From Verrucomicrobiota bacterium (GTDB lineage: Bacteria > Verrucomicrobiota > Verrucomicrobiia > Verrucomicrobiales > V1-33): a DNA stretch of 64,000 bases. The notes below the pieces were generated by a model. That model worked only from the letters and a program-made list of their open reading frames with translations. It did not search any database and was not told where the DNA came from. Both the position numbers and the translations under genes were made by a program. Positions 1 to 64,000 of this stretch are shown piece after piece. Location of the stretch: contig JBDKER010000009.1 in assembly GCA_039795165.1 (NCBI GenBank), positions 19,699 through 83,698 of the forward strand. The letters run 5' to 3'. Each line of letters begins with the position of its first letter. Position 1 is the first letter of the stretch.

Positions 1-1
1 A

Positions 2-319
2 GCAAAGAAGAAGGATGAAGGCGATTTCTACCGGACCGCGGCTTTCTCAAGCGCCGGCGAGATCAGCGGCACCGGCGAACCCGGTATCGATGGTGAAGTG
101 AAGGACGCGCTCGAACTCATGGAGCGCCTCGGTCGATCGGCCCGCGTCCGCCAATCGATCATCCGTCATGCCTTCCGTTTCTATCTCGGCCGCAATGAAA
201 CGCTGAGCGATGCTGCCACGCTGCGTGCTGCGGACCGTGCGTATGTGGACAGCGGCGGCAGCTTCAAGGCTGTCATCGTCTCCCTGCTTGCGTCCGATTC
301 CTTCCTTTACCGCAAGTGA
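2..319 (+). CDS. C-terminal end of a DUF1588/DUF1592-type PVC protein (5' end cut by the window edge)
   Basis: The frame is open from the window edge to TGA at 317-319. The tail (...RHAFRFYLGRNETLSD...SLLASDSFLYRK) resembles the conserved C-terminus of the DUF1585/1587/1588/1592/1595 multidomain family. That family is normally encoded directly upstream of a DUF1552 gene, as here. Confidence 0.55.
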   Translation, partial: AKKKDEGDFYRTAAFSSAGEISGTGEPGIDGEVKDALELMERLGRSARVRQSIIRHAFRFYLGRNETLSDAATLRAADRAYVDSGGSFKAVIVSLLASDSFLYRK

Positions 320-371
320 ACCTCCCTGCATTGGAACCAACGCCATACGGCAAACCCGCATCGACACGATC

Positions 372-1781
372 ATGAACCGAAGAGACTTTTTCCATCGTTC
401 GGCCCTTGCGACGGGCGGGCTGGTCCTTGCTCCGTGGCTGCATCAGGCCATGGGGTCGCCCCACGCGCAAAAGGCTCCGATGAGATTCATCTTCCTGCAC
501 AAGGGCAATGGATTGTTTCCCGATGTGATGGTGCCGCCTTCGCTTTCTGCCGAGGATGCCGCGAAGGAACGAGCCAAGGAAGCCTTCTCCGTTGATCTGC
601 GGAATCACGAACTGCCTGCGTGGATGGCACCGATTGCGGCACACAAGGAAAGCCTGACCATTCTCCAGGGATTGTCCGGGATGATGTGCACCACTGGACA
701 CCATACATGGCAGTCGTCGCTCGGTGTCTACCGGGCCAATGAACGCCCGAGTTCCATCAAGTGGGCGACCGTTGACTTCGAGCTGGCGCGACTCTTTCCG
801 TCGCCGTTCGAGCACATTGAACTAGCGTGTTTCCCGGATGGCGGGGGGAATTCGCGGGGCAACATCGAGGGAATCGATGTCGGTTTTTCGGCGCGTGGGC
901 AGGGTCAGCCGAATTATGCCTTTGGCTCGCCGAAGGTGGCCCTGCGGGAATTGTTCAAATCGGTGGCCGCCGACCGGAGCGACCAGAATCGCTATGCGCT
1001 CGAGCGGAAGCTGCTCGAATTCACGGCGGGGAACGAGACTGCGTTGGGGGCAGGGCTGCAGGGAAGCGAGCGCGGTAAGCTGAGCAGTTATGCTGAAGCC
1101 ATCAATGACATCCGCCGCCGCAACAGCGAGGTCGATGGCATGGCCGACGCGATCCGGAAGCATCTTCCTGTACTCGATCCGAAGTATCTCGCGGATAGCC
1201 TGACGACGACCGACCGCCAGCGTGGGCATACGGAGATTCTCCTGTCCACGCTCATTTCCGGCATGACGAATGTGGTTGCCTTCACGGTCGATGAACTGGG
1301 GACGCCGTATACGGGATTGCCTGGGCTGGAGGGGGCGGGACCCGTGAATCTGCACGATGTCGGCCATGGCAAGCCTGCAGGCAACGTGCCGGCGCTCGAT
1401 GTGCGGACGACCTTGCGGACACATCACATGACATTGATCGACACGATCATTGCGCGGCTCAAGTCGGTTCCCGAGGCGGATGGCAACATGTTCGACAATA
1501 CCATGATTTTCTATTTTCCGGACAATGGCGAGACGCATCACAGTCACGGGATCGAATGGCCTTTCATGGTTTTCTCGGGCCGCCATGCCAAGCTTGATAT
1601 CGCAGGCCGCTACATCCGTCTGCCAAGGCACGGTGTTCCGGGTCACCGCACGCTCGGCAATTGGTACACTACCATTTTGAATGCCTACGGGAATCCCATC
1701 AGGCATTTCGGGGATCTCGACATGGCACTCGAGAGTCAGAAGATTCCCCAGATTGGAGCGATCCCGGAATTCCTGTCATGA
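372..1781 (+). CDS. DUF1552 domain-containing protein with a TAT-type signal
   Basis: ATG at 372 gives MNRRDFFHRSALATGGLVLAPWL, a twin-arginine-like signal. It sits downstream of the DUF1588-type gene, and ETHHSHG lies near the C-terminus. The track ORF 210-1781 has a non-homologous N-terminal extension overlapping the previous gene. Confidence 0.7.
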   Translation: MNRRDFFHRSALATGGLVLAPWLHQAMGSPHAQKAPMRFIFLHKGNGLFPDVMVPPSLSAEDAAKERAKEAFSVDLRNHELPAWMAPIAAHKESLTILQGLSGMMCTTGHHTWQSSLGVYRANERPSSIKWATVDFELARLFPSPFEHIELACFPDGGGNSRGNIEGIDVGFSARGQGQPNYAFGSPKVALRELFKSVAADRSDQNRYALERKLLEFTAGNETALGAGLQGSERGKLSSYAEAINDIRRRNSEVDGMADAIRKHLPVLDPKYLADSLTTTDRQRGHTEILLSTLISGMTNVVAFTVDELGTPYTGLPGLEGAGPVNLHDVGHGKPAGNVPALDVRTTLRTHHMTLIDTIIARLKSVPEADGNMFDNTMIFYFPDNGETHHSHGIEWPFMVFSGRHAKLDIAGRYIRLPRHGVPGHRTLGNWYTTILNAYGNPIRHFGDLDMALESQKIPQIGAIPEFLS

Positions 1782-1815
1782 CGCGCCGGTTGGGAACACT
1801 GCTTTGCGCTCAGCC

Positions 1816-3225
1816 ATGAGAATGCCTTCGATCATCTTGATGCTTGGGGCGGCACTGCTGGTGCTGTGTCCGGGTCGTGCTGCTGCGGCGCGCCGACCGA
1901 ATTTTGTCTTTGTGATTGCCGATGACCACCGATGGGATGCTGTCGGGGCGGTGCAGCGGGAACAGGGCGGGCAGGCGCGTTATCCATGGTTCGAAACGCC
2001 CGCCATGGACCGGCTCGCCACGGAAGGCGTCCGCTTCCGCAATGCCTTCATCACGCATTCGATCTGCTCGCCCGGCCGCGCGGGTTTCCTCACCGGGAAG
2101 TACTCGCATGCAGCCGGCATCATGGGCAACAGCCGGCCATTTCCGCCGGAGTCGGTGACGCATGCGACGCTGCTGCGCGGCCATGGATACCGCACGGCCT
2201 ACTTTGGAAAGTGGCACATGGGGAATCAGAAGGGTCAGCGCCCGGGCTTCAGTCACTCCGTCAGTTTCATCAATCAGGGAGCCTATCAGGATTGCCCATT
2301 CGAGATCAACGGAGTCAGTCAGCCGACCAAAGGATGGGTCGACGATGTGACGACGGACTTTGCGATCGACTGGCTCCGGAAGAATCATGCGGAACCATTT
2401 TCCGTGGTGGTTGGGTTCAAGAGTCCGCATAACCGGCGGGGCGGGGACAGTCTGCCTGCGAGGCTGCGTTCGCTCTATGAAGGAAAGACGACGCGGCGCA
2501 CGCCGAACTGCGAACTTGCCGCCGTCTACCATGCGCCCCTCACGGAGGCGGACAAAGGCCGGGAACGCGGGCTCTCGGCCAATGCCGTGCATCTCGATTA
2601 CCTTCGGCACATCAAAGGAATCGACGAGAATCTGGGGCGTCTGCTTGATGTGCTCGACGAACTGAAGATCGCGGAGGATACGGTGGTCGTCTACACGAGC
2701 GACAATGGCTACTTTCTGGGTGAACGTGGGCTCGGCGATAAGCGGGCACTCTACGAAGAAGGCATCCGCATTCCCTTTCTGGTGCGCTACCCAAGGCAGT
2801 TTCCCAAAGGAAGAACCGTCGACGAACTGGTCATCAATCAGGACCTTGCGCCCACCTACCTCGACCTCGCCGGTCTTCCGGCCCGGCCGGACATGCACGG
2901 TGCCAGCTTCAAGGCGCTCGCGCTCGGCGAGAAACCAACGGGCTGGCGCACTTCGTTCCTCGCCTATTACCACAAGGAACTCGGCGACACTCCAACCTGC
3001 CACGGAATCCGCACCTCGACACATAAGCTCGTGCGCTATCCGAATGTTCCGGAATGGACCGAAGTTTTCGATCTGACTAACGATCCCTACGAAACGAAGA
3101 ATCTGGCGTCCGACGCCGCCCTCACGGCGCGCCTTTCCGCGGAACTCGATGGTCTCATGAAATCGGTCGACTACACCGCGCCTCCGAGAGCCAATCTGCC
3201 AGCCAAGGGCGGCTCCTCGGATTAG
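1816..3225 (+). CDS. type I sulfatase (formylglycine-dependent)
   Basis: Signal peptide MRMPSIILMLGAALLVLCPGRAAA. Metal-binding motif FVFVIADDHRWD, C-S-P-G-R formylglycine motif (ICSPGRAGFLTGKY) and FGKWHMG motif. Confidence 0.9.
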   Translation: MRMPSIILMLGAALLVLCPGRAAAARRPNFVFVIADDHRWDAVGAVQREQGGQARYPWFETPAMDRLATEGVRFRNAFITHSICSPGRAGFLTGKYSHAAGIMGNSRPFPPESVTHATLLRGHGYRTAYFGKWHMGNQKGQRPGFSHSVSFINQGAYQDCPFEINGVSQPTKGWVDDVTTDFAIDWLRKNHAEPFSVVVGFKSPHNRRGGDSLPARLRSLYEGKTTRRTPNCELAAVYHAPLTEADKGRERGLSANAVHLDYLRHIKGIDENLGRLLDVLDELKIAEDTVVVYTSDNGYFLGERGLGDKRALYEEGIRIPFLVRYPRQFPKGRTVDELVINQDLAPTYLDLAGLPARPDMHGASFKALALGEKPTGWRTSFLAYYHKELGDTPTCHGIRTSTHKLVRYPNVPEWTEVFDLTNDPYETKNLASDAALTARLSAELDGLMKSVDYTAPPRANLPAKGGSSD

Positions 3226-3588
3226 GAAGGCGCGCAGCGGCTCTGCCCCGCAGATGCCCTCGTGATCATTGCTCCCATCCTCGCTCGCGAGGAAACCGTA
3301 CGGGCCCGGCAGGCCATCCCACCGCCTGCCGTCAACGACAGGTTCTACGAATCCAAATTCGCAGCCGCACGGGAGGCGATCGCCGCGCGGATGAGGGCGC
3401 TGAAAGTCTCACCGTAGGATGCTGCCGGCGGGCTGACCCGACGGGCGAGGGGAGGCGCGCACGGCTTGCATGCCTCTGGAGGCTGATGAAATCCTGGGTG
3501 TTGTTTGTCACTTCTCCCGGCCCGGGATGGAAGTCGTGGGCACACTGTTCCGGATTGTCTTCGCCGATGCCCGTGGCATTCTTTCACC

Positions 3589-3807
3589 ATGATCGTCGAG
3601 ACAATCCCAGCCCTTGGCCAGTTGAGCCTGGAAGAAAAGTGGATCCTTGCCAACGAATTGATGGCCGAGGTCGAAGACCGACAGGAGGCTCTCCCTGGTA
3701 ATCCCGAAATCCAGGCGATCGTGGAACGGCGTTTTGCCGAATTTGAGCGCGACCCGAGCACGGCAATGACGCTTGAGACCTTTAAGTTGCGCTTCTCGCT
3801 GCCGTGA
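3589..3807 (+). CDS. putative addiction-module antitoxin (small acidic component)
   Basis: 72-aa protein MIVETIPALGQLSLEEKWILANELMAEV...PEIQAIVERRFAEFERDP. This LSxxEKxxLaxxL ... RR pattern is typical of the small addiction-module component encoded upstream of ParE/RelE toxins. Its stop overlaps the next start (GTGA). Confidence 0.65.
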   Translation: MIVETIPALGQLSLEEKWILANELMAEVEDRQEALPGNPEIQAIVERRFAEFERDPSTAMTLETFKLRFSLP

Positions 3808-4163
3808 AAACGCATGAGATCGTCCTGCTGCAGGGCGCTCAAAGCGACCTTCTCAGCATTTACCAGACGCTTGGTGAACGTGCATATGCGAGAGTGGACA
3901 AAGCGCTCGGAATTCTGCGCGTCTTTCCGACCGCAGGTCCTGCTCACTTCGGTAACCACATCCGGAGGTTAGTTGTTTCCAAAATACCCCTTGGGGTTTT
4001 CTACGCGCTCGCTGGCCGTTGTGTGCTCGTGGCTGCCATCCTTGATCTCCGTAAATCTCCCGAATCGATTCAGAAACGCCTGACATCCCAGTGGAAGGAG
4101 CAGGCTTCCCGCCAGCAGTTCCCATGGGCACACTCTGAATTGGGTAACGGCAATGGGATTTGA
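3804..4163 (+). CDS. ParE/RelE-family type II toxin (plasmid-stabilisation type)
   Basis: The GTG start overlaps the antitoxin stop by 4 nt. The 119-aa product has ...HIRRLVVSKIPLGVFYALAGRCVLVAAILDLRKSPESI, typical of ParE/RelE toxins. Local GC looks lower than the surroundings. Confidence 0.65.
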   Translation: MKTHEIVLLQGAQSDLLSIYQTLGERAYARVDKALGILRVFPTAGPAHFGNHIRRLVVSKIPLGVFYALAGRCVLVAAILDLRKSPESIQKRLTSQWKEQASRQQFPWAHSELGNGNGI

Positions 4164-4273
4164 CTTTATATCATGTTCCCGGACGGGCCGAACAAGTCAT
4201 CCCTCCTTGATCCGGCACTAGCCCGCAGATGAGTTAGACCGCTTCGCTGTCCGGGGTTGAGGCGGGCTGGCTA

Positions 4274-5398
4274 ATGTCTGAACTTGTGCGGATGAAATAC
4301 TTTCTGATGATGCTGATGGCGGGTCGGATGGCGTTGGCTGCGGCGGAGCAGCTGGCATTGCCGACGGGGCATGAGACGCGGAAGATCGATGGCTGGACGG
4401 TGAGGGTAGACGATCGTCTGCTGAAGGGGGATTATGCGGAGGACGGGGCGCGGGCGCTGCGGTTGCTGGAGTCGAGGTTGGTGGCGATATCCTTTGTGGT
4501 GCCGCCGGCTGCTCTGGCGAAGCTGCGTGGGGTCATTGTGCAGCTTGATGCGGTTCATGGGGATCTGGTGCCGATGCAGTATCATCCGGATGCGGGGTGG
4601 CTCAGGGAGCATGGCTTCAGCGAAAGCCTCGCCAAGTGCGTGCACATTCCGGCCGTGGCCGACTTTCTGGAAGCCCGGGGCGTGCACGGTCAGCCATGGG
4701 TGGTCCTCCATGAACTCGCTCACGCCTATCACGATCAGGTGCTTGGATTCGATGACGAACGCGTCGCGGCAGCATGGCGGAAGTTCCGCGACAGCGGGAA
4801 GTACAAAAATGTTCTCACTGTGAGCGGCGACCGGCACGAGCATTATGCGCTGACTGACGAGAAGGAATTCTTCGCGGAAATGACGGAGGCGTATTTTGGT
4901 TCCAACGATTTCTTTCCATTTGTGGCTGGGGAACTGAAGGAAGCCGAGCCGGATGTTTTCGGTCTGCTGGGGGAATTGTGGGGTTCTGCGGCGGGAGGGG
5001 CGGCGGCCACGGCTCCGGAGACACCGCAGAAGGAAGACCTTGCCTTCTTCGAGAAGAAATACGGCACCACCATTGATGGGGTGAAGCACATGGAGGAATA
5101 CGACGACCCGGATCAGTTCTATGCGGCGATTGGGGAAGCGCTGGGCATTCCGGAGACCGCGCGCGCGGCGGCGGCTGCAAAATTCGGCTGGAAGGAAGGC
5201 GATGGCCGAGAGGTTAGGTTGATGGTCAAAGGTGGTCCTGTGGCTGGTCAGCGGGAAGGGTGCTGGGATGTCATGATTTTCCGGTGGTCCCGCGATCCCA
5301 AGACTGGCCAGCCTGACCGGGCGAGCATGGAGCAGCGCCTTGTGCAGATTTCCTACGACGGGCGGATCCGCTTTCCCGAGGTTGGCGGGAAGAAGTGA
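4274..5398 (+). CDS. secreted HExxH zinc metallopeptidase (MtfA/M90-like third-ligand motif) with an uncharacterised C-terminal domain
   Basis: N-terminal hydrophobic signal (alternative start MKYFLMMLMAG at 4292). VVLHELAHAYHD carries the HExxH motif, followed by EKEFFAEMTEAYFGSNDFFPF, which resembles the EFFA..SE.FF motif of M90/MtfA-type zincins. The last ~135 aa match nothing I recognise. Confidence 0.6.
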   Translation: MSELVRMKYFLMMLMAGRMALAAAEQLALPTGHETRKIDGWTVRVDDRLLKGDYAEDGARALRLLESRLVAISFVVPPAALAKLRGVIVQLDAVHGDLVPMQYHPDAGWLREHGFSESLAKCVHIPAVADFLEARGVHGQPWVVLHELAHAYHDQVLGFDDERVAAAWRKFRDSGKYKNVLTVSGDRHEHYALTDEKEFFAEMTEAYFGSNDFFPFVAGELKEAEPDVFGLLGELWGSAAGGAAATAPETPQKEDLAFFEKKYGTTIDGVKHMEEYDDPDQFYAAIGEALGIPETARAAAAAKFGWKEGDGREVRLMVKGGPVAGQREGCWDVMIFRWSRDPKTGQPDRASMEQRLVQISYDGRIRFPEVGGKK

Positions 5399-5518
5399 TC
5401 TGCGGCGACGTATCGCGGTTGGCTGAGGTGATTGAGATCGACTCGGCCGTCCGCCCGGCGACCCAGCGGGTGAACCGCAGCCATTTGTTTTTCCAACCCT
5501 GACCATCCGACTGAACCC

Positions 5519-8353
5519 ATGAAGAAGTTCCCATTGAATCGTGCCCTCCTTGCTGTCGTGGCAGCCTGTCTGTTTCCGGCGGGAGTCGTGTCTGCCAAGA
5601 AGAACCGGACGGATGTCACTGACAAGGTGGTGGCGGCGGTGAAGGACGAGAGTCTGTTCATGGAGGCCAGCAACGAGATTTTCGGCGACACGGTTCCCGG
5701 GGTTCCCAAGAAGCTGACGGTCGAGTATCAGGCGGGCGATGAGAAGCTGAGCAGCGAGGCTCCGGAGGGCCAGCAGCTGAGGATTTCGGCTCCGGCGGGC
5801 AAAAAGCTGATCATTCTGAAGGCGGTCTATGGTCCGGCGGATGGTTCGGCGCCAGCGAACACGGCGGCCCTTAGCGAGAATCCTGGTGAAGTGCTCGATA
5901 CGGTTCCGGGTTTCAAGGTGGAGCATCTGCTGGAGGCTGATGGCGAGACCAATGGTTCGTGGATCTGCATGACGGTTGATCCGCAGGGTCGGCTTCTCCT
6001 TGGCGGGCAGAGCCAGCAACCGATCACACGAGTGACGCTGCGTGATGGCAAGGTGGTGCAGAGCGAGGTCCTTGCGATTCCCGTGACCGAGGTCATGGGC
6101 ATGCTGTTTGTGGGTGATGTGCTCTATCTGAACGGGAGTGGCAGCCGTGGTTATGGGCTGTACCGCTGCAAGGATGCGAAGGGTGACGGCAGTTATGCCG
6201 AAGTGGAATTTCTGCGTGAGTGGCAGGGTGGTTCCGGGGAACACGGGGCGCACGGACTCGTGCTCGGGCCAGACAAGATGATCTACGCGGTCTGCGGGAA
6301 CTTCACGGCTGTGCCCAAGGACCTTGCTCCCAGCTCACCGCATCGCAATTACGGCGACGATGTCGCGCTCAAGCGGATGGAGGACGGCAATGGTTTCGGA
6401 GCCGGTGCGAAGCCACCGGGTGGCTACGTGGTCCGCATGGACCTTGATGGCAGGAATGCGGAACTCTATTCGTCGGGTCAGCGCAACAACTACGACATTG
6501 CCTTCAATGCCGATGGCCAGCTCTTTGGATTCGACAGCGACATGGAATGGGACTGGGGCACTCCGTGGTACCGTCCGGTGCGTGCCTTCCACATGGTGCG
6601 CGGAGGCGATCATGGCTACCGCGAGGGCAGCATCAAATGGCCGGAGTATTATGCGGACAGCCTGCCTGCCACGGTCAATATCGGGATCGGTTGTCCCACC
6701 GGGGTTGTTTTTGGAACCGGCGCGAAATTCCCCGTCCGCTACCAGAAGGCTTTCTACATCTGCGATTGGACGTATGGACGGCTCATCGCCGTGCACCTCA
6801 AGCCAGATGGCTCGAGCTACGGTGGATCATGGGAAAACTTCGTTGCGCCGAAGTCGCTCAAGGCGCGGGGCGGCAAAGTTCCCCTCAATCTCACGGACTG
6901 TGTGATCGGGTCGGATGGATCCATGTATTTCACGGTGGGTGGCCGCGGTACTCAGGCACATCTTTTCCGGGTTGTCTATGAAGGCAGCGAAGCGGCGGCT
7001 GCCCTCGCGGCCGGTGATCTTCATGACAAGGATGGCAGCGACGTCCGGCAGCTGCGGGAGCGGCTCGAAGCTATGAATGTGGCTCCCGATTCCGCCACGG
7101 TGGAGGCTGCATGGCCGCACCTTGGGCATGCCGACCGCTTCATCCGCTACGCGGCCCGGCTTGCCATCGAACGCAATCCAGTGTCGTCGTGGCAGCAGAA
7201 GGCACTCGATGAAAAGCAGCCTGATGCCGCCTTCACGGCCCTGCTGGCGTTGGCGCGGCTGGGAGCATCGGACAGCCAGACGGCTATTGTCAAAGCGCTG
7301 GCCGCCTTCCCGAATGATGGGCTCAGTGAGTCGCAATTGCTCGGCAAGCTGCGGGTCGTGGCGGTATCGATTGCGCGGCAGGGCGTTCCTTCCGGCGATG
7401 CTGCGAGGCAATTGCTTGCGGACATCAATCCGCTGTACCCGGGGGAATCGGAGACGGTGAACCGCGAGTTGGGACCGATTCTGCTGGCCCTTGAGGCACC
7501 GGATGCGGTGGCCCGCACGGTTTCGCTCCTCCGCCTTGCGACCACCCAGGAAGAACAGATGAATTACGTGGTGGCCCTCCGGAACATCAAGTCGGGCTGG
7601 ACCGAGAATCTGCGCCGTGATTACCTTTCATGGTGGAATGGCGCACGGGCCAATCAGCATCCGCTGCACGTGATGCAGTGGTTCACGGACGCCGGGGTCA
7701 ATTTCAATAACGGTGCCAGCTTCGATGGCTTTGTGCGAAATGCCCTTGAGGAGGTCAAGGCGAGCATGTCGTCGGACGAACTCGCAGCCATGGGCGACCT
7801 CACCAAGGTGAAGTCGAATCTGGCGGTTCCCACGGAAGCCCGGGCCATGGTGAAGGAATGGACCACGGCTGATCTCGCGGCCTCCCTTGGCAAGGCCAGC
7901 AAGGGCCGCGACTTCGCCCGTGGCAAATCCATGTACGCGGCAGCCCAATGCATTCTCTGCCACCGCCACGGCGATCAGGGCGGTGCGGCCGGGCCCGACC
8001 TCACCAATGTGGCCACCCGCTTCCAGCGCCGCGACCTTCTCGAGTCCATCACGGAACCATCGAAGGTGCTCTCGGAACAATACCGCATGACCATCTTCAA
8101 TATGAAAGACGGCAGCGCCGTAGCCGGCCGCATCAGTCAGGAAAACGACAGCACGGCCGTCGTCATGACCAATCCCTTCGATCCCTCCGTGACCAGCACG
8201 GTGGCCATCGCCGATGTCAAATCGCGCGAATTCTCGAAGGCTTCCCTCATGCCCCCGGGCCTCCTCAATACCCTCAGCGAAGACGAGATCCTCGACCTCG
8301 TCGCCTACCTTGAATCCGCCGGCGACCCGAGCCACCCGAACTTCAGCAAGTGA
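5519..8353 (+). CDS. PVC-type heme-binding CxxCH protein (membrane-bound dehydrogenase-like beta-propeller, HEAT repeats, C-terminal cytochrome c domain)
   Basis: Signal peptide MKKFPLNRALLAVVAACLFPAGVVSA. A central sorbosone-dehydrogenase-like region and a HEAT-like helical region follow. The CILCH heme motif is at 7949-7963, followed by ...TNVATRF...SLMPPGLLNTLSEDEILDLVAYLES. Confidence 0.8.
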   Translation: MKKFPLNRALLAVVAACLFPAGVVSAKKNRTDVTDKVVAAVKDESLFMEASNEIFGDTVPGVPKKLTVEYQAGDEKLSSEAPEGQQLRISAPAGKKLIILKAVYGPADGSAPANTAALSENPGEVLDTVPGFKVEHLLEADGETNGSWICMTVDPQGRLLLGGQSQQPITRVTLRDGKVVQSEVLAIPVTEVMGMLFVGDVLYLNGSGSRGYGLYRCKDAKGDGSYAEVEFLREWQGGSGEHGAHGLVLGPDKMIYAVCGNFTAVPKDLAPSSPHRNYGDDVALKRMEDGNGFGAGAKPPGGYVVRMDLDGRNAELYSSGQRNNYDIAFNADGQLFGFDSDMEWDWGTPWYRPVRAFHMVRGGDHGYREGSIKWPEYYADSLPATVNIGIGCPTGVVFGTGAKFPVRYQKAFYICDWTYGRLIAVHLKPDGSSYGGSWENFVAPKSLKARGGKVPLNLTDCVIGSDGSMYFTVGGRGTQAHLFRVVYEGSEAAAALAAGDLHDKDGSDVRQLRERLEAMNVAPDSATVEAAWPHLGHADRFIRYAARLAIERNPVSSWQQKALDEKQPDAAFTALLALARLGASDSQTAIVKALAAFPNDGLSESQLLGKLRVVAVSIARQGVPSGDAARQLLADINPLYPGESETVNRELGPILLALEAPDAVARTVSLLRLATTQEEQMNYVVALRNIKSGWTENLRRDYLSWWNGARANQHPLHVMQWFTDAGVNFNNGASFDGFVRNALEEVKASMSSDELAAMGDLTKVKSNLAVPTEARAMVKEWTTADLAASLGKASKGRDFARGKSMYAAAQCILCHRHGDQGGAAGPDLTNVATRFQRRDLLESITEPSKVLSEQYRMTIFNMKDGSAVAGRISQENDSTAVVMTNPFDPSVTSTVAIADVKSREFSKASLMPPGLLNTLSEDEILDLVAYLESAGDPSHPNFSK

Positions 8354-8361
8354 TTCTCTGG

Positions 8362-8389
8362 GGCCCCCTCGGCTTGGCCCGAGGGGGCC
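8362..8389 (+). terminator. GC-rich hairpin 9 nt after the stop codon (terminator-like, no U tract)
   Basis: GGCCCCCTCGG (8362-8372), loop CTTGGC, CCGAGGGGGCC (8379-8389): a perfect 11-bp stem. Only two T follow, so it is not a canonical intrinsic terminator. Confidence 0.35.
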
Positions 8390-8391
8390 TT

Positions 8392-8517
8392 GGAAAGGGA
8401 CCAAAGGGACCAAAGGGACCAAAGGGACGGAAGGGACCAAAGGGACGGAAGGGACCAAAGGGACGGAAGGGACCAAAGGGACCAAAGGGACGGAAGGGAC
8501 CAAAGGGACGAAAGGGG
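8392..8517. repeat. 14 tandem copies of a 9-bp unit (CCAAAGGGA x8, CGGAAGGGA x4, plus two degenerate end units)
   Basis: Counted unit by unit from the sequence. Order: x A A A B A B A B A A B A y. It lies between the stop codons of convergent genes (8353 and 8544). Confidence 0.95.
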
Positions 8518-8543
8518 GGCGGAATCCGGGTTTTCTGTTGGTT

Positions 8544-9314
8544 TCAGGGACCGCGGAAGTGGTCGCGGAGGAGGTGGTAAACGAAGAGGGAATTGTAGGT
8601 GAAGTAGCGTTTCCAGAGTCGGCGGGGTTCGGCGCAGAGGCGGTAGAGCCATTCCATGCCGGCTTTCTGGATCCATGCGGGGGCCTGGCGGACTTCGCCG
8701 GCGTGGAAGGCGAAGGCGGCACCGATGCCGAAGTAGACGCCGTGGGGGAGCTGGTCTTTGTGGCGGGCGATCCAGAGTTCCTGTTTGGGGCAGCCGAGGC
8801 CGACCCAGACGAGGTTGGCATTTGCATTGCGGATGTGGCTGGCGATGCGGTCGAATTCGTCATCTGGCCATGGGCCGAAGGGTGGGCTGTAGGAACCTGC
8901 GATGGCGGAATGGGGGTGGTCCTGCTGGAAGCGTGTGGTCAGTTTCGCGAGCGTTTCCGGTTTTCCGCCGAGGAGGAAGTGGCGGAACTGGGGTTGGTTG
9001 CTGGTGGCCTCGATGGTGCGGAGCATGAGGTTCGGGCCGTAGACGCGGTCGGCGAGGCGGCGGTCGGATGCCTTGCGGGCGGCGCGGTTGACGGCCCAGA
9101 CGAGCGGCATGCCGTCTGGGCAGATGAGGTCGAACTGGCGCATGGCGCTGCCGAATTCCTCATTGGTGCGGGCGAGGGCGGCGACGTGGGTATTGGCGGC
9201 TTCGACGGCCCATGCCTTGCCGTCCGGGTGGGCGGCGTGGGCGAGGATCCATTTGATGGCGTCCGCGTAGTCGGCGACGGCGACGGCGAGGTCGAGGACG
9301 CGGCGGGTTTCCAT
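8544..9314 (-). CDS. WecB/TagA/CpsF family glycosyltransferase (GT26)
   Basis: METRRVLDL... start at 9314. Family-typical motifs: ICPDGMPLVW, FLLGGKPE, LVWVGLGCPKQELWI, GIGAAFAFHAG, WLYRL. The track ORF's extra 26 aa would overlap fcl. Confidence 0.85.
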   Translation of the reverse strand: METRRVLDLAVAVADYADAIKWILAHAAHPDGKAWAVEAANTHVAALARTNEEFGSAMRQFDLICPDGMPLVWAVNRAARKASDRRLADRVYGPNLMLRTIEATSNQPQFRHFLLGGKPETLAKLTTRFQQDHPHSAIAGSYSPPFGPWPDDEFDRIASHIRNANANLVWVGLGCPKQELWIARHKDQLPHGVYFGIGAAFAFHAGEVRQAPAWIQKAGMEWLYRLCAEPRRLWKRYFTYNSLFVYHLLRDHFRGP

Positions 9315-9349
9315 GGACTGGGGGCGGGCGGTTGCGGCGGGGTTGGGGA

Positions 9350-10312
9350 TCAGCTGCGGACGATGCCGCTGCCGGAGTCGCGCAGGAAGCACTGGTAGGC
9401 GTCGGCGAGGCCGTCTGCGAGAGGGATGCGCGGTTTCCAGCCTGAGGCGGCGAGGAGGGCATTGTCCATTAGTTTGCGGGGTGTACCGTCTGGTTTGGAG
9501 GGATCCGTGGCGATGGATCCTTTGAATCCGGTGGTGGCGGCGACGAGTTCTGCGAGTTCGTGGATACTGACATCCGATCCGAAGCCGACATTGATCCAGT
9601 CTGGCGGGTTGGGGAGGCCGAGAACGTGGAAGCAGGCGTCGGCGAGGTCATCGACGTGGAGGAATTCGCGTCGCGGGGTTCCGGTGCCCCAGATGACGAC
9701 TTCGGCATCGCCGCGCTGGGTTGCTTCGTGGAAGCGGCGGAGCAGGGCAGGGATGACGTGGGAATTCTCCGGGTGGTAGTTGTCGCCGGGGCCGTAGAGA
9801 TTCGTCGGCATGGCGCTGTGATAATGGAGGCCGTACTGCTGGCGGTAGTACTGGCAGAGCTTGAGGCCGGCGATTTTCGCGATGGCGTAGGCTTCGTTGG
9901 TTGGTTCGAGCGCGCTGGTGAGGAGGCACGATTCCGGCATGGGCTGCGGGGCGAGCCGTGGGTAGATGCACGAGCTTCCCAGGAAGAGGAGGCGGGGGAC
10001 GCCTGCGAGGCGGGCACCTTCAATGATGTTGAGGGCGATGGCGAGGTTATCGTGAATGAATTCCGCCGGGTAGGTACTGTTCGCGTGAATGCCACCGACT
10101 TTGGCTGCGGCGAGGAAGATGGCGTCGGGCTTCTCGCGTGCGATCCATTGGTGGACGGCCGCCTGATTCGTCAGATCAAGTTCCGAGCGGTTGGGCGTGA
10201 GGAGGTTCTGGTGGCCGCGCTGGCGGGCGGCCCGTTCGAGGGCAGAACCGACCATGCCACGGGATCCGGCGATGAAGATGCGGGCGTCGGGAGGAAGCGG
10301 GGAAGCAGACAT
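9350..10312 (-). CDS. fcl: GDP-L-fucose synthase (GDP-4-keto-6-deoxy-D-mannose 3,5-epimerase/4-reductase)
   Basis: [13 protein letters not shown] Rossmann motif, AAKVGGI, SSCIYP, catalytic YAIAK, and [11 protein letters not shown]...[10 protein letters not shown]. Collinear with Fcl/WcaG over its full length. Confidence 0.9.
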
Positions 10313-10473
10313 GGTGAAAAGAGTGAAGCAGTCAGGCCTGTGCCATGGGGTCGGGCCGAATGCAATCAGTGGAAGCGCCGCTGCCGGAACGCGTCCGTTG
10401 TACTGAAAAACGGGGATGACGGCGAGCGTTTGGGGAAAGGAGGCGGGTGCCGGACGTTCTCATTTTGCCGACC

Positions 10474-11910
10474 ATGAATCCATTTGAACTGAATGTGCAG
10501 CGGGTGACGCGGCGGAGTTTCTTCGGTCGGGCCACGGCAGGGCTTGGTGGGGTGGCGCTGGCGAGTCTGCTGGGTCGCGATGCCGAGGCGGCCGCGGGGC
10601 TTGCCGGGTTGCCGCACGTGGCTCCGCGGGCCAAGCGGGTGGTCTGTCTGTGGCAGGGCGGGGCACCTTCGCATGTGGACTTGTTCGACCGGAAGCCTGT
10701 CATGGAGAAGCTGGCGGGGCAGGACATTCCCGATAGTGTGCGTGGAACGACGAGGCTGTCGACCATGACAGCGGGGAGCAAGCGCTGGCCGATTGTTCCG
10801 GGGATCAAGCCATGGCAGCGCTATGGAAAGTGCGGGACTGAGCTGAGCAGCCTGCTGCCCGGGATCGGGTCGATTGCCGACGACATCTGCGTGGTGCGGT
10901 CGATGAACACGGAAGCCGTGAATCATGCGCCTGGGGTGACCTTTTTCATGACGGGCTCGCAGGTGCCGGGACGACCGAGCATGGGGGCATGGCTGGCGTA
11001 TGGACTGGGCTGTGAATCCGAGGATCTGCCGTCCTTTGTGGTCATGACCTCGAGTGACCGCGGCAAGACCTGCGGTCAGCTGTTCTTTGATTACTACTGG
11101 GGATCCGGATTTCTGCCGAGCCGGTATCAGGGAGTGAGGTTCCGGAACACCGGCGAGCCGGTACCATATCTGGAGAATCCTCCGGGCGTGAGCCGCGAAG
11201 CGCGGCGGATGCTGCTTGATGAGATCAATGCTCTCAATGCCGAGCATCTGGCCGAGTACGGCGATCCCGAGATCGACACGCGCATTTCGCAGTATGAAAT
11301 GGCATTCCGGATGCAGGCCAGTGTTCCTGATCTGCTCGATTTCTCGAATGAACCGAAGAGTGTCCTCGAGATGTACGGTCCGGATGTGCTCGTGAAGGGG
11401 ACGTACGCCAACAACTGCCTCATTGCGCGGCGGCTGCTCGAGCGCGGCGTCCGCTTTGTCCAGCTCATGCACAGTGGCTGGGATCAGCACGGCAATCTCT
11501 ACACGCAACTCGAAGAGCAATGCCGGGACACCGATCTGCCTAGTGCGGCCCTCGTGAAGGACCTCAAGCAGCGTGGGCTGCTCGACGATACGCTCGTGAC
11601 GTGGGGCGGCGAATTCGGGCGCACCCCGTTCGGTCAGGGCGACCCGGCCAAGCCGAATGGCCGCGACCATTTTGGGCGGGCCTACAGTTGGTGGCTCGCC
11701 GGGGGCGGCATCCGTCCCGGGACGACATGGGGAGAAACCGACGACTTTGCATGGAACATCGTGAAGGACCCTGTGCACATTCATGACATGCAGGCGACCA
11801 TCCTGCACCTCTGCGGGATCAATCATGAAGCACTCACCTACCGGTACCAGGGGCGGCAGTTCCGCCTGACCGACGTTCATGGCCATGTCGTCAGGGGTAT
11901 GATTGCCTGA
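10474..11910 (+). CDS. DUF1501 domain-containing protein (sulfatase-fold, TAT signal)
   Basis: MNPFELNVQRVTRRSFFGRATAGLGGVALASLLG signal, then APRAKRVVCLWQGGAPSHVDLFDRKP and a ...GGEFGRTP... GRDH... core typical of DUF1501. Confidence 0.85.
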   Translation: MNPFELNVQRVTRRSFFGRATAGLGGVALASLLGRDAEAAAGLAGLPHVAPRAKRVVCLWQGGAPSHVDLFDRKPVMEKLAGQDIPDSVRGTTRLSTMTAGSKRWPIVPGIKPWQRYGKCGTELSSLLPGIGSIADDICVVRSMNTEAVNHAPGVTFFMTGSQVPGRPSMGAWLAYGLGCESEDLPSFVVMTSSDRGKTCGQLFFDYYWGSGFLPSRYQGVRFRNTGEPVPYLENPPGVSREARRMLLDEINALNAEHLAEYGDPEIDTRISQYEMAFRMQASVPDLLDFSNEPKSVLEMYGPDVLVKGTYANNCLIARRLLERGVRFVQLMHSGWDQHGNLYTQLEEQCRDTDLPSAALVKDLKQRGLLDDTLVTWGGEFGRTPFGQGDPAKPNGRDHFGRAYSWWLAGGGIRPGTTWGETDDFAWNIVKDPVHIHDMQATILHLCGINHEALTYRYQGRQFRLTDVHGHVVRGMIA

Positions 11911-12054
11911 TAATCAGGGAGTTAAACGGAATTTCAGCCCGTTCCGGCCATGGGGCCGCAGCCTTTCCGGTCGGGTGGGAAATGCGGGCTGATGCGGGAC
12001 ACGATTCATCTTTCTGCTTTTCTCGAGCGTATCCCGGGGTATCCGCCGAGAGTT

Positions 12055-12756
12055 ATGCCGACCATTGTTTCCTCAATCATCCGTTTCTATCAGTCCTCGA
12101 TTGGCCGCAAGCTTGCGGTGGCCGTCACGGGATTGCTGCTCATTGGGTTTCTGGTGGTGCACATGCTCGGGAATTTCCTGCTGTATGCCGGGCCGGAGGC
12201 GCTCAATGCCTATGCGAAGAAACTCCACGATCTGGGGCCGCTGCTGTGGGTGGCGCGGCTCGGTCTGCTCGGGCTGGCGGTGGTGCATGTGGTGGGCACG
12301 ATTCAGCTGACGCGGGAGAACCGGGTGGCGCGGTCGCAGAAATACGCGGTCGACGCCACGCGCAAGGCCACCAAGTCGAGCCGGACGATGATTCTGAGCG
12401 GGCTGACGATTCTTGCCTTCATTGGGTACCATCTGATGCACTTCACGGTGTGCTGGGGGAATGACTATGGAAATCCGGAGAACAAGCGCTACTGGCTGGC
12501 GGACGGGAGCAAGAATGTGTACAACATGGTGGTCGACGGGTTCGGATTTCTGCCCGCCTCCGCCTTCTACATTGTGGCCATGGGACTACTGTTCATGCAC
12601 CTGAGTCACGGCTTCGCGAGTGTCTTCCAGACGCTCGGTGTGACCACGCCGAAATCGCGTCCCGTCATCGAAGGTGCGGGCAAACTGCTGGCGCTCGCCT
12701 TGTTCCTTGGGAATATTTCGATGCCGCTGGCGGTTCTGTTTGGTCTTGTGAAGTGA
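12055..12756 (+). CDS. sdhC: succinate dehydrogenase/fumarate reductase cytochrome b subunit, b558 type
   Basis: MPTIVSSIIRFYQSSIGRKLAVAVTGLLLIGFLVVHMLGNFLLY... It has five hydrophobic helices with conserved His residues (HMLGN, HVVGT, HLMHF, MHLSHG). No sdhA or sdhB is adjacent. Confidence 0.75.
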   Translation: MPTIVSSIIRFYQSSIGRKLAVAVTGLLLIGFLVVHMLGNFLLYAGPEALNAYAKKLHDLGPLLWVARLGLLGLAVVHVVGTIQLTRENRVARSQKYAVDATRKATKSSRTMILSGLTILAFIGYHLMHFTVCWGNDYGNPENKRYWLADGSKNVYNMVVDGFGFLPASAFYIVAMGLLFMHLSHGFASVFQTLGVTTPKSRPVIEGAGKLLALALFLGNISMPLAVLFGLVK

Positions 12757-12836
12757 CTCGAGACCGGACGATTTCCGATAGAAGTGCTGACCTCTCTGAA
12801 CACGCTCGCCTCCCCCGAACCTAAGCCTGTTCCTGA

Positions 12837-13022
12837 GCGCCAACGGCGCGCCCCATACCAGCCTGGGCCATCGGCCCAGGTCACGGACACGCCAATCACC
12901 GAAGCCCTGCAGGGGCGCGCCATTTCCTTGCCGATGGGACGGGCCTTCAGCCCTCACGGAATCGATTAAACCGCCTAGCTGGGCCGTTGGCCCAGGCTGG
13001 TATGGTTCCGGGCCGTTGGCCC
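12837..13022. repeat. REP/BIME- or MITE-like element: about 45-bp imperfect inverted arms, each made of two small GC hairpins
   Basis: Left arm is 12837-12880 (GCGCCAACGGCGC ... CCATACCAGCCTGGGCCATCGGCCCAGG). Right arm is 12978-13022 (CTGGGCCGTTGGCCCAGGCTGGTATGG ... GGGCCGTTGGCCC). The 27-nt cores are reverse complements with one mismatch. A 9-bp direct repeat ACCGCCTAG occurs at 12970-12978 and 13028-13036. Confidence 0.6.
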
Positions 13023-13032
13023 TTGGCACCGC

Positions 13033-14394
13033 CTAGAATTCCGCGCTGCCGGGGGTACGGGCGAAGGGGATGACGTCGCGGATATTGCCGACGCCGGTGA
13101 GGAACATGAGGAGGCGTTCGAAGCCCATGCCGTAGCCGGCGTGCGGGACAGATCCATACTTCCGGAGGTCGGTGTACCACCAGTAGTCGGCCGGATTGAC
13201 GTTATGGGAGGCCATGGCGGCGACGAGGAGGTCGAGGCGTTCCTCGCGCTGGCTGCCGCCGATCAGTTCGCCGATGCCTGGCACGAGGAGGTCCATGGCG
13301 GCGACCGTGCGGCCGTCATCGTTCTGGCGCATGTAGAACGGTTTGATTTCCTTTGGGTAATTGAAGACGGTGACAGGACCGCCGAAGTGTTTTTCGGTCA
13401 GGAAGCGTTCGTGTTCGCTCTGGAGATTGAGGCCGTAGGCGACCGGGTATTCGAAGGGGTGGTCCGACTTGAGAAGTATGTCGATGGCGTCGGAGTAGGC
13501 GAGCCGCTGGAAGGGTTTTTCCGCGACCATGGTGAGTCTGGGGATGAGGTCCTTGTCGACGAACTTGCTGCAGAAGGCGATGTCTTCCGCGCAGTCGTCG
13601 AGGGCGAAGCGGGCCATTTCGCGGACGTGGGCTTCGGCGAGGTCCATGTTGGCGGTGAGGTCGGCGAAGGCGACTTCCGGTTCGATCATCCAGAATTCGG
13701 CGGCGTGGCGCGAGGTATTGCTGTTTTCGGCGCGGAAGGTGGGGCCGAAGGTATAGACCTTTCCGAGGGCGCAGGCGAATGTTTCCGCTTCCAGCTGACC
13801 GCTCACGGTGAGGAACGACTGACGTCCGAAGAAGTCTTCTTCTGGTTTTGCTGCGGAGCCCTGGTCGAGGGTGGTGACGCGGAACATTTCGCCGGCTCCT
13901 TCGCAGTCGCTTGCCGTGATGATGGGGGTGTGGACATTGACGAAGCCGCGGCTCTGGAAGAACTGATGAACCGCCCATGTCATGCGGCTGCGGATGCGGA
14001 AGACAGCGCCGAAGAGATTCGAGCGAGGGCGGAGGTGAGCGATGGACCGGAGGAATTCGAGCGAGTGACCTTTTTTCTGAAGCGGGTAGGTTTCGTCGGC
14101 TGGGCCGAGGAGGGCGATGCTGGTGGCCTGGATTTCCCATTGCTGTCCGGCTCCCTGACTGGGGACGAGGCGGCCCTCGACTTTCAGGGAAGCGCCTGTG
14201 GTCATTCTGGCGATGTCGTCGTAGCCGGGGATGCCAGCGTCGGCGATCACCTGGATGCCGCGGAGGCAGGAACCGTCATTCAGTTCAAGGAAGGAAAACG
14301 CTTTCGAGTCGCGCCTTGTGCGGATCCATCCGGCGAGCGAGACGGCGTCGAGTGGGCCTGGGCTGGCGAGGGCGGCTTTGACGGACAGTTGCAT
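13033..14394 (-). CDS. asnS: asparagine--tRNA ligase
   Basis: Full-length class II AsnRS pattern: WIRTRRDSKAFSFLELNDGS, FRAENSNTSRHAAEFWMIEPE, GGSQREERLD, HAGYGMGFERL. Confidence 0.95.
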   Translation of the reverse strand: MQLSVKAALASPGPLDAVSLAGWIRTRRDSKAFSFLELNDGSCLRGIQVIADAGIPGYDDIARMTTGASLKVEGRLVPSQGAGQQWEIQATSIALLGPADETYPLQKKGHSLEFLRSIAHLRPRSNLFGAVFRIRSRMTWAVHQFFQSRGFVNVHTPIITASDCEGAGEMFRVTTLDQGSAAKPEEDFFGRQSFLTVSGQLEAETFACALGKVYTFGPTFRAENSNTSRHAAEFWMIEPEVAFADLTANMDLAEAHVREMARFALDDCAEDIAFCSKFVDKDLIPRLTMVAEKPFQRLAYSDAIDILLKSDHPFEYPVAYGLNLQSEHERFLTEKHFGGPVTVFNYPKEIKPFYMRQNDDGRTVAAMDLLVPGIGELIGGSQREERLDLLVAAMASHNVNPADYWWYTDLRKYGSVPHAGYGMGFERLLMFLTGVGNIRDVIPFARTPGSAEF

Positions 14395-14426
14395 GGCGCG
14401 AGTGTCCGCGGGCGGGAGTGGCTGTC

Positions 14427-14457
14427 AAAAACGGAATGAGGCATCCGGTGGATTCCG
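14427..14457 (-). terminator. possible weak intrinsic terminator after hrpA
   Basis: The minus strand reads CGGAAT-(14 nt)-ATTCCG followed by TTTTT, 9 nt after the hrpA stop. The stem is short and the loop long. Confidence 0.3.
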
Positions 14458-14465
14458 GCTGTGGT

Positions 14466-17400
14466 TCAGGCGGTCGGCAGGAAGAAGGTATCGAGTCGTT
14501 TGGGCGAGACTGGTTCCGCGGTGCCGAGTTCCTGAGCGAAGAGCGAGACCCGGTATTCCTCGAGGAGCCAGCGGAAGGATTCGTGCTGGGCGGGATCGAC
14601 GCGGGGCAGCCAGTTTTCGTAGGGTGCGAGCAGAGCGGCGCGTTCGCGGTCGCGGGACGGCTGGAGTTTCGCTTTGCGGGCGCGGACCGCGAGGGCTTCG
14701 AGGTAGCGTGGGAAATGGGCAAGCTGACGGTGCGGGATGCGGGCTGGAAAGTCGGCCGGGATGAGTCGCCGCAGTTCCGCTTCCATGGACGGAAGGGCGG
14801 CCGATTCGGCGAGGAGAGCCGTGCGTTTTGCGAAGGTTGTGCGGGTAGCCTCGATGACTGTGCGGACGAGCAGGGGCCAGTCGCGCCGGGCTTGTTCGAG
14901 GAGAGCTGTGAAGCGTGCCTTGGTAAGCGGGAAAATGGGGTCGAGGCGGAGCGAGTGGCGCAGGATGTGTTCGGCGGCGTGCTGCTGGAGTTCCTCTGGC
15001 GACGGCAGGCCGGAGGCTCCCGCGGCGGCCATGCGGGCACTCACGGCGCTGAGGGCGTCGTGCAGGCTGGCGGCCTTGCGGGAAGGAGTCGGGGCTGCCG
15101 TGAGCTGGCGGAGTTCGCGCTGGAGCCATGCGAGGTCTTTTGGAAGCGACAGCTCGGCGAGTCTGCGGACGCCTTCCTGCGAGGCGTTCGCGGCGTCGTC
15201 CTGATCCGTGAAGAGCACGAGGGAAACGGAATCGCGTTCCGCCTTGAGGCCTGGGAAGGCGAGCACGGCGCGCCCCATGCTGGTTCCGGCGGGCACCGAT
15301 GCTGGTAGATCGCCGCAGGTCCATGCTGTGAGGCCGTGTTTTTCCCATTGCTGGACAGCGCGCTGCCAATCCGCCGAGCCGGCCGATTTTCCGCGCATGG
15401 CATCGTGGATGGCGGCGAGGTCACGGCTGGTGACGAGGGTGCTGCCGGCGGTATCGACCACTTCGATGCGGGGGCGCAGGTAATCCGGGAGGCTGCCATC
15501 GGGCCAATCGGCGGCGGCCACGCGGACCCCGAAATTCTTCGTGAGAAATTCCGCAAGGGCCGGGAGGAAATCGCTGCGGCCCGGGTCGAAGCCTGCGGCC
15601 ACGGCGGCGATGCGGTCCGGGAGGGGTTCGAGTGATTTCCGGATCGGTTTTGGGAGGGCGCGGAGGAGAACGGAAGCGATTTCCGGCCGGAGGCCCGGGA
15701 CGGCCCATTGGAGTTGTCCGGAGGTCAGGTGTTCGGCTGCTTCCGCGGGGACCTTGACCGTGACACCGTCGCGTTCCTGGCCCGGGGTGTAGGCGTAGGA
15801 GACTGGGAGGACGGTATTGCCGATGGAGACGCGGTCCGGGAAGTGGCTGTGGTGGTCCTGCGTGTCCGTGCGTGCGAGATCCGCCTCCGTGGCGGTGAGG
15901 GCATCGTTGCCATGATCCCGGACGAAGCGGTTGAGGTCGTGCAGCGACGAAATGCCGCGCAGCCTTGCGGCATAGAAATCGGCGAGTCGTTCCGCGACCT
16001 GCCAGACGCCGCCCGAGCGGGATCGGCTGAGGGCGAGTTCCAGTTTGTCGCGCAGGCGGCGGTTGGCCGCGGCGAACGGGTGGGTGACGGCGGCATCGTC
16101 CTCGATGAGGGCGGCGCGGATGAAGATGGCCGTTGCTTCGTCGGCCCGGACCCGGCCGTAATCGATGCGGCCGCGCCGGAGTTCGAGTCCGTGCATGAGG
16201 ACGCGTTCGAGGGCGGTGACGCGGCCGGTTTTCGGGTCCCATTCCGGGGCACTGACTCGGTGTTCGCAGAGGTGGGGTCCGAGGGCGATGGCCCATGCGG
16301 GTTCGATGCCAGCGGCGGTGCGGGCGAAGAGCTGGGAAGTCTGGACGATTTCCGCGGCCATGATCCAGTCCGGCTGGGCGGGTCCTTTTTCGGTGGTTCC
16401 CTGGGTGGGCCGGTCCTTGCGTTGATGGAGCGTCGATCCCGGGAATACGAGGACCTCGCGGTTGCCTGATGCCTTGTAGAGATTGCGGGCTTCGCGCCGG
16501 GCGATGTGGCCGAGGAGGCCGGCGAGGATGCAGCGGTGAATGGCGGCCGAGCGCACGTGGTCTGGAAACTCCGTGACCGCCGGAGGGTCCGCATCGTCGT
16601 CCAGCACGGCGTCGCCCAGTTGCCGCCAGAGGTCGCGCCATTCCGTGAGCCGGCTGTATGAAATGAAGTTCGTGCGGCAGAAGCGGCGCAGGGCATTGCG
16701 GCTTCCTCCCGGGGGCGGGGCGGCGAGCCAGAGGCGGAGGAGCGAAAGGAAATCCGAGCCCGGCGTGCGGAAGGCGCGGTGGGCCGTGTCGGCGGCCTCG
16801 CGGGCGTCGTCCGGCCGTTCCCGCGGGTCCGGGACGCTCAGGCCCGCAGCGATCACGAGCAATTCCGGCAGAACGCGTTCGCGTTTGGCCTCGAGCAGCA
16901 TGCGGCCGAGCACGGGGTCGAGCGGGAGCCGCGCCAGTTCCCGTCCGGCCGGGAGGAGGTCATTCGTTTCGCTGAGGGCACCGAGTTCGTGCAGCAATTG
17001 GTAGCCCGCGCGGATGGCAGCCGGGGCGGGAGGATTGAGGAAGGGGAACGATTCGATTTCACCGAGCCGGAACGCCTTCATGCGGAGGATGACTTCGGCG
17101 AGGTTGGCGCGCTGGATTTCCGGGACCGCGAAGAGCGGACGCTTGAGAAAATCCTCTTCGCTGTAGAGGCGGATGCAGAGGCCTGCCTTGACCCGTCCGG
17201 CGCGTCCGGCCCGCTGATTGGCGCTGCTCTGGGCGACTGGTTCGATGGGGAGGCGGCGCGTTCTCGTGCGGGGCTGGTAGCGGCTGATGCGGGAGAGTCC
17301 GGTATCGATAACGCAGCTGATGCCCGGGATGGTGAGGGAAGTTTCTGCGATGTTGGTGGCGGCGATGACGCGGCGGCGGTTGCTGCTGCCGAAGACGCGC

Positions 17401-18191
17401 TGCTGGTCCTGTCCGGCCATGCGACCGTAGAGCGGCAGGACTTCCCATGAGGGACCGAGGCGGCCGCCGAGGACATCGACTGCTTCGCGGATGTCGCGTT
17501 CCGTGGGAAGGAATACCAGAATGTCGCCCTCGTCTGTGCTCGTGGCGGCATCTTCCACCGCCGTAATGGCCGACCGCATCCAGCCGCCCTCGCCCTCGCT
17601 TTCCTCCGAGGGAACGTAATGAATATCGACTGGCCATGTGCGGCCCGATACCTCGATGACCGGGGCCCCGCCGAAGGCTGCGGAGAAGGCGGCCGTATCG
17701 ATGGTCGCCGAAGTGATGATCAGTTTAAGGTCGCGGCGGCGGGCAAGGAGGCCTTTCAGGTAGCCGAGCAGGAAGTCGATGTTGAGCGAACGCTCGTGGG
17801 CTTCATCAATGATGATGGCGCTGTAGGCCCGCAGATCGCGGTCGCTCTGAATCTCCGCCAGCAGAATGCCATCGGTCATGAATTTGAGGACCGTATCGCG
17901 CGAGGTATCGTCGCTGAAGCGCATGCGGCAGCCGACTTCGCGGCCCCATGGGACCTGCAGTTCGGCGGCGACGCGGCGCGAAATGCTCATGGCGGCGACG
18001 CGGCGTGGCTGGGTGCAGCCGATGCGGCCTTTGGTGGCGAGGCCCGCTTCGAGGCACATCTTGGGCAGCTGCGTCGTCTTGCCGCTGCCGGTTTCTCCGG
18101 CAATCACGACGACCTGATGCTCCCGGATGGCTGCGGTGATTTCGCTGCGCCGTGCCGAGATGGGGAGGTCGGCTGGGTAGGAAATCTTCAT
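14466..18191 (-). CDS. hrpA: ATP-dependent RNA helicase HrpA (DEAH box)
   Basis: MKISYPADLPISARR..., GETGSGKTTQLPK, IIIDEAHERSLNIDFLLG, TNIAETSLTIPG, QRAGRAGR, plus a long HrpA-type C-terminal region. The start at 18191 overlaps the upstream HAD gene stop (ATGA). Confidence 0.9.
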   Translation of the reverse strand: MKISYPADLPISARRSEITAAIREHQVVVIAGETGSGKTTQLPKMCLEAGLATKGRIGCTQPRRVAAMSISRRVAAELQVPWGREVGCRMRFSDDTSRDTVLKFMTDGILLAEIQSDRDLRAYSAIIIDEAHERSLNIDFLLGYLKGLLARRRDLKLIITSATIDTAAFSAAFGGAPVIEVSGRTWPVDIHYVPSEESEGEGGWMRSAITAVEDAATSTDEGDILVFLPTERDIREAVDVLGGRLGPSWEVLPLYGRMAGQDQQRVFGSSNRRRVIAATNIAETSLTIPGISCVIDTGLSRISRYQPRTRTRRLPIEPVAQSSANQRAGRAGRVKAGLCIRLYSEEDFLKRPLFAVPEIQRANLAEVILRMKAFRLGEIESFPFLNPPAPAAIRAGYQLLHELGALSETNDLLPAGRELARLPLDPVLGRMLLEAKRERVLPELLVIAAGLSVPDPRERPDDAREAADTAHRAFRTPGSDFLSLLRLWLAAPPPGGSRNALRRFCRTNFISYSRLTEWRDLWRQLGDAVLDDDADPPAVTEFPDHVRSAAIHRCILAGLLGHIARREARNLYKASGNREVLVFPGSTLHQRKDRPTQGTTEKGPAQPDWIMAAEIVQTSQLFARTAAGIEPAWAIALGPHLCEHRVSAPEWDPKTGRVTALERVLMHGLELRRGRIDYGRVRADEATAIFIRAALIEDDAAVTHPFAAANRRLRDKLELALSRSRSGGVWQVAERLADFYAARLRGISSLHDLNRFVRDHGNDALTATEADLARTDTQDHHSHFPDRVSIGNTVLPVSYAYTPGQERDGVTVKVPAEAAEHLTSGQLQWAVPGLRPEIASVLLRALPKPIRKSLEPLPDRIAAVAAGFDPGRSDFLPALAEFLTKNFGVRVAAADWPDGSLPDYLRPRIEVVDTAGSTLVTSRDLAAIHDAMRGKSAGSADWQRAVQQWEKHGLTAWTCGDLPASVPAGTSMGRAVLAFPGLKAERDSVSLVLFTDQDDAANASQEGVRRLAELSLPKDLAWLQRELRQLTAAPTPSRKAASLHDALSAVSARMAAAGASGLPSPEELQQHAAEHILRHSLRLDPIFPLTKARFTALLEQARRDWPLLVRTVIEATRTTFAKRTALLAESAALPSMEAELRRLIPADFPARIPHRQLAHFPRYLEALAVRARKAKLQPSRDRERAALLAPYENWLPRVDPAQHESFRWLLEEYRVSLFAQELGTAEPVSPKRLDTFFLPTA

Positions 18192-18814
18192 GGGCTCCGG
18201 TGCCCCGCGGAAAGTTCGGCCGGGACGAAAACCCATGGCATGCCAGCGGCGCGGGCGGCGTCGATGCCCAGCTGGCCGTCTTCAAAGACGAGGCAGCGGG
18301 CGGGATCGGCCCCCATGCGTTCCGCGGCGAGCAGGAACATGTCGGGAGCCGGCTTGCCGCGGCGGACGTCCGCCGGAGTGATCACCGTGGCAAAAAGATG
18401 ATCGATCCCGAGGGCGCGCAGGGAATCGTGGACGATGCCTGCGTCACTGCCAGAAGCCACCGCCATGGGAAGCTGGCCATGGCCGGCCCGGGCGATGGCG
18501 ACGACTGGTTCGATGGCTTGGACCGTGTGGTGATGGGCGAGGTACCAGCGGACCTTGTCGGCCTCCACGGCTGCTGGATCGAGGCCCGTTCCAAAGCGTT
18601 CATTGAGGTCCGCCACGATGGCGACCCCCGGCATGCCAGCGTAGGCATGATGCATTTCCAGAGTGAAACCGTCCGGCGCAAAGTCATGCAGTGCGAGGGC
18701 GGCCCGCCATGCTTCGAGGTGGAGAGGCATGGAATCGACGAGGGTGCCATCGCAGTCGAAAATGTAGGCGTCGAAGGGTCCGTCCGGGAGGTGCAGCATG
18801 GCATTCCCCTGCAC
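18188..18814 (-). CDS. HAD-superfamily hydrolase (beta-phosphoglucomutase-like subfamily IA)
   Basis: YIFDCDGTLVDS (motif I), AVASGS (motif II), RGKPAPDMF and VFEDGQLGIDAARAAGM (motifs III/IV). An alternative start, MLHLPDG, is at 18799. Confidence 0.8.
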   Translation of the reverse strand: MQGNAMLHLPDGPFDAYIFDCDGTLVDSMPLHLEAWRAALALHDFAPDGFTLEMHHAYAGMPGVAIVADLNERFGTGLDPAAVEADKVRWYLAHHHTVQAIEPVVAIARAGHGQLPMAVASGSDAGIVHDSLRALGIDHLFATVITPADVRRGKPAPDMFLLAAERMGADPARCLVFEDGQLGIDAARAAGMPWVFVPAELSAGHRSP

Positions 18815-19059
18815 GGACGGGGGCGGCAGGAAAGCGCAAACCCCGGCGGGAATGGCGCGCCCTTGCCCGTCCTACGGATGCACTGGACAATGGTATGGCG
18901 TGTGCTTGGATCGGATCATCAGCATGTTCCGCATGTCCGACAGCATTCCGATGATCAGACCAGCCGGTAGGTCCGGCGCGACGAGGCGTCCTGCACGCCA
19001 TCGCGGCTGATTGTCCGGGGGGCGTTTCCCCGGAAGGGGCGTCCGCTGTCCATTGTCCC

Positions 19060-21006
19060 ATGAACGCCAACGATTCCTCCGCGCATTCCTCCCGACTCTG
19101 GCTGCTCATTCTGGGCGCTCTGGGCATCGTCTTCGGGGACATTGGCACCAGTCCGCTCTATGCCATGCGGGAATGCTTCACGGAGCTGCACGGCACCGGG
19201 ACGTCGCAGGAACTGAAGGTTGTCCTTGATGTGCGCGAGCATGTCCTCGGCGTGCTTTCGCTTATCATCTGGACGATCACGCTGATGATCACGCTCAAGT
19301 ACGTGGTGCTGGTGATGCGGGCGGACAAGCAGGGAGAAGGCGGGATTCTGGCGCTGCTGTGCGTGGCCTTTCCCGAGCGCCGCGGCAAGTACCGTTCCGG
19401 GACGGCCCTCCTCATGGTGAGTCTCGGCATCTTCGGGGCTGCGCTGCTGTACGGCGATGGGATCATCACGCCGGCGATTTCCGTGCTGTCGGCGGTGGAG
19501 ACGCTCAATGACACGCCGATGAAGCCGTACATTGTCCCGATCACCATCGCCATCCTCGTGGCCCTCTTCTCTGTGCAGCGGCTCGGCACCGGAAAAGTCG
19601 GAGTCGCCTTCGGTCCCATCACTCTGCTGTGGTTTCTGACCCTCGCCCTGCTGGGCGTCCGGTGGATTCTCGAACCCCGGCCCGTCGGTGCACCTTCGGT
19701 TTTCGCCGCCTTCAATCCGCTGCTTGGCCTCAAGCTACTCATGATCGACAGTCATACCTCCATCAAGGTGCTGTCAGGCGTGTTTCTGACCGTGACGGGA
19801 GGCGAAGCGCTTTATGCGGACATGGGGCATTTCGGTCGGCGTCCGATTTCGCTGGCGTGGGTGTGGCTTGTGAAGCCGGCTCTGCTGCTGAACTATCTGG
19901 GGCAGGGAGCCTTTCTGCTGCATCACCCGGAAGCCATTGAGAATCCGCTCAAGAACATGACACCGGAATGGGGACAGATTCCGCTGACCGTGCTGGCGAC
20001 CCTTGCGACCGTGATTGCTTCGCAGGCACTCATTTCCGGTGTGTTTTCCCTGACCATGCAGGCCGTCCAGCTCGGCTATCTTCCGAGGACGCGCATTCAG
20101 CATACGTCCTCGCAGGAAAAGGGTCAGATCTACATCAGCCGGGTCAACTGGGCGCTCATGGCCGGCTGCATTGCGCTCGTGGCAGGCTACGGGTCCTCGC
20201 AGCGGCTCGCTGCCGCCTATGGCATTGCCGTGGCACTGACCATGCTGGTGACCACGATTCTGCTGTACTTCGCGGCGCGGCGTCAGTGGGAATGGTCGGC
20301 TCCGAAGACCCTGCTCGCCATTGCCGGACTGGTCGTGCTCAGTGCCGTCTTCGTCTTTGCCAATGCGCTCAAGTTCTTCCATGGCGGCTGGATTCCGGTG
20401 ACGATCGGAATTGGACTCTTTGCGGTCATGATGACATGGAAGGAAGGACGGCGGCACCTCGGAGCGAGGCTCGCCGAGCAGGCCTTGCCGCTCGACGATT
20501 TCCTCACGAGCATCGAGCGCGGCACCAAGGTCGCCCGGGTGCCCGGAACGGCGGTCTTCATGTCCGGTACGAGCGGGCTCACGCCGACCGCCCTGCTGCA
20601 CAATCTGAAGCACAACAAGGTCCTGCACGAACGCATTGTCTTCCTGACGATCGAAAACGAGAAAGTGCCGTACATTCCGGCAGCGCAGCGGGTTGTGCTC
20701 GACTGCATCGCTCCCGGTGTGCAGGGCGGACACGGAGTCTGGCGCGTCGTGGGGCATTATGGGTTCATGGAGCAACCCGATATTCAGGAAATGATGCGGC
20801 TCTGCGGGGATCAGGGCCTGAAGCTCGATCCCATGCAGACGAGCTTCTTCCTCGGGCGCGAGACTGTGATTCCCGGCAATCGGTACTTTGCGCCGTGGCG
20901 GGCGAAGCTTTTTGCTCTGCTTTCGCGGAACGCACAGAGTGCCGTCGCCTATTACAACATTCCTCCTGGCAGAGTCGTCGAATTTGGCATTCAGATCGAA
21001 CTCTGA
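19060..21006 (+). CDS. kup: KUP/HAK/KT family potassium transporter
   Basis: LGALGIVFGDIGTSPLYAMRECF signature, about 12 TM helices, and a C-terminal cytoplasmic domain ending ...PPGRVVEFGIQIEL. Confidence 0.95.
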   Translation: MNANDSSAHSSRLWLLILGALGIVFGDIGTSPLYAMRECFTELHGTGTSQELKVVLDVREHVLGVLSLIIWTITLMITLKYVVLVMRADKQGEGGILALLCVAFPERRGKYRSGTALLMVSLGIFGAALLYGDGIITPAISVLSAVETLNDTPMKPYIVPITIAILVALFSVQRLGTGKVGVAFGPITLLWFLTLALLGVRWILEPRPVGAPSVFAAFNPLLGLKLLMIDSHTSIKVLSGVFLTVTGGEALYADMGHFGRRPISLAWVWLVKPALLLNYLGQGAFLLHHPEAIENPLKNMTPEWGQIPLTVLATLATVIASQALISGVFSLTMQAVQLGYLPRTRIQHTSSQEKGQIYISRVNWALMAGCIALVAGYGSSQRLAAAYGIAVALTMLVTTILLYFAARRQWEWSAPKTLLAIAGLVVLSAVFVFANALKFFHGGWIPVTIGIGLFAVMMTWKEGRRHLGARLAEQALPLDDFLTSIERGTKVARVPGTAVFMSGTSGLTPTALLHNLKHNKVLHERIVFLTIENEKVPYIPAAQRVVLDCIAPGVQGGHGVWRVVGHYGFMEQPDIQEMMRLCGDQGLKLDPMQTSFFLGRETVIPGNRYFAPWRAKLFALLSRNAQSAVAYYNIPPGRVVEFGIQIEL

Positions 21007-21044
21007 CATTGATTTCCCGCATTCCCCCGGCCTTTTTCCCTGAC

Positions 21045-21743
21045 ATGAACCGATTCCGATTTCTGGCGCTGCTGCTTGTCTGTCTGCCTGTGGCCGTGTC
21101 CGCGCAGGAGGCGGGCGGGGATGAAATGTCCGCCGAGCAGGTCATTGACCGCGTGCTCATGAGCCGGGCCCTTCAGAATGCCGAGGAACTGAAGGGAAGC
21201 TTCAGCAAGGGGAAGACGACCGTCCCGTTCACGATCCGGCTCGACAAGGACCTCATCCGGTTCACGTTTGATAAGCCGAAGCAGGTCATCAGTCTCAATG
21301 TGACCGAGAAGGGGGCGCGGCTGACCGAGGAAGTGGCCGGGGGCAAGGCCCAACCTGTGGCGACCAAGCGCTATGCGGAAGGCGTGCGCGGCACCGATCT
21401 GAGCTACGACGACCTTTCGCAGCGGTTTCTGTACTGGCCGAAGAAGGTGCGGGCGGGCACGGAAACCATCCAGACGCGCAAGTGCGATGTCGTCGACCTC
21501 TACAATCCCGACAACCTCGGCGAATACTATCTGGTGAGGGTGTTTGCGGACCGGGAATCGGGCGGCATGCTGCGCATGATGGGGTACGACCGCGGCGGAA
21601 AGCTCATCAAGACCTGCGCGGTGACTTCCGGAATGAAGCTGAAGAGCGGGGCCACCGTGCTCAAGAGCATGGAGATTCTGCGGCATGAAGCCGGCAGCCG
21701 GAAGGTGGCCGGGGAAACGACCCTTGAGCTGCGCAAGCCCTGA
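21045..21743 (+). CDS. LolA-like outer-membrane lipoprotein-sorting family protein
   Basis: Signal peptide MNRFRFLALLLVCLPVAVSAQE. The GTDLSYDDLSQRFLYWP motif is typical of LolA_like proteins. Only the last 232 codons of track ORF 19968-21743 are used, because the rest overlaps kup out of frame. Confidence 0.55.
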   Translation: MNRFRFLALLLVCLPVAVSAQEAGGDEMSAEQVIDRVLMSRALQNAEELKGSFSKGKTTVPFTIRLDKDLIRFTFDKPKQVISLNVTEKGARLTEEVAGGKAQPVATKRYAEGVRGTDLSYDDLSQRFLYWPKKVRAGTETIQTRKCDVVDLYNPDNLGEYYLVRVFADRESGGMLRMMGYDRGGKLIKTCAVTSGMKLKSGATVLKSMEILRHEAGSRKVAGETTLELRKP

Positions 21744-21802
21744 GGGGTACAGGTCGTGAGTCCCCTTGCACCGCGCTTGCCCTCCGGCACGGTGGCGGGC
21801 TC

Positions 21803-23551
21803 ATGACGATTCCAGAATATCTCGGGCAGCAGTTGAACAAGGCCCTTGTGGCCGCGGGTCTCGATCTGCCTGATGGGTTCCGCGCCACGGTGACGCCGGC
21901 TGCGGACACGCGCTTCGGCGATTACCAGACGAACGCAGCCATGGTGCTTGCGAAGCCCCTGCGGACCAATCCGCGCGCCCTTGCCCAGCAGATTGCGGAC
22001 GTCATCGACACGGAAGGCCTCACGGAAACACCGACGGTGGCCGGGGCCGGTTTTCTGAACTTCACGATCCGTCCGGCCGCGCTGGCCGACCGCATGGCGG
22101 CCCTGCTGAACGACGACCGGCTCGGCGTGGCGCTTCAGGATCCACGGACGATTGTCATCGATTTCTCAGCCCCCAATGTGGCCAAGCAGATGCATGTGGG
22201 TCACATCCGGAGTACGATCATCGGCGACTGCCTTGCGCGCACCGCGAGGTTTCTGGGTCACCGGGTCATTACGGACAATCACATTGGCGACTGGGGCACG
22301 CAGTTCGGCATGGTGCTGTACGGATGGAAGCGGGAACTGAACCGCGAGGCTCTCGCTCACGATCCCATCCGGGAACTGCTGCGGCTCTACAAGGCAGTGA
22401 ATGCCGAATCCAAGGCCGAGGAAGATGCGAAGGAACGCGGGGAACGGAACGACACGCCCACCCGGGACGCCTGCAAGGCCGAGTTGGTCCGCCTCCAGGC
22501 CGGCGACCCCGAAAACCTCGCCATCTGGAAGCAATGTGTCGAAGTTTCGCTCGAAGGATTGTCGGCGGTCTACGGTAAACTTGATGTGACCTTCGACCAT
22601 TTCCTTGGCGAAAGTCATTACAATGCGGCCCTGCCTGGCGTGGTGCAGGAACTGCTCGCGAAGGGGATTGCGCGGGAAAGCGAAGGTGCGGTCTGCGTCT
22701 TCTTCGATGACATTCCCGCCCTCGCGGACAAGGCCCCGTTCATTGTGCGGAAATCCGACGGAGGCTATGGCTATGCGACCACAGATGTGGCCACCGTGCT
22801 GCACCGCGTGCAGGAATGGAAAGCCGATGAAATCTGGTACGTGGTCGGAGCGCCCCAGGCACTCCACTTCGAACAACTCTTCGCAACCGTCCGCCGCATG
22901 GGCCTGCAGCCGGTCATGCAGCACATCGCCTTCGGCAGCATTCTCGGAGCCGACGGCCGCATGATGAAGACACGCAGCGGCGAAAGCGTCGGCCTCCTCG
23001 AAGTCCTCGAAGAAGCCGAGGAACGCGCCCGCGCCACTGTCGAGGAAAAGAATCCCGACCTTTCCCCCGAGGAAAAGGCCGCCATCGCCACGGCCGTCGG
23101 CATCGGTGCCGTCAAATACCAGGAACTCAGCCAGGGCCGCCTCACGGATTACAAGTTTGTCTGGGACAAGATGCTCGCCTTTCAGGGGAATACGGCCCCG
23201 TACCTCCAGTACAGCTATGTGCGGACCCGGTCGATTTTCCGGAAACTCGAAGGGACCGCCGACTTGGCGGGTCCATACGAACTGAGTCAGCCCGAGGAAC
23301 GCGAACTCGCCCTCCTGCTGAGCCGCTACGCGGAAGCCGTGCCCGCCGTCCTCGAGGATTTCCGCCCGAACGTCCTTGCAGGCTATGTCTACGATGTGGC
23401 GCGCGCCTTCCATTCGTTTTTCGAAGCCTGTCCCGTGCTCCGCGCCGAGGGATCGGTCCGGGCCACCCGGCTGGCCCTCTGCGAACTGACTTCCCGCGTC
23501 CTCCGCAGCGGACTCGACCTCCTTGGCATCCGGGTCACTGAACGCATGTGA
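21803..23551 (+). CDS. argS: arginine--tRNA ligase
   Basis: FGDYQTNAAM, SAPNVAKQMHVGHIRSTIIGD (HIGH-type motif), MMKTRSG (KMSK-type motif), and a C-terminal DALR anticodon-binding pattern ending ...GIRVTERM. Confidence 0.95.
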   Translation: MTIPEYLGQQLNKALVAAGLDLPDGFRATVTPAADTRFGDYQTNAAMVLAKPLRTNPRALAQQIADVIDTEGLTETPTVAGAGFLNFTIRPAALADRMAALLNDDRLGVALQDPRTIVIDFSAPNVAKQMHVGHIRSTIIGDCLARTARFLGHRVITDNHIGDWGTQFGMVLYGWKRELNREALAHDPIRELLRLYKAVNAESKAEEDAKERGERNDTPTRDACKAELVRLQAGDPENLAIWKQCVEVSLEGLSAVYGKLDVTFDHFLGESHYNAALPGVVQELLAKGIARESEGAVCVFFDDIPALADKAPFIVRKSDGGYGYATTDVATVLHRVQEWKADEIWYVVGAPQALHFEQLFATVRRMGLQPVMQHIAFGSILGADGRMMKTRSGESVGLLEVLEEAEERARATVEEKNPDLSPEEKAAIATAVGIGAVKYQELSQGRLTDYKFVWDKMLAFQGNTAPYLQYSYVRTRSIFRKLEGTADLAGPYELSQPEERELALLLSRYAEAVPAVLEDFRPNVLAGYVYDVARAFHSFFEACPVLRAEGSVRATRLALCELTSRVLRSGLDLLGIRVTERM

Positions 23552-23657
23552 GCGGTCCGGCCGCCCGCGGAACTGCCTGATGGAAAAGCTTGCCGAATTC
23601 CGCGGCTGCGGCCACATTTGCCAGATAGAGAATCCCACGACCCACGCTTTTGCCGAG

Positions 23658-25118
23658 ATGAAAAAATTCCCATTTCCCCTGACTGTGCTGTTTGCTGCTG
23701 CCGGGCTGTCCCTTTGCGGGATGGCTCATGCGCAGGAAGCCGCCGCGTTCCGCCGATTCACCCTGAATGACGGCAAGACCTTCTACGCCGTGATCACGGC
23801 CAAGTCGTCGACTTCCGTCACCTTCAAGCTGCAGAATGGAAAGACGAGCACACAGCCGATGCGCGCCCTCAGCGAGCCGGATGCTCAATTCGTGCGCAAG
23901 TGGACGAAGTTCAAGGATGACCTTCTCAACAACGCGGAGTTCGCCTCGCTCACGGTCAAGGAAATGCTGGAACTGCGCGGCTACCAGTCATTCGAGTTCG
24001 ACATTGAGGGAAATCATATTTTCGTGGACGGCGAAGTCGGCGGCAAGAACATGCGCTTCATGATCGATACCGGAGCGCATTCGTCGATCATTCACGATGG
24101 TTCGGCCAAGGAGGCGGGGCTTGAGATCGGGCCATACGATCAGGAAATCCGCGGGGTGGCGGGATCGCAGAAGGCGGCGGTGACCCGCATCAGTGTGCTC
24201 AAGCTCGGCGATACCGTGGTCGAGAACCGCAAGTTGCTCGCCACGGACTTCATTCCCATCGGCGGCGGGCCCGGGCAATTTGAAGTGATCTTCGGAGCGG
24301 ACTTCCTGCGCGAACTCGATGCGGTCATCAGCTACCGCGAAGGCCGGATCTTTCTGAAGCCGGACAACATCGTGAAGAAGGGCGCGCCCGCCGGCAAGCC
24401 TGCCGATGCGGCGACGGCACCGAAGGCGGATTTCCGCCGCTGGACGAGTTCGGATGGCACGAAGAACTTCCAAGCCGCCCTCGTCGACAAGACGGAAAAG
24501 GACGCCACCTTCCGCATGCAGGGCGATAAGCTCGTGAAGCTGGAACTCGACAAGCTCAGCGAAGGCGACCGCGAAGTGGTCGCCAAATGGAGCAAGCTGC
24601 GCGACGATCTCGCCAAGAATCCCGAGTGGCGCACGCTAACGGTCAAGGAACTCCTCGAACTGCGGACGTACCAGTCTTTCGAGTACCGTCTCGAGGGCAA
24701 TCACATCCTCGTCGATGGCAAGATCGGCGACACGAAGACCCGCTTCCTCATCGACACTGGTGCCCATTCCTGCACGATGGACTACAAGTTCGCCAAGGAA
24801 ATCGCCAAACTCGAAGTCGGCGAACTCGGCGAGACAAAGATCCGCGGCATTGGCGGGGAAGCGCCCGCCGCCTTCACGAAGATTCCCGTGATCACCCTCG
24901 GCGAGGCCGTCATCCGCGAGCGCCAGGCTGTCAGCGCTGAAATCCACAAGCGGGCCATCGGTGGGGAAGGGAATCACGACGCCCTCTTTGGTGCCGAATT
25001 CCTCCGCGAACTCGACGCCGTCATCAATTACAAGGAAGGCCGCATGTTCCTCAAGCCGGACAACTCGGACAAGGAAGAAGGCAAAAAGGAAGCCAAGCCG
25101 GAAAAGGAAAGCATCTGA
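23658..25118 (+). CDS. secreted protein with two tandem (SHD1-like domain + retropepsin-like aspartic protease domain) modules
   Basis: Signal peptide MKKFPFPLTVLFAAAGLSLCGMAHA. Two ~235-aa internal repeats are visible by eye: FRRFTLNDGKTF.../FRRWTSSDGTKNF...; LTVKEMLELRGYQSFEF.../LTVKELLELRTYQSFEY...; FMIDTGAHSS/FLIDTGAHSC; FGADFLRELDAVISYREGRIFLKPDN/FGAEFLRELDAVINYKEGRMFLKPDN. Confidence 0.7.
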   Translation: MKKFPFPLTVLFAAAGLSLCGMAHAQEAAAFRRFTLNDGKTFYAVITAKSSTSVTFKLQNGKTSTQPMRALSEPDAQFVRKWTKFKDDLLNNAEFASLTVKEMLELRGYQSFEFDIEGNHIFVDGEVGGKNMRFMIDTGAHSSIIHDGSAKEAGLEIGPYDQEIRGVAGSQKAAVTRISVLKLGDTVVENRKLLATDFIPIGGGPGQFEVIFGADFLRELDAVISYREGRIFLKPDNIVKKGAPAGKPADAATAPKADFRRWTSSDGTKNFQAALVDKTEKDATFRMQGDKLVKLELDKLSEGDREVVAKWSKLRDDLAKNPEWRTLTVKELLELRTYQSFEYRLEGNHILVDGKIGDTKTRFLIDTGAHSCTMDYKFAKEIAKLEVGELGETKIRGIGGEAPAAFTKIPVITLGEAVIRERQAVSAEIHKRAIGGEGNHDALFGAEFLRELDAVINYKEGRMFLKPDNSDKEEGKKEAKPEKESI

Positions 25119-25155
25119 GTCCGGCTTCCAAAGCGGAGACAATTCATCAGAACGG

Positions 25156-25196
25156 AAAACCCCGGCGGACGACTCGATCCGCCGGGGTTTTTCTTT
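25156..25196. terminator. bidirectional intrinsic terminator between convergent genes
   Basis: AAAACCCCGGCGGA-cgactcga-TCCGCCGGGGTTTTTCTTT. The GC stem is perfect and is flanked by an A-run and a T-run, so it can terminate both strands. Confidence 0.8.
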
Positions 25197-25224
25197 GGAA
25201 GGAATGCGGCTCGGCCGAGCGCTG

Positions 25225-26595
25225 TCACACGGGGCTGAGGGCGGCCCATTCGGGGCGCCATGTGGCGGGGCGGACCATGGCGGTGGCGGCGTCGTTGCCA
25301 GCGAATTTCAGGGCGGCGGCGTCGTAGCTGAGGCGCTCGCCTGGGAAGCGGGTGGCGATGACGCCGAGCAGACCGATTTCCGAAAGGGCTCCGCCGTATT
25401 CGAAGGGGGAACCGGCGGGCTTTCCGGCGCGCACGGCATCGAGCCAGTCCTGCTGATGGTTGCCATCGCGCACGCGGGGAATCGTTTCGTCAGGCTTCTT
25501 CACATCGCGTGCCTTCTGCACGGGAATGATGCGCCAGCCGCCGGCTCCGTGGGATCCGTGCATGATCTTGCCCTTGTCGCCGATGAGCACGGCACCGGTC
25601 CCGACGACTTTGCGGCCCTGGCCTTCTTCTTCGAGTTCTGCGGGCGAAGGGATGCTGAATTCGCCATCGTGCCAGATGAGGCGGACGGCCGGGCGCGATC
25701 CCGCGGCGGGGAATTCAAAGGTGATGCGTGTGCCTTTCGGATAATATAGGGCGTGCTTCTCGGGGTTGTAATCCTTGCTGACTTCCGCGGTGATGGCCGT
25801 GGGCATGCCCAGTTCAAGGGCCCAGAAGGAAGGATCGACCACGTGACAGATCCAGTCTCCGATGCAGCCGCCGCCATAGGCCATGTGCCCGCGCCAGTTG
25901 AAGGGCAGGAACTGGGGATGGTAGGTACGCTGGGCCACCGGGCCCTGCCAGAGTTCCCAGTCGAGTTCCCTGGGGACTTCCGGAGCCTGTGTCAGTTCGG
26001 CGTCGCGGTCCTGCTGTGCGTAGACATCCTTGAAGGCGTCGCATCCGCAGTGAATTTCCGTGACATTGCCGATCGCTCCGGAACGCACCATTTCCACGAG
26101 TCCGCGGATACTGCCGGACGAATGCCCCTGATTGCCTACCTGGGTCACGAGGTTCTTCTCGGCGGCAATCCGGCGCAGCGCCCGCAGTTCCGCCACGCTG
26201 TGCGCGAGTGGCTTCTCGCAGTAGACATGCTTGCCCAGCCGCATGGCCGCCATGGAAGCCGTGAAGTGCGTGTGATCCGGCGTCGCCACGAGGACCGCAT
26301 CAATGCGGTCTGCCATCTCGTCGAACATCTTCCGGAAATCGCGGAAGCGCTTCGCCTGCGGATGCTTTCCGAAGCTGTCCGCCGCCCGGCGGTCATCGAC
26401 ATCGCACAGGGCGACCACATCCTCGTGGGCCATGCCCCCCAGGTCGGCTCCGCCTTGGCCACCGCAGCCAATCACCGCCAGCTGGATCCGGTTGTTGGGC
26501 GTTTCCTGTTTTCCCTGCGCACGCAGTACCCCCGGTCGCACAATCTGAAATCCAAAGGCAGCAGCGGCAGGAAGAAAAGTTCGGCGTTTCATCAT
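25225..26595 (-). CDS. Gfo/Idh/MocA family oxidoreductase with TAT signal
   Basis: MMKRRTFLPAAAAFGFQIV signal, LAVIGCGGQGGADL Rossmann motif, VLVATPDHTH, and EKPLAHSVAE typical of the family. Confidence 0.85.
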   Translation of the reverse strand: MMKRRTFLPAAAAFGFQIVRPGVLRAQGKQETPNNRIQLAVIGCGGQGGADLGGMAHEDVVALCDVDDRRAADSFGKHPQAKRFRDFRKMFDEMADRIDAVLVATPDHTHFTASMAAMRLGKHVYCEKPLAHSVAELRALRRIAAEKNLVTQVGNQGHSSGSIRGLVEMVRSGAIGNVTEIHCGCDAFKDVYAQQDRDAELTQAPEVPRELDWELWQGPVAQRTYHPQFLPFNWRGHMAYGGGCIGDWICHVVDPSFWALELGMPTAITAEVSKDYNPEKHALYYPKGTRITFEFPAAGSRPAVRLIWHDGEFSIPSPAELEEEGQGRKVVGTGAVLIGDKGKIMHGSHGAGGWRIIPVQKARDVKKPDETIPRVRDGNHQQDWLDAVRAGKPAGSPFEYGGALSEIGLLGVIATRFPGERLSYDAAALKFAGNDAATAMVRPATWRPEWAALSPV

Positions 26596-26732
26596 GGTCC
26601 ATCAACTGCCGGATCGCCCGTCTCATGGCAATACCGCATTGCCGGGGGTGACCCGGAAAGTTTGCCGGGCCACCTGCTCGCTTCGTCCGGATCTGCGGCG
26701 GGACTGCGCCTTCTGCGGAGGGCACTATCGGC

Positions 26733-29024
26733 TCAGGGAGCGAGGCGGATGCTGTGTGGTCTCGCTTCCCTGTTGCCGGCGTCGTCGGTGGCTTCGGCGG
26801 TGATGGCGTCCGCTGCGGGGAGGGAGAGTTCCCAGTCGGCCACGCCGTGCTGCTGACTGATGATGGTGGCGGGGGAACCATTGATGGTGATGGCCTGCAC
26901 GGATTCATTGTCGTGCGAGACCCCGCGGACGGTGAGTTTTCCTTCGCTGCGGTGGATCTCTGTGATCATGGTGGCGGGCGGAAGGTCATCGACTGGGCTG
27001 AGCAATTCCGGGAATTCGTAGTGCAAGGTCCGCGAGGCGACGACATCCGGTCCGGTGAATCCATCCATGGGAGCGTAGCCTCGTTTGGCGAGCTGATCCG
27101 GAAAGTGACGGCTGACCACTTCGATGGTCTGGCCGCCTGTGGCCGGGGATGGATGGAAGATGTAGACGACCGGATGCTGGCGTGTTTCGCTGCGCGGGCC
27201 GCCGCCGAGGTCGACGACCTTGCTTTCGGAACGGCAGTTTTCGATGATAAGACCGCGGAAGTGGCCGGTGACAGTTTCCGGGGCTGTGCAGGCCAGCTGG
27301 ATGAGGGGATCGCGTCCGGTGCGGCAATTGCGGAGCGTGACCTCATCCATGGTGAAATTCCCGTACTGGATGCTTTCGTCGTCGTGGCCGCGGTTGATGG
27401 GTTCGCTTTCCACGGTGTCGAGAGTGATGTGGCGGTAGACGTGGTGGTCGTAGTCCGGGTGGTAGATGCCGTAGACGGCGCGCTGCACATGGAGGCCGTC
27501 GCAGAGGAAGAAGCGGAGATTCGGACGGAGCGAGTAATGGGTTTCCCATGCCCGCAGCTGACGGACGATGAAGGGGTGGCCGCGGTCGCTGCTGGTATGG
27601 CGTCCATCGTCGTCGCCGAGATTGAAGCTGTAGAGGCCTTCCGTGTGCGATTCATTGGCCTCGAAGCGGAGGAAGGGAAGGTGGCGCACGTCCGTGTCCT
27701 GCGGTTTTCCATCCGGCCGCGGCAGTGACAGGACCGGGCTGAAGTTGCTGAACTGGCGGACTTCGAAGCGGAAGCCATAGCGGTCGTTTTCGCAGGCGAC
27801 ATTCCGGGTGAAGGCATTGCGGCCATTGGCCCACCAGAAGCCTGCTCCGTCATTGGGATCGAAGGGGAGGGCTTGTTTCGGGAGGCGCGGGGCCGCGGTG
27901 GCCTGGACCGCGAGATTGCGGTCGAGGAGGTTCCATTGTTCCGTGGCGTCTTCGAGGAAGAAGCCATGGCCTTTGGACTGATAACCGACGCAGTCGCGTA
28001 CGAGGAGGTGGTCGGTTCCATGGATGGTGATCCAGCGGTTGTGGCTGTCCCAGATGCTGGCTCCGGTGACGCCGCTGCCGCGCATGGTGTTTCCGGCGAG
28101 GTGGAAATGGATGGCGTATTTGCCAAGGAGGCCGGTTTTGCCGAGGTGACGGAATTCGGCATAGCTGATCCCACCGGCGGAATCGCGGTGGTACATGGTG
28201 TGGCCTCGGATGCCCTCCGGCTGGGCGCTTTCGATGACGACATTGCGGCTGAGAAGGGCTGCTTCCGACTGGCGGAAGGATTCGCCGAGGTGATGGTAAT
28301 CGAGGGGGCGGTCAAGGGTCAGGCGCTGGCCCTCGATGGCGGAAATGAGACGGCGTTCCGTGGCTCCGCCGGCTGCGGTGGCCTGCGCCTTCGTGAATTC
28401 CGGTTCGAGCGATCCCGTCACAATGACCTGCTGGCCGGGCCGCCAGCCAGTGGGTGGCTCGGCGAGGGTGACTTCGCTGGCACCGGGTTTGGCCGTGGCC
28501 GCCAGCTTGAGCCATGTGCGGGGCATGGGGCTGCCGTGGACGTCCCAGCGGCCGCCGCAGGCCACAATGGCAGGCAGAGTTTCCGGATTCATGCCCGGGA
28601 AGTGACGGAGCCGGATGCGGGCCGAAATTCCCGCCGGAATCGGCTGCGCGCGCGTGCCGATTTCGAGCGCGGGGAGCGGGCCGTCCGCCGCCGCCTCCGG
28701 GGCTTCCTCATGACAATCGAAGCCATCTTCCGAGCATGTGCCGCCCGGGGAAATGCGGATCAGTCCCGCCGTGAGCAGCGTGTTGCGGTCGCGCGAAAAC
28801 GTCAGTGTTCCCGCCACGTGGACGACGCGGAAGGCATCGTCCGACGCGACATCGTAGACCACCGTGTGGCCCTTGTGAATCTGGACCGACTCACCATCGC
28901 GGGGAGGTTTGCCATTCCATGTGGCCGGGTCCGACCATGGGCCGCTGCGGACCGAGCTGGCATCGAAGGCAACGGGAGCGGCGTGGGCAGCCGTGGCCAG
29001 CAGAGGAATGAGAAGGGCGCGCAT
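26733..29024 (-). CDS. G8 domain / right-handed beta-helix protein, secreted
   Basis: Start MRALLIPLLATAAHA at 29024. SGPWSDPATWNGKPPRDGESVQIHKGHTVVYDV matches the G8-domain opening pattern. The rest is beta-helix-like (repeated G..H/W..N motifs). Confidence 0.6.
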   Translation of the reverse strand: MRALLIPLLATAAHAAPVAFDASSVRSGPWSDPATWNGKPPRDGESVQIHKGHTVVYDVASDDAFRVVHVAGTLTFSRDRNTLLTAGLIRISPGGTCSEDGFDCHEEAPEAAADGPLPALEIGTRAQPIPAGISARIRLRHFPGMNPETLPAIVACGGRWDVHGSPMPRTWLKLAATAKPGASEVTLAEPPTGWRPGQQVIVTGSLEPEFTKAQATAAGGATERRLISAIEGQRLTLDRPLDYHHLGESFRQSEAALLSRNVVIESAQPEGIRGHTMYHRDSAGGISYAEFRHLGKTGLLGKYAIHFHLAGNTMRGSGVTGASIWDSHNRWITIHGTDHLLVRDCVGYQSKGHGFFLEDATEQWNLLDRNLAVQATAAPRLPKQALPFDPNDGAGFWWANGRNAFTRNVACENDRYGFRFEVRQFSNFSPVLSLPRPDGKPQDTDVRHLPFLRFEANESHTEGLYSFNLGDDDGRHTSSDRGHPFIVRQLRAWETHYSLRPNLRFFLCDGLHVQRAVYGIYHPDYDHHVYRHITLDTVESEPINRGHDDESIQYGNFTMDEVTLRNCRTGRDPLIQLACTAPETVTGHFRGLIIENCRSESKVVDLGGGPRSETRQHPVVYIFHPSPATGGQTIEVVSRHFPDQLAKRGYAPMDGFTGPDVVASRTLHYEFPELLSPVDDLPPATMITEIHRSEGKLTVRGVSHDNESVQAITINGSPATIISQQHGVADWELSLPAADAITAEATDDAGNREARPHSIRLAP

Positions 29025-29106
29025 GTTGCCGGAAGGATCCGGCAGAGCATGCGCGCCCGGCAACACCGCAGGCGCGTGGGCCTGCTGGTGTGATGTGATG
29101 ATGGGA

Positions 29107-29961
29107 TTACTTCGCGGCGGCGGTGGCCGGAGCGTAGCCCGCCACGGGATTACCGGCATCGTCCAGCTTGCCGCAGGCCCAGAGGAGACCGCGGGTCACG
29201 AGGTTGAGGTAGCGGTCGTCCGCGACCGTTTCGTTGTTGTGGCCGAGGCTCGTGCTGAAGATGCGGGTCTTCTTCTCGCCGTATTCGTGCGACCACACGA
29301 CCACGGTTTCCTGGTTTTCCTGTTTGCCTTTGGCGAGTGTGGTGGCCGTCGGATACACCTGAATGTTGTTGTAGAGTTCCTCCTTGATGGTCGTCCAGTT
29401 GGCGAGGCCCTTGGTGGCGGGGTGTTTGTCGTCCGTGTAGGTCACGTCGATGGGCTTCTGGGGACCGTGGCCGGTGCTCTGGAGACCGAGCATATCGAAC
29501 CACATGGCGTCGGTCGATCCCGGGGTGACGGGTTTGGCAATCTGGCCGACGCGGTAGCAATGCATGGCGCAGTGCAGATTGACGGCCGGGACCCCGTTCT
29601 TGTGGGCGTCAAGGATATTCTGGACATAGGCCGTGTCCTTGATGTCGGCCGAGCATTCGTCATGAATGACCACGTCGTAGTTATTGGCCCAGTCCTTGCC
29701 TTCGTAGCAGGGGAAGGTCGCCTTCGTGCTGCTGTCCGGGGAATAGCAGACCGTAACTTCGACATTGGCGCGGCTCTCGATGCCCGCCTTGAGCAGATCC
29801 TTCTGCGTTTTGTAATCGTGACAGCAGCCGCCGATCACAAGAAGGGCCTTGAGGGGAGCTGGCTTGCCTTTGGTTTCAGCGACCGAAGGCATGCTCAGGA
29901 AAGCAGCCGATCCGAGCACGAGGGAGGCAGCGGCGAAGGGGAGGAGTTGGCGTTTGTTCAT
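29107..29961 (-). CDS. ThuA domain-containing protein (secreted)
   Basis: Start MNKRQLLPFAAASLVLGSAAF at 29961. LKALLVIGGCCHDY..., VIHDECSA, AVNLHCAMHCY and WSHEYGEKKTRIFSTSLGHNNET are ThuA-like. Confidence 0.75.
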   Translation of the reverse strand: MNKRQLLPFAAASLVLGSAAFLSMPSVAETKGKPAPLKALLVIGGCCHDYKTQKDLLKAGIESRANVEVTVCYSPDSSTKATFPCYEGKDWANNYDVVIHDECSADIKDTAYVQNILDAHKNGVPAVNLHCAMHCYRVGQIAKPVTPGSTDAMWFDMLGLQSTGHGPQKPIDVTYTDDKHPATKGLANWTTIKEELYNNIQVYPTATTLAKGKQENQETVVVWSHEYGEKKTRIFSTSLGHNNETVADDRYLNLVTRGLLWACGKLDDAGNPVAGYAPATAAAK

Positions 29962-29995
29962 GGAAAAGAATACAGAGAAGTTGCTCCGGCGGGCA

Positions 29996-31465
29996 TCAGG
30001 CGAAAAGAGACGTGACGGCCTGTGCTTTGACGAGTTCCCGGGGCTGATTGAGGTGATTGTAGACGATGGTTTCCGGTGCGATGCCGAAGGCGTGGTAGAT
30101 GGTGGCGAGGAGTTCGCCCGGGTGGACGGGATTCTCGAGCGGGGCGCTGCCCGTCTTGTCGGAACTGCCGTGGACGTAGCCCCGCTTGATGCCAGCGCCG
30201 GCGATGATGCTGGTGTAGCAGTACGGCCAGTGGTCGCGTCCGTCCGGGCTGTTGTCATTGCCGCTCGTGCTGACGCCCTTCTGCGGGCTGCGGCCGAATT
30301 CGCCAACGGCCACCACGAGAGTTGAATCAAGGAGGCCACGTTGGTCGAGGTCTTCGATGAGGGTGGAGAGCCCACTGTCGAGCATGGGGGCGGCCTGATC
30401 CTTCATGCGCTGGAAGAGGCCGGTGTGGCAATCCCATGAATGGTTGTCGCTGTTGGCGACTTTTGGCCAGATGACTTCGACGACCCGGGTGCCTGCTTCC
30501 ACGAGGCGGCGTGCGAGGAGGAGGCTTTGGCCGAAGGTATTGCGGCCGTAGGAATCGCGCAGTTTATCCGGTTCGCTGCTCAGGGCGAAGGCATCGCGGG
30601 CGCGGCCGCTCACGATGAGATTGAGGGCGCGGTCATAGTAGTCGTCGAGCTGCCATGACGAGACGGCCTTTTCCATCTCCTTCATCTGACTGGAAAGGGC
30701 GTCGCGGAGCCGGGCGCGGCGCTGGAGGCGGACCGTGAAGACATCGGGCCGGAGCTGGAGGTCATCGATGCGGATGCGTTCCATTTTGGCCATGTCCATG
30801 TCATCGCCGTCGGGATAGAGCGTGTAGGGATCGAATGCCTTGCCGAGGAATCCGGCGGTACCGGCCTTGCCGACGACATTGCTTTCCTGAAGCGGGCGCG
30901 GCAGCATCACGAATGGCAGCATGGGAACATCCAGCGGCTGCATCTTGATGATGTTGGAACCGAAGTTCGGAAAATCCTTGGGGCTGGGGGGCTCGAGCTG
31001 GCCGCTGGGACTGACCTTGTCCGTCGTGTAGCCCGTCATCATCTGGTAGATGGCCGCCGTGTGATTGAACAGGCCATTGGGCGTGTAGCTCATCGAGCGG
31101 ATCATGGTGAACTTGTCATTCACCGTGGCGAGCTTCGGCAGAAGTTCCGTGAACTGAACGCCGGGGATCTTCGTGGAGATCGGTTTGAATTCCGACTTCA
31201 CGTTGGTGGGGACATTTTCCTTGGGGTCCCAGAGGTCGAGGTGGCTGGGCCCGCCCTGCAGGTAGACGAGGATGACGCTTTTGGCTTTGCCCCAGCCCGG
31301 ACCGCCGCCGGATCCGGCGGCTTCCGCGACCGCCTGGGCCCGGAAGAGCTGGTTGAGGGTCATGCCCATCATGCCGCCTCCGCCCACGCGGAGAACATCG
31401 CGTCTGGTGATGCCGACGCTGCGGTCGCACACGTCTTTGCCTGCCTGGCCGGGGATGCGGATCAT
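29996..31465 (-). CDS. DUF1501 domain-containing protein (TAT signal)
   Basis: [34 protein letters not shown] signal, then [32 protein letters not shown] and GRDHW. It is a paralogue of 10474-11910. Confidence 0.85.
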
Positions 31466-31583
31466 GGGAATGGAAGTGGAGGATGATGTGACCGGAAAGT
31501 CCGGGAAGGAACCGAGACGGAAGATAGCGGCGGATGACGGTCCGCGGGAAATACGGAAACGCGTGACGGGCGGGCGTGCCGTG

Positions 31584-32894
31584 TCACCTTCCGGGCCACC
31601 ATTGATCGAGACGCTCGCGGAGCCGGGTGACGTCGTCCGGTTTGGCGGGCGCGAGATTCTGCGTTTCGTGGGGGTCGGTGGAGAGATCGTACAGTTCGAC
31701 GGGGGCATCGGGTTCGTTGGGACCCGGGAGCATGAGTTTCCAGTGGCCGTTGATGGTCCAGCGCCAGCGGAGGCTCGTGGCTGGCTTCTGGAGGTCGACG
31801 GCATTGTGGGTGAAGCAGGAACCGAAGACCCCGTTGCGCTGGGTGACGGCTGCGGTGTCGCGCAGGTCGAGGCCGCGCATGGATTCCGGCGGGGTGATGC
31901 CAGTGCAGCGGAGCAGGGTGGGGGCGAGGTCGATGGAACTGACGGGCACATCCGGCTGGGCGGGCGTGATCTTCCCCTTCCAGCGGATCATCATGGGGGT
32001 GCGGAGGCCGCCATCATACTGGGATTGCTTTGAGCGGGGTGCGTAGCGCGGGTTGCCGGGCGACTGGATCCAGCCATTGTCGGCGACGTAGGCGACGATG
32101 GTGTTTTCATCGAGACCGGATGATTTGAGATGGTCCATGAGCTGACCGATGGTTTCGTCGAACCATTCGACCATGGCCCAGTAGCGGGCGACGTGGAGGG
32201 ACGGGGTTTTGCCGCGGTATTTCTGGAGGAGCCGCTGGGGAGGCGTATGGGGATCGTGCGGAAGCAGGGGAGCGTACCAGACAAAGAACGGTTTCTGCTG
32301 TTCGCGGGCGGTCCTGATGAAATCGTAGATCGGCTGCATCGACTTGCGCCCGATTTCGAGGCCTTCGTCGCCATGGCGGCCACCGCTTTGCGGGTCGCCT
32401 TTGGTCATCCCGTGGGTGAAGCCGCCGCGCTGGAAATTGCCCTGCCACCATTTGCCGGTCTGCAGGGAAAGGTAGCCCTGCCTGCCGAGGATGCGGGGAA
32501 GCGAGGGCGCTTCGTCCATGAAGCCGTTCATGATTTCGCGCCCTGCGGCGAACTGCGGATTGCGGAGTCTAGGAACGCCGGGCTGATCGCCTTTGCCGAG
32601 CGGAGGATCGTTGGAAGTGATGCGGTGCTGGTGGGGGTACTGACCGGTCAGAATCGTGGCGAGGCTGGGACAGCACAGACTCGACGTGACGTAGCCGCGG
32701 CGGAAACATAGGCTTTCCGCAGCAAGCCGGTCGAGATTCGGCGTCTGGATATGCGGGTGACCCATGAAGCCGTAGTCGGTCCACGCATGGTCATCCGAGA
32801 CAATCAGAACTACATTCGGCTGATCCGCGGCCTGCCCACGGGGATGGATCAGCAGCAGAGCGATTCCAAGCAGCAGAAGAAAGGGGAGACGCAT
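31584..32894 (-). CDS. sulfatase-family protein with non-canonical active-site motifs
   Basis: Signal [22 protein letters not shown] and [11 protein letters not shown]. The formylglycine motif reads CCPSL (Leu codon CTC at 32662-32664) instead of CxPxR, and GKWW replaces GKWH. Confidence 0.8.
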
Positions 32895-32953
32895 GAGAGC
32901 AATGTGCCGTCGGCTCGCGAAGCGGGGAAGTTCCGCCTTTGCGGTGCGCCGGT

Positions 32954-34282
32954 TCAGATGGGCTTGCGGGGAAAGAGAAAGAAATAGGCAGCGACGGCAG
33001 CACCCGCGAAAAGGAGGACGAGGCCAAGCCACGTGAGGAAGCGTCCCGTCCATTTGGCGCGGTCGTTCATGCGTTCCGCGGGATTGAGGAACGGGGTCGC
33101 CAGAGCGAGTAGAAAGGCCGTCATGAGGGGGACAATGACGGGAGACCCTCCCAGCAGGAGGATGGCCGGGAAGAGGAACACTCCGATGAGCAGCAGAAAG
33201 AGCATGAGGAGGCATCCCTTGTCGGCCGTGTCGTGCACAGGCGTGCCCTTTTCCGGCACTGGCGGGTTCGGAACCGGTGCGGGGGAGTCGGTGGAGGAAT
33301 CAGACGAAGAGGGCGAGGAAGGTGTAGTATTCATGCGGTCGCCTGTGCGCAGCGGATGGCCACTGAGGAACGCGCCGGCGGGGAGACGGCGTCGGCCTTC
33401 CGCCTGAATTTCGTGGATCGTCAGGGAACCCGAGCCGCAGGCCACCCGGATGCCGTCCGGTCCCGCGTGCAGGATCGTTCCCGGCAGCGGACAGCCTGTG
33501 GCTTCGGAATCATGGCCGGCCGGAGGAAAGATCTTGGCTCGCGAGCCATCGGGCAGTGCCGTGGTGGTGCCGGGCCATGGATCGAAGGCGCGGATGCGGC
33601 GTTCCAATTCGGCGGCCGGACGGTTCCAGTCGATTTCCCCGTCGCTCCGCGTGAGCTTTCCGCAGTGCGTGGCGAGTCGGTCATCCTGAGGCTGCGGGAC
33701 GACCGTTCCCGCAGCAATCGCAGGAAGAATGGCCTGGAGTGCCGCCGGAGTCAGTTCCGCGAGGCGGTCGTGCAGCGATCCCCCGGTTTCCGTGGCACTG
33801 AGGGGAATGGCCATGGTGTGAAGGATGTCACCCGTATCAAGTCCTGCGTCCATCTGCATGACGGTGATGCCCGATTCCGCGTCGCCGGCAAGGATGGCCG
33901 ACTGAATGGGAGAAGCGCCGCGGTGACGGGGCAGCAGGGAGGCGTGGAGATTGATGCAGCCGAGCCGCGGAATCGTCAGTATGGCCTCGGGGAGAATCTG
34001 ACCGTAGGCCATCACGATCATGAGGTCGGGTTCCAGCGCGGCAATCTGTCCGGGAATCTGGCGGATGCGTTGCGGCTGGAGGACAGGGATTCCGGCGGCC
34101 AGGGCGGCTGTCTTCGTGGCCGGTGGGGTAAGGATCTGTTTCCGGCCCACCGGCTTGTCCGGCTGGCAGATCACGGCAGCGATGGTGAGGGCAGGATCGG
34201 CCAGAAGAGCCTTGAGCAGAGGGAGACCGATGTCGCCGGTCCCGGTGAAGATGACGCGCATGGAAGGAATTGGTGCAGGCAT
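32954..34282 (-). CDS. fmt: methionyl-tRNA formyltransferase fused in frame to a C-terminal Ser/Pro linker and three predicted TM helices
   Basis: (MPAPIPS)MRVIFTGTGDIGLP..., INLHASLLPRHRGASPIQ, and about 310 aa of canonical Fmt ending ...FLSGHPLRTGDR. The same frame then runs on with no stop for 125 aa (NTTPSSPSSSDSS... then hydrophobic stretches). An alternative start is at 34261. Confidence 0.85.
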   Translation of the reverse strand: MPAPIPSMRVIFTGTGDIGLPLLKALLADPALTIAAVICQPDKPVGRKQILTPPATKTAALAAGIPVLQPQRIRQIPGQIAALEPDLMIVMAYGQILPEAILTIPRLGCINLHASLLPRHRGASPIQSAILAGDAESGITVMQMDAGLDTGDILHTMAIPLSATETGGSLHDRLAELTPAALQAILPAIAAGTVVPQPQDDRLATHCGKLTRSDGEIDWNRPAAELERRIRAFDPWPGTTTALPDGSRAKIFPPAGHDSEATGCPLPGTILHAGPDGIRVACGSGSLTIHEIQAEGRRRLPAGAFLSGHPLRTGDRMNTTPSSPSSSDSSTDSPAPVPNPPVPEKGTPVHDTADKGCLLMLFLLLIGVFLFPAILLLGGSPVIVPLMTAFLLALATPFLNPAERMNDRAKWTGRFLTWLGLVLLFAGAAVAAYFFLFPRKPI

Positions 34283-34394
34283 GGCGCGATCCCAATCGCA
34301 AAATGCAGTTCTGTCCGGCTTCTGCAATTGGCCACGAAGAAGTCTTGCCGCAGGGGATGGACCGCGCCATGGTCCCGAAGATTCCCCAAGACAC

Positions 34395-35099
34395 ATGCAG
34401 CCCGAACTGGAACAAATGCTCATTCTGCAGGACAAAGATCAGCACCTGCGGAGACTGCGGCTGGAACTGAAGAAACTGCCGGCCGAAGAAGAACGGGCGA
34501 AGGCAAAACTCGCCGGAGATACTCAGGCCGTGCAGGTCGCCAAGGAAGCGGTGCAGCACAACGAGGTGGCCGTGAAGAATCTCGAACTCCAGATCCAGAC
34601 CCGCCGCGACACCATCACAAAACTCAAGATCCAGCAGTTCGAGACCCGCAAGAATGAGGAATTCAAGGCGATCGGCCACGAAATCGAGCGCTATACCGCC
34701 GAAGTCGGCCGACTCGAGGACGACGAACTCGCGCTCATGGAAAAAGGCGAATCCCTCAAGGCAGCCCATGCCGCCGCAGTGGCCGGGCTCAAGGCAACGG
34801 AATCCCTCGTGGCAGAAGAACTGGGACGCATCGGAGAACGGAGAAACAACCTGAACAGCCAGGCCGCGGAATTCGAAACGGTGCGGGCGGCTCAGGCCAC
34901 GAAGCTTCCCGAGGAACTGCTGGAACGCTACGACCGCATCTTCCAGCACCGTGGCGATGCCGCCGTGGTGCCGCTCGAGCACGGCGTCTGCGGAGGCTGT
35001 CACATGAAGGTGACCGCTTCCTGCGTGGCCACGGCCAAAACAAGACGGGTCCTCACAACCTGTCCGAACTGCGCACGGTTCGTCTACCTCGGCGACTGA
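34395..35099 (+). CDS. coiled-coil C4 zinc-ribbon protein (DUF164/COG1579 type)
   Basis: MQPELEQMLILQDKDQHLRRLRLELKKLP..., a long coiled coil, then GVCGGCHMKV...CPNCARFVYL zinc ribbon. Confidence 0.75.
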   Translation: MQPELEQMLILQDKDQHLRRLRLELKKLPAEEERAKAKLAGDTQAVQVAKEAVQHNEVAVKNLELQIQTRRDTITKLKIQQFETRKNEEFKAIGHEIERYTAEVGRLEDDELALMEKGESLKAAHAAAVAGLKATESLVAEELGRIGERRNNLNSQAAEFETVRAAQATKLPEELLERYDRIFQHRGDAAVVPLEHGVCGGCHMKVTASCVATAKTRRVLTTCPNCARFVYLGD

Positions 35100-35108
35100 G
35101 GAAGCGGG

Positions 35109-36197
35109 TCAGTGGAGGCCGAGGACGGCCAGCTGCCATGGCAGGAGGAGTTCCGGAGCTCGCGATTCATTGTCGGCAATGGCCTCGAGAACGGCCCTCG
35201 ATCCCAGCAGGGCAGGATCGAGATCCAGTTCGGCACCCTTGCGGTCGCGCAATTCCTTGAGCGCATCAAAGCGCTTTTCGGCTTCCGGATTCCGTTCGTG
35301 GCGGCGGCGCGCCGGACGCTTCGGCCAGTCCGCTTCCGGCGTTTCGCGGGCTTCCTTGAGGGCGCGGTAGAAGCGGCGATGGAAGGGCGGGGGATAGCGG
35401 TCGGGTAGACGCACCTCCGCGCCATCCTCGAGGGCTTCCGCGAAATTCAGCAGGTCCTGATTCCCGATCACCTTGAAGGTCGGACGGTCAAGGCGTTCCG
35501 CCTCGCTGTCGCGCCAGCGCCAGAGGGCACGCAGGAAATTGAGTCCGGCCGGACGCAGCTTGCCGCTTCCCGTGATGCGCCAGAGTTCGTCGGGGTCGGG
35601 CGGTGGACGGCGCAGGACGGAAAGCCGTGCATCTTCGCAGGACTGACGGAACCATTCCTCGCGGCCGAGTTCCCTCAGTTTCGCAAGGAATTTGTCAGCG
35701 AGCGGAATGATGAAATGCACGTCGTTGAGGGCGTACTCGATCATGCGGTCCGTGAGCGGGCGGCGGCCCCAGTCGGCCCGCTGCGACTGCTTGGAGAGAG
35801 CGACACCAAAATTCGATTCGACGAGGTGAGCGAGTCCGAACTGGCGTTCACCGCAGAGCCGGGCGGCGACCTGGGTATCGAACATGCGGACGGGAATGTG
35901 ACCGTACGTCCGCCGCATGAGTGACATGTCAAGGTCGGCACCGTGCAGCCAGATTTCCGAGGAATCGAGGTAGCTCAGGAGCGGACTGAGATCGGCAATG
36001 CCAAGAGGATCGATGAGCACCTTGCGGTCGCCCACGCCCATCTGGATGAGGCACAGTTTCTCCCGGTAGGAATGGAGGGAATCCGCTTCGGTATCGATGG
36101 CCACGCGGACCCCGTCGCCATTCGGGATGGCGTTGAGGAAGCTGTGCAGGGCTTCGGGCGTACAGATGAAATGATCGGAGGCAGCGGAATCAGGCAC
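35109..36197 (-). CDS. rnd: ribonuclease D
   Basis: DEDD 3'-5' exonuclease motifs (VAIDTEADSLHSY, HGADLDM, YALNDVHF) followed by an HRDC-like C-terminal region. Confidence 0.85.
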   Translation of the reverse strand: MPDSAASDHFICTPEALHSFLNAIPNGDGVRVAIDTEADSLHSYREKLCLIQMGVGDRKVLIDPLGIADLSPLLSYLDSSEIWLHGADLDMSLMRRTYGHIPVRMFDTQVAARLCGERQFGLAHLVESNFGVALSKQSQRADWGRRPLTDRMIEYALNDVHFIIPLADKFLAKLRELGREEWFRQSCEDARLSVLRRPPPDPDELWRITGSGKLRPAGLNFLRALWRWRDSEAERLDRPTFKVIGNQDLLNFAEALEDGAEVRLPDRYPPPFHRRFYRALKEARETPEADWPKRPARRRHERNPEAEKRFDALKELRDRKGAELDLDPALLGSRAVLEAIADNESRAPELLLPWQLAVLGLH

Positions 36198-36232
36198 TGA
36201 TGAACTCAGGGAAAAGGTGAATGGGGAATCGG

Positions 36233-37606
36233 TTACTGCCGGAGTCCGGTGAGGAGCATCTCGGCATTGGTGGCGGTAGCCTTGATGCTGCGGATGAGCG
36301 TTTCAAGGGCCTCGCCGGCTGGCATCTGCGCCATCTGGCGCCGGATGGCACTTATGCGGCGGAATTCGTCCGGGTGGTAGAGCAGGTCGTCCTTCCGGGT
36401 ACCGGATTTCTGCACGTGGATGGCCGGGTAGATCCTCCGTTCAACGAGTTCGCGGTCGAGTTGGATCTCAAGATTGCCGGTGCCTTTGAATTCTTCGAAG
36501 ATGACTTCGTCCATGCGGCTGTCCGTCTCGATGAGGGCGGTCGCAAGGATCGTGAGGCTGCCGCCCTCCTCGACCTTGCGGGCTGATCCGAAGAACTTGC
36601 GGACCTTCTGGAGGGCATTGTGGTCGACGCCGCCGGATCCCGATGGCCCCTTGCCTCCCTGCGTGGAATTGTAGCCCCGGGCGAGACGGGTCAGGCTATC
36701 GAGCAGAATGACGACGTCGCGTCCCTTTTCGACCAGCCGTTTGCCGCGTTCGAGGACGAGTTCGGATACCTGGATGTGCCGGGAAGCCGCTTCATCGAAG
36801 GTCGAGCTAAAAACCTGGCAGTCGACCGTTTCGCGGAAATCGGTGACTTCCTCCGGCCGTTCATTGATGAGGAGAACGATGAGTTCGATTTCCGGATGGT
36901 TCCGGCGGATCGAGGCGGCGATTTCCTTGAGGAGGACAGTCTTGCCGCCGCGGGGCGGGGCGCAGATGAGACCGCGCTGACCCTTTCCGAGAGGGGACAC
37001 TATATCCACGACGCGTGGACCCACGGAGCGGGTCGATGGATTCTCCAGAATGATGCGCTCCGATGGAAAAAGGGCCGTCAGCTTGTCGAAGTGCAGAGGC
37101 GGCTGCCAATCGGTCGCAGGGACGCCTTCGATGGCGACAATCTGGTCGCTGCAGAGGCTCTTTTCTCGGGGGTCGCGCGGGGCACGGGCCGTTACTGTGA
37201 TCTCGAGACCCGGACGGAGGTTGAAGCGCCGCACCACGGGGATGGCAATGAAGACATCATCCTGGAAGGGAGCGAAATTGAAGAGGGGGTCACGGAGCAG
37301 CCCGAATCCGTCGCGCGTGATGTCGAGGATACCGGTGGCATTGATGATGGATCCCTTGCGGCTGTAATGGCAGAGGATCTCGAATACCAGCTGGTGACGT
37401 GAGCGGACGCCGCCGATGCGCAGTCCGAGTTTCGTGCCGAGATCGTAGAGGGCCTGCACCGGCATGCGGAGGAACTCGTTGAGAGAAACCGTTTCCGGAA
37501 TCGGAGGGGACTGATCCTCGGCCTGTGCGCTCCGGGGATGGCCAGGCGCGGTGTCCTCAGGCTGTGCGGGCAGTTCGGTCACTGCCGAAGGGTTTTCTTC
37601 AACCAT
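36233..37606 (-). CDS. rho: transcription termination factor Rho
   Basis: [21 protein letters not shown] aligns with the E. coli Rho N-terminus. Also an RNA-binding domain, Walker [18 protein letters not shown], and ...[13 protein letters not shown] ~40-aa acidic/Pro-rich leader is present, and the first 28 nt overlap the coaE 3' end. Confidence 0.95.
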
Positions 37607-38187
37607 ACGATAAAGAGTTGGGTTTGGCGGACGAGGGCATCAGGCACGCCGCCATTCCAGATGACCACGTTGGCGCGTCTGACTTTCTCCGCAATGGGAA
37701 GCTGAGCGGAAAGCATGCGGTCGGCTTCGTCCGGCGGCAGGGAATTCCTGGCGATGAGGCGGTTCTTCTGGGTCTGGGGACCACAGGCGACGACAAGTTC
37801 AAGGTCACGGGGAAGGGGGAAATTCGATTCGTAGAGCAGTGGGACGTCCATGAGAAACCAGGGAGCGCCCGAGGACCGGGCCGATTCGAGCGAGGCAGAG
37901 CATGCCGAGCGAACCATGGGGTGAAGGACCGATTCAAGGTCCTGCCTGGCTTTGGGGTTCCGGAAAACGAGATCCCGCAGCCGCGGCTTCAGGAGATGAC
38001 CGGATTCATCCAGAAGACCACCTCCCAAGACATCTTGGATCCTAGCCGCCACCTCACTGGTTGTCAAGAAGCGTGCGACCTCAGCATCGCTATCGAAGAA
38101 GGCGGTCCCCGGTTCGAACTGGAGAAAGTGCCGGGCGAAGGTGGACTTGCCGGTCGCAATGCCACCGGTGAGAGCAATCACTTTCAT
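37579..38187 (-). CDS. coaE: dephospho-CoA kinase
   Basis: MKVIALTGGIATGKST P-loop, PLLYE motif, ~200-aa length. Confidence 0.9.
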   Translation of the reverse strand: MKVIALTGGIATGKSTFARHFLQFEPGTAFFDSDAEVARFLTTSEVAARIQDVLGGGLLDESGHLLKPRLRDLVFRNPKARQDLESVLHPMVRSACSASLESARSSGAPWFLMDVPLLYESNFPLPRDLELVVACGPQTQKNRLIARNSLPPDEADRMLSAQLPIAEKVRRANVVIWNGGVPDALVRQTQLFIVWLKKTLRQ

Positions 38188-38246
38188 GTCTGTGGGGAGC
38201 GGAAGAAATAACCGGAAAACGGGATTCGGGGAAGGGGAATCCCGGC

Positions 38247-38283
38247 AAGAAAAAAGGGGCGGAGTTACCTCCGCCCCTTTCCA
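38247..38283 (-). terminator. intrinsic terminator closing the pilus-like operon
   Basis: The minus strand reads AAAGGGGCGGAG-gtaa-CTCCGCCCCTTTTTTCTT, 25 nt downstream of the secretin stop (38308-38310). Confidence 0.8.
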
Positions 38284-38307
38284 AGGGAATGCCGATCGGA
38301 TCGGGAA

Positions 38308-40836
38308 TTACTTCTGGATAATCGGGAGGAGATCCGTCGACGGTCCGGGCGGGATGTCGGATGGGATCACTTCCGGATCAGGTTCCGTCGAACCATGGAG
38401 ATCCTGACCGGACGGGTCGATGAGACGGCCAGTCACGTAGATCATGAGGTTTTTCTTGTAGTGTTCCTCGGCCTTGGTCTTGAACAGGCGACCGATGAGC
38501 GGGATGCTCGAGAAGATGGGCACCTTGTCCTCGACCGACTGAACGTCTTCGCGCATGAGTCCACCGATCCCGACCGTCTGGCGGTCCCAGATGAGGACCT
38601 GCGTCGACAGTTTCCGGGTGGCGAACACCGGCTGGAGAATCTTGTTCTCGGTGAGCACCACCGGTTCCGACTGACCGAGGGCATTGATACCGGTGGTCTG
38701 AATCGGGCTACCGTAGTTGATGAAACCTTCGAACTCGATGATTTCCGGCGCGAGTTGGAGGTCGATGGTGTAGCCGTCGTCGCCGACGGTGGCCTCGACT
38801 TCCATGGTGACCCCGGTGTTGCGGAACTGGAAGCTGTTCGGGTTGGCTGGAGTGACCGGGAAGGAGCCGCCCTGCTGAGCGCCGCCTCCGAGTCCGCCGC
38901 CACCGCCGATGCCGATACCGCCACCGAAGTTCTGCGGGATCTGGGGAGGGTCATACTCCGTGGGGTACGGGAACTCTCGGATGATCTCGATCTTCGAGCG
39001 TTGTCCGCCGCGGACGATGACGCTCGGAGCCGTCATGAGGTCGACACCCTTCTTCTGAGAGAGGGCGCGCATGACCATCTGGAACTGCGGGTCGGTGAAG
39101 ACACCGGCGAGCGCGAAGGTGGCCGGAGAGACCGACCCGGCTGCGGTGGCCGAACCGCCGCCGAGGAGAGCGTCGATGGCTCCGCGGGAGATGGCGTCCG
39201 ATCCGAAGCGCAGACCGCGGGTGAGTGGGTTGCTTCCGACGGCTGAACCACCACCGGGATTCACGAAGCTGTAGTCACCGGAGTCGAGCGGGCTGGCATT
39301 GCCGCTGGTGCCGCCGCCTGCGAAGACGCCGTCGCCGCCGACATTGAAGGCACCGACGAGCCAGTCGAAGCCGAGTTCGTCCGTATTCCGCTGGCTGACT
39401 TCCACGAACTTGGTCGTGATGAAGACTTGCTTCACAGAACCCGAGACCACCATGCCATCGACGAGGGTTTCGACGAGGTCGAGTTGCTCGAAGGTATTGC
39501 GGACAATGAGGCGGCCCGTGGAAGGATCAAAGGAAGCCATGGTTCCCTCGGGGAACTGGACACCGAGAGAAGAAAGAACTTCCTTGGCGTTCGGCTTGCC
39601 CTTAAGCTTGGGACCGGAATCGGCTTCGGCTCCACCGCCGGCAAATGGATCGGCAGGACCAGCGGCATCCGCTTCACCACCGCCACCTGCGCCGCGGCTC
39701 AGGAAGTCCGGGGGAGCGCGGAACGTGCGGGTCGTCATGCTGCCGCCCGTACCTTCGGCAGCCGGCACGATCACGACAGCATTCGGCTGAATGTCGTAGC
39801 GCATGTTGGCGACCTCGGAGATGCTCTTGATGGCATCAAGGAGCTTGACGCTGCGCAGTTCGAGGGTCACCGGCTTGGCTCCCGTGGTGCTCTTCACGAT
39901 GAAGTCGACGCCGCGCTGATTCGGGTCGGCACTGGTGGTGTCCGACTCGATGCTCTTGCGCTTCAGGTAGCTGATGACTTCGTCGATGGCCGCTTCATTG
40001 AACTGAATCCGGTCGATCGTGATGTTATTGAGCTTGAAGGTGATGGGGGCGGAATTGGCGTCATCGATGACATCGCCCTGCACCTTGGGAATGTTGGCTC
40101 CGCCGGGGACCGGAGTCACCCACATGGCGTCGACCTCGTTGAGCATCTTGATGCGTGTGTGGTCGCGGGCCGAGCGGTAGTAATTCGACTTCTCGCGTTC
40201 CGTGCGCTCGAGTTGGCGACGGGCCGCCGTATTGTACGGGTCGATCGCGAGGACGCGGTTAAACTGGTCTTCGGCCTGCTTATACTGGCCGAGTTCGTAG
40301 TATCCGAGGCCCATGCGGAGGAGGCGGCGCACTTCTTCCGTGTTCTGGTAGTGCTTTTCACTCATCGCCTGATTGAAGATGTCCGGATCGTCGAGATCCT
40401 TCATCAGCTTCTTGGCTTCCGCATTATTCGGGTCGACGTTTTCGGCGAGGACTTCGTTGAGGAGACCCTTGGCTTTTTCGACGCCACCGCGGTGACCGAG
40501 GTCACGGGCGTGGTTCACGGCAGCGCGGGAGAACTTGGCGATGACGCGGTTGCGGTCGACGGCATTCACGGAGCCGAGCGGAATCAACTGGAGGGCCGTG
40601 CGGTACTTGCCGACCGCTCCCTCGTAATCCTGGTCGAGCATCATCTGATCGCCCTCGGCTTCCGCGGAGAGCGCCTCAGCGACCCGCTGCTGGCGTTTAA
40701 TGATTTCCAACTCAACGATGGACGAACCGCCGTAACTGCCTCCCGTGCCGGCAACGGAGACCGATGGGCACGCGGTGGCGCAGGCTAGTCCGGCAATCAT
40801 TGCCTGACGATGCAGATTCAGCACTGGCTTTCTCAT
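38308..40836 (-). CDS. secretin (type II/III secretion system family, PilQ/GspD-like) with N-terminal TPR region
   Basis: Signal, TPR-like repeats (YEGAVGKYRTALQLIP; YELGQYKQAEDQFNRVLAIDPYNTAARRQL), and an N0-like domain (ITFKLNNITIDRIQFNEAAIDEVISYL...). The C-terminal secretin core has VFITTKFVEVSQRNTDELGFDW and VPIFSSIPLIGRLFK...NLMIYVTGRLI. Confidence 0.85.
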   Translation of the reverse strand: MRKPVLNLHRQAMIAGLACATACPSVSVAGTGGSYGGSSIVELEIIKRQQRVAEALSAEAEGDQMMLDQDYEGAVGKYRTALQLIPLGSVNAVDRNRVIAKFSRAAVNHARDLGHRGGVEKAKGLLNEVLAENVDPNNAEAKKLMKDLDDPDIFNQAMSEKHYQNTEEVRRLLRMGLGYYELGQYKQAEDQFNRVLAIDPYNTAARRQLERTEREKSNYYRSARDHTRIKMLNEVDAMWVTPVPGGANIPKVQGDVIDDANSAPITFKLNNITIDRIQFNEAAIDEVISYLKRKSIESDTTSADPNQRGVDFIVKSTTGAKPVTLELRSVKLLDAIKSISEVANMRYDIQPNAVVIVPAAEGTGGSMTTRTFRAPPDFLSRGAGGGGEADAAGPADPFAGGGAEADSGPKLKGKPNAKEVLSSLGVQFPEGTMASFDPSTGRLIVRNTFEQLDLVETLVDGMVVSGSVKQVFITTKFVEVSQRNTDELGFDWLVGAFNVGGDGVFAGGGTSGNASPLDSGDYSFVNPGGGSAVGSNPLTRGLRFGSDAISRGAIDALLGGGSATAAGSVSPATFALAGVFTDPQFQMVMRALSQKKGVDLMTAPSVIVRGGQRSKIEIIREFPYPTEYDPPQIPQNFGGGIGIGGGGGLGGGAQQGGSFPVTPANPNSFQFRNTGVTMEVEATVGDDGYTIDLQLAPEIIEFEGFINYGSPIQTTGINALGQSEPVVLTENKILQPVFATRKLSTQVLIWDRQTVGIGGLMREDVQSVEDKVPIFSSIPLIGRLFKTKAEEHYKKNLMIYVTGRLIDPSGQDLHGSTEPDPEVIPSDIPPGPSTDLLPIIQK

Positions 40837-40941
40837 GAGTTCAAACAGGTTATCAGGGTTGGGGAGTAAAATTCAATGAAAACTTGGGGTTATTGGGAAA
40901 TTCCGGGGATATTTATGGCAGACGAGGAGGCGTGAAGGGAA

Positions 40942-41934
40942 TCATTTAAGTTCAAGAGAAAATTGGGTTTTTTCGGTTTTTCCTGGCTCCATGTATTCGA
41001 GGTCGACTTGCTGGTCGGTGACCTTGAGGATGGTGTATTTGGCATCCGGCACGGAGGGGAAAGAGATTTCGGCGCCTTCGCCGCCTTCGGCAACTTCGTC
41101 CTTGCCGAGGGTGTTGGTGATTCTGGCACGGAGGGTGGGCAGATCGAGGACCTTGCCGAGGACGATTTCGAGAGGTTTCGCCTTCGGGTTCTTGATGTCG
41201 GTGAGGATGACGACCGGTTTGATGTCGGTGATGCCGCCGTCCTTGACTTCGCGTTTTTCGACCTTGGAGATCTGGTAGACAGCCTCGCCGCCTTTTTCGA
41301 TGGCGAAGTTGTCGCCTACCTTGGTGAAGGCGGTGAACTTCTTGGCTGCGGGGGCTGTGCGCTGGATCTGGAGGTCGGAGTCGCTGATGTAGGAGACGAA
41401 CTTCAGGCTGAGTTCATCCTTGAGGATTTCCTTGAAGACCAGTTTGGTATGGGCGGCTGGGAGGCTGCGGGCGTCTTTGGGATTGCTTTTGCCGACGAAT
41501 TCCTCGGCATTGCTGAATCCATCTCCGTCGGTGTCGATTTCCGCGATGTCCTGGCGGGTGATGTCGAGGCCGTAGCGGTAGAGCCACTCGTTATCGATGG
41601 GAGGGCGAACCTGTTTGGCGTCGGTGGCGAGGATCGGGATGACGTTGCCGTCGACAGTCTTGAGGACCGGAGCGGAGACGAACAGGCTGATGGGTTTTCC
41701 CTTGACCACCGGGGGCTTGAATTCGGCCGTCTCGGCGAGGCGGGCGAGGGCGGCATCGACACGGGTGGACGAGGTATCTTCGCCGAAGTTGGCGCTCTGG
41801 CGGACTTCGTCTTCGGCCGGGAACTGCTGGGCGAAGCCGAGGACTTTGGAGATGAGGAGTCCCCCGGTGAGTACCGCGAGGGCACCGAAGAGACCGAGGA
41901 GAAGGCGGTCGTATTTAGCTTTGAGCCATTCCAT
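40942..41934 (-). CDS. bitopic envelope protein, Amuc_1099-like by position and architecture (pilus-like system component)
   Basis: N-terminal TM helix LLLGLFGALAVLTGGLLISKVLGF and a TSP3-type calcium motif DTDGDGFSNAEEFVGKSNPKD (41497-41535). It lies between the Amuc_1100-like gene and the secretin gene, as in Akkermansia. I could not check homology. Confidence 0.5.
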   Translation of the reverse strand: MEWLKAKYDRLLLGLFGALAVLTGGLLISKVLGFAQQFPAEDEVRQSANFGEDTSSTRVDAALARLAETAEFKPPVVKGKPISLFVSAPVLKTVDGNVIPILATDAKQVRPPIDNEWLYRYGLDITRQDIAEIDTDGDGFSNAEEFVGKSNPKDARSLPAAHTKLVFKEILKDELSLKFVSYISDSDLQIQRTAPAAKKFTAFTKVGDNFAIEKGGEAVYQISKVEKREVKDGGITDIKPVVILTDIKNPKAKPLEIVLGKVLDLPTLRARITNTLGKDEVAEGGEGAEISFPSVPDAKYTILKVTDQQVDLEYMEPGKTEKTQFSLELK

Positions 41935-41958
41935 GGGAATCGTGCGTGAAGAGATCGG

Positions 41959-42984
41959 TTACTTGGCAGGAGTTGCCGCAGGGGTGGCCTCGGCGGATGG
42001 GTCGAGGAAGCGGATCAGGTCGACGTCGAGATAGAGGGTCACTGATTCGTTTCCGAGGATGTATTTGGCGTCCCGTTTGACGGTGGTCTTCGTTTCCGGG
42101 TCTTCTTTTTCCTCCATGATGACCGTGACGGCTTTGTCCGGGCCGTCCTTCATGGCGTTTTCGACCTTGAGGGTCCGGATGGTGAAGAAATGGACACCGG
42201 CTTCGCCGGGTTTCACGTTGGCGAGAGTCGACAGGAACTGGGTGATGGCGATGTTCGATCCCGTCACGGTGAGTTGCATGGGCTGGCGCTCGAGAACCTT
42301 GGATTCCTCGACGGCGGGGCCGGCAGGCGCTTTGGTGGCGGCAGCGCGGGAGGCGGGAGTTCCGGGGGCTGGCTTGGCGGCTGGTTTTGGCTGGACGCCG
42401 GGCTTGCCGGGGGCTGCCGCGGGGGTTGCGTCGGCCTTGGCGGATTCGACTTCGAGCGGGATGCGCTTGAATGATTCGAGGGAGGTGACTCCCGAAGCCA
42501 TGGCCGTGTTGAGCAGGTAGGTTACGGCGTCGAGCTGGGCGGCCAGTTTCGGAGCGGCTTCGGTGGAGGCGAAGGAATCGCTGTACTTGTCGAAGCCGAT
42601 GTCGAATTTTTCGCCGAGGGTGACCTTGCGTTCCTTGGCGGCTTCGGTGATGGCGGCGGTGGCGGCGACCAATTTCTTCTGGAAGCTTTCGCCGGTTTCC
42701 GCGGCATTGATGGGGGACTGGTAGGACGAGACTCCATCGACGAGGGTTTTCACCTTGGCGGCGAGGGCGTCGACCAGTTGCTTTTTCTTCGCCTCGTTCT
42801 GTTCATTGGGGAAGATCGATCCCCGCTGCATGGATTCGAGGGTGGCGCGTTTGGCTTCGTAGCTTGCCTTGGCTTCCGTGGCGGCAGAGCTGGCGGACCA
42901 TGCGAGGTAGCCGAGGCCGAGAGTACCGATTCCCAGCGCGGCGAAATATCCGGGCAGGAATGAATTGAGTTTTCCTTTGCTCAT
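41959..42984 (-). CDS. Amuc_1100-family pilus-like protein (PilO/GspM-like topology)
   Basis: N-terminal TM helix FLPGYFAALGIGTLGLGYLAW, a coiled coil, an Ala/Pro-rich linker and a C-terminal domain. By eye it is collinear with my recollection of A. muciniphila Amuc_1100: FQKKL/FQNEL, IGFDKY/LGFQVY, APKLAAQLDAV..L.N/APSVQAASTLGFELKAINSLVN, PMQLTVTG/PMPLEIAFQG, FFTIRTLKVEN/LFTVNSIRIRNE, LYLDVDLIRF/VQVSLNLVHF. Confidence 0.7.
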   Translation of the reverse strand: MSKGKLNSFLPGYFAALGIGTLGLGYLAWSASSAATEAKASYEAKRATLESMQRGSIFPNEQNEAKKKQLVDALAAKVKTLVDGVSSYQSPINAAETGESFQKKLVAATAAITEAAKERKVTLGEKFDIGFDKYSDSFASTEAAPKLAAQLDAVTYLLNTAMASGVTSLESFKRIPLEVESAKADATPAAAPGKPGVQPKPAAKPAPGTPASRAAATKAPAGPAVEESKVLERQPMQLTVTGSNIAITQFLSTLANVKPGEAGVHFFTIRTLKVENAMKDGPDKAVTVIMEEKEDPETKTTVKRDAKYILGNESVTLYLDVDLIRFLDPSAEATPAATPAK

Positions 42985-43008
42985 GATGGGCGGGATCCGT
43001 GGGACGGT

Positions 43009-44829
43009 TTACTTCTTGGTGGAGGGGACGATCTGCACCTTGCGTTTGAGGGGCAGTTTCATGTGGAAGGCGTAGCCATCCTTGGCGTCCAGAGCACCGA
43101 CCTCGTGCTTCACGTAGTCCTGAAGGAACGAGGTCTCGTCCTTGGCATTGAATTCAAAGTACTTGGCCATGGGGCTGGCGGGGTCCTGAGTGCCATCTTC
43201 CTTATAGCCCGCGACTTCCTTGATGAATTTGAGGGCGAGTTCGCCGGCGTTTTCGCCGCTGCGGCTGACACCGATGAGGTGGAGGGCATCGACTGGCTTG
43301 CGCTCGTCCTTGGTGGCTCCGGGGGCCGACGTGGTGCGCCCGAGATCGAACGGGTTACCGGGGTCGTCGCCTTCGCTGAGCTGCGGGAGCATTTCTTTTC
43401 CGTCAGCGTCGAGCGGGCTTAGCTGCACGATCCACATCTGGTCGTCCTTGATCAGATTGTTGAGGTCGTTGAGCATGGAGACCCAGTATTTCTGGTCGAC
43501 AATGGTGTCGGCGATGTAGTCCACGCGTGCCTTTTCGGTGGCTTCGCGTGCGGTGGCAGCCTTGATGCCCTTGTCGAAGCGGTCGAGATCGGAGATCTTC
43601 GATTCCAGTTCGCCCTGCTTGCGCTGGAAGCTTCCGGCGGCCGAACTATTGTAGGCCCAGGTGCCGATGAGGGTCGAGAACAGGGCGGCGGCGGCACCGT
43701 AGAGGTACGGCTTGCGGGAACCGACGTCGCGCGAAGCCTGGACGGCTTTGGGCGAGAGGTCGAGTTCCATGGGGCAGGCCATTTCCCGGAGGGCGAGACC
43801 GACGAGTTCGCCGAGCGTGTGGGCTTCTGCGGAGACCTGTTCGACGTCGACTTTCGGCCCGACGCTGACGTTGCGCAGGGCATTGAAGTAATGGACGGGG
43901 ATGCGGAGCTTTTCCTCGAAGACTTCCTTGACGAAGGGGAGGGAAGCCGCGGCTCCGGCGAGGTAGACCTCGGTGGGAGCGGCACCACCCTGCTGCTGCC
44001 GGTAGGCGTTGGTACGGCGGGCGATTTCCCCGTGAATCCGGGCAAGGGCATTGCGGATGACCTTGGACATTGCGTCGATTTCCGGGTCTTCGTGATCGGC
44101 GTAGTTGCCGCCGAGGTTGACGAAGCCTTCCGAGACCTTGCGGGTTTCGGCGGTTTCGAAGTCCATGGACATTTCCTTGGCGATGCTCTGGGTGACGGAG
44201 GCACCGCCGGTCTGGAAGGAGGAAATGTAGGCCCGGGATCCTTCGATGAAGATGAGGTTGGTTGTGCGGGCTCCGAGGTCGACAAGGAGAACGCATTCCG
44301 TGACGTCCGGGTAATTGTAGCGGAACGCGTTGTAGAGGGCGACGGGGGCGGCGTCGACGATGGCTGTCTTGAGGCCGCCGCCTTCGACGGCTCCGTTGAG
44401 GTCGTTGAGGTGTTCCGAGCGGACGGCGACGATGCCGACTTCGAGTTCACCGCCGCTCTTTCCCATCAGTTGGTAATCCCAGACCGTTTCCGAGAGAGGG
44501 AAGGGGACGGCCTGCTGGGCTTCGAAGCCGACGATTTTGTCGACCTGGTCTTCGCCGAGCGGGGGCAGTTTGACGAACTTGGCGATCAGGAACTGGCCGG
44601 GGACGGCATAGTTCACGGGCTGATTGGCTGCCTTGAGTGCTCCCGAGAGTGCACGGACCGCATCCGTGAGGGCGGGGCGGCGCGTACCGTCGGCAGTGGG
44701 ATCACCGGGCATTTCCGAGAAGGCATAATCCTTCAGCAGCAAGGCACCTTTGGAACCAAGGCCGAAGCGTGCCATGCCAGCGCGCTGCGAACCCAGATTA
44801 AGAGTCAGAACAGATTTTTTTTCCGCCAT
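43009..44829 (-). CDS. type IV pilus assembly PilM-like actin-fold ATPase fused to a TM helix and a PilN-like periplasmic region
   Basis: SVLTLNLGSQRAGMARF..., VDKIVGFEAQQAVPFPLSETVWDY, LLVDLGARTTNLIFIEG and GGASVTQSIAKEM are PilM/FtsA-like. The TM helix YLYGAAAALFSTLIGTWAY (about 43651-43710) is followed by a coiled coil and ~210 periplasmic residues. Confidence 0.8.
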   Translation of the reverse strand: MAEKKSVLTLNLGSQRAGMARFGLGSKGALLLKDYAFSEMPGDPTADGTRRPALTDAVRALSGALKAANQPVNYAVPGQFLIAKFVKLPPLGEDQVDKIVGFEAQQAVPFPLSETVWDYQLMGKSGGELEVGIVAVRSEHLNDLNGAVEGGGLKTAIVDAAPVALYNAFRYNYPDVTECVLLVDLGARTTNLIFIEGSRAYISSFQTGGASVTQSIAKEMSMDFETAETRKVSEGFVNLGGNYADHEDPEIDAMSKVIRNALARIHGEIARRTNAYRQQQGGAAPTEVYLAGAAASLPFVKEVFEEKLRIPVHYFNALRNVSVGPKVDVEQVSAEAHTLGELVGLALREMACPMELDLSPKAVQASRDVGSRKPYLYGAAAALFSTLIGTWAYNSSAAGSFQRKQGELESKISDLDRFDKGIKAATAREATEKARVDYIADTIVDQKYWVSMLNDLNNLIKDDQMWIVQLSPLDADGKEMLPQLSEGDDPGNPFDLGRTTSAPGATKDERKPVDALHLIGVSRSGENAGELALKFIKEVAGYKEDGTQDPASPMAKYFEFNAKDETSFLQDYVKHEVGALDAKDGYAFHMKLPLKRKVQIVPSTKK

Positions 44830-44896
44830 CGTGGGTGGTGTTTAGAGCGGCGATTGAGATTTCCGTCAAATAGAAAAGCGATTCGTTCCTGAAGAA

Positions 44897-45562
44897 TCAG
44901 CGGGGCTTGACTTCCAGGTGAAAGTCGCCCCAGAGGGGAGCGAAGGGAGTTTCCGGTTTGCTGAGGAGAGCGGCTTCCTGAGGGGGGAGGGAGGGATTGG
45001 TCCACCATTCCTTGTTGGCCTCGCTGGTTTTGCGTCCGACGAGGTTGCCATCGATGTAGACCTGAACGCCCCATGCCTTGACCATGGTGGGGTTGGCCGG
45101 GCCGGAGGCAGTGGAGTCGGTGACCTTCTGGAGTTGGGGTGGGGAGATGTAGGCGACCGAGTGGATCTTTTCCTTGATGGGGACGTTGGTGTGGATGATC
45201 TTGGCGGTCAGGACGCGGCTTTTTTCCTTGGTGGCACCGGCGAGGTAGGCGAAGTATTCGAAGGTGACTTCGTCGTAGGCCTTGCGGGTTTTGTCCTTTT
45301 CGGTCTTCGAGAGTTCGGCGGTCGCTTCGACTTCGATTTCGATCCAGTCCTTCGGGGTCCAGCGTTTATCCTTGACGTTGATGGCCTGAATCTGCGGGGT
45401 TTTCTGGATGTTTATGTCGACCTTGGCGATATCGACGAGTTTTTCCTTGGCGGCGGCCGCGGCGGGGGCGGCACCGGCTGCTCCCGCCCCTTCTTGAGCG
45501 GAGGCGAGGATGGGAGCGGCGGCGAGAGCGAGGATGGTTGGGATGAAGGAGGAGCGCTTCAT
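44897..45562 (-). CDS. secreted beta-rich protein, Amuc_1102-like by position (first gene of the pilus-like operon)
   Basis: ATG at 45562 gives signal peptide MKRSSFIPTILALAAAPILASAQ, an Ala-rich linker, then ~170 aa rich in beta-strand-type alternation. Only the last 221 codons of track ORF 44897-47878 are used. Confidence 0.5.
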   Translation of the reverse strand: MKRSSFIPTILALAAAPILASAQEGAGAAGAAPAAAAAKEKLVDIAKVDINIQKTPQIQAINVKDKRWTPKDWIEIEVEATAELSKTEKDKTRKAYDEVTFEYFAYLAGATKEKSRVLTAKIIHTNVPIKEKIHSVAYISPPQLQKVTDSTASGPANPTMVKAWGVQVYIDGNLVGRKTSEANKEWWTNPSLPPQEAALLSKPETPFAPLWGDFHLEVKPR

Positions 45563-45928
45563 GGTGGAAACGGTTGGGTTGATCGTGCAGGAGCGGGTGA
45601 GTACAGCTGGCAGGTAATTTTTGGGGGGGGCGACGGCTGGGGTTCGGGGCGTGAGCGTGATGGAATTAATCGAAGGGACGGCGGAAATTGGGAGAAAGTC
45701 TGGGTCGGCGTCAAGGATTTCCCTGCGAAACACCAGGGGAAAATACGATGGCCTCTCCGGAATCGGAATTTCGCCTGAAGCGTAGTGTGCGGCGCAGGTG
45801 ACGGCAACTCTAAAACCGATTTTTTTCCGCAGAAAAAATCCTTGCGGTGACGCTTGGAGGGATTGGCGTCCTGAGACGCGTAGTGAAGAGGGGCTGGCGG
45901 GGTGGCGCGGCGGCATGAGGATCGGGGC

Positions 45929-47746
45929 ATGAAGCTGATTTCCCTGCTGACGCTGCTGATGGTGATGACAGTACGGGGGGCGGATCGTCCCCATGTGCTT
46001 TGGATTACGAGCGAGGACAATGGGCCGCAGCTGGGTTGCTACGGGGACCGTGACGCGGACACGCCGAATCTGGACCGGCTGGCGTCGCGCGGGGTGCGGT
46101 TCCGGCGGGTGTGGTCGGTGGCACCGGTGTGTGCGCCGGCTCGGACGGCCTTGATTTCCGGGGTGTACCCACATTCCAGCGGGGGGCTGCACATGCGGAG
46201 TCAGGTTCCGCTTCCGGATGGCTGGCGGCTGTATCCTCAGTTTCTGCGGGAGGCTGGGGTCTACTGCACCAACAACGCGAAGGAGGATTACAACGTGGCG
46301 GTCCGCGGGAAGGTGTGGGATGAATCTTCGAAACGGGCGCACTGGCGGCACCGCGCGGCCGGGCAGGCGTTTTTTGCGGTCTTCAATATCGAGCTGACGC
46401 ATGAGAGTCAGGTGCGGAAGCGGCCTCACCGGGCGGTGCATGATCCTGCGGCGGTGCGTTTGCCGTCGTACTGGCCGGATCTTCCCGAGGTGCGGCAGGA
46501 CTGGGCGCAGTATCATGACCGGATGACGGAAATGGATGCGAGGGTGGGGGAGCTGCTTCGTGAGGTGGAGGAGGCCGGGCTGGCGGGGGAGACGATTGTG
46601 ATTTACTGCGGGGATCACGGGCCTGGGTTGCCGCGGTGCAAGCGGACGCCGATGGATTCGGGCCTGCGGGTGCCGCTGCTGATGCATTTTCCGGAGAAGT
46701 GGCGGCATCTGGCTCCGGAGGGGTATGCGGAGGGTCGTGAATTGGCGCAGCTGGTTGATTTCACTGATTTTGCGCCCACCTTTCTGAGTCTTTATGGTTT
46801 GGAGATTCCCGGCTGGATGCAGGGCCGGGCATTTGCGGGGCAGCGCCGGGCCGAGCCGCGGAGTTATGTGTTCGGGATGAGGGATCGGATGGATGAACGG
46901 TACGATCCGGTGAGGTCGGTGAGCGATGGCCGCTGGGTCTATGTACGCAATTTCTTCACGCATCGGCCGGCTGGTCAGCGGGTTGCGTATCAGTTCGAGA
47001 CGCCCATGACGCGGGCGTGGCATCGGTTGGCGGGGGAGCAGCCCTTGCCTGAGGCGCAGGCGGCGTTCTGGAAACCGCATCCGGCCGAGGAACTCTATAA
47101 TCTGGAGAACGATCCCGATGAGGTGAAGAATCTCGCGGGCGATCCTCGCAGCGGGGAGGTTCTGGCGCGGATGAGGTCTGCCCTCCGGGCACAGCAGGAA
47201 CTGGTGGGTGACGTCTCTCTGCTGCCCGAGGCCGAGATGCTGCGGCTGAGTGCGGGGGGATCGCCGTATGCGATGGCACGCGCTGGCGGCAGTTTCCGCT
47301 TTGCAGAGGTGGTGCGGGCAGCCTTCGCGGCGAGTGGCCCCGGCCTTTCCGCTGAAGAGATTGGGAAACTGCTGCGCCATTCCGAGGCCGGGGTGCGCTG
47401 GTGGGGGGCGATGGGGTGCCGGATGCGGCCGGATCTTGCGGAGGCCGAGCGGGGTCGGCTCGGGGAGATGCTGACTGATGAAAATCCAAGTGTCCGGGTG
47501 GCGGCGGCCGAGGCCCTGCGGGGCACGGATGCGGCCGTGGCGGTTCTGCTGAAATCGGCCGATCTGCTGCAGTCTGATTACTACGATGCCCTGCGGGCGC
47601 TTAATTCGCTGGAGGATCTGGGGGAAGAGCGGGTGGGGCATCTCCGGGGCGAGCTGATGAAGCTGCCGGTGAGGTCGGGCCGACCCCTTCCGCGGGGGGG
47701 CGATTACATGGAGCGGATGCTGAAGCATCTCGGGGTGCGTCCATGA
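45929..47746 (+). CDS. type I sulfatase with C-terminal HEAT-repeat region
   Basis: Signal MKLISLLTLLMVMTVRGA, HVLWITSEDNGP, C-A-P-A-R formylglycine motif (VCAPARTALISG). The C-terminal repeats ENPSVRVAAAEALRG are HEAT/PBS-lyase-like. Confidence 0.85.
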   Translation: MKLISLLTLLMVMTVRGADRPHVLWITSEDNGPQLGCYGDRDADTPNLDRLASRGVRFRRVWSVAPVCAPARTALISGVYPHSSGGLHMRSQVPLPDGWRLYPQFLREAGVYCTNNAKEDYNVAVRGKVWDESSKRAHWRHRAAGQAFFAVFNIELTHESQVRKRPHRAVHDPAAVRLPSYWPDLPEVRQDWAQYHDRMTEMDARVGELLREVEEAGLAGETIVIYCGDHGPGLPRCKRTPMDSGLRVPLLMHFPEKWRHLAPEGYAEGRELAQLVDFTDFAPTFLSLYGLEIPGWMQGRAFAGQRRAEPRSYVFGMRDRMDERYDPVRSVSDGRWVYVRNFFTHRPAGQRVAYQFETPMTRAWHRLAGEQPLPEAQAAFWKPHPAEELYNLENDPDEVKNLAGDPRSGEVLARMRSALRAQQELVGDVSLLPEAEMLRLSAGGSPYAMARAGGSFRFAEVVRAAFAASGPGLSAEEIGKLLRHSEAGVRWWGAMGCRMRPDLAEAERGRLGEMLTDENPSVRVAAAEALRGTDAAVAVLLKSADLLQSDYYDALRALNSLEDLGEERVGHLRGELMKLPVRSGRPLPRGGDYMERMLKHLGVRP

Positions 47747-47979
47747 GGGTTGGCGGGCTTGAGGCAAAACGCCACTTGCGGGGCGGGGAAACGGTGGTAG
47801 TTCCGTATTCTTCCGGGTGATTTCGCGGCTTGCTGGCCGGCGATCGTTTCCGTCTGATTTTTCCATTCTCATTTCCATCCGCCACGATGGCTTCGCCGAA
47901 GATTGTGTCTTTTCCGTCAGGGTTGCCGGGAGCGCAGCCCGGGGCGGGCCGGGTTGCCAACCGACAAGACTTTACTGCC

Positions 47980-48204
47980 ATGAAGACCGACCTCATTGAA
48001 AAAGCCGCGCGCATCATTCCGAATCCTCCTGTGCTTGTGAATCTGGTATCGCGCCGCGTCCGGCAGTTGAATCAGGGCCGGGCACCGCTCATCAATCCTG
48101 CGGCCTATGGAATGCGGCTGGGCCAGGGCGACATTGCCCTGCTGGAAATCATTGAAGGAAAGATTTCCGCGGAATTTGCCGACGCGCCTGTGGAGCCATC
48201 CTGA
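47980..48204 (+). CDS. rpoZ: DNA-directed RNA polymerase subunit omega
   Basis: 74-aa product. NPPVLVNLVSRRVRQLNQG and DIALLEIIEGKI match the omega pattern NRF.LV..AakRARQL ... AlrEIaeGki. Confidence 0.7.
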   Translation: MKTDLIEKAARIIPNPPVLVNLVSRRVRQLNQGRAPLINPAAYGMRLGQGDIALLEIIEGKISAEFADAPVEPS

Positions 48205-48278
48205 GTGGTCGGGTGCGGAGCTGACGGGTGGTTTGCCGGACGGTTCCGGCGGGCGAGTCAGCAGAATCGAGAAAATCC

Positions 48279-48746
48279 ATGGCTGCCGCGAGCGGGGACA
48301 TTGCCGTCAACCGGAAGGCGCTGCACGAGTACCACATCCTTGAGAAGCTCGAGGCCGGCGTGGAACTCAAGGGCACCGAGGTGAAGTCGGTCCGGGAAGG
48401 ACGCATCAATCTGCGGGATGCCTTTGCGCGGGTGGACGGGGGGCAGTGTCTGCTGTATGGCTGTGACATTCAGCCGTATGAAAAGGCGAGCTGGGAGCAG
48501 CATGATCCGCGGCGGGTGCGCCGCCTGCTGCTGCACCGCAAGGAGATCATGCGGCTTTATGGCATCTGCCAGGTGAAGGGTCATGCCCTTGTGGCGCTCC
48601 GGGCGTACTGGAAGGGACCGCGGGTGAAGATCGAGCTGGCGGTGGCGCGCGGGAAGGATGCGGGGGACAAGCGGGAAGCGCTCAAGGGGAAGGAAGCGAA
48701 GCGGGAGATGGAGCGTGAGGCGGCGCGGTTCAACCGGCGGAAGTGA
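48279..48746 (+). CDS. smpB: SsrA-binding protein
   Basis: NRKALHEYHILEKLEAGVELKGTEVKSVREGRINLRDAF..., LLLHRKEI, and a basic C-terminal tail. Confidence 0.95.
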   Translation: MAAASGDIAVNRKALHEYHILEKLEAGVELKGTEVKSVREGRINLRDAFARVDGGQCLLYGCDIQPYEKASWEQHDPRRVRRLLLHRKEIMRLYGICQVKGHALVALRAYWKGPRVKIELAVARGKDAGDKREALKGKEAKREMEREAARFNRRK

Positions 48747-48806
48747 GGGAGGTGGGGGGAGCAAATTGGGGTTTGAAATCGTGGGCGGGAGCGGCCAGGG
48801 GGAAGG

Positions 48807-51140
48807 ATGGTGGTATCCCGGAGAGAAATGATTGCGTCCCTGCTGGCGGTGGTGCCCTCGGTTCTGCTGCCGGTCCCGGGACGGGCGCGGGAACCGCTCA
48901 CTGCAGCGGAGGGCGAACGGCTGGGGAAGCTGATTCCGCGTACATATGCCAAGCTGCAGCGCCGGGAGCCGCTCTATGTGGCGGTTTTCGGGGACGACGT
49001 GAGTACGTTTTATCAACCGTCGCCGTTGGAGGGTTCTTACGATGCGGCCCTTGCGTGGCATGGTCGGTTTCTGGACCGGCTGGGTGGGGATTTTCATTAT
49101 CACGGCGGGGTCACGGATCTGGATCCGGTGTCGGCCGTGAAGCGGGCGGATGCCGACATCGTGCGGCAGTGGCAGGAATACCGGGCCCTTGTGGTGGCCC
49201 GGGAGAAGTCGGGCAAAGGCCCTGAGCCGGCGCTGCCGGGGGCGATCGGGGCGCAGAAGGAGGCCCCGCAGGCGGTGTTTTCGGTCAACGATCTGCTGCG
49301 GCGGGGATTGCCGCCCTCGCGCCGACCTGTCAGTGCGTCGGCGATTTTCGTGCGCAATTATTCACGGGACGGGGCGGTGGCGGTGCAGGCGATGGAGCCC
49401 CTCACGAGCGAGGTTTTTCTGAGTGAGGCTGGCGCGGAGACGGATCTGGTGCTGCTGAGTTGTGGTGGGCGGGATGCGCTGGCTGGTGCTTCGCTGGCAT
49501 CGTTCCGGGAGGCGATGGAACGGGCCGTGGCGTATTGCCGGGAGAAGGGGGCGGATGTGGTGCTGGCGGCGGTGCCGCCGTCTCTTGAGGGTGGAGATCC
49601 GCGGGTGAACCTTGGGAGGGCGAGACCCTATGCGGCGGTGCTGCGGGAGATTGCCGAAAAGGCTGGTATTTTCTTCGCTGATCTGGGCAATGCGCTCGTG
49701 CGGAGGCCGTCGGATCTGATCAATCTGAATGCGCGCGATGCGTTTGCGGCGGCCCTTGAGGCGCTGCGGCCGCATTTCGACCACCCGGGGATTGAGCCTG
49801 CCGGCGTGTCATGGCATCCGGATGGGGGTGCGCACCGCCGGATGGGGGATGCGGTGGCCGACTGGCTGGTGCGGGGGGAACCCGTTCCACAGCTGGGGGT
49901 TTCGGCATTTCTGGACCTGAACGCGGGTCCGGTGGGCGAGGCGGTGCTGACGCTGCGGTTGTTCAATGCGGGCAAGGTTCCGGTCTCGGCGGTGGTAAGT
50001 CCGCTGGTGATGACCGGGTATCGGATGAAGGAGGGGACTGCCGATGCTGCGGTGGTGGTCGGACCGGGAAAGGCGAAGCGGCTGGCGGTGCCCGTGGTGC
50101 GGGTGGATGGCGAGCGGCCGCCAGGGGACGAGGCCCGCGTGCGGGGATCTGTGCTGCTGAGCGACGATGGGTTTCTGCAGATTGCGGATTTTGCCGCTCC
50201 GGTGCAGCCGGTTTCGGTGCTGTGGCCCGAGGAACGTGAGGATGGGGTAGAAGGGGATTGTCTGGTCAAGGCGCAGGTGGTCAATACGGGGGCAGTGACC
50301 ATCGATGCGGTGGCGAAGGTTTTCTGGCGTGGACAGGAAACGGTGGTGGCGGTGAAGGCCGAGCCCGGGGCGACGGTGCCGCTGCCGCTGCGCCTTGCTC
50401 TTCCGGATCCGGGTGAATCCTTCCGTTTCCGTGAGAATGTCAGGATTGAGATCCCGGCGGGGGACCGCCTGCTCGGCTGGGAGCGGACCATTGAGGGCGT
50501 CCGTCACGCCGGGCTCAACCAGCGGTTGCCGCTCGCTCCGCTGGGACCGGAATCGGCAAAAGCCGCTGGCGAGGGAGCCGCCGGGTTCGGCTCTGTGAGT
50601 GTCCAGGCCGATCTCGAAGGCATTTATTTCATTGTGGAAGTGCCCCCGGAGATTGTGTCCGACGAGGTCGAGGGCAAGCCATGGGGGGCGCTGGAGATTC
50701 AGATTGATGGCCGGGGCGAGGCGGCCAACGGGACCTTTGGCTGCATCGGGAAGATTGCCATGGACATTCCCCGGGCGGACGGGCCCGTGAAGGTGAAGTC
50801 GGTTCCGCCCGCCGTTTTCGGGGAAGGATATGCGTATCAGTACCATCCGGACAGCTTCCGGGCGAAGGCCGAAACGAGGCCGGATGGAGCGCGGCGGATC
50901 GAATTCACCATGAAGCGGGGGAATCTGGTGCATCATGAATGGTCGCTCGACGGTGCTGGGCAGAGCGATTTCGGGATCAATGTGCGCCTGTTTCTCTGCG
51001 ATGTGCGCGGGGGCGGACCGTCCGTGCTGCGGGCTGGCGTGCTCGCAGAGAGCGGGTTTCCCGTTTATGATGGCCGGGGGCTGACTCTGTTCGAACTGCG
51101 GGCGAATCCGGCGAAGCGGTGGTCGGTCCGCATCTTCTGA
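48807..51140 (+). CDS. exported hypothetical protein: N-terminal SGNH/GDSL-like hydrolase domain, possible C-terminal CBM9-like domain
   Basis: Signal-like N-terminus. LYVAVFGDDVS (block I-like, with Asp in place of the nucleophile Ser position), LLSCGGRDA (block II-like), WHPDGGAH (block V-like). Near the C-terminus, IYFIVEVPPE...ALEIQIDGRG resembles CBM9/DOMON-type domains. All of this is tentative. Confidence 0.45.
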   Translation: MVVSRREMIASLLAVVPSVLLPVPGRAREPLTAAEGERLGKLIPRTYAKLQRREPLYVAVFGDDVSTFYQPSPLEGSYDAALAWHGRFLDRLGGDFHYHGGVTDLDPVSAVKRADADIVRQWQEYRALVVAREKSGKGPEPALPGAIGAQKEAPQAVFSVNDLLRRGLPPSRRPVSASAIFVRNYSRDGAVAVQAMEPLTSEVFLSEAGAETDLVLLSCGGRDALAGASLASFREAMERAVAYCREKGADVVLAAVPPSLEGGDPRVNLGRARPYAAVLREIAEKAGIFFADLGNALVRRPSDLINLNARDAFAAALEALRPHFDHPGIEPAGVSWHPDGGAHRRMGDAVADWLVRGEPVPQLGVSAFLDLNAGPVGEAVLTLRLFNAGKVPVSAVVSPLVMTGYRMKEGTADAAVVVGPGKAKRLAVPVVRVDGERPPGDEARVRGSVLLSDDGFLQIADFAAPVQPVSVLWPEEREDGVEGDCLVKAQVVNTGAVTIDAVAKVFWRGQETVVAVKAEPGATVPLPLRLALPDPGESFRFRENVRIEIPAGDRLLGWERTIEGVRHAGLNQRLPLAPLGPESAKAAGEGAAGFGSVSVQADLEGIYFIVEVPPEIVSDEVEGKPWGALEIQIDGRGEAANGTFGCIGKIAMDIPRADGPVKVKSVPPAVFGEGYAYQYHPDSFRAKAETRPDGARRIEFTMKRGNLVHHEWSLDGAGQSDFGINVRLFLCDVRGGGPSVLRAGVLAESGFPVYDGRGLTLFELRANPAKRWSVRIF

Positions 51141-51156
51141 AGCCCCGGGCACCGTC

Positions 51157-51648
51157 ATGAGGGCCATTGTTTCCATCGCTGAGCAGGGCCTGCGGCTCCT
51201 CGACCGCCGTGGCAGGATGGTGGCGTGGTATCCGGTCTCGACTTCGTTCCGCGGGCCTGGTTTCGAGCCGGGGAGCAACTGCACGCCGACCGGGCGGTTC
51301 CGGGTCTGGCGGAAGTTCGGTCACGGCGTGCCTGCGGGAACGGTTTTCCGGAGCCGGAAGGTAGTGGGGCGGTGGCGGGGCGAGGCTGTGGAAGACGATC
51401 TGATTCTTTCGCGGATTCTGTGGCTGGACGGTGCGGAGGCGGCGAATGCCAACACGAAGGAACGGTACATCTACATTCATGGCACGAATCAGGAAGAAAG
51501 GATCGGGACCCCGGCGAGCCATGGCTGCGTGCGCATGACCAATGCTGACGTGATTGATCTCTTCCGGCGACTCCGGGTGGGGTCGGAGGTCGTTATTAAT
51601 GCGGATGCCCGGGGCATGAAGCTGCCGGAATTACCGAATCTCCTGTGA
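51157..51648 (+). CDS. L,D-transpeptidase (YkuD) family protein
   Basis: IYIHGTNQEERIGTPASHGCVRMTNADVIDLF contains the HG(T) ... SHGC(V/I)RM catalytic signature. Confidence 0.85.
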   Translation: MRAIVSIAEQGLRLLDRRGRMVAWYPVSTSFRGPGFEPGSNCTPTGRFRVWRKFGHGVPAGTVFRSRKVVGRWRGEAVEDDLILSRILWLDGAEAANANTKERYIYIHGTNQEERIGTPASHGCVRMTNADVIDLFRRLRVGSEVVINADARGMKLPELPNLL

Positions 51649-52310
51649 TCCAGCTGCGCAGCATATCCCGGCATTATGAATCCGAAGGCCGGCCGGTGGC
51701 CGCCCTCGATGCGGTGAGTGTGGACATCGGCGAGGGAACCTTCACGGCGGTGACGGGGCCGAGCGGCTGCGGAAAGAGCACTCTGCTGCACTTGCTGGCG
51801 GCGCTTGACCGACCCGATACCGGGGAAATTGAAGTGGCGGGCGTCCGTCTTGATCTGGCCGGCGAAGCCGAACGGACGAGATACCGCCGGGAGACCGTCG
51901 GCATCGTTTTCCAGTTTTTCCATCTGCTTCCCGGCATGACTCTTGAGGAAAATGTCAGTCTGCCCCTCCTGCTGGCGGGGCGTGGTGCTGGGGAAGCCCG
52001 TACCCGGGCCCATGAACTGCTGGCACTGGCGGGACTCGACGGGAAAACGGGGCGGCTGCCGCACGAAGTGAGCGGAGGCGAGATGCAGCGGACGGCGGTG
52101 GCGCGCGCCCTCGTGCATCGCCCGAGGCTGCTGCTGGCGGATGAACCGACCGGAAATCTCGACTCAGCCGGGGCCGCCAGGGTCATGGATCTTCTGCACC
52201 GGATTCACGCGGATGGTCATGCCACCATTGTCATGGTGACACACAGCGAAACCATCGCCGCATCGCTGCCGGCAAGGCTGCGGATGGCAGACGGGCGCAT
52301 CGTCGGCTGA
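51645..52310 (+). CDS. ABC transporter ATP-binding protein (LolD/MacB/FtsE-like)
   Basis: The GTG start overlaps the previous stop (GTGA). Walker A GPSGCGKST, signature VSGGEMQR, Walker B LLLADEPTGNLD. No permease gene is adjacent. Confidence 0.9.
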   Translation: MIQLRSISRHYESEGRPVAALDAVSVDIGEGTFTAVTGPSGCGKSTLLHLLAALDRPDTGEIEVAGVRLDLAGEAERTRYRRETVGIVFQFFHLLPGMTLEENVSLPLLLAGRGAGEARTRAHELLALAGLDGKTGRLPHEVSGGEMQRTAVARALVHRPRLLLADEPTGNLDSAGAARVMDLLHRIHADGHATIVMVTHSETIAASLPARLRMADGRIVG

Positions 52311-52344
52311 GGCAATCGGCACGCTCCGGCGCTTCCCCGATTGA

Positions 52345-53451
<1,107 letters not shown>

Positions 53452-53479
53452 CTCTGCGGGTTGTTCATTCTGAACTCAT

Positions 53480-53513
53480 GAAGAGGGTGCCGGCAAGGCA
53501 CCCTCTTCTTTTT
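53480..53513 (+). terminator. intrinsic terminator after gap
   Basis: GAAGAGGGTGCC-ggcaa-GGCACCCTCTTC followed by TTTTT. Confidence 0.85.
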
Positions 53514-53578
53514 GGACGGGGTACGAAAAAAAATGATTTTTCTGTGCCGCAAATGAGTGAAATGGTGTATTGTCCGTC

Positions 53579-54010
53579 ATGATCTTACCATCTGCTTTCG
53601 CGAAAATGCTTGATGAGTTCATGGATGCGTCCGGACTCAATGGAAACGCACTGGCCGAGGCCATCGGTGTCAAGCCCACCAGTATTTCCGGTTGGCGTCA
53701 CGGTCGGGATTTCCCTGATGGCGACAGCATGCGGCGGATCATCGAAACGCTGCGGGGCCGGATTTCGGATGATGACGCCCGGATTCTCCTGCGGGCGTGG
53801 ATGGAACTGCGCCTTGGGGATGTTGCCAAGCTGTCGTGGGAAGATGGGCAGCCTTCCAAGGGGAAGGGAACCGATGGCCGTGCCGCGCTTGACCAGATGC
53901 TCTGGCGCTGGACTCACGCTGAGCGCGAGGACATTCACCGCCTGCTGCAGCAGGCCGAACTGAAAGGGGTGGTGCGCGAGGCACTGGTGGCCCTTGCCCG
54001 CTGCATCTAG
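53579..54010 (+). CDS. XRE-family helix-turn-helix transcriptional regulator
   Basis: LNGNALAEAIGVKPTSISGWRHGRDFP is a classic HTH_XRE segment. ATG at 53579 (the track uses TTG at 53570). The C-terminal ~80 aa are uncharacterised. Confidence 0.6.
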   Translation: MILPSAFAKMLDEFMDASGLNGNALAEAIGVKPTSISGWRHGRDFPDGDSMRRIIETLRGRISDDDARILLRAWMELRLGDVAKLSWEDGQPSKGKGTDGRAALDQMLWRWTHAEREDIHRLLQQAELKGVVREALVALARCI

Positions 54011-54138
54011 AGTTACCGGGGGGAATTGCGCCCGGAGTTCCGGGGCAACTGACCGGGAAAGGACTGGCTGGTGTTTCCCCGGCCCTCCTGGAAGGCAGCC
54101 TCGACGTTCTTCACGGGCTTGTTTTCCCCGGTCGGAGC

Positions 54139-54156
54139 TTGTGAAATTTTTCACAA
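54139..54156. promoter_or_regulatory. perfect CRP/FNR-family-type palindrome TTGTGAAA-TT-TTTCACAA (TGTGA-N6-TCACA)
   Basis: An 18-bp perfect palindrome read directly from the sequence. Its centre is ~86 nt upstream of the GTG (54233) and ~134 nt upstream of the ATG (54281) of the nuoG-like gene. It is AT-rich in a GC-rich spacer. Confidence 0.45.
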
Positions 54157-54232
54157 ATACCCTTGCCCGTGTCCGGCGCGGAGGCATCATTTCCCGCCCG
54201 ACTTCCGAACAGAAAACCGCCTGAAAAATCCC

Positions 54233-55975
54233 GTGAGCACTGCTTCGAATCCATCCGCTTCTGCCGCCCCGCCCGTGGACATGGTCAACGTGCAGGTGAA
54301 TGGAAAATGGATGCAGTTTCCCAAGGGTCTGCGGATGATCGAGGCCCTGCGGAGGGCATCGGTGGAGGTGCCGCACTATTGTTATCATCCGAAGCTGAGC
54401 AGTCCCGGGAACTGCCGGATGTGTCTGGTGGAGATGGGAATGCCGGTGCGTCCGGCTCCCGGTCAAACGGAGGTGGAGAAGGACGAGCATGGCTTTGCGA
54501 AGATTCAGTGGAGCCCGCGGGCGGTGATTGCCTGCGCGAACACGGTTTCCGAGGGGATCGGTATCCGCACGGAAGGAAAGCTCGTCGAGGAATGCCGCCG
54601 CGGAGTGATGGAGTTCCTGCTTATCAATCACCCGCTGGATTGCCCGATCTGTGATCAGGCCGGCGAGTGCCGCCTGCAGGAATTCAGCGTCGAGCATGGC
54701 CGGGGCGAAAGCCGTTTTGTCGAGGAAAAGGTCAAGAAGCCGAAGAATGTAAGCATTGGCCCGCGCATTATGCTGGACGACGAGCGCTGCATCATGTGCA
54801 GCCGCTGCATCCGGTTCACGGCGGAGATTGCGGACGAACCCGTGCTCGGATTCACGGAACGCGGCAGCTACACGGTGCTGACCACCCATCCGGGGAAGGA
54901 ACTGGGCCACAACTACAGCCTCAACACGGTGGACATCTGTCCGGTGGGCGCGCTCACAAGCAAGGATTTCCGCTTCGCCATGCGCGTGTGGTTCCTCAAG
55001 GAAACCGAAAGCATCTGCACCGGATGCGCGCGCGGATGCAATACGGTCATTGGTTCCCGCAATGATGTCGTGCACCGCCAGACGCCCCGGCAGAATGACG
55101 AGGTGAACTCCACCTGGATGTGCGACGAGGGACGGCTTGATTTTCATTGGGTGAACAGCGAACGCCGCATGACCGAGCCGACCGTCCGCGAGAACGGACG
55201 TCACCGCACCGCGGGATGGCAGGAAGCAATTCAGACCGCCGCAGCGGAACTGCGCCGGGCCGAACCCGGGCAGATCGCCCTCGTGGCAAGCGGCCGCATG
55301 ACGAACGAGGAACTGTATCTGGCCCGGAAGCTGGCTTTCGTCCTCGGGATCCTGCCAGCCCACATTGACATTGTCCCGCGGTCCGGTCCTGCGGATCAGT
55401 ACCTCGTCGCCGCGGACCGCAATCCGAACACGAATGGTGCTTCCCTCATTCTCACGCCGACCCCGGGAGCGCAGCTCGCCGGAATCCGCGAGGGTGTCGC
55501 CTCCGGCCGCATCACGACCGTAATCTCCCTCCGCGAGAATCTTCTCGCGGGTGCAGCCTTCCCAGCCGACGACCTCGGCAAGGCAAGGTTTGTCCTCCAG
55601 ACCCATGTCATGCTCAACTCGGGCGCGGAAGTGGCTCACGTAGCCCTTCCCGTGGCAGCCTACGCCGAAAAACGCGGAACCATGGTCAATGCCACCGGAC
55701 GCCTCCAGCGGCTCAATGCCGCGGTCGCTTCCCCCGGCATGGCCCGGGATGACTGGGAGGTCCTGCGCGATCTCATCCTCGCCATTTCCGGGCAGAACGG
55801 AATGTATTCGGTCGAAGACGTCTTCCGGGCCATGGCTGCGGATGTGCCGCAATTCAGCGGTCTCACCCTGAATTCGATTGGGTCTCAGGGTGTTGCCGTC
55901 CTCGAGACCGGAGCCACGGTTCCCCTCCTCGAACGCGAGAAGGAACGCCGCGCCCGCGGCATCATCGTAGGCTGA
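54233..55975 (+). CDS. nuoG: NADH-quinone oxidoreductase subunit G-like Fe-S protein
   Basis: 2Fe-2S motif YCYHPKLSSPGNCRMCLVE. 4Fe-4S motifs HPLDCPICDQAGECRLQ, CIMCSRCIRF and ICPVGALTSK. A molybdopterin-oxidoreductase-like C-terminal part. The start is either GTG 54233 or ATG 54281. No other nuo genes are adjacent. Confidence 0.85.
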   Translation: MSTASNPSASAAPPVDMVNVQVNGKWMQFPKGLRMIEALRRASVEVPHYCYHPKLSSPGNCRMCLVEMGMPVRPAPGQTEVEKDEHGFAKIQWSPRAVIACANTVSEGIGIRTEGKLVEECRRGVMEFLLINHPLDCPICDQAGECRLQEFSVEHGRGESRFVEEKVKKPKNVSIGPRIMLDDERCIMCSRCIRFTAEIADEPVLGFTERGSYTVLTTHPGKELGHNYSLNTVDICPVGALTSKDFRFAMRVWFLKETESICTGCARGCNTVIGSRNDVVHRQTPRQNDEVNSTWMCDEGRLDFHWVNSERRMTEPTVRENGRHRTAGWQEAIQTAAAELRRAEPGQIALVASGRMTNEELYLARKLAFVLGILPAHIDIVPRSGPADQYLVAADRNPNTNGASLILTPTPGAQLAGIREGVASGRITTVISLRENLLAGAAFPADDLGKARFVLQTHVMLNSGAEVAHVALPVAAYAEKRGTMVNATGRLQRLNAAVASPGMARDDWEVLRDLILAISGQNGMYSVEDVFRAMAADVPQFSGLTLNSIGSQGVAVLETGATVPLLEREKERRARGIIVG

Positions 55976-56293
55976 TCGACGAAACCTTTGGCGGCGTCGG
56001 TTTCCGGAGAAAACTCCCCGGAGAGCCACCGCGCCGCCCCTGCCGATTCCGTCGCCCTGAGAGAACTGGTCGCTACGGTGCTAACAAATGTGAATTTCTG
56101 GCATTTCCCGAATTTCCATAGGGCCAGCATGATTTTTCGGTCATGCGTAGCGAAAAACTTTTGACGCCGGGCGTCCGGGTCGGCTAGTTGTCATTTTGTC
56201 GGAAAACACGTGGTCTCATTCTGCGGAGACCCTGCCGCTTGCCCGACTTCCTCCTGACCTGCCTTTGCCCATCGAATTTTTCCCGAGAACACT

Positions 56294-59200
56294 ATGAAAC
56301 GTGCTGCCCTGAAACGCTGGATTCCGTTCCGTCTTGCTGCCCTTGTGGCTCCTCTGATCGCTGCCTGGCCTCAGATGGCGCGCAGTGCGGACATCTGGTG
56401 GGACAACGTGGGAGGAACGGCGAATGACTGGGGTGGGCTGGCCAACTGGTCGTCCGTAGCGGGTGGGGGCACGAATCCGACGGCCATTCCCGGGGCGGCG
56501 GACATTGCGATTTTCAACGCGACTTCTCTGACGACGGCGCAGACTGTGAACGTCAATGCGGATCGCACTCTGCTCGGACTGAGCTCGACTTCCGGTGCCG
56601 CGGTGACACTCCAGGCGGGCGGGACGAACCGCCTGCTGACACTTGGAGCGTCTGGAATCGTGAAGTCGGGTGCGGGAGCCATGACGATCGGGTCGGCGAC
56701 GGCGAACCAGAATGTGAACGTGCGTCTCGCGGCCGATCAGACGTGGGCCAATAACAACAACACGGGCATTCTCAACATCATCAACGGGGTGCAGCCGAGC
56801 ACAGCGGCTAACCGCAAGCTCACGCTGGGTGGCTCGAGCACCGCCGCCAATGTCGTCACGGGGATCATCGCCAATAATGGAGCGGGTGTCCTCAGCATCG
56901 ACAAAGCCGGAGCAGGGCGCTGGACGCTGGCCGGGGCCAACACCTTCACGGGTGCCGTCAACATTCTGGCGGGAACCATGGTGGCTCAGAACAACGCTGC
57001 CTTCGGAACCACCGCGGCTGGGACTACGGTGGCATCGGGTGCCGCTCTTGAACTCGGTGGAAGTGTCGCGGCGAATGGTCTCAATCTCGGCGGTGAAGTC
57101 ATTACGGTGAGCGGCACGGGTGTGGGCGGCACGGGAGCGCTACTGAACACGAGTGCCAACGACCAGCAGAACGCGGTGCAGCAGGTGGTACTGGCTGGAG
57201 ATGCCAGCTTCGGGGGAAGCCGACGCTGGGACATCCGCAGCGGTACGGCGCTCGGTGCCAGCCTCAACGGCAGTGGCTTCAGCGTCACGAAGGTGGGCAC
57301 CAACTACCTGCCGCTCGTCAACGTCAATGTCGCCAACGTCAATCAGTTCCGTGTGCAGAGCGGAACCATGGCTGCGGAAGTCTCCACGCTGATCAATTCG
57401 TCTAATGTCACGGGCGGCGTGCTCGTGCAGCCAGTCGCCTCAGGAACCGCTGCCTGGCATCACTGGGGCAGCAACCTGAGCCACTCGGCTGATTACCGTC
57501 TCGACTCGACGGCAGCGGGATCGACCGCCCGGCTTGAAGTTCAGAATGGAGTCACCACCTTCACCGGAACGCTCACTGCGACTGGCAATGGCAACGTGAT
57601 CGATGTCGACGGTGGCTGGCGCGGCATCATCAATGGCGTGCTCGCTGGCGATGGGGCCATCTCGAAGAACGATAACGGGGCCCTGCTCATCAATGGCAAC
57701 GCGAACACGCATTCCGGAGCCTTCACGATTTCCGCCGGTTCGCTGGGCGGTGTGGGAACGCTTTCCTCTTCGACGGTAAACTGGAACAATGGTGCGAACA
57801 TCAGCCCGGGGGACCTGACCCTTTCGGCAGGGACCCTGACGCTGTCCGGAAATGTCATTTCATCCGGGACAAACTCCGCCGTGTTCAATGTGGGTACCGC
57901 TTCCGATCGGCTCGTGACCGGAGCGCTCACGCAGAATGGAACGACGGCGGTGACGGTTGCTGCCGGGGCGGGGTTCGCCGCCGGCACGTATCCGCTCATC
58001 TCCTACAGCAGCCTCAGCGGCAGCACTGGCGCTGCCGGGTTCACGATCGGGCATCACTTGAATGGTTCCCTGCAGAATAACGCTGCGGCTGGCACCATCG
58101 ACCTCGTGGTCAAGGGGACTGAGCAGATGATCTGGACGGGTGCCAGCAATGGCATTCTCGTGGCAGGTTCGCTCACGAATCCAGTGCTTCCCAATTTCTC
58201 CTGGCTGGGTTCCGGTGCGGAATTCGTCAATGGAGACAGCATTGTCTTCAATGATTCTGCGGTGGGGCCGACCAGCATTGTCCTTCCATCTTCCCTCACG
58301 CCGGGATCAATCACTTTCGACAATTCGGCGAAGAACTACACGATTGACGGCCCTGCCAGTTTTACAGGGACGGCTGGGTTGGTGAAGTCGGGTTCCGGTA
58401 CGCTCACGTTCCTTGCGAACCAAAGCATCACGGGTCCCATTTCGGTTGAAGGAGGCACTCTGCAGTTGGGCAGCGACAGCCGGGCGGCGACGCTGCCGGG
58501 AGCCTCTGGCGTGCTGCCGACGATTAATCTGGCATCAGGAACCACCCTCGGGCTCTCCGCCGGGGGCACCGCTGAAGTCGGTCTCAGCAGCAATATCAGC
58601 GGCAGCGGACGGATCGTCCTCAATTCAACGCAGAACGATACGCTGCACAATTTCACGGCAGACCGTGGCAACATGGCGCTGCGCGGCGACAACAGTGGCT
58701 TCACGGGCGATATCATCATCACGGATGGCAACCGCCTGCGGGCGAATTCGACGAATGCCCTCGGGAATGCGGCATCGATCACCATCGAAAATGGCGGCGC
58801 TCTGCTCGCTGACCCTGCTGCGGGTGGCATGGTGTACTCCGGACCAGTTTCCGTTGGCGGGCTTGGCTGGCAGGAAACGGGTGGTCAACTCGGGGCTCTC
58901 CGTCTCAACTTCAACACGGTCCTGAGTGGTCCGGTGACCCTGACGGCCGACACGCGCATCAGTGCGGCGGTGGGAACCACGGCGAACACGAACGAGGGTA
59001 CGATTTCCGGGGTCATTACCGGTCCGCATGCTCTCGAAGTAGGACTTCGCCAGATTGCCGCAAGTGCTAGCGGTACCATCACGCTGAGCAACCCGGCCAA
59101 CACGTACACGGGCGACACGTCGATCACCCGGGCCACGGTCAGCGCCGCCACGATTGCCGACGCAGGGCAGGACAGCAGCCTCGGCAAGGGATCGACCATC

Positions 59201-62200
59201 AATCTCGAAGTGGGAACCCTCCTCGTGACGGGTGCGGGTCCCATGAGCACGAACCGGACGATCACCGTGAACCAGGGAGGTCAGGGTGGCGGCATCATCG
59301 GCACGAGCGATCCCTCGGCCACGCTCACGATCACGGGCAAGATCTTGAACGGGAATGCCAACTTCCCTGTTTCCAGCCTCGACTTCATCAACGGCAGCCC
59401 CACGGCCCTTGGTACCGGCGGCACAGTCGTTCTGAATACCGCGGATCCCATCGTGGCCTCCAGCACCACGGTGCACCGTCAGAATCTGACCCTGGCTGGG
59501 AACACCAGCTACACGGTGGGTTATCCAGTCCAGGGCTCGAGCCCGGCACCGTTCGGTTACCCTGGCGGTTTCAATCTCGGCAACAGCACCAGCGCGACTA
59601 ATGCCGGACCGGTGACCCTCACGGTGCAGGACAATGCCGTCCTCACGACCTACGGGAACTTCGATGCGGGCAACCAGAATCCAGGCTTCGTTCCCGGTGG
59701 TACGGGCGTCACCATCCTGCAGACTGGTGGTACCATCAATGCTCTCCGCGGCGGTGGATCGTATTCCGCCGGAGGTGCCGACACCGCCAACCGCGCCATG
59801 CGCCTCGGTCACTGGCCGAACGGAGATACCACCTACGCGCTTTCGGGCGGAACCCTCAATGTGCCCAATGGCTACGTGGCACTCGGATGGGACGGCAATG
59901 GGACGATCAATCAGAGCGGCACATCCGTCGCCAATCTGCGTGGCCTTCGCATTGGCAACAACGCGACTTCCGTGGGCAAATACACGCTGGCCGGCGGCAC
60001 GCTCAATGTCGGCGACCTCGGCATCCTGAAGAACGGGGCCGCGACCACGCATGAATTCAACATGGATGGCGGCACCCTGAAGGCGTCGTCTGATTTCGCG
60101 ATCAGCAGCGGTCTTCCCATCTACGCCCGGGCTGGCGGTGCCATCATTGATACCAACGGATTCACGATCAACTCGGCCTCTGCGATCCTCGACGGCGGCG
60201 GTGGACTCGTGAAAAATGGTGCTGGACTGCTCGAACTCCCGGTAGGCAACACCCACACCGGAGCGACTGTGGTGAATGCTGGTTCACTCGGTGGTTCCGC
60301 GGCCACCTTCACGGCATCGAATGTCACGGTCAATTCGGGAGCCAGCGTGTCCGGTTCCGCTTCCTTCCTCGCGACCAATGGGATCGCGCTGACGGTGAAT
60401 GCCCGCGGGGCCATCAGTCCTGGGTCATCCTCGGGAGCGGGAATCGGTACGATCACCGCAACGACACTCAGGCTCGCAGCGGGCTCTCAGCTGAATCTGA
60501 CTCCGGGGGCTGCCGGGGCGGGTGATATCATATCGGTGACTGCAGAGGGTGGTCTGGTGACACCTTCCGTGAATCCTTCCGTGGGTAAAGCATCGCTCAA
60601 TGTTCTTCCCGTGGGCGTGCTTGAGGCGGGAACGTACGATCTGGTGCTCTATAACACAGCCATCGGCGGAGGCGGATTTGCCGGCATCAATGCCAATCTT
60701 CCGCACCTGATTGACGGAGTGGTCTTTGATAATGGTGCTGGACGCATTCAACTGACCCACTCAGGCCAGGAGACGATGACGTGGACGGGAGCATCCGGTG
60801 GTTCGTGGGACACATCTTCCACCAATTTCTCGGGCACGGTGACAGGTCCAGACAGCTTCCTTCAGGGAGATGTTGTCGTTTTCGACAGCACCAAGTCGCC
60901 TGTGGAGACCGCGGTGACAGTTGCTGGTTCCGGGGTCACTCCGGCATCGGTGAGCATCAATGACGCGAGCGGATCGTTCACCTTCTCCGGTGGATCCATC
61001 AATGGCGGTGGCGGCATCACCAAGACGGGTGCCGGCAAGACCGTGATGGCCACGGACAATACCAACACGGGCACGACCACCATTTCCGCCGGCACGCTCC
61101 AGATTGGCAATGGCGGCACGAAGGGAAATCTCGGCAGTGGATCGGTCGTGAATGATGGAACCCTCGCGGTCAATAAGTCGTCGCAGACAGTGCTCACGGG
61201 AGCAATTTCCGGAACTGGGGTACTGCGCAACGATGGGACGGGCCGGACGATCCTTCCTCGTGACAACAGCTATGCGGGTGGCACGGTCATCAGCAAGGGA
61301 GCCATGGAGGGCCGGACGGCGGCCGCCTTTGGAACTGGCACCATCACGCTTGGTGACGCCTCCACTGGAGCGAATGACGTCGCACTGCTCTTCAATCCGT
61401 TCAATAACGACGCGGCCATCACCGTGGCGAATCCGATCGTGGTGGCTGCCGGTGGCACTGGACGGGTCACGATTGGATCGGGCGAAAATTCCAACGTGGG
61501 AGCCGGTCTGATCTTCTCGGCGGCGAGCACCTTGACACTGAACCGTGATGTTACCCTGACCGGTGACCTTGACCGGACGACTTGGGACGGTGTCATCAGT
61601 GGAACGGTCGATACCATCAACATTGCGCCCAGTCCGGCGCTTGATGCCACGCTGCGTCCCGGCCGGGTGAGCTGGAGCGGAGCGAATACCTTCACTCCTG
61701 CGACGGCTTCGTTCACGACGATCAATGTGCTCGACCGCGCAATCTTCCAACTGGGGCAGGCGGCGACGTCGACTGCCATTGACCAGGTGCCGGATACGGC
61801 AGCGGTGGTGGTGGCGGCTGGTGGCACGCTCCAGTTCGGGATTGCTAACGACAGTGAAACCATCGGCGATCTGTCCGGAGCGGGTACGGTTCGTAACATC
61901 ACCAACACGGCGCTCAATCTGACGTTCGGCACTTCGCGGGACACGGAATTCTCGGGCGTTCTCAACGGAGGCAATGCCCTTTCATTCATCAAGCAGGGGA
62001 GCGGAACGTTCACGATGAGCGGCAACCTCGATAATCCCACAGGGAACATCGCGGTGAATGCCGGCACGGTTCTGCTGGCCAAGGAGAGCACCCCGTTCGT
62101 GCACGCGCTCGGTGGCGCTTCTACGGTCAACAGTGGCGGTACCCTCAAGCTCGGCGGATCCTGGACTTACACTCGTCCGGAGAGCGATGGCCGTACCGGG

Positions 62201-63904
62201 GTCAATTCCGCTCCTTCCAATGCCCCGGCGAACTATGTGGACCAGGTGTACAACGGGGCTGGGCTGACGATCAACGCAGGTGGTGTCCTGGATATGAACG
62301 GGCGTTCGGAAGCCGTCAACACGCTGGCCGGAGCGGGTACCGTGACGAACAGCGGCGGGGTTCCGTCCATGCTCTATATCGGTGCGAACAACGGTGACAG
62401 CACCTTCGCGGGTCTGCTTGAAGACGGAACCGGTGGTCTTGGCGTCGTTAAGATGGGTACTGGAGTGATGACGCTGTCGGGTGCGAGCACCTACAGTGGC
62501 GTCACGGAAATCCGGAGCGACAACGTGACCGTCACGGATCTTCAGGCTCTCGGGACTGCGTCGGCCGGCACGATCATCGGAACCAACCGCGACAATAGTG
62601 GCGGGACCGATATTCCGTCGCTCACGATCAATGTGACGACGGCCAGCACGCCGGAGGCTCCGAACATCTTTGCGGAGCCGCTCACGCTGCGCTCGGAAAC
62701 GGCCGGGGACCAGCGCTCGCAGGTGGTCAATGCGGCCCAGAACACGCGGCTGACGGGCCCGATCGTGGTGGAGGGCGATGGCATCAGCCAGTTTGTCGCC
62801 AGCCAGGCGGCGGGAAGTCAGTTCCAGATCAATGGCAGCATCACGGGAACATCCAATGGGATTCTCTTCCTGCGGGGAGCTGGGGAGTTGCAGGTCAACG
62901 GTGTCATCAATGCTCCTGCCCTGCAGGTGGCCAAGACTGAAGGCAGCCTGCTCATCCTGAATTCCACGGGCAACGATTACCTCGACATCTCGCTGGTGCA
63001 TGGAACGACGCGGACGGATGTGCCGAATGCGATCGATCCGACTGCGATCCTCCGCATGGGTCAGAACGGGAATGACAACACGCTCGATCTGAATGGCAAC
63101 AATCAGACGGTGGCCGGGATCCGGCTGAACTTCGGTTTCTCCGATGCCCGCAACCGTGTGGTGACGAACCTGTCGGCAACTCCGGCGACCCTGACCATCA
63201 ATACGCCAAATGCGCTTGGCGCAGACATGAACTATGGTGCTCCGGGCCTCGGTGGAACCATCGCGGGGAATCTGTCGCTTGTGAAGGATGGACCGGGCAC
63301 GCAGGTGCTGTCCGCTGCCAATACCTACACGGGGACGACGACGGTGAATGGCGGGACCCTGCGGGTCGATGGCAGCATCACGAGTGCCACCACGGTGAAC
63401 CGGAATGGCGTGCTGGCTGGTCTTGGAACGGTGGGTGGCGTCGATGTGGCCGATGGCGGCACGCTGCGTCCGAGCGGCATTCTGACGACTGGGGCGGTGA
63501 CGACCCGGGTCGGTGGTCTGGTGGAATTCTCGATTGGGGGAACCACGGCAGGCACGCAGTACACGCGCCTCAATACCATCGGGGCCATCAATGTGGACAG
63601 CTCGACCCTTGTGGTGTCGCTGACGAATGGCTTCGTTCCTGCGCAGTTTGACAAGTTCACGCTCTGGGCGAACGACGATACGGATCCGTTTGCGGGAACC
63701 TTTGATGGGGTCTTTGAAGGATCGCTGCTGCCGGTGGCTGGGACGTCGGGTACGGCGGATCTTGATGCCGACTATTGGATGGTTTCGTACACAGGTGACA
63801 CGGGGAACGACTTTGTGCTGACCTACGTACCGGAGCCGGGTACGGCGGCACTGCTGCTGGCGGGTGGTCTGCCCCTGCTGCGCCGCCGCCGTCGCGCGGC
63901 CTGA
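56294..63904 (+). CDS. giant (2536 aa) surface protein with autotransporter-associated beta-strand (PATR) repeats and a C-terminal PEP-CTERM sorting signal
   Basis: Signal MKRAALKRWIPFRLAALVAPLIAAWPQMARSA. Many G(T/K)..L.G.NT(Y/F)TG.T.(I/V)..GTL units (e.g. GRWTLAGANTFTGAVNILAGTM, GTQVLSAANTYTGTTTVNGGTLRVDG). The C-terminus YVPEPGTAALLLAGGLPLLRRRRRAA (about 63824-63901) is VPEP + TM + Arg cluster. Confidence 0.9.
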   Translation: MKRAALKRWIPFRLAALVAPLIAAWPQMARSADIWWDNVGGTANDWGGLANWSSVAGGGTNPTAIPGAADIAIFNATSLTTAQTVNVNADRTLLGLSSTSGAAVTLQAGGTNRLLTLGASGIVKSGAGAMTIGSATANQNVNVRLAADQTWANNNNTGILNIINGVQPSTAANRKLTLGGSSTAANVVTGIIANNGAGVLSIDKAGAGRWTLAGANTFTGAVNILAGTMVAQNNAAFGTTAAGTTVASGAALELGGSVAANGLNLGGEVITVSGTGVGGTGALLNTSANDQQNAVQQVVLAGDASFGGSRRWDIRSGTALGASLNGSGFSVTKVGTNYLPLVNVNVANVNQFRVQSGTMAAEVSTLINSSNVTGGVLVQPVASGTAAWHHWGSNLSHSADYRLDSTAAGSTARLEVQNGVTTFTGTLTATGNGNVIDVDGGWRGIINGVLAGDGAISKNDNGALLINGNANTHSGAFTISAGSLGGVGTLSSSTVNWNNGANISPGDLTLSAGTLTLSGNVISSGTNSAVFNVGTASDRLVTGALTQNGTTAVTVAAGAGFAAGTYPLISYSSLSGSTGAAGFTIGHHLNGSLQNNAAAGTIDLVVKGTEQMIWTGASNGILVAGSLTNPVLPNFSWLGSGAEFVNGDSIVFNDSAVGPTSIVLPSSLTPGSITFDNSAKNYTIDGPASFTGTAGLVKSGSGTLTFLANQSITGPISVEGGTLQLGSDSRAATLPGASGVLPTINLASGTTLGLSAGGTAEVGLSSNISGSGRIVLNSTQNDTLHNFTADRGNMALRGDNSGFTGDIIITDGNRLRANSTNALGNAASITIENGGALLADPAAGGMVYSGPVSVGGLGWQETGGQLGALRLNFNTVLSGPVTLTADTRISAAVGTTANTNEGTISGVITGPHALEVGLRQIAASASGTITLSNPANTYTGDTSITRATVSAATIADAGQDSSLGKGSTINLEVGTLLVTGAGPMSTNRTITVNQGGQGGGIIGTSDPSATLTITGKILNGNANFPVSSLDFINGSPTALGTGGTVVLNTADPIVASSTTVHRQNLTLAGNTSYTVGYPVQGSSPAPFGYPGGFNLGNSTSATNAGPVTLTVQDNAVLTTYGNFDAGNQNPGFVPGGTGVTILQTGGTINALRGGGSYSAGGADTANRAMRLGHWPNGDTTYALSGGTLNVPNGYVALGWDGNGTINQSGTSVANLRGLRIGNNATSVGKYTLAGGTLNVGDLGILKNGAATTHEFNMDGGTLKASSDFAISSGLPIYARAGGAIIDTNGFTINSASAILDGGGGLVKNGAGLLELPVGNTHTGATVVNAGSLGGSAATFTASNVTVNSGASVSGSASFLATNGIALTVNARGAISPGSSSGAGIGTITATTLRLAAGSQLNLTPGAAGAGDIISVTAEGGLVTPSVNPSVGKASLNVLPVGVLEAGTYDLVLYNTAIGGGGFAGINANLPHLIDGVVFDNGAGRIQLTHSGQETMTWTGASGGSWDTSSTNFSGTVTGPDSFLQGDVVVFDSTKSPVETAVTVAGSGVTPASVSINDASGSFTFSGGSINGGGGITKTGAGKTVMATDNTNTGTTTISAGTLQIGNGGTKGNLGSGSVVNDGTLAVNKSSQTVLTGAISGTGVLRNDGTGRTILPRDNSYAGGTVISKGAMEGRTAAAFGTGTITLGDASTGANDVALLFNPFNNDAAITVANPIVVAAGGTGRVTIGSGENSNVGAGLIFSAASTLTLNRDVTLTGDLDRTTWDGVISGTVDTINIAPSPALDATLRPGRVSWSGANTFTPATASFTTINVLDRAIFQLGQAATSTAIDQVPDTAAVVVAAGGTLQFGIANDSETIGDLSGAGTVRNITNTALNLTFGTSRDTEFSGVLNGGNALSFIKQGSGTFTMSGNLDNPTGNIAVNAGTVLLAKESTPFVHALGGASTVNSGGTLKLGGSWTYTRPESDGRTGVNSAPSNAPANYVDQVYNGAGLTINAGGVLDMNGRSEAVNTLAGAGTVTNSGGVPSMLYIGANNGDSTFAGLLEDGTGGLGVVKMGTGVMTLSGASTYSGVTEIRSDNVTVTDLQALGTASAGTIIGTNRDNSGGTDIPSLTINVTTASTPEAPNIFAEPLTLRSETAGDQRSQVVNAAQNTRLTGPIVVEGDGISQFVASQAAGSQFQINGSITGTSNGILFLRGAGELQVNGVINAPALQVAKTEGSLLILNSTGNDYLDISLVHGTTRTDVPNAIDPTAILRMGQNGNDNTLDLNGNNQTVAGIRLNFGFSDARNRVVTNLSATPATLTINTPNALGADMNYGAPGLGGTIAGNLSLVKDGPGTQVLSAANTYTGTTTVNGGTLRVDGSITSATTVNRNGVLAGLGTVGGVDVADGGTLRPSGILTTGAVTTRVGGLVEFSIGGTTAGTQYTRLNTIGAINVDSSTLVVSLTNGFVPAQFDKFTLWANDDTDPFAGTFDGVFEGSLLPVAGTSGTADLDADYWMVSYTGDTGNDFVLTYVPEPGTAALLLAGGLPLLRRRRRAA

Positions 63905-63925
63905 GGGCTTCTGCATTGATTCCGG

Positions 63926-63970
63926 AGCCGCTGCCCGGGGGATTGTCCCTGTGCAGCGGCTCTTGCTTTC
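63926..63970 (+). terminator. probable intrinsic terminator after the giant gene
   Basis: GAGCCGCTGC-(17 nt)-GCAGCGGCTC followed by TTGCTTTCC. The 10-bp stem is perfect but the T tract is interrupted. Confidence 0.55.
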
Positions 63971-64000
63971 CGGGCTGGGGTGGGTATCCGCTGGGCCTCC

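Follow-up and report, generated by a model that had tools for sequence, protein, structure and literature searches.

A gene in the window, the whole 64-kb stretch of DNA analysed here, probably encodes an exported single-chain endopeptidase of clan AA, in which a duplicated module supplies a catalytic dyad formed within the chain, between lobe 1 and lobe 2 (L1:L2). Retropepsin-type proteases normally build their two-aspartate active site from two chains. In the reading that we prefer, the gene product would leave the cytoplasm by the Sec route, to the periplasm or to the outside, and would be an aspartic endopeptidase of clan AA, from its bacterial retropepsin-like group. The entire module, consisting of an SHD1-like barrel, a helical linker and a retropepsin lobe, would have been duplicated in tandem and fused, and the lobes of one chain would pair in the manner of the subunits in a retropepsin homodimer. 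The catalytic dyad would then consist of D137 and D366, and a flap hairpin from each lobe would cover the shared cleft. The two-lobe single-chain layout is real, but it is a frequent one among bacteria, and the structure of one example has already been solved.

Gene organization and export signal

The ORF at 23658..25118 (plus strand, ATG start, 486 aa) began at an inner ATG of a longer ORF, 23523..25118. Public data contained protein P0001, with 99-100% identity to the window protein, as well as over 120 full-length relatives. The features of the gene were as follows.

23658..25118, plus strand: complete gene of the two-module protein, stop codon included (ORF list, sequence)
23658..23735, plus strand: putative signal peptide, aa 1-26, MKK...AHA/QE (read from sequence)
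23745..23903, plus strand: SHD1-like beta barrel 1, aa 30-82, FRRFTLNDGK...LSEPDAQFVRKW (model, hhalign)
23904..23981, plus strand: helical linker 1, aa 83-108, with conserved L-E-L-R-G-Y-Q at its end (model helices 84-106)
23982..24365, plus strand: retropepsin-like lobe 1, aa 109-236 (Pfam Asp_protease_2; lobe HMM E=1.6e-68)
24066..24077, plus strand: catalytic motif 1, D137-T-G-A, GAT ACC GGA GCG (sequence; invariant in 38 sequences)
24366..24431, plus strand: inter-module linker, aa 237-258, with disorder and little conservation (model, family consensus)
24432..24590, plus strand: SHD1-like beta barrel 2, aa 259-311, DFRRWTSSDGTKNF...LSEGDREVVAKW (model; alignment to barrel 1)
24591..24668, plus strand: helical linker 2, aa 312-337 (model helices 313-334)
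24669..25061, plus strand: retropepsin-like lobe 2, aa 338-468 (Pfam Asp_protease_2; lobe HMM E=1.5e-63)
24753..24764, plus strand: catalytic motif 2, D366-T-G-A, GAC ACT GGT GCC (sequence; invariant in 38 sequences)
25062..25115, plus strand: Lys/Glu-rich disordered C-terminal tail, aa 469-486 (model; unconserved in family)
25154..25198, plus strand: intrinsic terminator, a hairpin with a T-run after it (RNA fold)

By its sequence, the N-terminus (MKKFPFPLTVLFAAAGLSLCGMAHA/QE) looks like a Sec signal peptide, and it appeared in the AlphaFold2 model as a low-confidence helix with pLDDT below 50. No conserved lipobox was found in the signal peptide, and the N-terminus was unconserved in the consensus of 38 family sequences. 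The terminator hairpin lay between the two-module protease gene and a convergent Gfo/Idh/MocA gene; its folding energy was -31.6 kcal/mol (z=-6.0), and none of 200 shuffled sequences was equally stable. This terminator had been overlooked by a pattern scan and was picked up by RNA folding. A scan for sigma-70 promoters gave no match, a negative that is uninformative for this phylum.

Two copies of one module

The window protein was made up of two modules of ~230 aa, in each of which a short helical linker joins an SHD1-like barrel to a retropepsin-like lobe. When residues 26-251 were compared with residues 252-486 by BLASTP, 48% identity was obtained over 225 residues (E=3e-70), which confirmed the claim of a preliminary description of this DNA that the 486-aa ORF holds two copies of one two-domain unit. 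The second module began at about 24432 (K-A-D-F-R-R-W), and not at 24480 as given there. Identity was 48-50% between the modules and 50% between the lobes. Judged by sequence comparison, the resemblance of the two halves is far beyond chance, and tandem duplication of the whole module, with fusion, is evident. At the DNA level the repeat had a period of 693-696 nt. Recent intragenic gene conversion was considered and rejected for the window gene; long tracts of identity were lacking, the best stretch being 80 nt with 80% identity.

Conservation was equal in the two lobes, with mean column identities of 0.75 and 0.74, and only four positions were fixed differently between them. On this alignment both modules are evidently under equal purifying selection. 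In the linker regions, L104, E105, G108, Y109 and Q110 (linker 1) and E331, L332, L333, L335 and R336 (linker 2) were invariant in the 38 family sequences.

Pfam Asp_protease_2 (PF13650, curated cut-off 24.3 bits) matched the whole protein in two stretches with 95.3 bits. Each half alone was also matched, the first with 52.4 bits (E=9e-14) and the second with 46.0 bits (E=9e-12). NCBIfam TIGR02281 (clan_AA_DTGA) gave 69.4 bits for the whole protein, above its curated cut-off of 57.95 bits.

Predicted pairing of the lobes

The AlphaFold2 model of the window protein had a pLDDT of 81.4 and a pTM of 0.73. Disorder was confined to the signal peptide, the inter-module linker (pLDDT below 50 at residues 239-255, which also had no family consensus) and the tail (pLDDT below 50 at residues 475-486). 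Barrel 1 comprised strands within residues 32-67 and a helix at 73-81, and barrel 2 strands within 260-296 and a helix at 302-310. In this monomer model L1 and L2 packed together like a retropepsin dimer. Foldseek comparison with the tethered HIV protease dimers 4eq0, 1lv1, 4qlh and 2o40 gave TM-scores of 0.64-0.68, normalised to the target of 198-203 residues, over ~360 columns that ran from the start of lobe 1 to the end of lobe 2. A single-lobe match to APRc had a TM-score of 0.71. Since the match to the tethered dimers spans both lobes, the lobes superpose simultaneously. Pepsins were aligned over ~420 columns with a TM-score of ~0.5 and 10-13% identity. The best Foldseek match was 9iy9 (E=7e-10, 394 columns, 13% identity, TM 0.40/0.46). 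The lobe packing was read from these TM-scores to two-lobe targets.

The strand pattern was the same for both lobes of the model, and it suggests a flap hairpin in each. Intrachain pairing with the geometry of a retropepsin dimer is thus what the model predicts, and the joint cleft that the preliminary description had expected is compatible with it, as the lobes pack and superpose on tethered dimers. However, AlphaFold may put homologous lobes in homodimer geometry because intra- and interchain signals are indistinguishable.

The lobes might instead pair between chains (L1:L1' and L2:L2') or head-to-tail, to give oligomers with at least two active sites and no pseudo-dimer. We consider this unlikely. 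Retropepsin-like lobes are built to homodimerise, and the Rlo proteases, which are C2 dimers in the crystal and in solution, have their dyad where the subunits meet (PMC12239564); the monomer model of the window protein, however, packs L1 on L2 and matches tethered dimers across both lobes. With about 105 residues between the lobes, geometry imposes no pairing, and the lobes have kept 50% identity with their few differently fixed positions; on the other side, the best structural match is a natural two-lobe chain, 9iy9. Three-lobe proteins exist, which is at odds with strict intrachain pairing. Yet lobe numbers were overwhelmingly even: among the 150 best representatives found with a one-module query, 98 proteins had two lobes and 4 had four, against 3 with three.

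Catalytic motifs and alternatives to a fused protease

In the family alignment of 38 sequences, which reached down to 50% identity to the window protein, D137, T138, G139 and A140 as well as D366, T367, G368 and A369 were invariant. The second retropepsin motif, I/L-F-G-A-D/E-F-L at the C-terminal end of the lobe, was invariant or nearly so in the same sequences; its invariant positions were G213 and D215 in lobe 1 and F444, G445 and A446 in lobe 2. A retropepsin-like fold with its own D-T-G-A in each copy, as first described, is therefore upheld by the PF13650 matches on each half, by TIGR02281 and by this invariance. GACACTGGT had been placed correctly at 24753-24761, whereas GATACCGGA lies at 24066-24074 rather than at 24064-24072. 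From these motifs we infer that the window protein would act as an aspartic endopeptidase.

It is quite unlikely that the protein is no working protease and is instead a cell-envelope protein for binding or scaffolding, with its retropepsin fold and its SHD1 barrels reused for protein-protein recognition. One chain does hold four recognition-type domains, and catalytic motifs were lost in the relatives P0154 (VDPGRF, LNTSIP) and P0174 (IDPR) and were also degenerate in P0130 and P0159. Some relatives being without the motifs, the scaffold can take non-catalytic roles. In the family of the window protein, however, both D-T-G-A motifs are invariant and G-A-D/E is conserved, which is the pattern expected for catalysis and not for a scaffold.

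Retropepsins free themselves from precursors by self-cleavage. A polyprotein-like precursor that cleaves itself in the inter-module linker after export, leaving a non-covalent heterodimer of one-module subunits, is the least probable alternative and a very doubtful one: the linker is disordered and unconserved, free-standing one-module proteins of ~230 aa occur and the bacterial APRc is a documented case of autoprocessing (PMC4140852), but the family alignment revealed no conserved cleavage motif in the linker, very short linkers are a common feature of fused two-lobe chains (in ~330-aa families the lobes lie about 20-40 residues apart), and 9iy9 was solved as one 420-residue chain. The fused chain with an intrachain dyad is the reading retained below.

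SHD1-like barrels and a conserved neighbouring gene

Pfam SHD1 (PF03983) matched the window protein with 12.9 bits, below its gathering score of 23.7. Sub-threshold matches were obtained for 9 of 30 isolated barrel units (best E=8e-4), and the one-module relative P0145 scored 23.1 bits. An HMM of the SHD1 unit recognised barrel 2 with E=1.9e-25. When PDB sequences were searched with a profile of the barrels, nothing came up apart from a chance match to Rpn13; the link to SHD1 was therefore drawn through a family of ~430-aa SHD1-bearing proteins. The barrels of the protease aligned to the SHD1 unit of this family with an hhalign probability of 96% (E=4.6e-9), and this unit in turn matched yeast Sla1 SHD1 (2hbp) by profile (E=0.0056) and by fold (TM 0.72, rmsd 2.7 Å, 25% identity). 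The SHD1 kinship of the barrels is thus supported indirectly, as a distant and transitive relationship below the Pfam level. The SHD1 label proposed earlier stands as homology to Sla1 SHD1 by way of the neighbouring family, and falls as a Pfam-level match. In the yeast cytoplasm, SHD1 binds the endocytic signal NPFxD, and we know of no ligand for bacterial exported SHD1-like units. A substrate or a partner may dock on the two barrels.

A targeted tblastn search of 80 related loci placed the gene for the ~430-aa SHD1-bearing protein beside the protease gene in 60 of them, with examples in Luteolibacter sp. Populi and Haloferula chungangensis; the gene was absent from this 64-kb window. Its conserved adjacency to the protease gene is new here, and its product is a candidate partner of the protease barrels. 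Two other neighbourhoods were rejected. An operon with the Kup, LolA-like, ArgRS, Gfo/Idh/MocA and G8/beta-helix neighbours was common only to relatives with at least 93% identity. RloA, which cleaves poly-glutamate tails, is encoded in an operon with transglutaminase-like and ATP-grasp proteins (PMC12239564); neither of these was near the window gene.

Distribution and origin of the two-lobe layout

The family of the window protein was present in 133 species-level genomes of Verrucomicrobiales, and almost all matches among the 80 loci listed extended across both modules. On these sequences, the two-module form is evidently conserved across Verrucomicrobiales. The search with a one-module protein returned 10 clusters. 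Of the 150 best representatives, 105 had at least two retropepsin lobes per chain, and D[TS]G was retained in both lobes by 96 of 104 two-lobe proteins. The rarity that the preliminary description had implied is contradicted by these counts, and by 9iy9 as a natural two-lobe protein that has already been solved.

In a neighbour-joining tree of the lobes (137 columns, no support values, 9iy9 left out), the smallest clade that contained both window lobes held the window family only (20 leaves). The same tree contained a large ~330-aa family in which L1 and L2 formed deeply separated clades, with sister lobes in other proteins. On this tree, the duplication is specific to the window's Verrucomicrobiales family and separate from the event in other two-lobe families. 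The suggestion of an independent bacterial duplication-fusion was borne out to this extent, as the smallest clade for both lobes holds the window family alone.

From the window family and many other two-lobe families it is evident that the fusion step was repeated in bacteria. The idea of 1978 that bilobed proteases arose by duplication and fusion rests mainly on structural symmetry. Here the fusion is young enough to be read: the halves are 30-57% identical, the model suggests that both flaps are kept, and one-module relatives are extant. Two-lobe families could lend themselves to work on what is gained by fusion, such as stability or asymmetric specificity. In practical terms the novelty is limited, since the layout is frequent in sequence databases and one structure of this kind has been solved. 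The conserved SHD1-bearing neighbour was an unexpected by-product, and it offers a first handle on the role of SHD1-like units in PVC bacteria.

A wider proposal, which we put forward tentatively and hold to be rather improbable as a whole, is that Verrucomicrobiales contain both a living duplication-fusion series and an envelope-processing pair of the fused protease and its SHD1-bearing neighbour, with recruitment by the barrels. If the series were true, Verrucomicrobiales would harbour free one-module proteins, presumably homodimers, alongside two-module fusions and lineages with re-duplicated or homogenised halves. If the pair were true, an SHD1-bearing neighbour of unknown fold would work with a protease, and bacterial SHD1 domains would have a first function.

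Comparison with known systems

A search of the open-access literature for tandem or single-chain bacterial retropepsins, 9iy9, Asp_protease_2 and bacterial SHD1 returned nothing relevant beyond the work on Rlo/RimB and APRc. Pseudomonas RloA/RimB and Rickettsia APRc share with the window protein the lobe fold, the D-T-G-A motif, the Pfam family and TIGR02281, and the Rlo proteases are likewise exported with a signal peptide. However, RloA/RimB and APRc are one-lobe chains that homodimerise obligately and carry no SHD1-like barrel.

The closest natural counterpart in structure, 9iy9 (released 2025-08-06), is a 420-aa 'putative endopeptidase' or 'exported protein' of Bacteroides fragilis. It is also an exported bacterial chain with two D-T-G lobes, at 166-267 (FDTGAGTS) and 298-408 (FDTGNSTA). 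Unlike the window protein, it has a single N-terminal domain of ~150 residues, no barrel ahead of each lobe, no SHD1-like unit and only a short linker between the lobes.

The barrels resemble yeast Sla1 SHD1 (PF03983; 2hbp) in forming a small beta barrel with the pattern R-x-W-x-x-x-G ... L-S-x-x-D-x-x-Y/F, but they differ in lying under the Pfam cut-off.

The tethered HIV-1 protease dimers (1lv1, 4eq0, 4qlh, 2o40) have two retropepsin lobes per chain and one active site, as the model predicts for the window protein. They are engineered, with identical halves joined by a linker of a few residues, whereas the halves of the window protein are 48-50% identical and its lobes lie ~105 residues apart, a folded barrel included.

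Proteins of the pepsin family A1 (pepsin, renin, plasmepsins and the bacterial shewasins) likewise combine two homologous lobes in one chain, with one catalytic Asp each. Pepsin lobes are diverged, asymmetric and about 160 aa long, and only the N-lobe of a pepsin carries a flap; the window lobes are ~130 aa long, 50% identical and equally conserved. The pepsin family (Pfam Asp, PF00026) was absent from the Pfam matches with E up to 1. The route from a homodimer to bilobed proteases by duplication and fusion, which has the A1 layout as its end point, goes back to Tang et al. 1978, as cited in PMC4140852. The earlier term 'pepsin-like' therefore holds for the principle of two lobes in one chain and not for membership of A1, given the lack of a Pfam match and the equal conservation of the lobes; the predicted structure is nearer to a tethered retropepsin dimer than to a pepsin.

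The tandem module and its gene

The open reading frame proposed in the preliminary description was borne out:

23658-25118, + strand: protease gene, ATG start, 486 aa

By inspection of the sequence, the N-terminus of the product (MKKFPFPLTVLFAAAGLSLCGMAHA/QE) is a likely Sec signal peptide. Each half of the protein carries one module (SHD1-like barrel, helical linker and retropepsin-like lobe), and aligning the halves of the mature protein gave 48% identity across 225 residues (E=3e-70), confirming the claimed tandem duplication; the repeat period at the DNA level was 693-696 nt. Pfam Asp_protease_2 matched each half separately (E=9e-14 and 9e-12) and the full-length protein scored above the curated threshold of TIGR02281 (NCBIfam; 'clan AA aspartic protease, DTGA'), in agreement with the suggested retropepsin-like fold. 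The second D-T-G codons were located as described (24753-24761), while the first had to be moved two bases to the right (24066-24074) and the start of the second module was corrected from 24480 to about 24432. A strong hairpin followed by a T-run (25154-25198, + strand; -31.6 kcal/mol, z=-6.0), which the pattern scanner did not list, was found 36 nt past the stop codon and separates the protease gene from a convergent Gfo/Idh/MocA gene. With this terminator hairpin between the two, the protease gene is apparently transcribed on its own.

The SHD1 label failed at the level of Pfam, where the protein reached 12.9 bits and the cut-off is 23.7. When 30 isolated units were scanned singly, 9 matched SHD1 (best E=8e-4), the other weak matches being to other SH3-like barrels, and no solved structure was found by sequence with a profile of the barrel units. 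The label stood as distant homology through the partner, a ~430-aa SHD1-bearing protein encoded beside the protease gene in most related loci. The N-terminal unit of the partner matched yeast Sla1 SHD1 (2hbp) in a profile search (E=0.0056) and resembled it in fold (TM 0.72, rmsd 2.7 A, 25% identity), and the protease barrels matched the partner unit in hhalign (96% probability, E=4.6e-9, 51 columns). Together these two steps justify 'SHD1-like' as a term of distant homology rather than of function.

Predicted structure and mechanism

The AlphaFold2 model built from the family alignment had a mean pLDDT of 81.4 and a pTM of 0.73; only the signal peptide, the linker between the modules (239-255) and the tail were disordered.

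Layout of the AlphaFold2 model (residues in first / second module)
32-81 / 260-310: five-strand barrel plus helix
84-106 / 313-334: three or four short helices
110-233 / 339-465: beta-rich lobe

The top Foldseek match in the PDB was 9iy9, a 420-aa 'putative endopeptidase' from Bacteroides fragilis (E=7e-10, 394 columns). With bilobed pepsins (plasmepsins, renin, proteinase A) the TM was ~0.5 over about 420 columns. The engineered single-chain HIV-1 protease dimers 4eq0, 1lv1, 4qlh and 2o40 gave TM values of 0.64-0.68, normalised to the target length of 198-203 residues, over about 360 columns, a span that reaches from the first residues of lobe 1 to the last of lobe 2. Rickettsia APRc, a single-lobe match, had a TM of 0.71, and the two-lobe TM was nearly as high; this similarity and the span over both lobes indicate that the modelled lobes adopt the arrangement of a retropepsin dimer. 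The core inference of the preliminary description, that one chain would supply both catalytic Asp residues, was consistent with the modelled packing as well as with the profile matches.

In the mechanism predicted as most likely, both lobes of one chain would form a single cleft after export, with D137 and D366 (the Asp of the D-T-G-A motifs of lobes 1 and 2) as the dyad and one flap contributed by each lobe. The protein would be a natural tethered retropepsin dimer on the pepsin principle. It may act as an active cell-envelope endopeptidase, and its two SHD1-like barrels may dock a substrate or the SHD1-bearing partner.

Conservation of both lobes

A large protein collection yielded 411 relatives. 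Nearly all of the best 120 were about 440-550 aa long with both modules matched (one was a 308-aa fragment), and those with names were called 'aspartyl protease family protein [Verrucomicrobiales bacterium]'. A relative was encoded in 133 species-representative genomes, among them those of the cultured Luteolibacter marinus, Luteolibacter sp. Populi and Haloferula chungangensis; a freshwater verrucomicrobial MAG was 99% identical to the window. In an alignment of 38 family members, down to 50% identity with the window protein, the D-T-G-A motifs of both lobes were invariant, and the second retropepsin motif (I/L-F-G-A-D/E-F-L-R-E-L-D) and an L-E-L-R-G-Y-Q motif ahead of each lobe were conserved. 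Mean column identity was 0.75 and 0.74 in the two lobes, showing that the modules are equally conserved, and only four positions were fixed differently between them. Neither lobe is decaying; purifying selection acts equally on the duplicated modules, and every catalytic hallmark is preserved in each lobe. A self-cleaving precursor is a possible alternative to the tethered envelope endopeptidase.

Genomic context and the partner protein

The neighbours of the protease gene in the window (Kup, a LolA-like protein, arginyl-tRNA synthetase, a Gfo/Idh/MocA oxidoreductase and a G8/beta-helix protein) were common only to relatives of at least 93% identity, and a 75%-identical homologue had a different neighbourhood. 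The G8/beta-helix gene (26733-29159, - strand), two genes downstream of the protease gene, encodes 808 aa with a G8 domain and a CEMIP-type beta-helix and was conserved only at the locus of the closest relative. These domains are best known from animal proteins.

In 60 of the 80 related loci from Verrucomicrobiales, the partner gene directly adjoined the protease gene, placed upstream on the same strand, divergently upstream or convergently downstream. Examples from two such loci are:

L004 4394-5704, - strand: partner gene, beside the protease gene at 5911-7404 (+ strand)
L072 4916-6190, + strand: partner gene

All 142 matches of the partner family were 'hypothetical protein' from Verrucomicrobiales. 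Besides a signal peptide and a genuine SHD1 unit, the partner has an alpha/beta domain of ~330 residues that was modelled with high confidence (pLDDT 87, pTM 0.85). This domain had no Pfam match and no HExxH motif; its sole structural match, to an M61 gluzincin aminopeptidase, was weak (probability 0.87). No partner gene and no further lobe or SHD1-like unit was found in the 64-kb window. One relative carried the partner elsewhere on the same 2.3-Mb contig, showing that the pair can be unlinked.

Origin of the duplication

Of the clades in a neighbour-joining tree built from 247 lobes (137 columns, no support values), the smallest to hold both window lobes had 20 leaves, all from the window family, in line with the independent duplication-fusion that had been proposed. 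The large ~330-aa family showed deeply separated clades of first and second lobes, and several other proteins had sister lobes. What makes a lineage-specific duplication a robust conclusion is mainly the extent of the copied unit, the whole three-part module rather than the lobe alone. Within the family, orthologous halves (54-56%) were slightly closer than halves within one protein (46-50%), indicating that the duplication is older than the family radiation. In two more distant two-module relatives, P0123 and P0124, the halves resembled each other (57% and 49%) more than they did either window half (39-49%), whereas the halves of P0127 and P0128 were only about 30% alike. Thus either the two-module state arose repeatedly or intragenic conversion has homogenised it; no conversion-like tracts were found in the window gene. 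The fusion appears separate from that of 9iy9-type two-lobe proteins.

Multi-lobe chains and related architectures

An exhaustive search with one module (aa 27-251) against 1.84 billion representatives returned 1413 matches. The lobe counts below are not frequencies, since multi-lobe proteins rank higher when scores are summed.

Lobes per chain among the best 150 of 1413 matches
One: 36 proteins, many of them contig-end fragments
Two: 98 proteins
Three: 3 proteins (P0181, P0218, P0243)
Four: 4 proteins (P0158, P0165, P0214, P0268)

The fused double-lobe layout is common, and D-[TS]-G was kept in both lobes of 96 of 104 two-lobe proteins. Simple pairwise packing within a chain does not accommodate three lobes, and pairing of equivalent lobes between chains is a possible alternative to the pairing within one chain that is predicted for the window protein. 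Several unrelated architectures carried two Asp_protease_2 stretches.

Architectures among related proteins
Signal peptide, SHD1-like barrel and one lobe, about 230 aa: P0145, P0146, P0151, P0163
Barrel-lobe-lobe: P0149
Lobe-lobe without barrel, about 330 aa: P0166, P0168, P0171, P0173
Module, inserted domain, module: P0137
N-terminal protein kinase fragment, RCC1-like repeats and two C-terminal SHD1-plus-lobe modules: P0150 (1106 aa), P0156, P0213, P0235
One or two modules with degenerate catalytic motifs: P0154 (481 aa), P0174 (221 aa), P0130, P0159

In the last group D-T-G was replaced by VDPGRF and LNTSIP (P0154), IDPR (P0174) or DAGT and DTQA (P0130, P0159); judged by these motifs, the four probably represent pseudo-proteases built on the shared scaffold. 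A non-catalytic scaffold is a possible reading of the window protein also, whose own invariant D-T-G-A motifs fit catalysis better. A solitary one-module gene (230 aa, SHD1-like barrel and one lobe) was observed at two loci, L082 (8001-8693) and L083 (3073-3765), with no second copy adjoining it at either. The preceding genes encode a lipid-A acyltransferase, an Elm1-like protein and a GT4 glycosyltransferase, an envelope-biogenesis setting.

Comparison with known systems

Profiles and motifs place the window protein in the retropepsin-like group of clan AA; it lies outside pepsin family A1, with no profile match to that family and with small, symmetric lobes. The Pseudomonas Rlo/RimB proteases (PMC12239564) and Rickettsia APRc (PMC4140852) are one-lobe homodimers. 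By contrast, 9iy9 has the same layout as the window protein, with two lobes in one chain (166-267, FDTGAGTS; 298-408, FDTGNSTA), so that the structure of a natural single-chain pseudo-dimer from a bacterium has already been determined by experiment; no published description of 9iy9 was found in the open-access literature. The window protein is distinctive in that the duplicated unit includes the SHD1-like barrel and helical linker, and its family in that most relatives have the gene next to one for another SHD1 protein. It represents one instance of a widespread, partly solved and apparently undescribed bacterial architecture.

Follow-up and report, generated by a model that had tools for sequence, protein, structure and literature searches.

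A probable recent, strain-level fusion of fmt with a small membrane-protein gene through a seven-base deletion in a freshwater Verrucomicrobiota species

The 64,000-nucleotide stretch of Verrucomicrobiota DNA analysed here (the window) carries a methionyl-tRNA formyltransferase gene, fmt, whose reading frame runs on without a stop codon into a segment of three predicted membrane helices. Our comparison of this locus with its relatives makes it very probable that the fused ORF arose recently and by accident, as a strain-level chimera produced by a 7-nt deletion, and is not an evolved membrane-anchored enzyme. The gene is without a stop of its own because the deletion puts fmt in the frame of the small gene that follows, and nothing indicates selection for the fused architecture. 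The locus is a new example of a well-known event with unusual partners, and brings no new system or new formylation biology. Its interest lies in being a clean, datable case of fused-gene birth, in which one 7-nt deletion fell at an 8-nt stop/start overlap and the parental and derived alleles of one species, still polymorphic, are both present in public metagenomes.

The deletion and the ancestral two-gene state

On the minus strand a single ORF extends from an upstream TTG at 34435 to 32954, with its TGA at 32956..32954. Begun at ATG 34261 (MRVIF), which is the choice of gene callers both in relatives and in the contig with the fused ORF, the product has 435 amino acids; ATG 34282 (MPAPIPSMRVIF..., MPAPIPS...) is an alternative candidate start, giving 442. 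A complete Fmt is followed by a linker of ~40 residues rich in Ser, Pro and Asp and then by three hydrophobic helices, with no intervening stop. The appended tail comprises 126 codons (33334..32957, minus strand) in the same frame as Fmt, and programmed frameshifting or read-through is ruled out, as both parts share a single frame that no stop interrupts. ORF analysis, Pfam, TIGR00460 and hydropathy all bear out the initial annotation in describing a full-length Fmt that runs in frame through a Ser/Pro-rich linker into a tail of three hydrophobic segments.

Every relative that we aligned carries seven nucleotides, CAGCCAT, that are absent from the window between 33306 and 33305. In these relatives the fmt frame reads ...TCT TCC AGC CAT GTC TGA (…SSSHV and stop) and the frame of the small gene reads ATG TCT GAT TCC... 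(MSDS…). On conspecific contigs fmt ends with ...GDRMNTTPSSPSSSHV and its stop, a separate gene of 117 codons for residues opening MSDSS... follows, and the two unfused genes overlap by 8 nt (ATGTCTGA) in different frames. This overlap, of the form ATGnCTGA, is kept in three diverged lineages, namely the window's species, the L001 group (~93%) and L005 (84%), and the unfused two-gene order persists in the window's species and at least three related lineages. Short overlaps between the stop and start of adjacent genes are typical of translational coupling. The deletion shifts fmt by one frame, into that of the small gene, 3 nt ahead of the fmt TGA, and strips the AT from the small gene's ATG. 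The old fmt TGA survives out of frame at 33302..33300, now within TCT GAT (Ser-Asp), as alignment with L001 and L021 makes clear. Inspection by eye found no flanking direct repeat or microhomology at the deletion.

The ancestor carried fmt and the gene for a 117-aa three-helix membrane protein in separate frames, linked by the ATGTCTGA overlap. Loss of CAGCCAT directly upstream of this overlap moved fmt into the small-gene frame ahead of the fmt TGA and at the same time left the small gene without its ATG. Translation from the fmt start would then yield one polypeptide of 435 (or 442) residues, in which an intact Fmt is joined by a flexible Ser/Pro/Asp-rich linker of ~40 residues to a three-helix membrane module. 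An earlier suggestion that the stop codon had recently been lost was right in substance; the mechanism is a 7-nt deletion with a shift of frame, and the TGA itself is retained.

The boundaries of the parts can be set more closely by comparison with the unfused proteins. The 309-residue Fmt part, MRVIF...RTGDR (33335..34261, minus strand, as are all features below), is delimited by Pfam, TIGR00460 and PDB relatives. The initial annotation had placed the end of Fmt at ...GDR, but conspecific Fmt runs 13 residues further. The linker that it described is present, yet its first 10 residues, MNTTPSSPSS (33306..33334), are Fmt's own non-conserved C-terminal tail, as seen against the conspecific Fmt P0156. 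The remainder, SDSSTDSPAPVPNPPVPEKGTPVHDTADKG (33215..33304), once formed the N-terminal region of the small protein; it is acidic, Pro-rich and disordered by family comparison and pLDDT and includes in-frame GTG codons at 33259 and 33238. The linker is in this way built from two non-conserved ends. The junction ATG (33334..33332), inside Fmt's C-terminal tail, is in frame as had been noted but is not the small gene's native start, which lay 29 nt downstream and was lost in the deletion; the codon at 33334 is ACG in L006, a relative 96% identical. DNA alignments place the deletion junction at 33305..33306, and the peptide of the fused ORF that spans it is …TGDRMNTTPSSPSSSDSSTDSPAPVPNPPVPEK. 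A promoter and terminator scan around the locus returned nothing exceeding shuffled expectation.

The formyltransferase and its three-helix tail

By domain and equivalog criteria the Fmt part is an ordinary, complete methionyl-tRNA formyltransferase. In the fused protein Formyl_trans_N (PF00551) matches at E = 1.3e-38 over profile positions 3-178 of 181 and Formyl_trans_C (PF02911) at E = 6.1e-23 over positions 1-99 of 100, the latter match ending 7 residues ahead of the junction Met. With TIGR00460, the NCBIfam fmt equivalog, the protein reaches 265.8 bits (cut-off 201.5), and the ArnA, PurN and PurU models all fall far under their own cut-offs. The best solved relatives are the Fmt structures 5uai, 1fmt and 2fmt. 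The NLHASLLPRHRGASPIQ motif in the N-terminal domain aligns with the Fmt of 5uai, which the segments cinlhasllprhrgaspiq and mdagldtgdil match column for column (N-x-H-x-SLLPxxRG and a downstream Asp); we take these to have catalytic roles in Fmt. The 120 best Fmt homologues are 305-369 aa long and cover 69-75% of the fused query, none of them carries the tail or a fusion, and those aligned stop 0-18 residues past the conserved G-x-R-L/M-G motif. The fused protein thus has the same two-domain enzyme, motif and complete C-terminal domain as canonical Fmt, but the latter is soluble, of about 305-370 aa and closed by its own stop, whereas here 126 more residues with three hydrophobic helices follow. 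A canonical stand-alone length with its own stop is found in the conspecific alleles and not in the fused ORF. Within the 64-kb window there is no second fmt and no second copy of the small gene.

The hydrophobic segments of the tail occupy residues 350-372, 375-392 and 408-430 of the 435-aa protein, with a 19-residue Kyte-Doolittle mean of up to 3.0 compared with a maximum of 1.8 inside Fmt. An AlphaFold model of the small protein built from the family alignment (mean pLDDT 73.5) places helices at tail residues 39-60, 64-83 and 91-120, and its N-terminal region, at pLDDT 54-65, is without secondary structure. Hydropathy and the model agree on predicted helix 1, CLLMLFLLLIGVFLFPAILLLGG (33146..33214), which opens with a family-invariant G-C, helix 2, VIVPLMTAFLLALATPFL (33086..33139), and helix 3, FLTWLGLVLLFAGAAVAAYFFLF (32972..33040). 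Helices 2 and 3 are separated by a conserved basic loop, NPAERMNDRAKWTGR (33041..33085), with the motif NPxE...KWxGR, predicted to be cytoplasmic from its K/R density and conservation. The C-terminal PRKPI and TGA (32954..32971) correspond to the small gene's native stop in relatives.

Searching with the 126-aa tail returned only stand-alone small proteins of 111-131 aa, among them P0001 at E = 1.1e-67 and P0003 and P0004 at about 1e-15 to 1e-17; on their contigs the small gene (117 or 111 aa) is distinct from fmt (322 or 364 aa). When 1.84 billion representatives were searched with a profile, 21 family members were recovered, again all stand-alone (87-161 aa); the family set comprises P0001-P0004 and P0125-P0144. 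These proteins share a layout of a variable acidic, Pro-rich N-terminal region, an invariant G-C, helix 1, a GGxP turn, helix 2, a basic loop and helix 3, with the core DKxDxGC ... GGxP ... NPxE ... KWxGR, across which the tail matches. The N-terminal region is variable in length, in some members as short as 4 residues, and net negative. Columns G40, C41 and N84 are invariant, and P85, E87 and R98 nearly so. The window's tail has the three hydrophobic helices and the basic TM2-TM3 loop, and lacks the own start, its ATG deleted, with which every other member stands alone. Codon differences in the small ORF are 26 synonymous and 0 nonsynonymous against L001, and 36 synonymous and 7 nonsynonymous against L005. 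On comparative evidence the small ORF is a real gene whose core is under strong purifying selection, and purifying selection acted on both parts before they were fused.

This tail family is rare and uncharacterised. Against Pfam and NCBIfam the tail matched nothing beyond a TgpA_N hit under threshold (E = 0.051; 13 bits, where the cut-off is 30), and Foldseek, run with the small-protein model on the PDB, turned up only noise (best E = 5.4). JGI labels some of the 117-aa members cytochrome b561, and both are small helical integral membrane proteins, but we reject this identity on the grounds of three helices rather than four, no conserved His and no Pfam or NCBIfam match; the helical core is without His in the window protein and in 17 of 23 relatives, and no His column is conserved. 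In other loci the small gene follows an ammonium-transporter gene, amt (L010, L011, L023 and L024), or lies ahead of a queG-like gene (L026). Since these distant members do not sit beside fmt, gene order gives the family no general functional link to formylation.

The arrangement of charges bears on where the Fmt part would be held. Across 24 family members the K/R density is 0.26 in the TM2-TM3 loop and 0.06 in the N-terminal region, and the two-residue TM1-TM2 turn has none. By the positive-inside rule and hydropathy the basic TM2-TM3 loop is predicted to be cytoplasmic, and consequently so is the N-terminus (N-in). With an N-in module Fmt would remain cytoplasmic while tethered to the membrane, and in this model the joining of a cytoplasmic enzyme to the N-in terminus is topologically harmless. 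The predicted product is an Fmt anchored to the cytoplasmic face of the inner membrane through a disordered linker of ~40 residues. We infer that the chimera inserts N-in; it is probably made, and it is probably active as a formyltransferase.

Allele distribution and support for the junction

The seven nucleotides, together with an fmt closed by its own TGA and a small gene opened by its own ATG, are present in L001-L004 (about 91-93% nucleotide identity), and L005 (a Verrucomicrobiales MAG, 84%) and L006 (a MAG, 96%) likewise have the 7 nt and two separate genes. Closer still are ten conspecific loci (L012-L022, 98.2-99.9% nucleotide identity; ten contigs from ten samples or runs, with L012 and L015 an identical contig), all of which carry the 7 nt, and in each the 7-nt indel is the only gap against the window. 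Apart from this indel L021 shows a single SNP against the window in 2,088 bp and L018 shows four in 3,592 bp, near-identity that marks the fusion, on the aligned sequences, as a very young polymorphism within one freshwater Verrucomicrobiota species. Several of the unfused conspecific samples belong to the Lake Mendota TYMEFLIES series of late June to early July 2015 and several are listed in the sample tables of the TYMEFLIES paper; JGI 3300043425, a source of the fused allele, is absent from those tables.

At the protein level the conspecific Fmt P0156 (329 aa) equals the window Fmt exactly through ...MNTTPSSPSS and then ends in SHV, and the conspecific small protein P0149 (117 aa) equals the window tail exactly from SDSS on; both fall in a 90%-identity cluster with the fused protein. 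The unfused allele (P0156 or P0147 with P0149) and the fused allele are accordingly identical in the amino acids of both halves, and their loci share the order rho, an RNase D-like gene, a CT398-like zinc ribbon gene on the opposite strand, fmt, the small gene, a sulfatase gene and a DUF1501 gene. They differ in that the unfused allele has CAGCCAT, the 8-nt ATGTCTGA overlap and two genes, and the fused allele one ORF. The fused protein is found on 4 contigs and P0149, the exact match to the tail, on 16, with the near-identical small proteins P0146 and P0148 on 46 and 16. The fused allele was seen in one genotype only, with 100% identical DNA, and the arrangement was absent among the conspecific, congeneric and more distant relatives compared. 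Comparison of fmt 3' ends in relatives gave a canonical stop and a separate downstream gene throughout, which is the outcome that the initial annotation had named as speaking against its reading.

The exact 435-aa protein occurs in JGI 3300043425, an NCBI MAG (MEN9283579.1, a protein of a Verrucomicrobiota bacterium) and the Logan assemblies SRR35180665 and SRR35180403. The JGI contig, of 125,651 bp, is 100% identical to the window, and the fused-allele contigs are 100% identical to it in DNA over 5.4-7.3 kb; for the two Logan contigs, which end at different points, this perfect match spans 5.4 kb and takes in the junction. An 8.3-kb comparison with L001 puts each of the six other indels in an intergenic spacer and none in coding sequence, so the assembly is not indel-noisy. 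Judged from these assembled contigs, whose samples may not be independent, the fused junction is not an assembly artefact. That the true genome has the 7 nt and two separate genes is a reading to which we give hardly any credence. It would fit the presence of the 7 nt in all other relatives, the reliance of our verdict on assembled contigs rather than reads, and the rarity of the fused allele in searchable data, its junction being unmatched in the JGI metagenome collection. Two separate SRA runs put together with a different assembler nonetheless gave an identical junction, as did an NCBI MAG; 8.3 kb of sequence contain no further indel in a coding region, and errors of short-read or homopolymer type do not typically remove 7 nt cleanly where the sequence is non-repetitive. 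The exact-match scan of the JGI metagenome contig collection returned 0 for the fused junction and 0 for a pattern covering both alleles; the collection evidently does not hold these contigs, and it yields no allele counts.

Rival readings of the fusion and known parallels

If the junction is real, the locus could still be read as a membrane-tethered Fmt that evolved under selection and brings the formylation of initiator tRNA to the membrane, as the initial annotation had in part proposed. The in-frame fusion of two intact modules through a natural flexible linker, a topology that suits a cytoplasmic Fmt, the abundance of a strain that gave a 125-kb contig and recurred in other runs, and the tolerance of C-terminal fusions by the formyltransferase modules of ArnA and 10-formyl-THF dehydrogenase would all accommodate this. 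The fusion is nevertheless confined to one genotype with zero sequence divergence, same-species contigs up to 99.9% identical are unfused, no fusion occurs among the 120 best Fmt matches or the 21 family representatives, and the distant small-protein members are linked to amt or other genes and not to fmt. We regard a selected tether as highly improbable. All orthologues keep a separate fmt stop and a downstream gene, which leaves an evolved coupling of formylation to the membrane unsupported; the membrane-tethered Fmt itself holds as the predicted product of a real fused ORF in this strain, but not as an evolved architecture. The opposite possibility, that the deletion is mildly deleterious or inactivating, has the chimera misfolding or being degraded, with Fmt, the small protein or both reduced or lost and the allele transient. 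This would be in keeping with the rarity of the fused allele (4 contigs against 16 for P0149, 46 for P0146 and 16 for P0148), with a small protein deprived of its start codon and of its presumed translational coupling, and with the dispensability of fmt at a growth cost in several bacteria. It is distinctly unlikely in our estimation, given that the in-frame fusion spares all conserved residues of both parts, that the Fmt is 100% amino-acid identical to that of the unfused conspecific P0156, that the N-in topology needs no export of Fmt, and that in at least two runs the strain was abundant enough to be assembled.

Alongside the chimera, the small protein may additionally be made by internal initiation at ATG 33334, GTG 33259 or GTG 33238, although we think this unlikely. 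Three in-frame start-type codons do lie upstream of the conserved core, a purine-rich GGAAAAGGG ends 7 nt upstream of GTG 33238, initiation there would give MHDTADKGCLL... with the whole conserved core, and some family members have N-terminal regions of only 4 residues. Such initiation has no comparative support, however, and neither does the nested small protein that the initial annotation had envisaged from the junction ATG, possible as that product is. L006 has ACG in place of ATG 33334, and in all unfused relatives this codon belongs to the fmt frame and not to that of the small gene; the other starts inspected at the locus show no obvious Shine-Dalgarno sequence, so the motif is barely predictive here, and Fmt would in any case still be without a stop. 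If the chimera is active, Fmt tolerates membrane tethering. That the chimera works as an inner-membrane-anchored Fmt and is being maintained or is rising in a natural freshwater population is a long shot; were it so, the locus would be a natural experiment in running initiator-tRNA formylation at the membrane surface, and would show a newly born gene fusion while the species still carries the unfused parent.

Fused ORFs are well known to arise when a small indel falls where the stop and start of adjacent co-directional bacterial genes overlap. The present case is of the same kind, a short out-of-frame overlap and a 3n+1 deletion merging two ORFs, with no difference except that the partners are notable. 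Among proteins with an Fmt-like beginning, ArnA (660 aa) and 10-formyltetrahydrofolate dehydrogenase (902 aa) likewise extend beyond a formyltransferase N-domain and an Fmt-like C-domain into additional C-terminal domains. Both are soluble, conserved enzymes with functionally linked partners, whereas here an uncharacterised membrane module is joined in one strain, and a fused architecture conserved across diverged lineages, as in those enzymes, is not found. Searching the literature for an Fmt that is fused or anchored in the membrane gave nothing relevant. One practical effect of the chimera is visible in protein clustering: the 90%-identity cluster of P0005 mixes 322-aa Fmt with 117-aa membrane proteins, bridged by the fused protein. 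A chimera that bridges two unrelated families could in principle carry annotation from one to the other, and serves as a warning on chimeric clusters.

Naming and clustering of the small membrane protein

The 117-aa membrane protein encoded by the tail of the fused ORF (window 32957-33304, minus strand) carries the name 'cytochrome b561' in JGI/IMG, both in the conspecific copy (P0149) and in P0146, P0148 and P0158. Only three helices are predicted, no histidine is conserved, and searches of Pfam and NCBIfam returned no match for the protein; the JGI/IMG label therefore looks wrong. A hint at its real function may come from four loci with more distant family members (about 37-50% identity), in which an ammonium-transporter (Amt) gene lies directly upstream of the small-protein gene on the same strand (L010:3-812; L011:1-324; L023:1691-2923; L024:1200-2432).

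The fusion also leaves its mark on protein clustering. The 90%-identity cluster of P0005, which includes the fused protein, holds 322-359-aa Fmt proteins alongside 117-aa membrane proteins; the natural chimera is a bridge that joins two unrelated families within this clustering.

Gene neighborhood and overlapping frames

Sixty nucleotides separate the stop of the fused ORF from the start of a sulfatase gene (PF00884) with a signal peptide, which is followed by DUF1501 and ThuA-like genes; this downstream stretch (window 32894-31584 and 31465-29996) lies on the minus strand like the fused ORF itself. The order of these downstream genes is fully alike in relatives. Two long ORFs, of 474 aa (window 33233-34657, plus strand) and 388 aa (window 33837-35003, minus strand), run antisense to fmt and the adjacent gene or overlap them. 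Neither is a gene; spurious open frames of this kind are usual in a genome with 62% GC.

Variation among conspecific strains and relatives

Conspecific contigs L012, L015 and L016 have in common a tight cluster of 13 SNPs inside 130 bp (window 34490-34619), within the divergently transcribed CT398-like zinc-ribbon gene, against near-identity elsewhere. Similar clusters occur at window 32397-32433 in L013 and L022 and at window 36566-36722 in L012. From their sequence pattern, these clusters look like short homologous-recombination tracts between strains.

The nearest GTDB genome, represented by the 96% identical locus L006 (MAG contig CAZSDE010000534.1), contains a run of N within the small gene (L006:~320-336). 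Its taxon label is 'uncultured Akkermansia sp.', whereas other relatives are labeled Verrucomicrobiales or Verrucomicrobiota bacterium.
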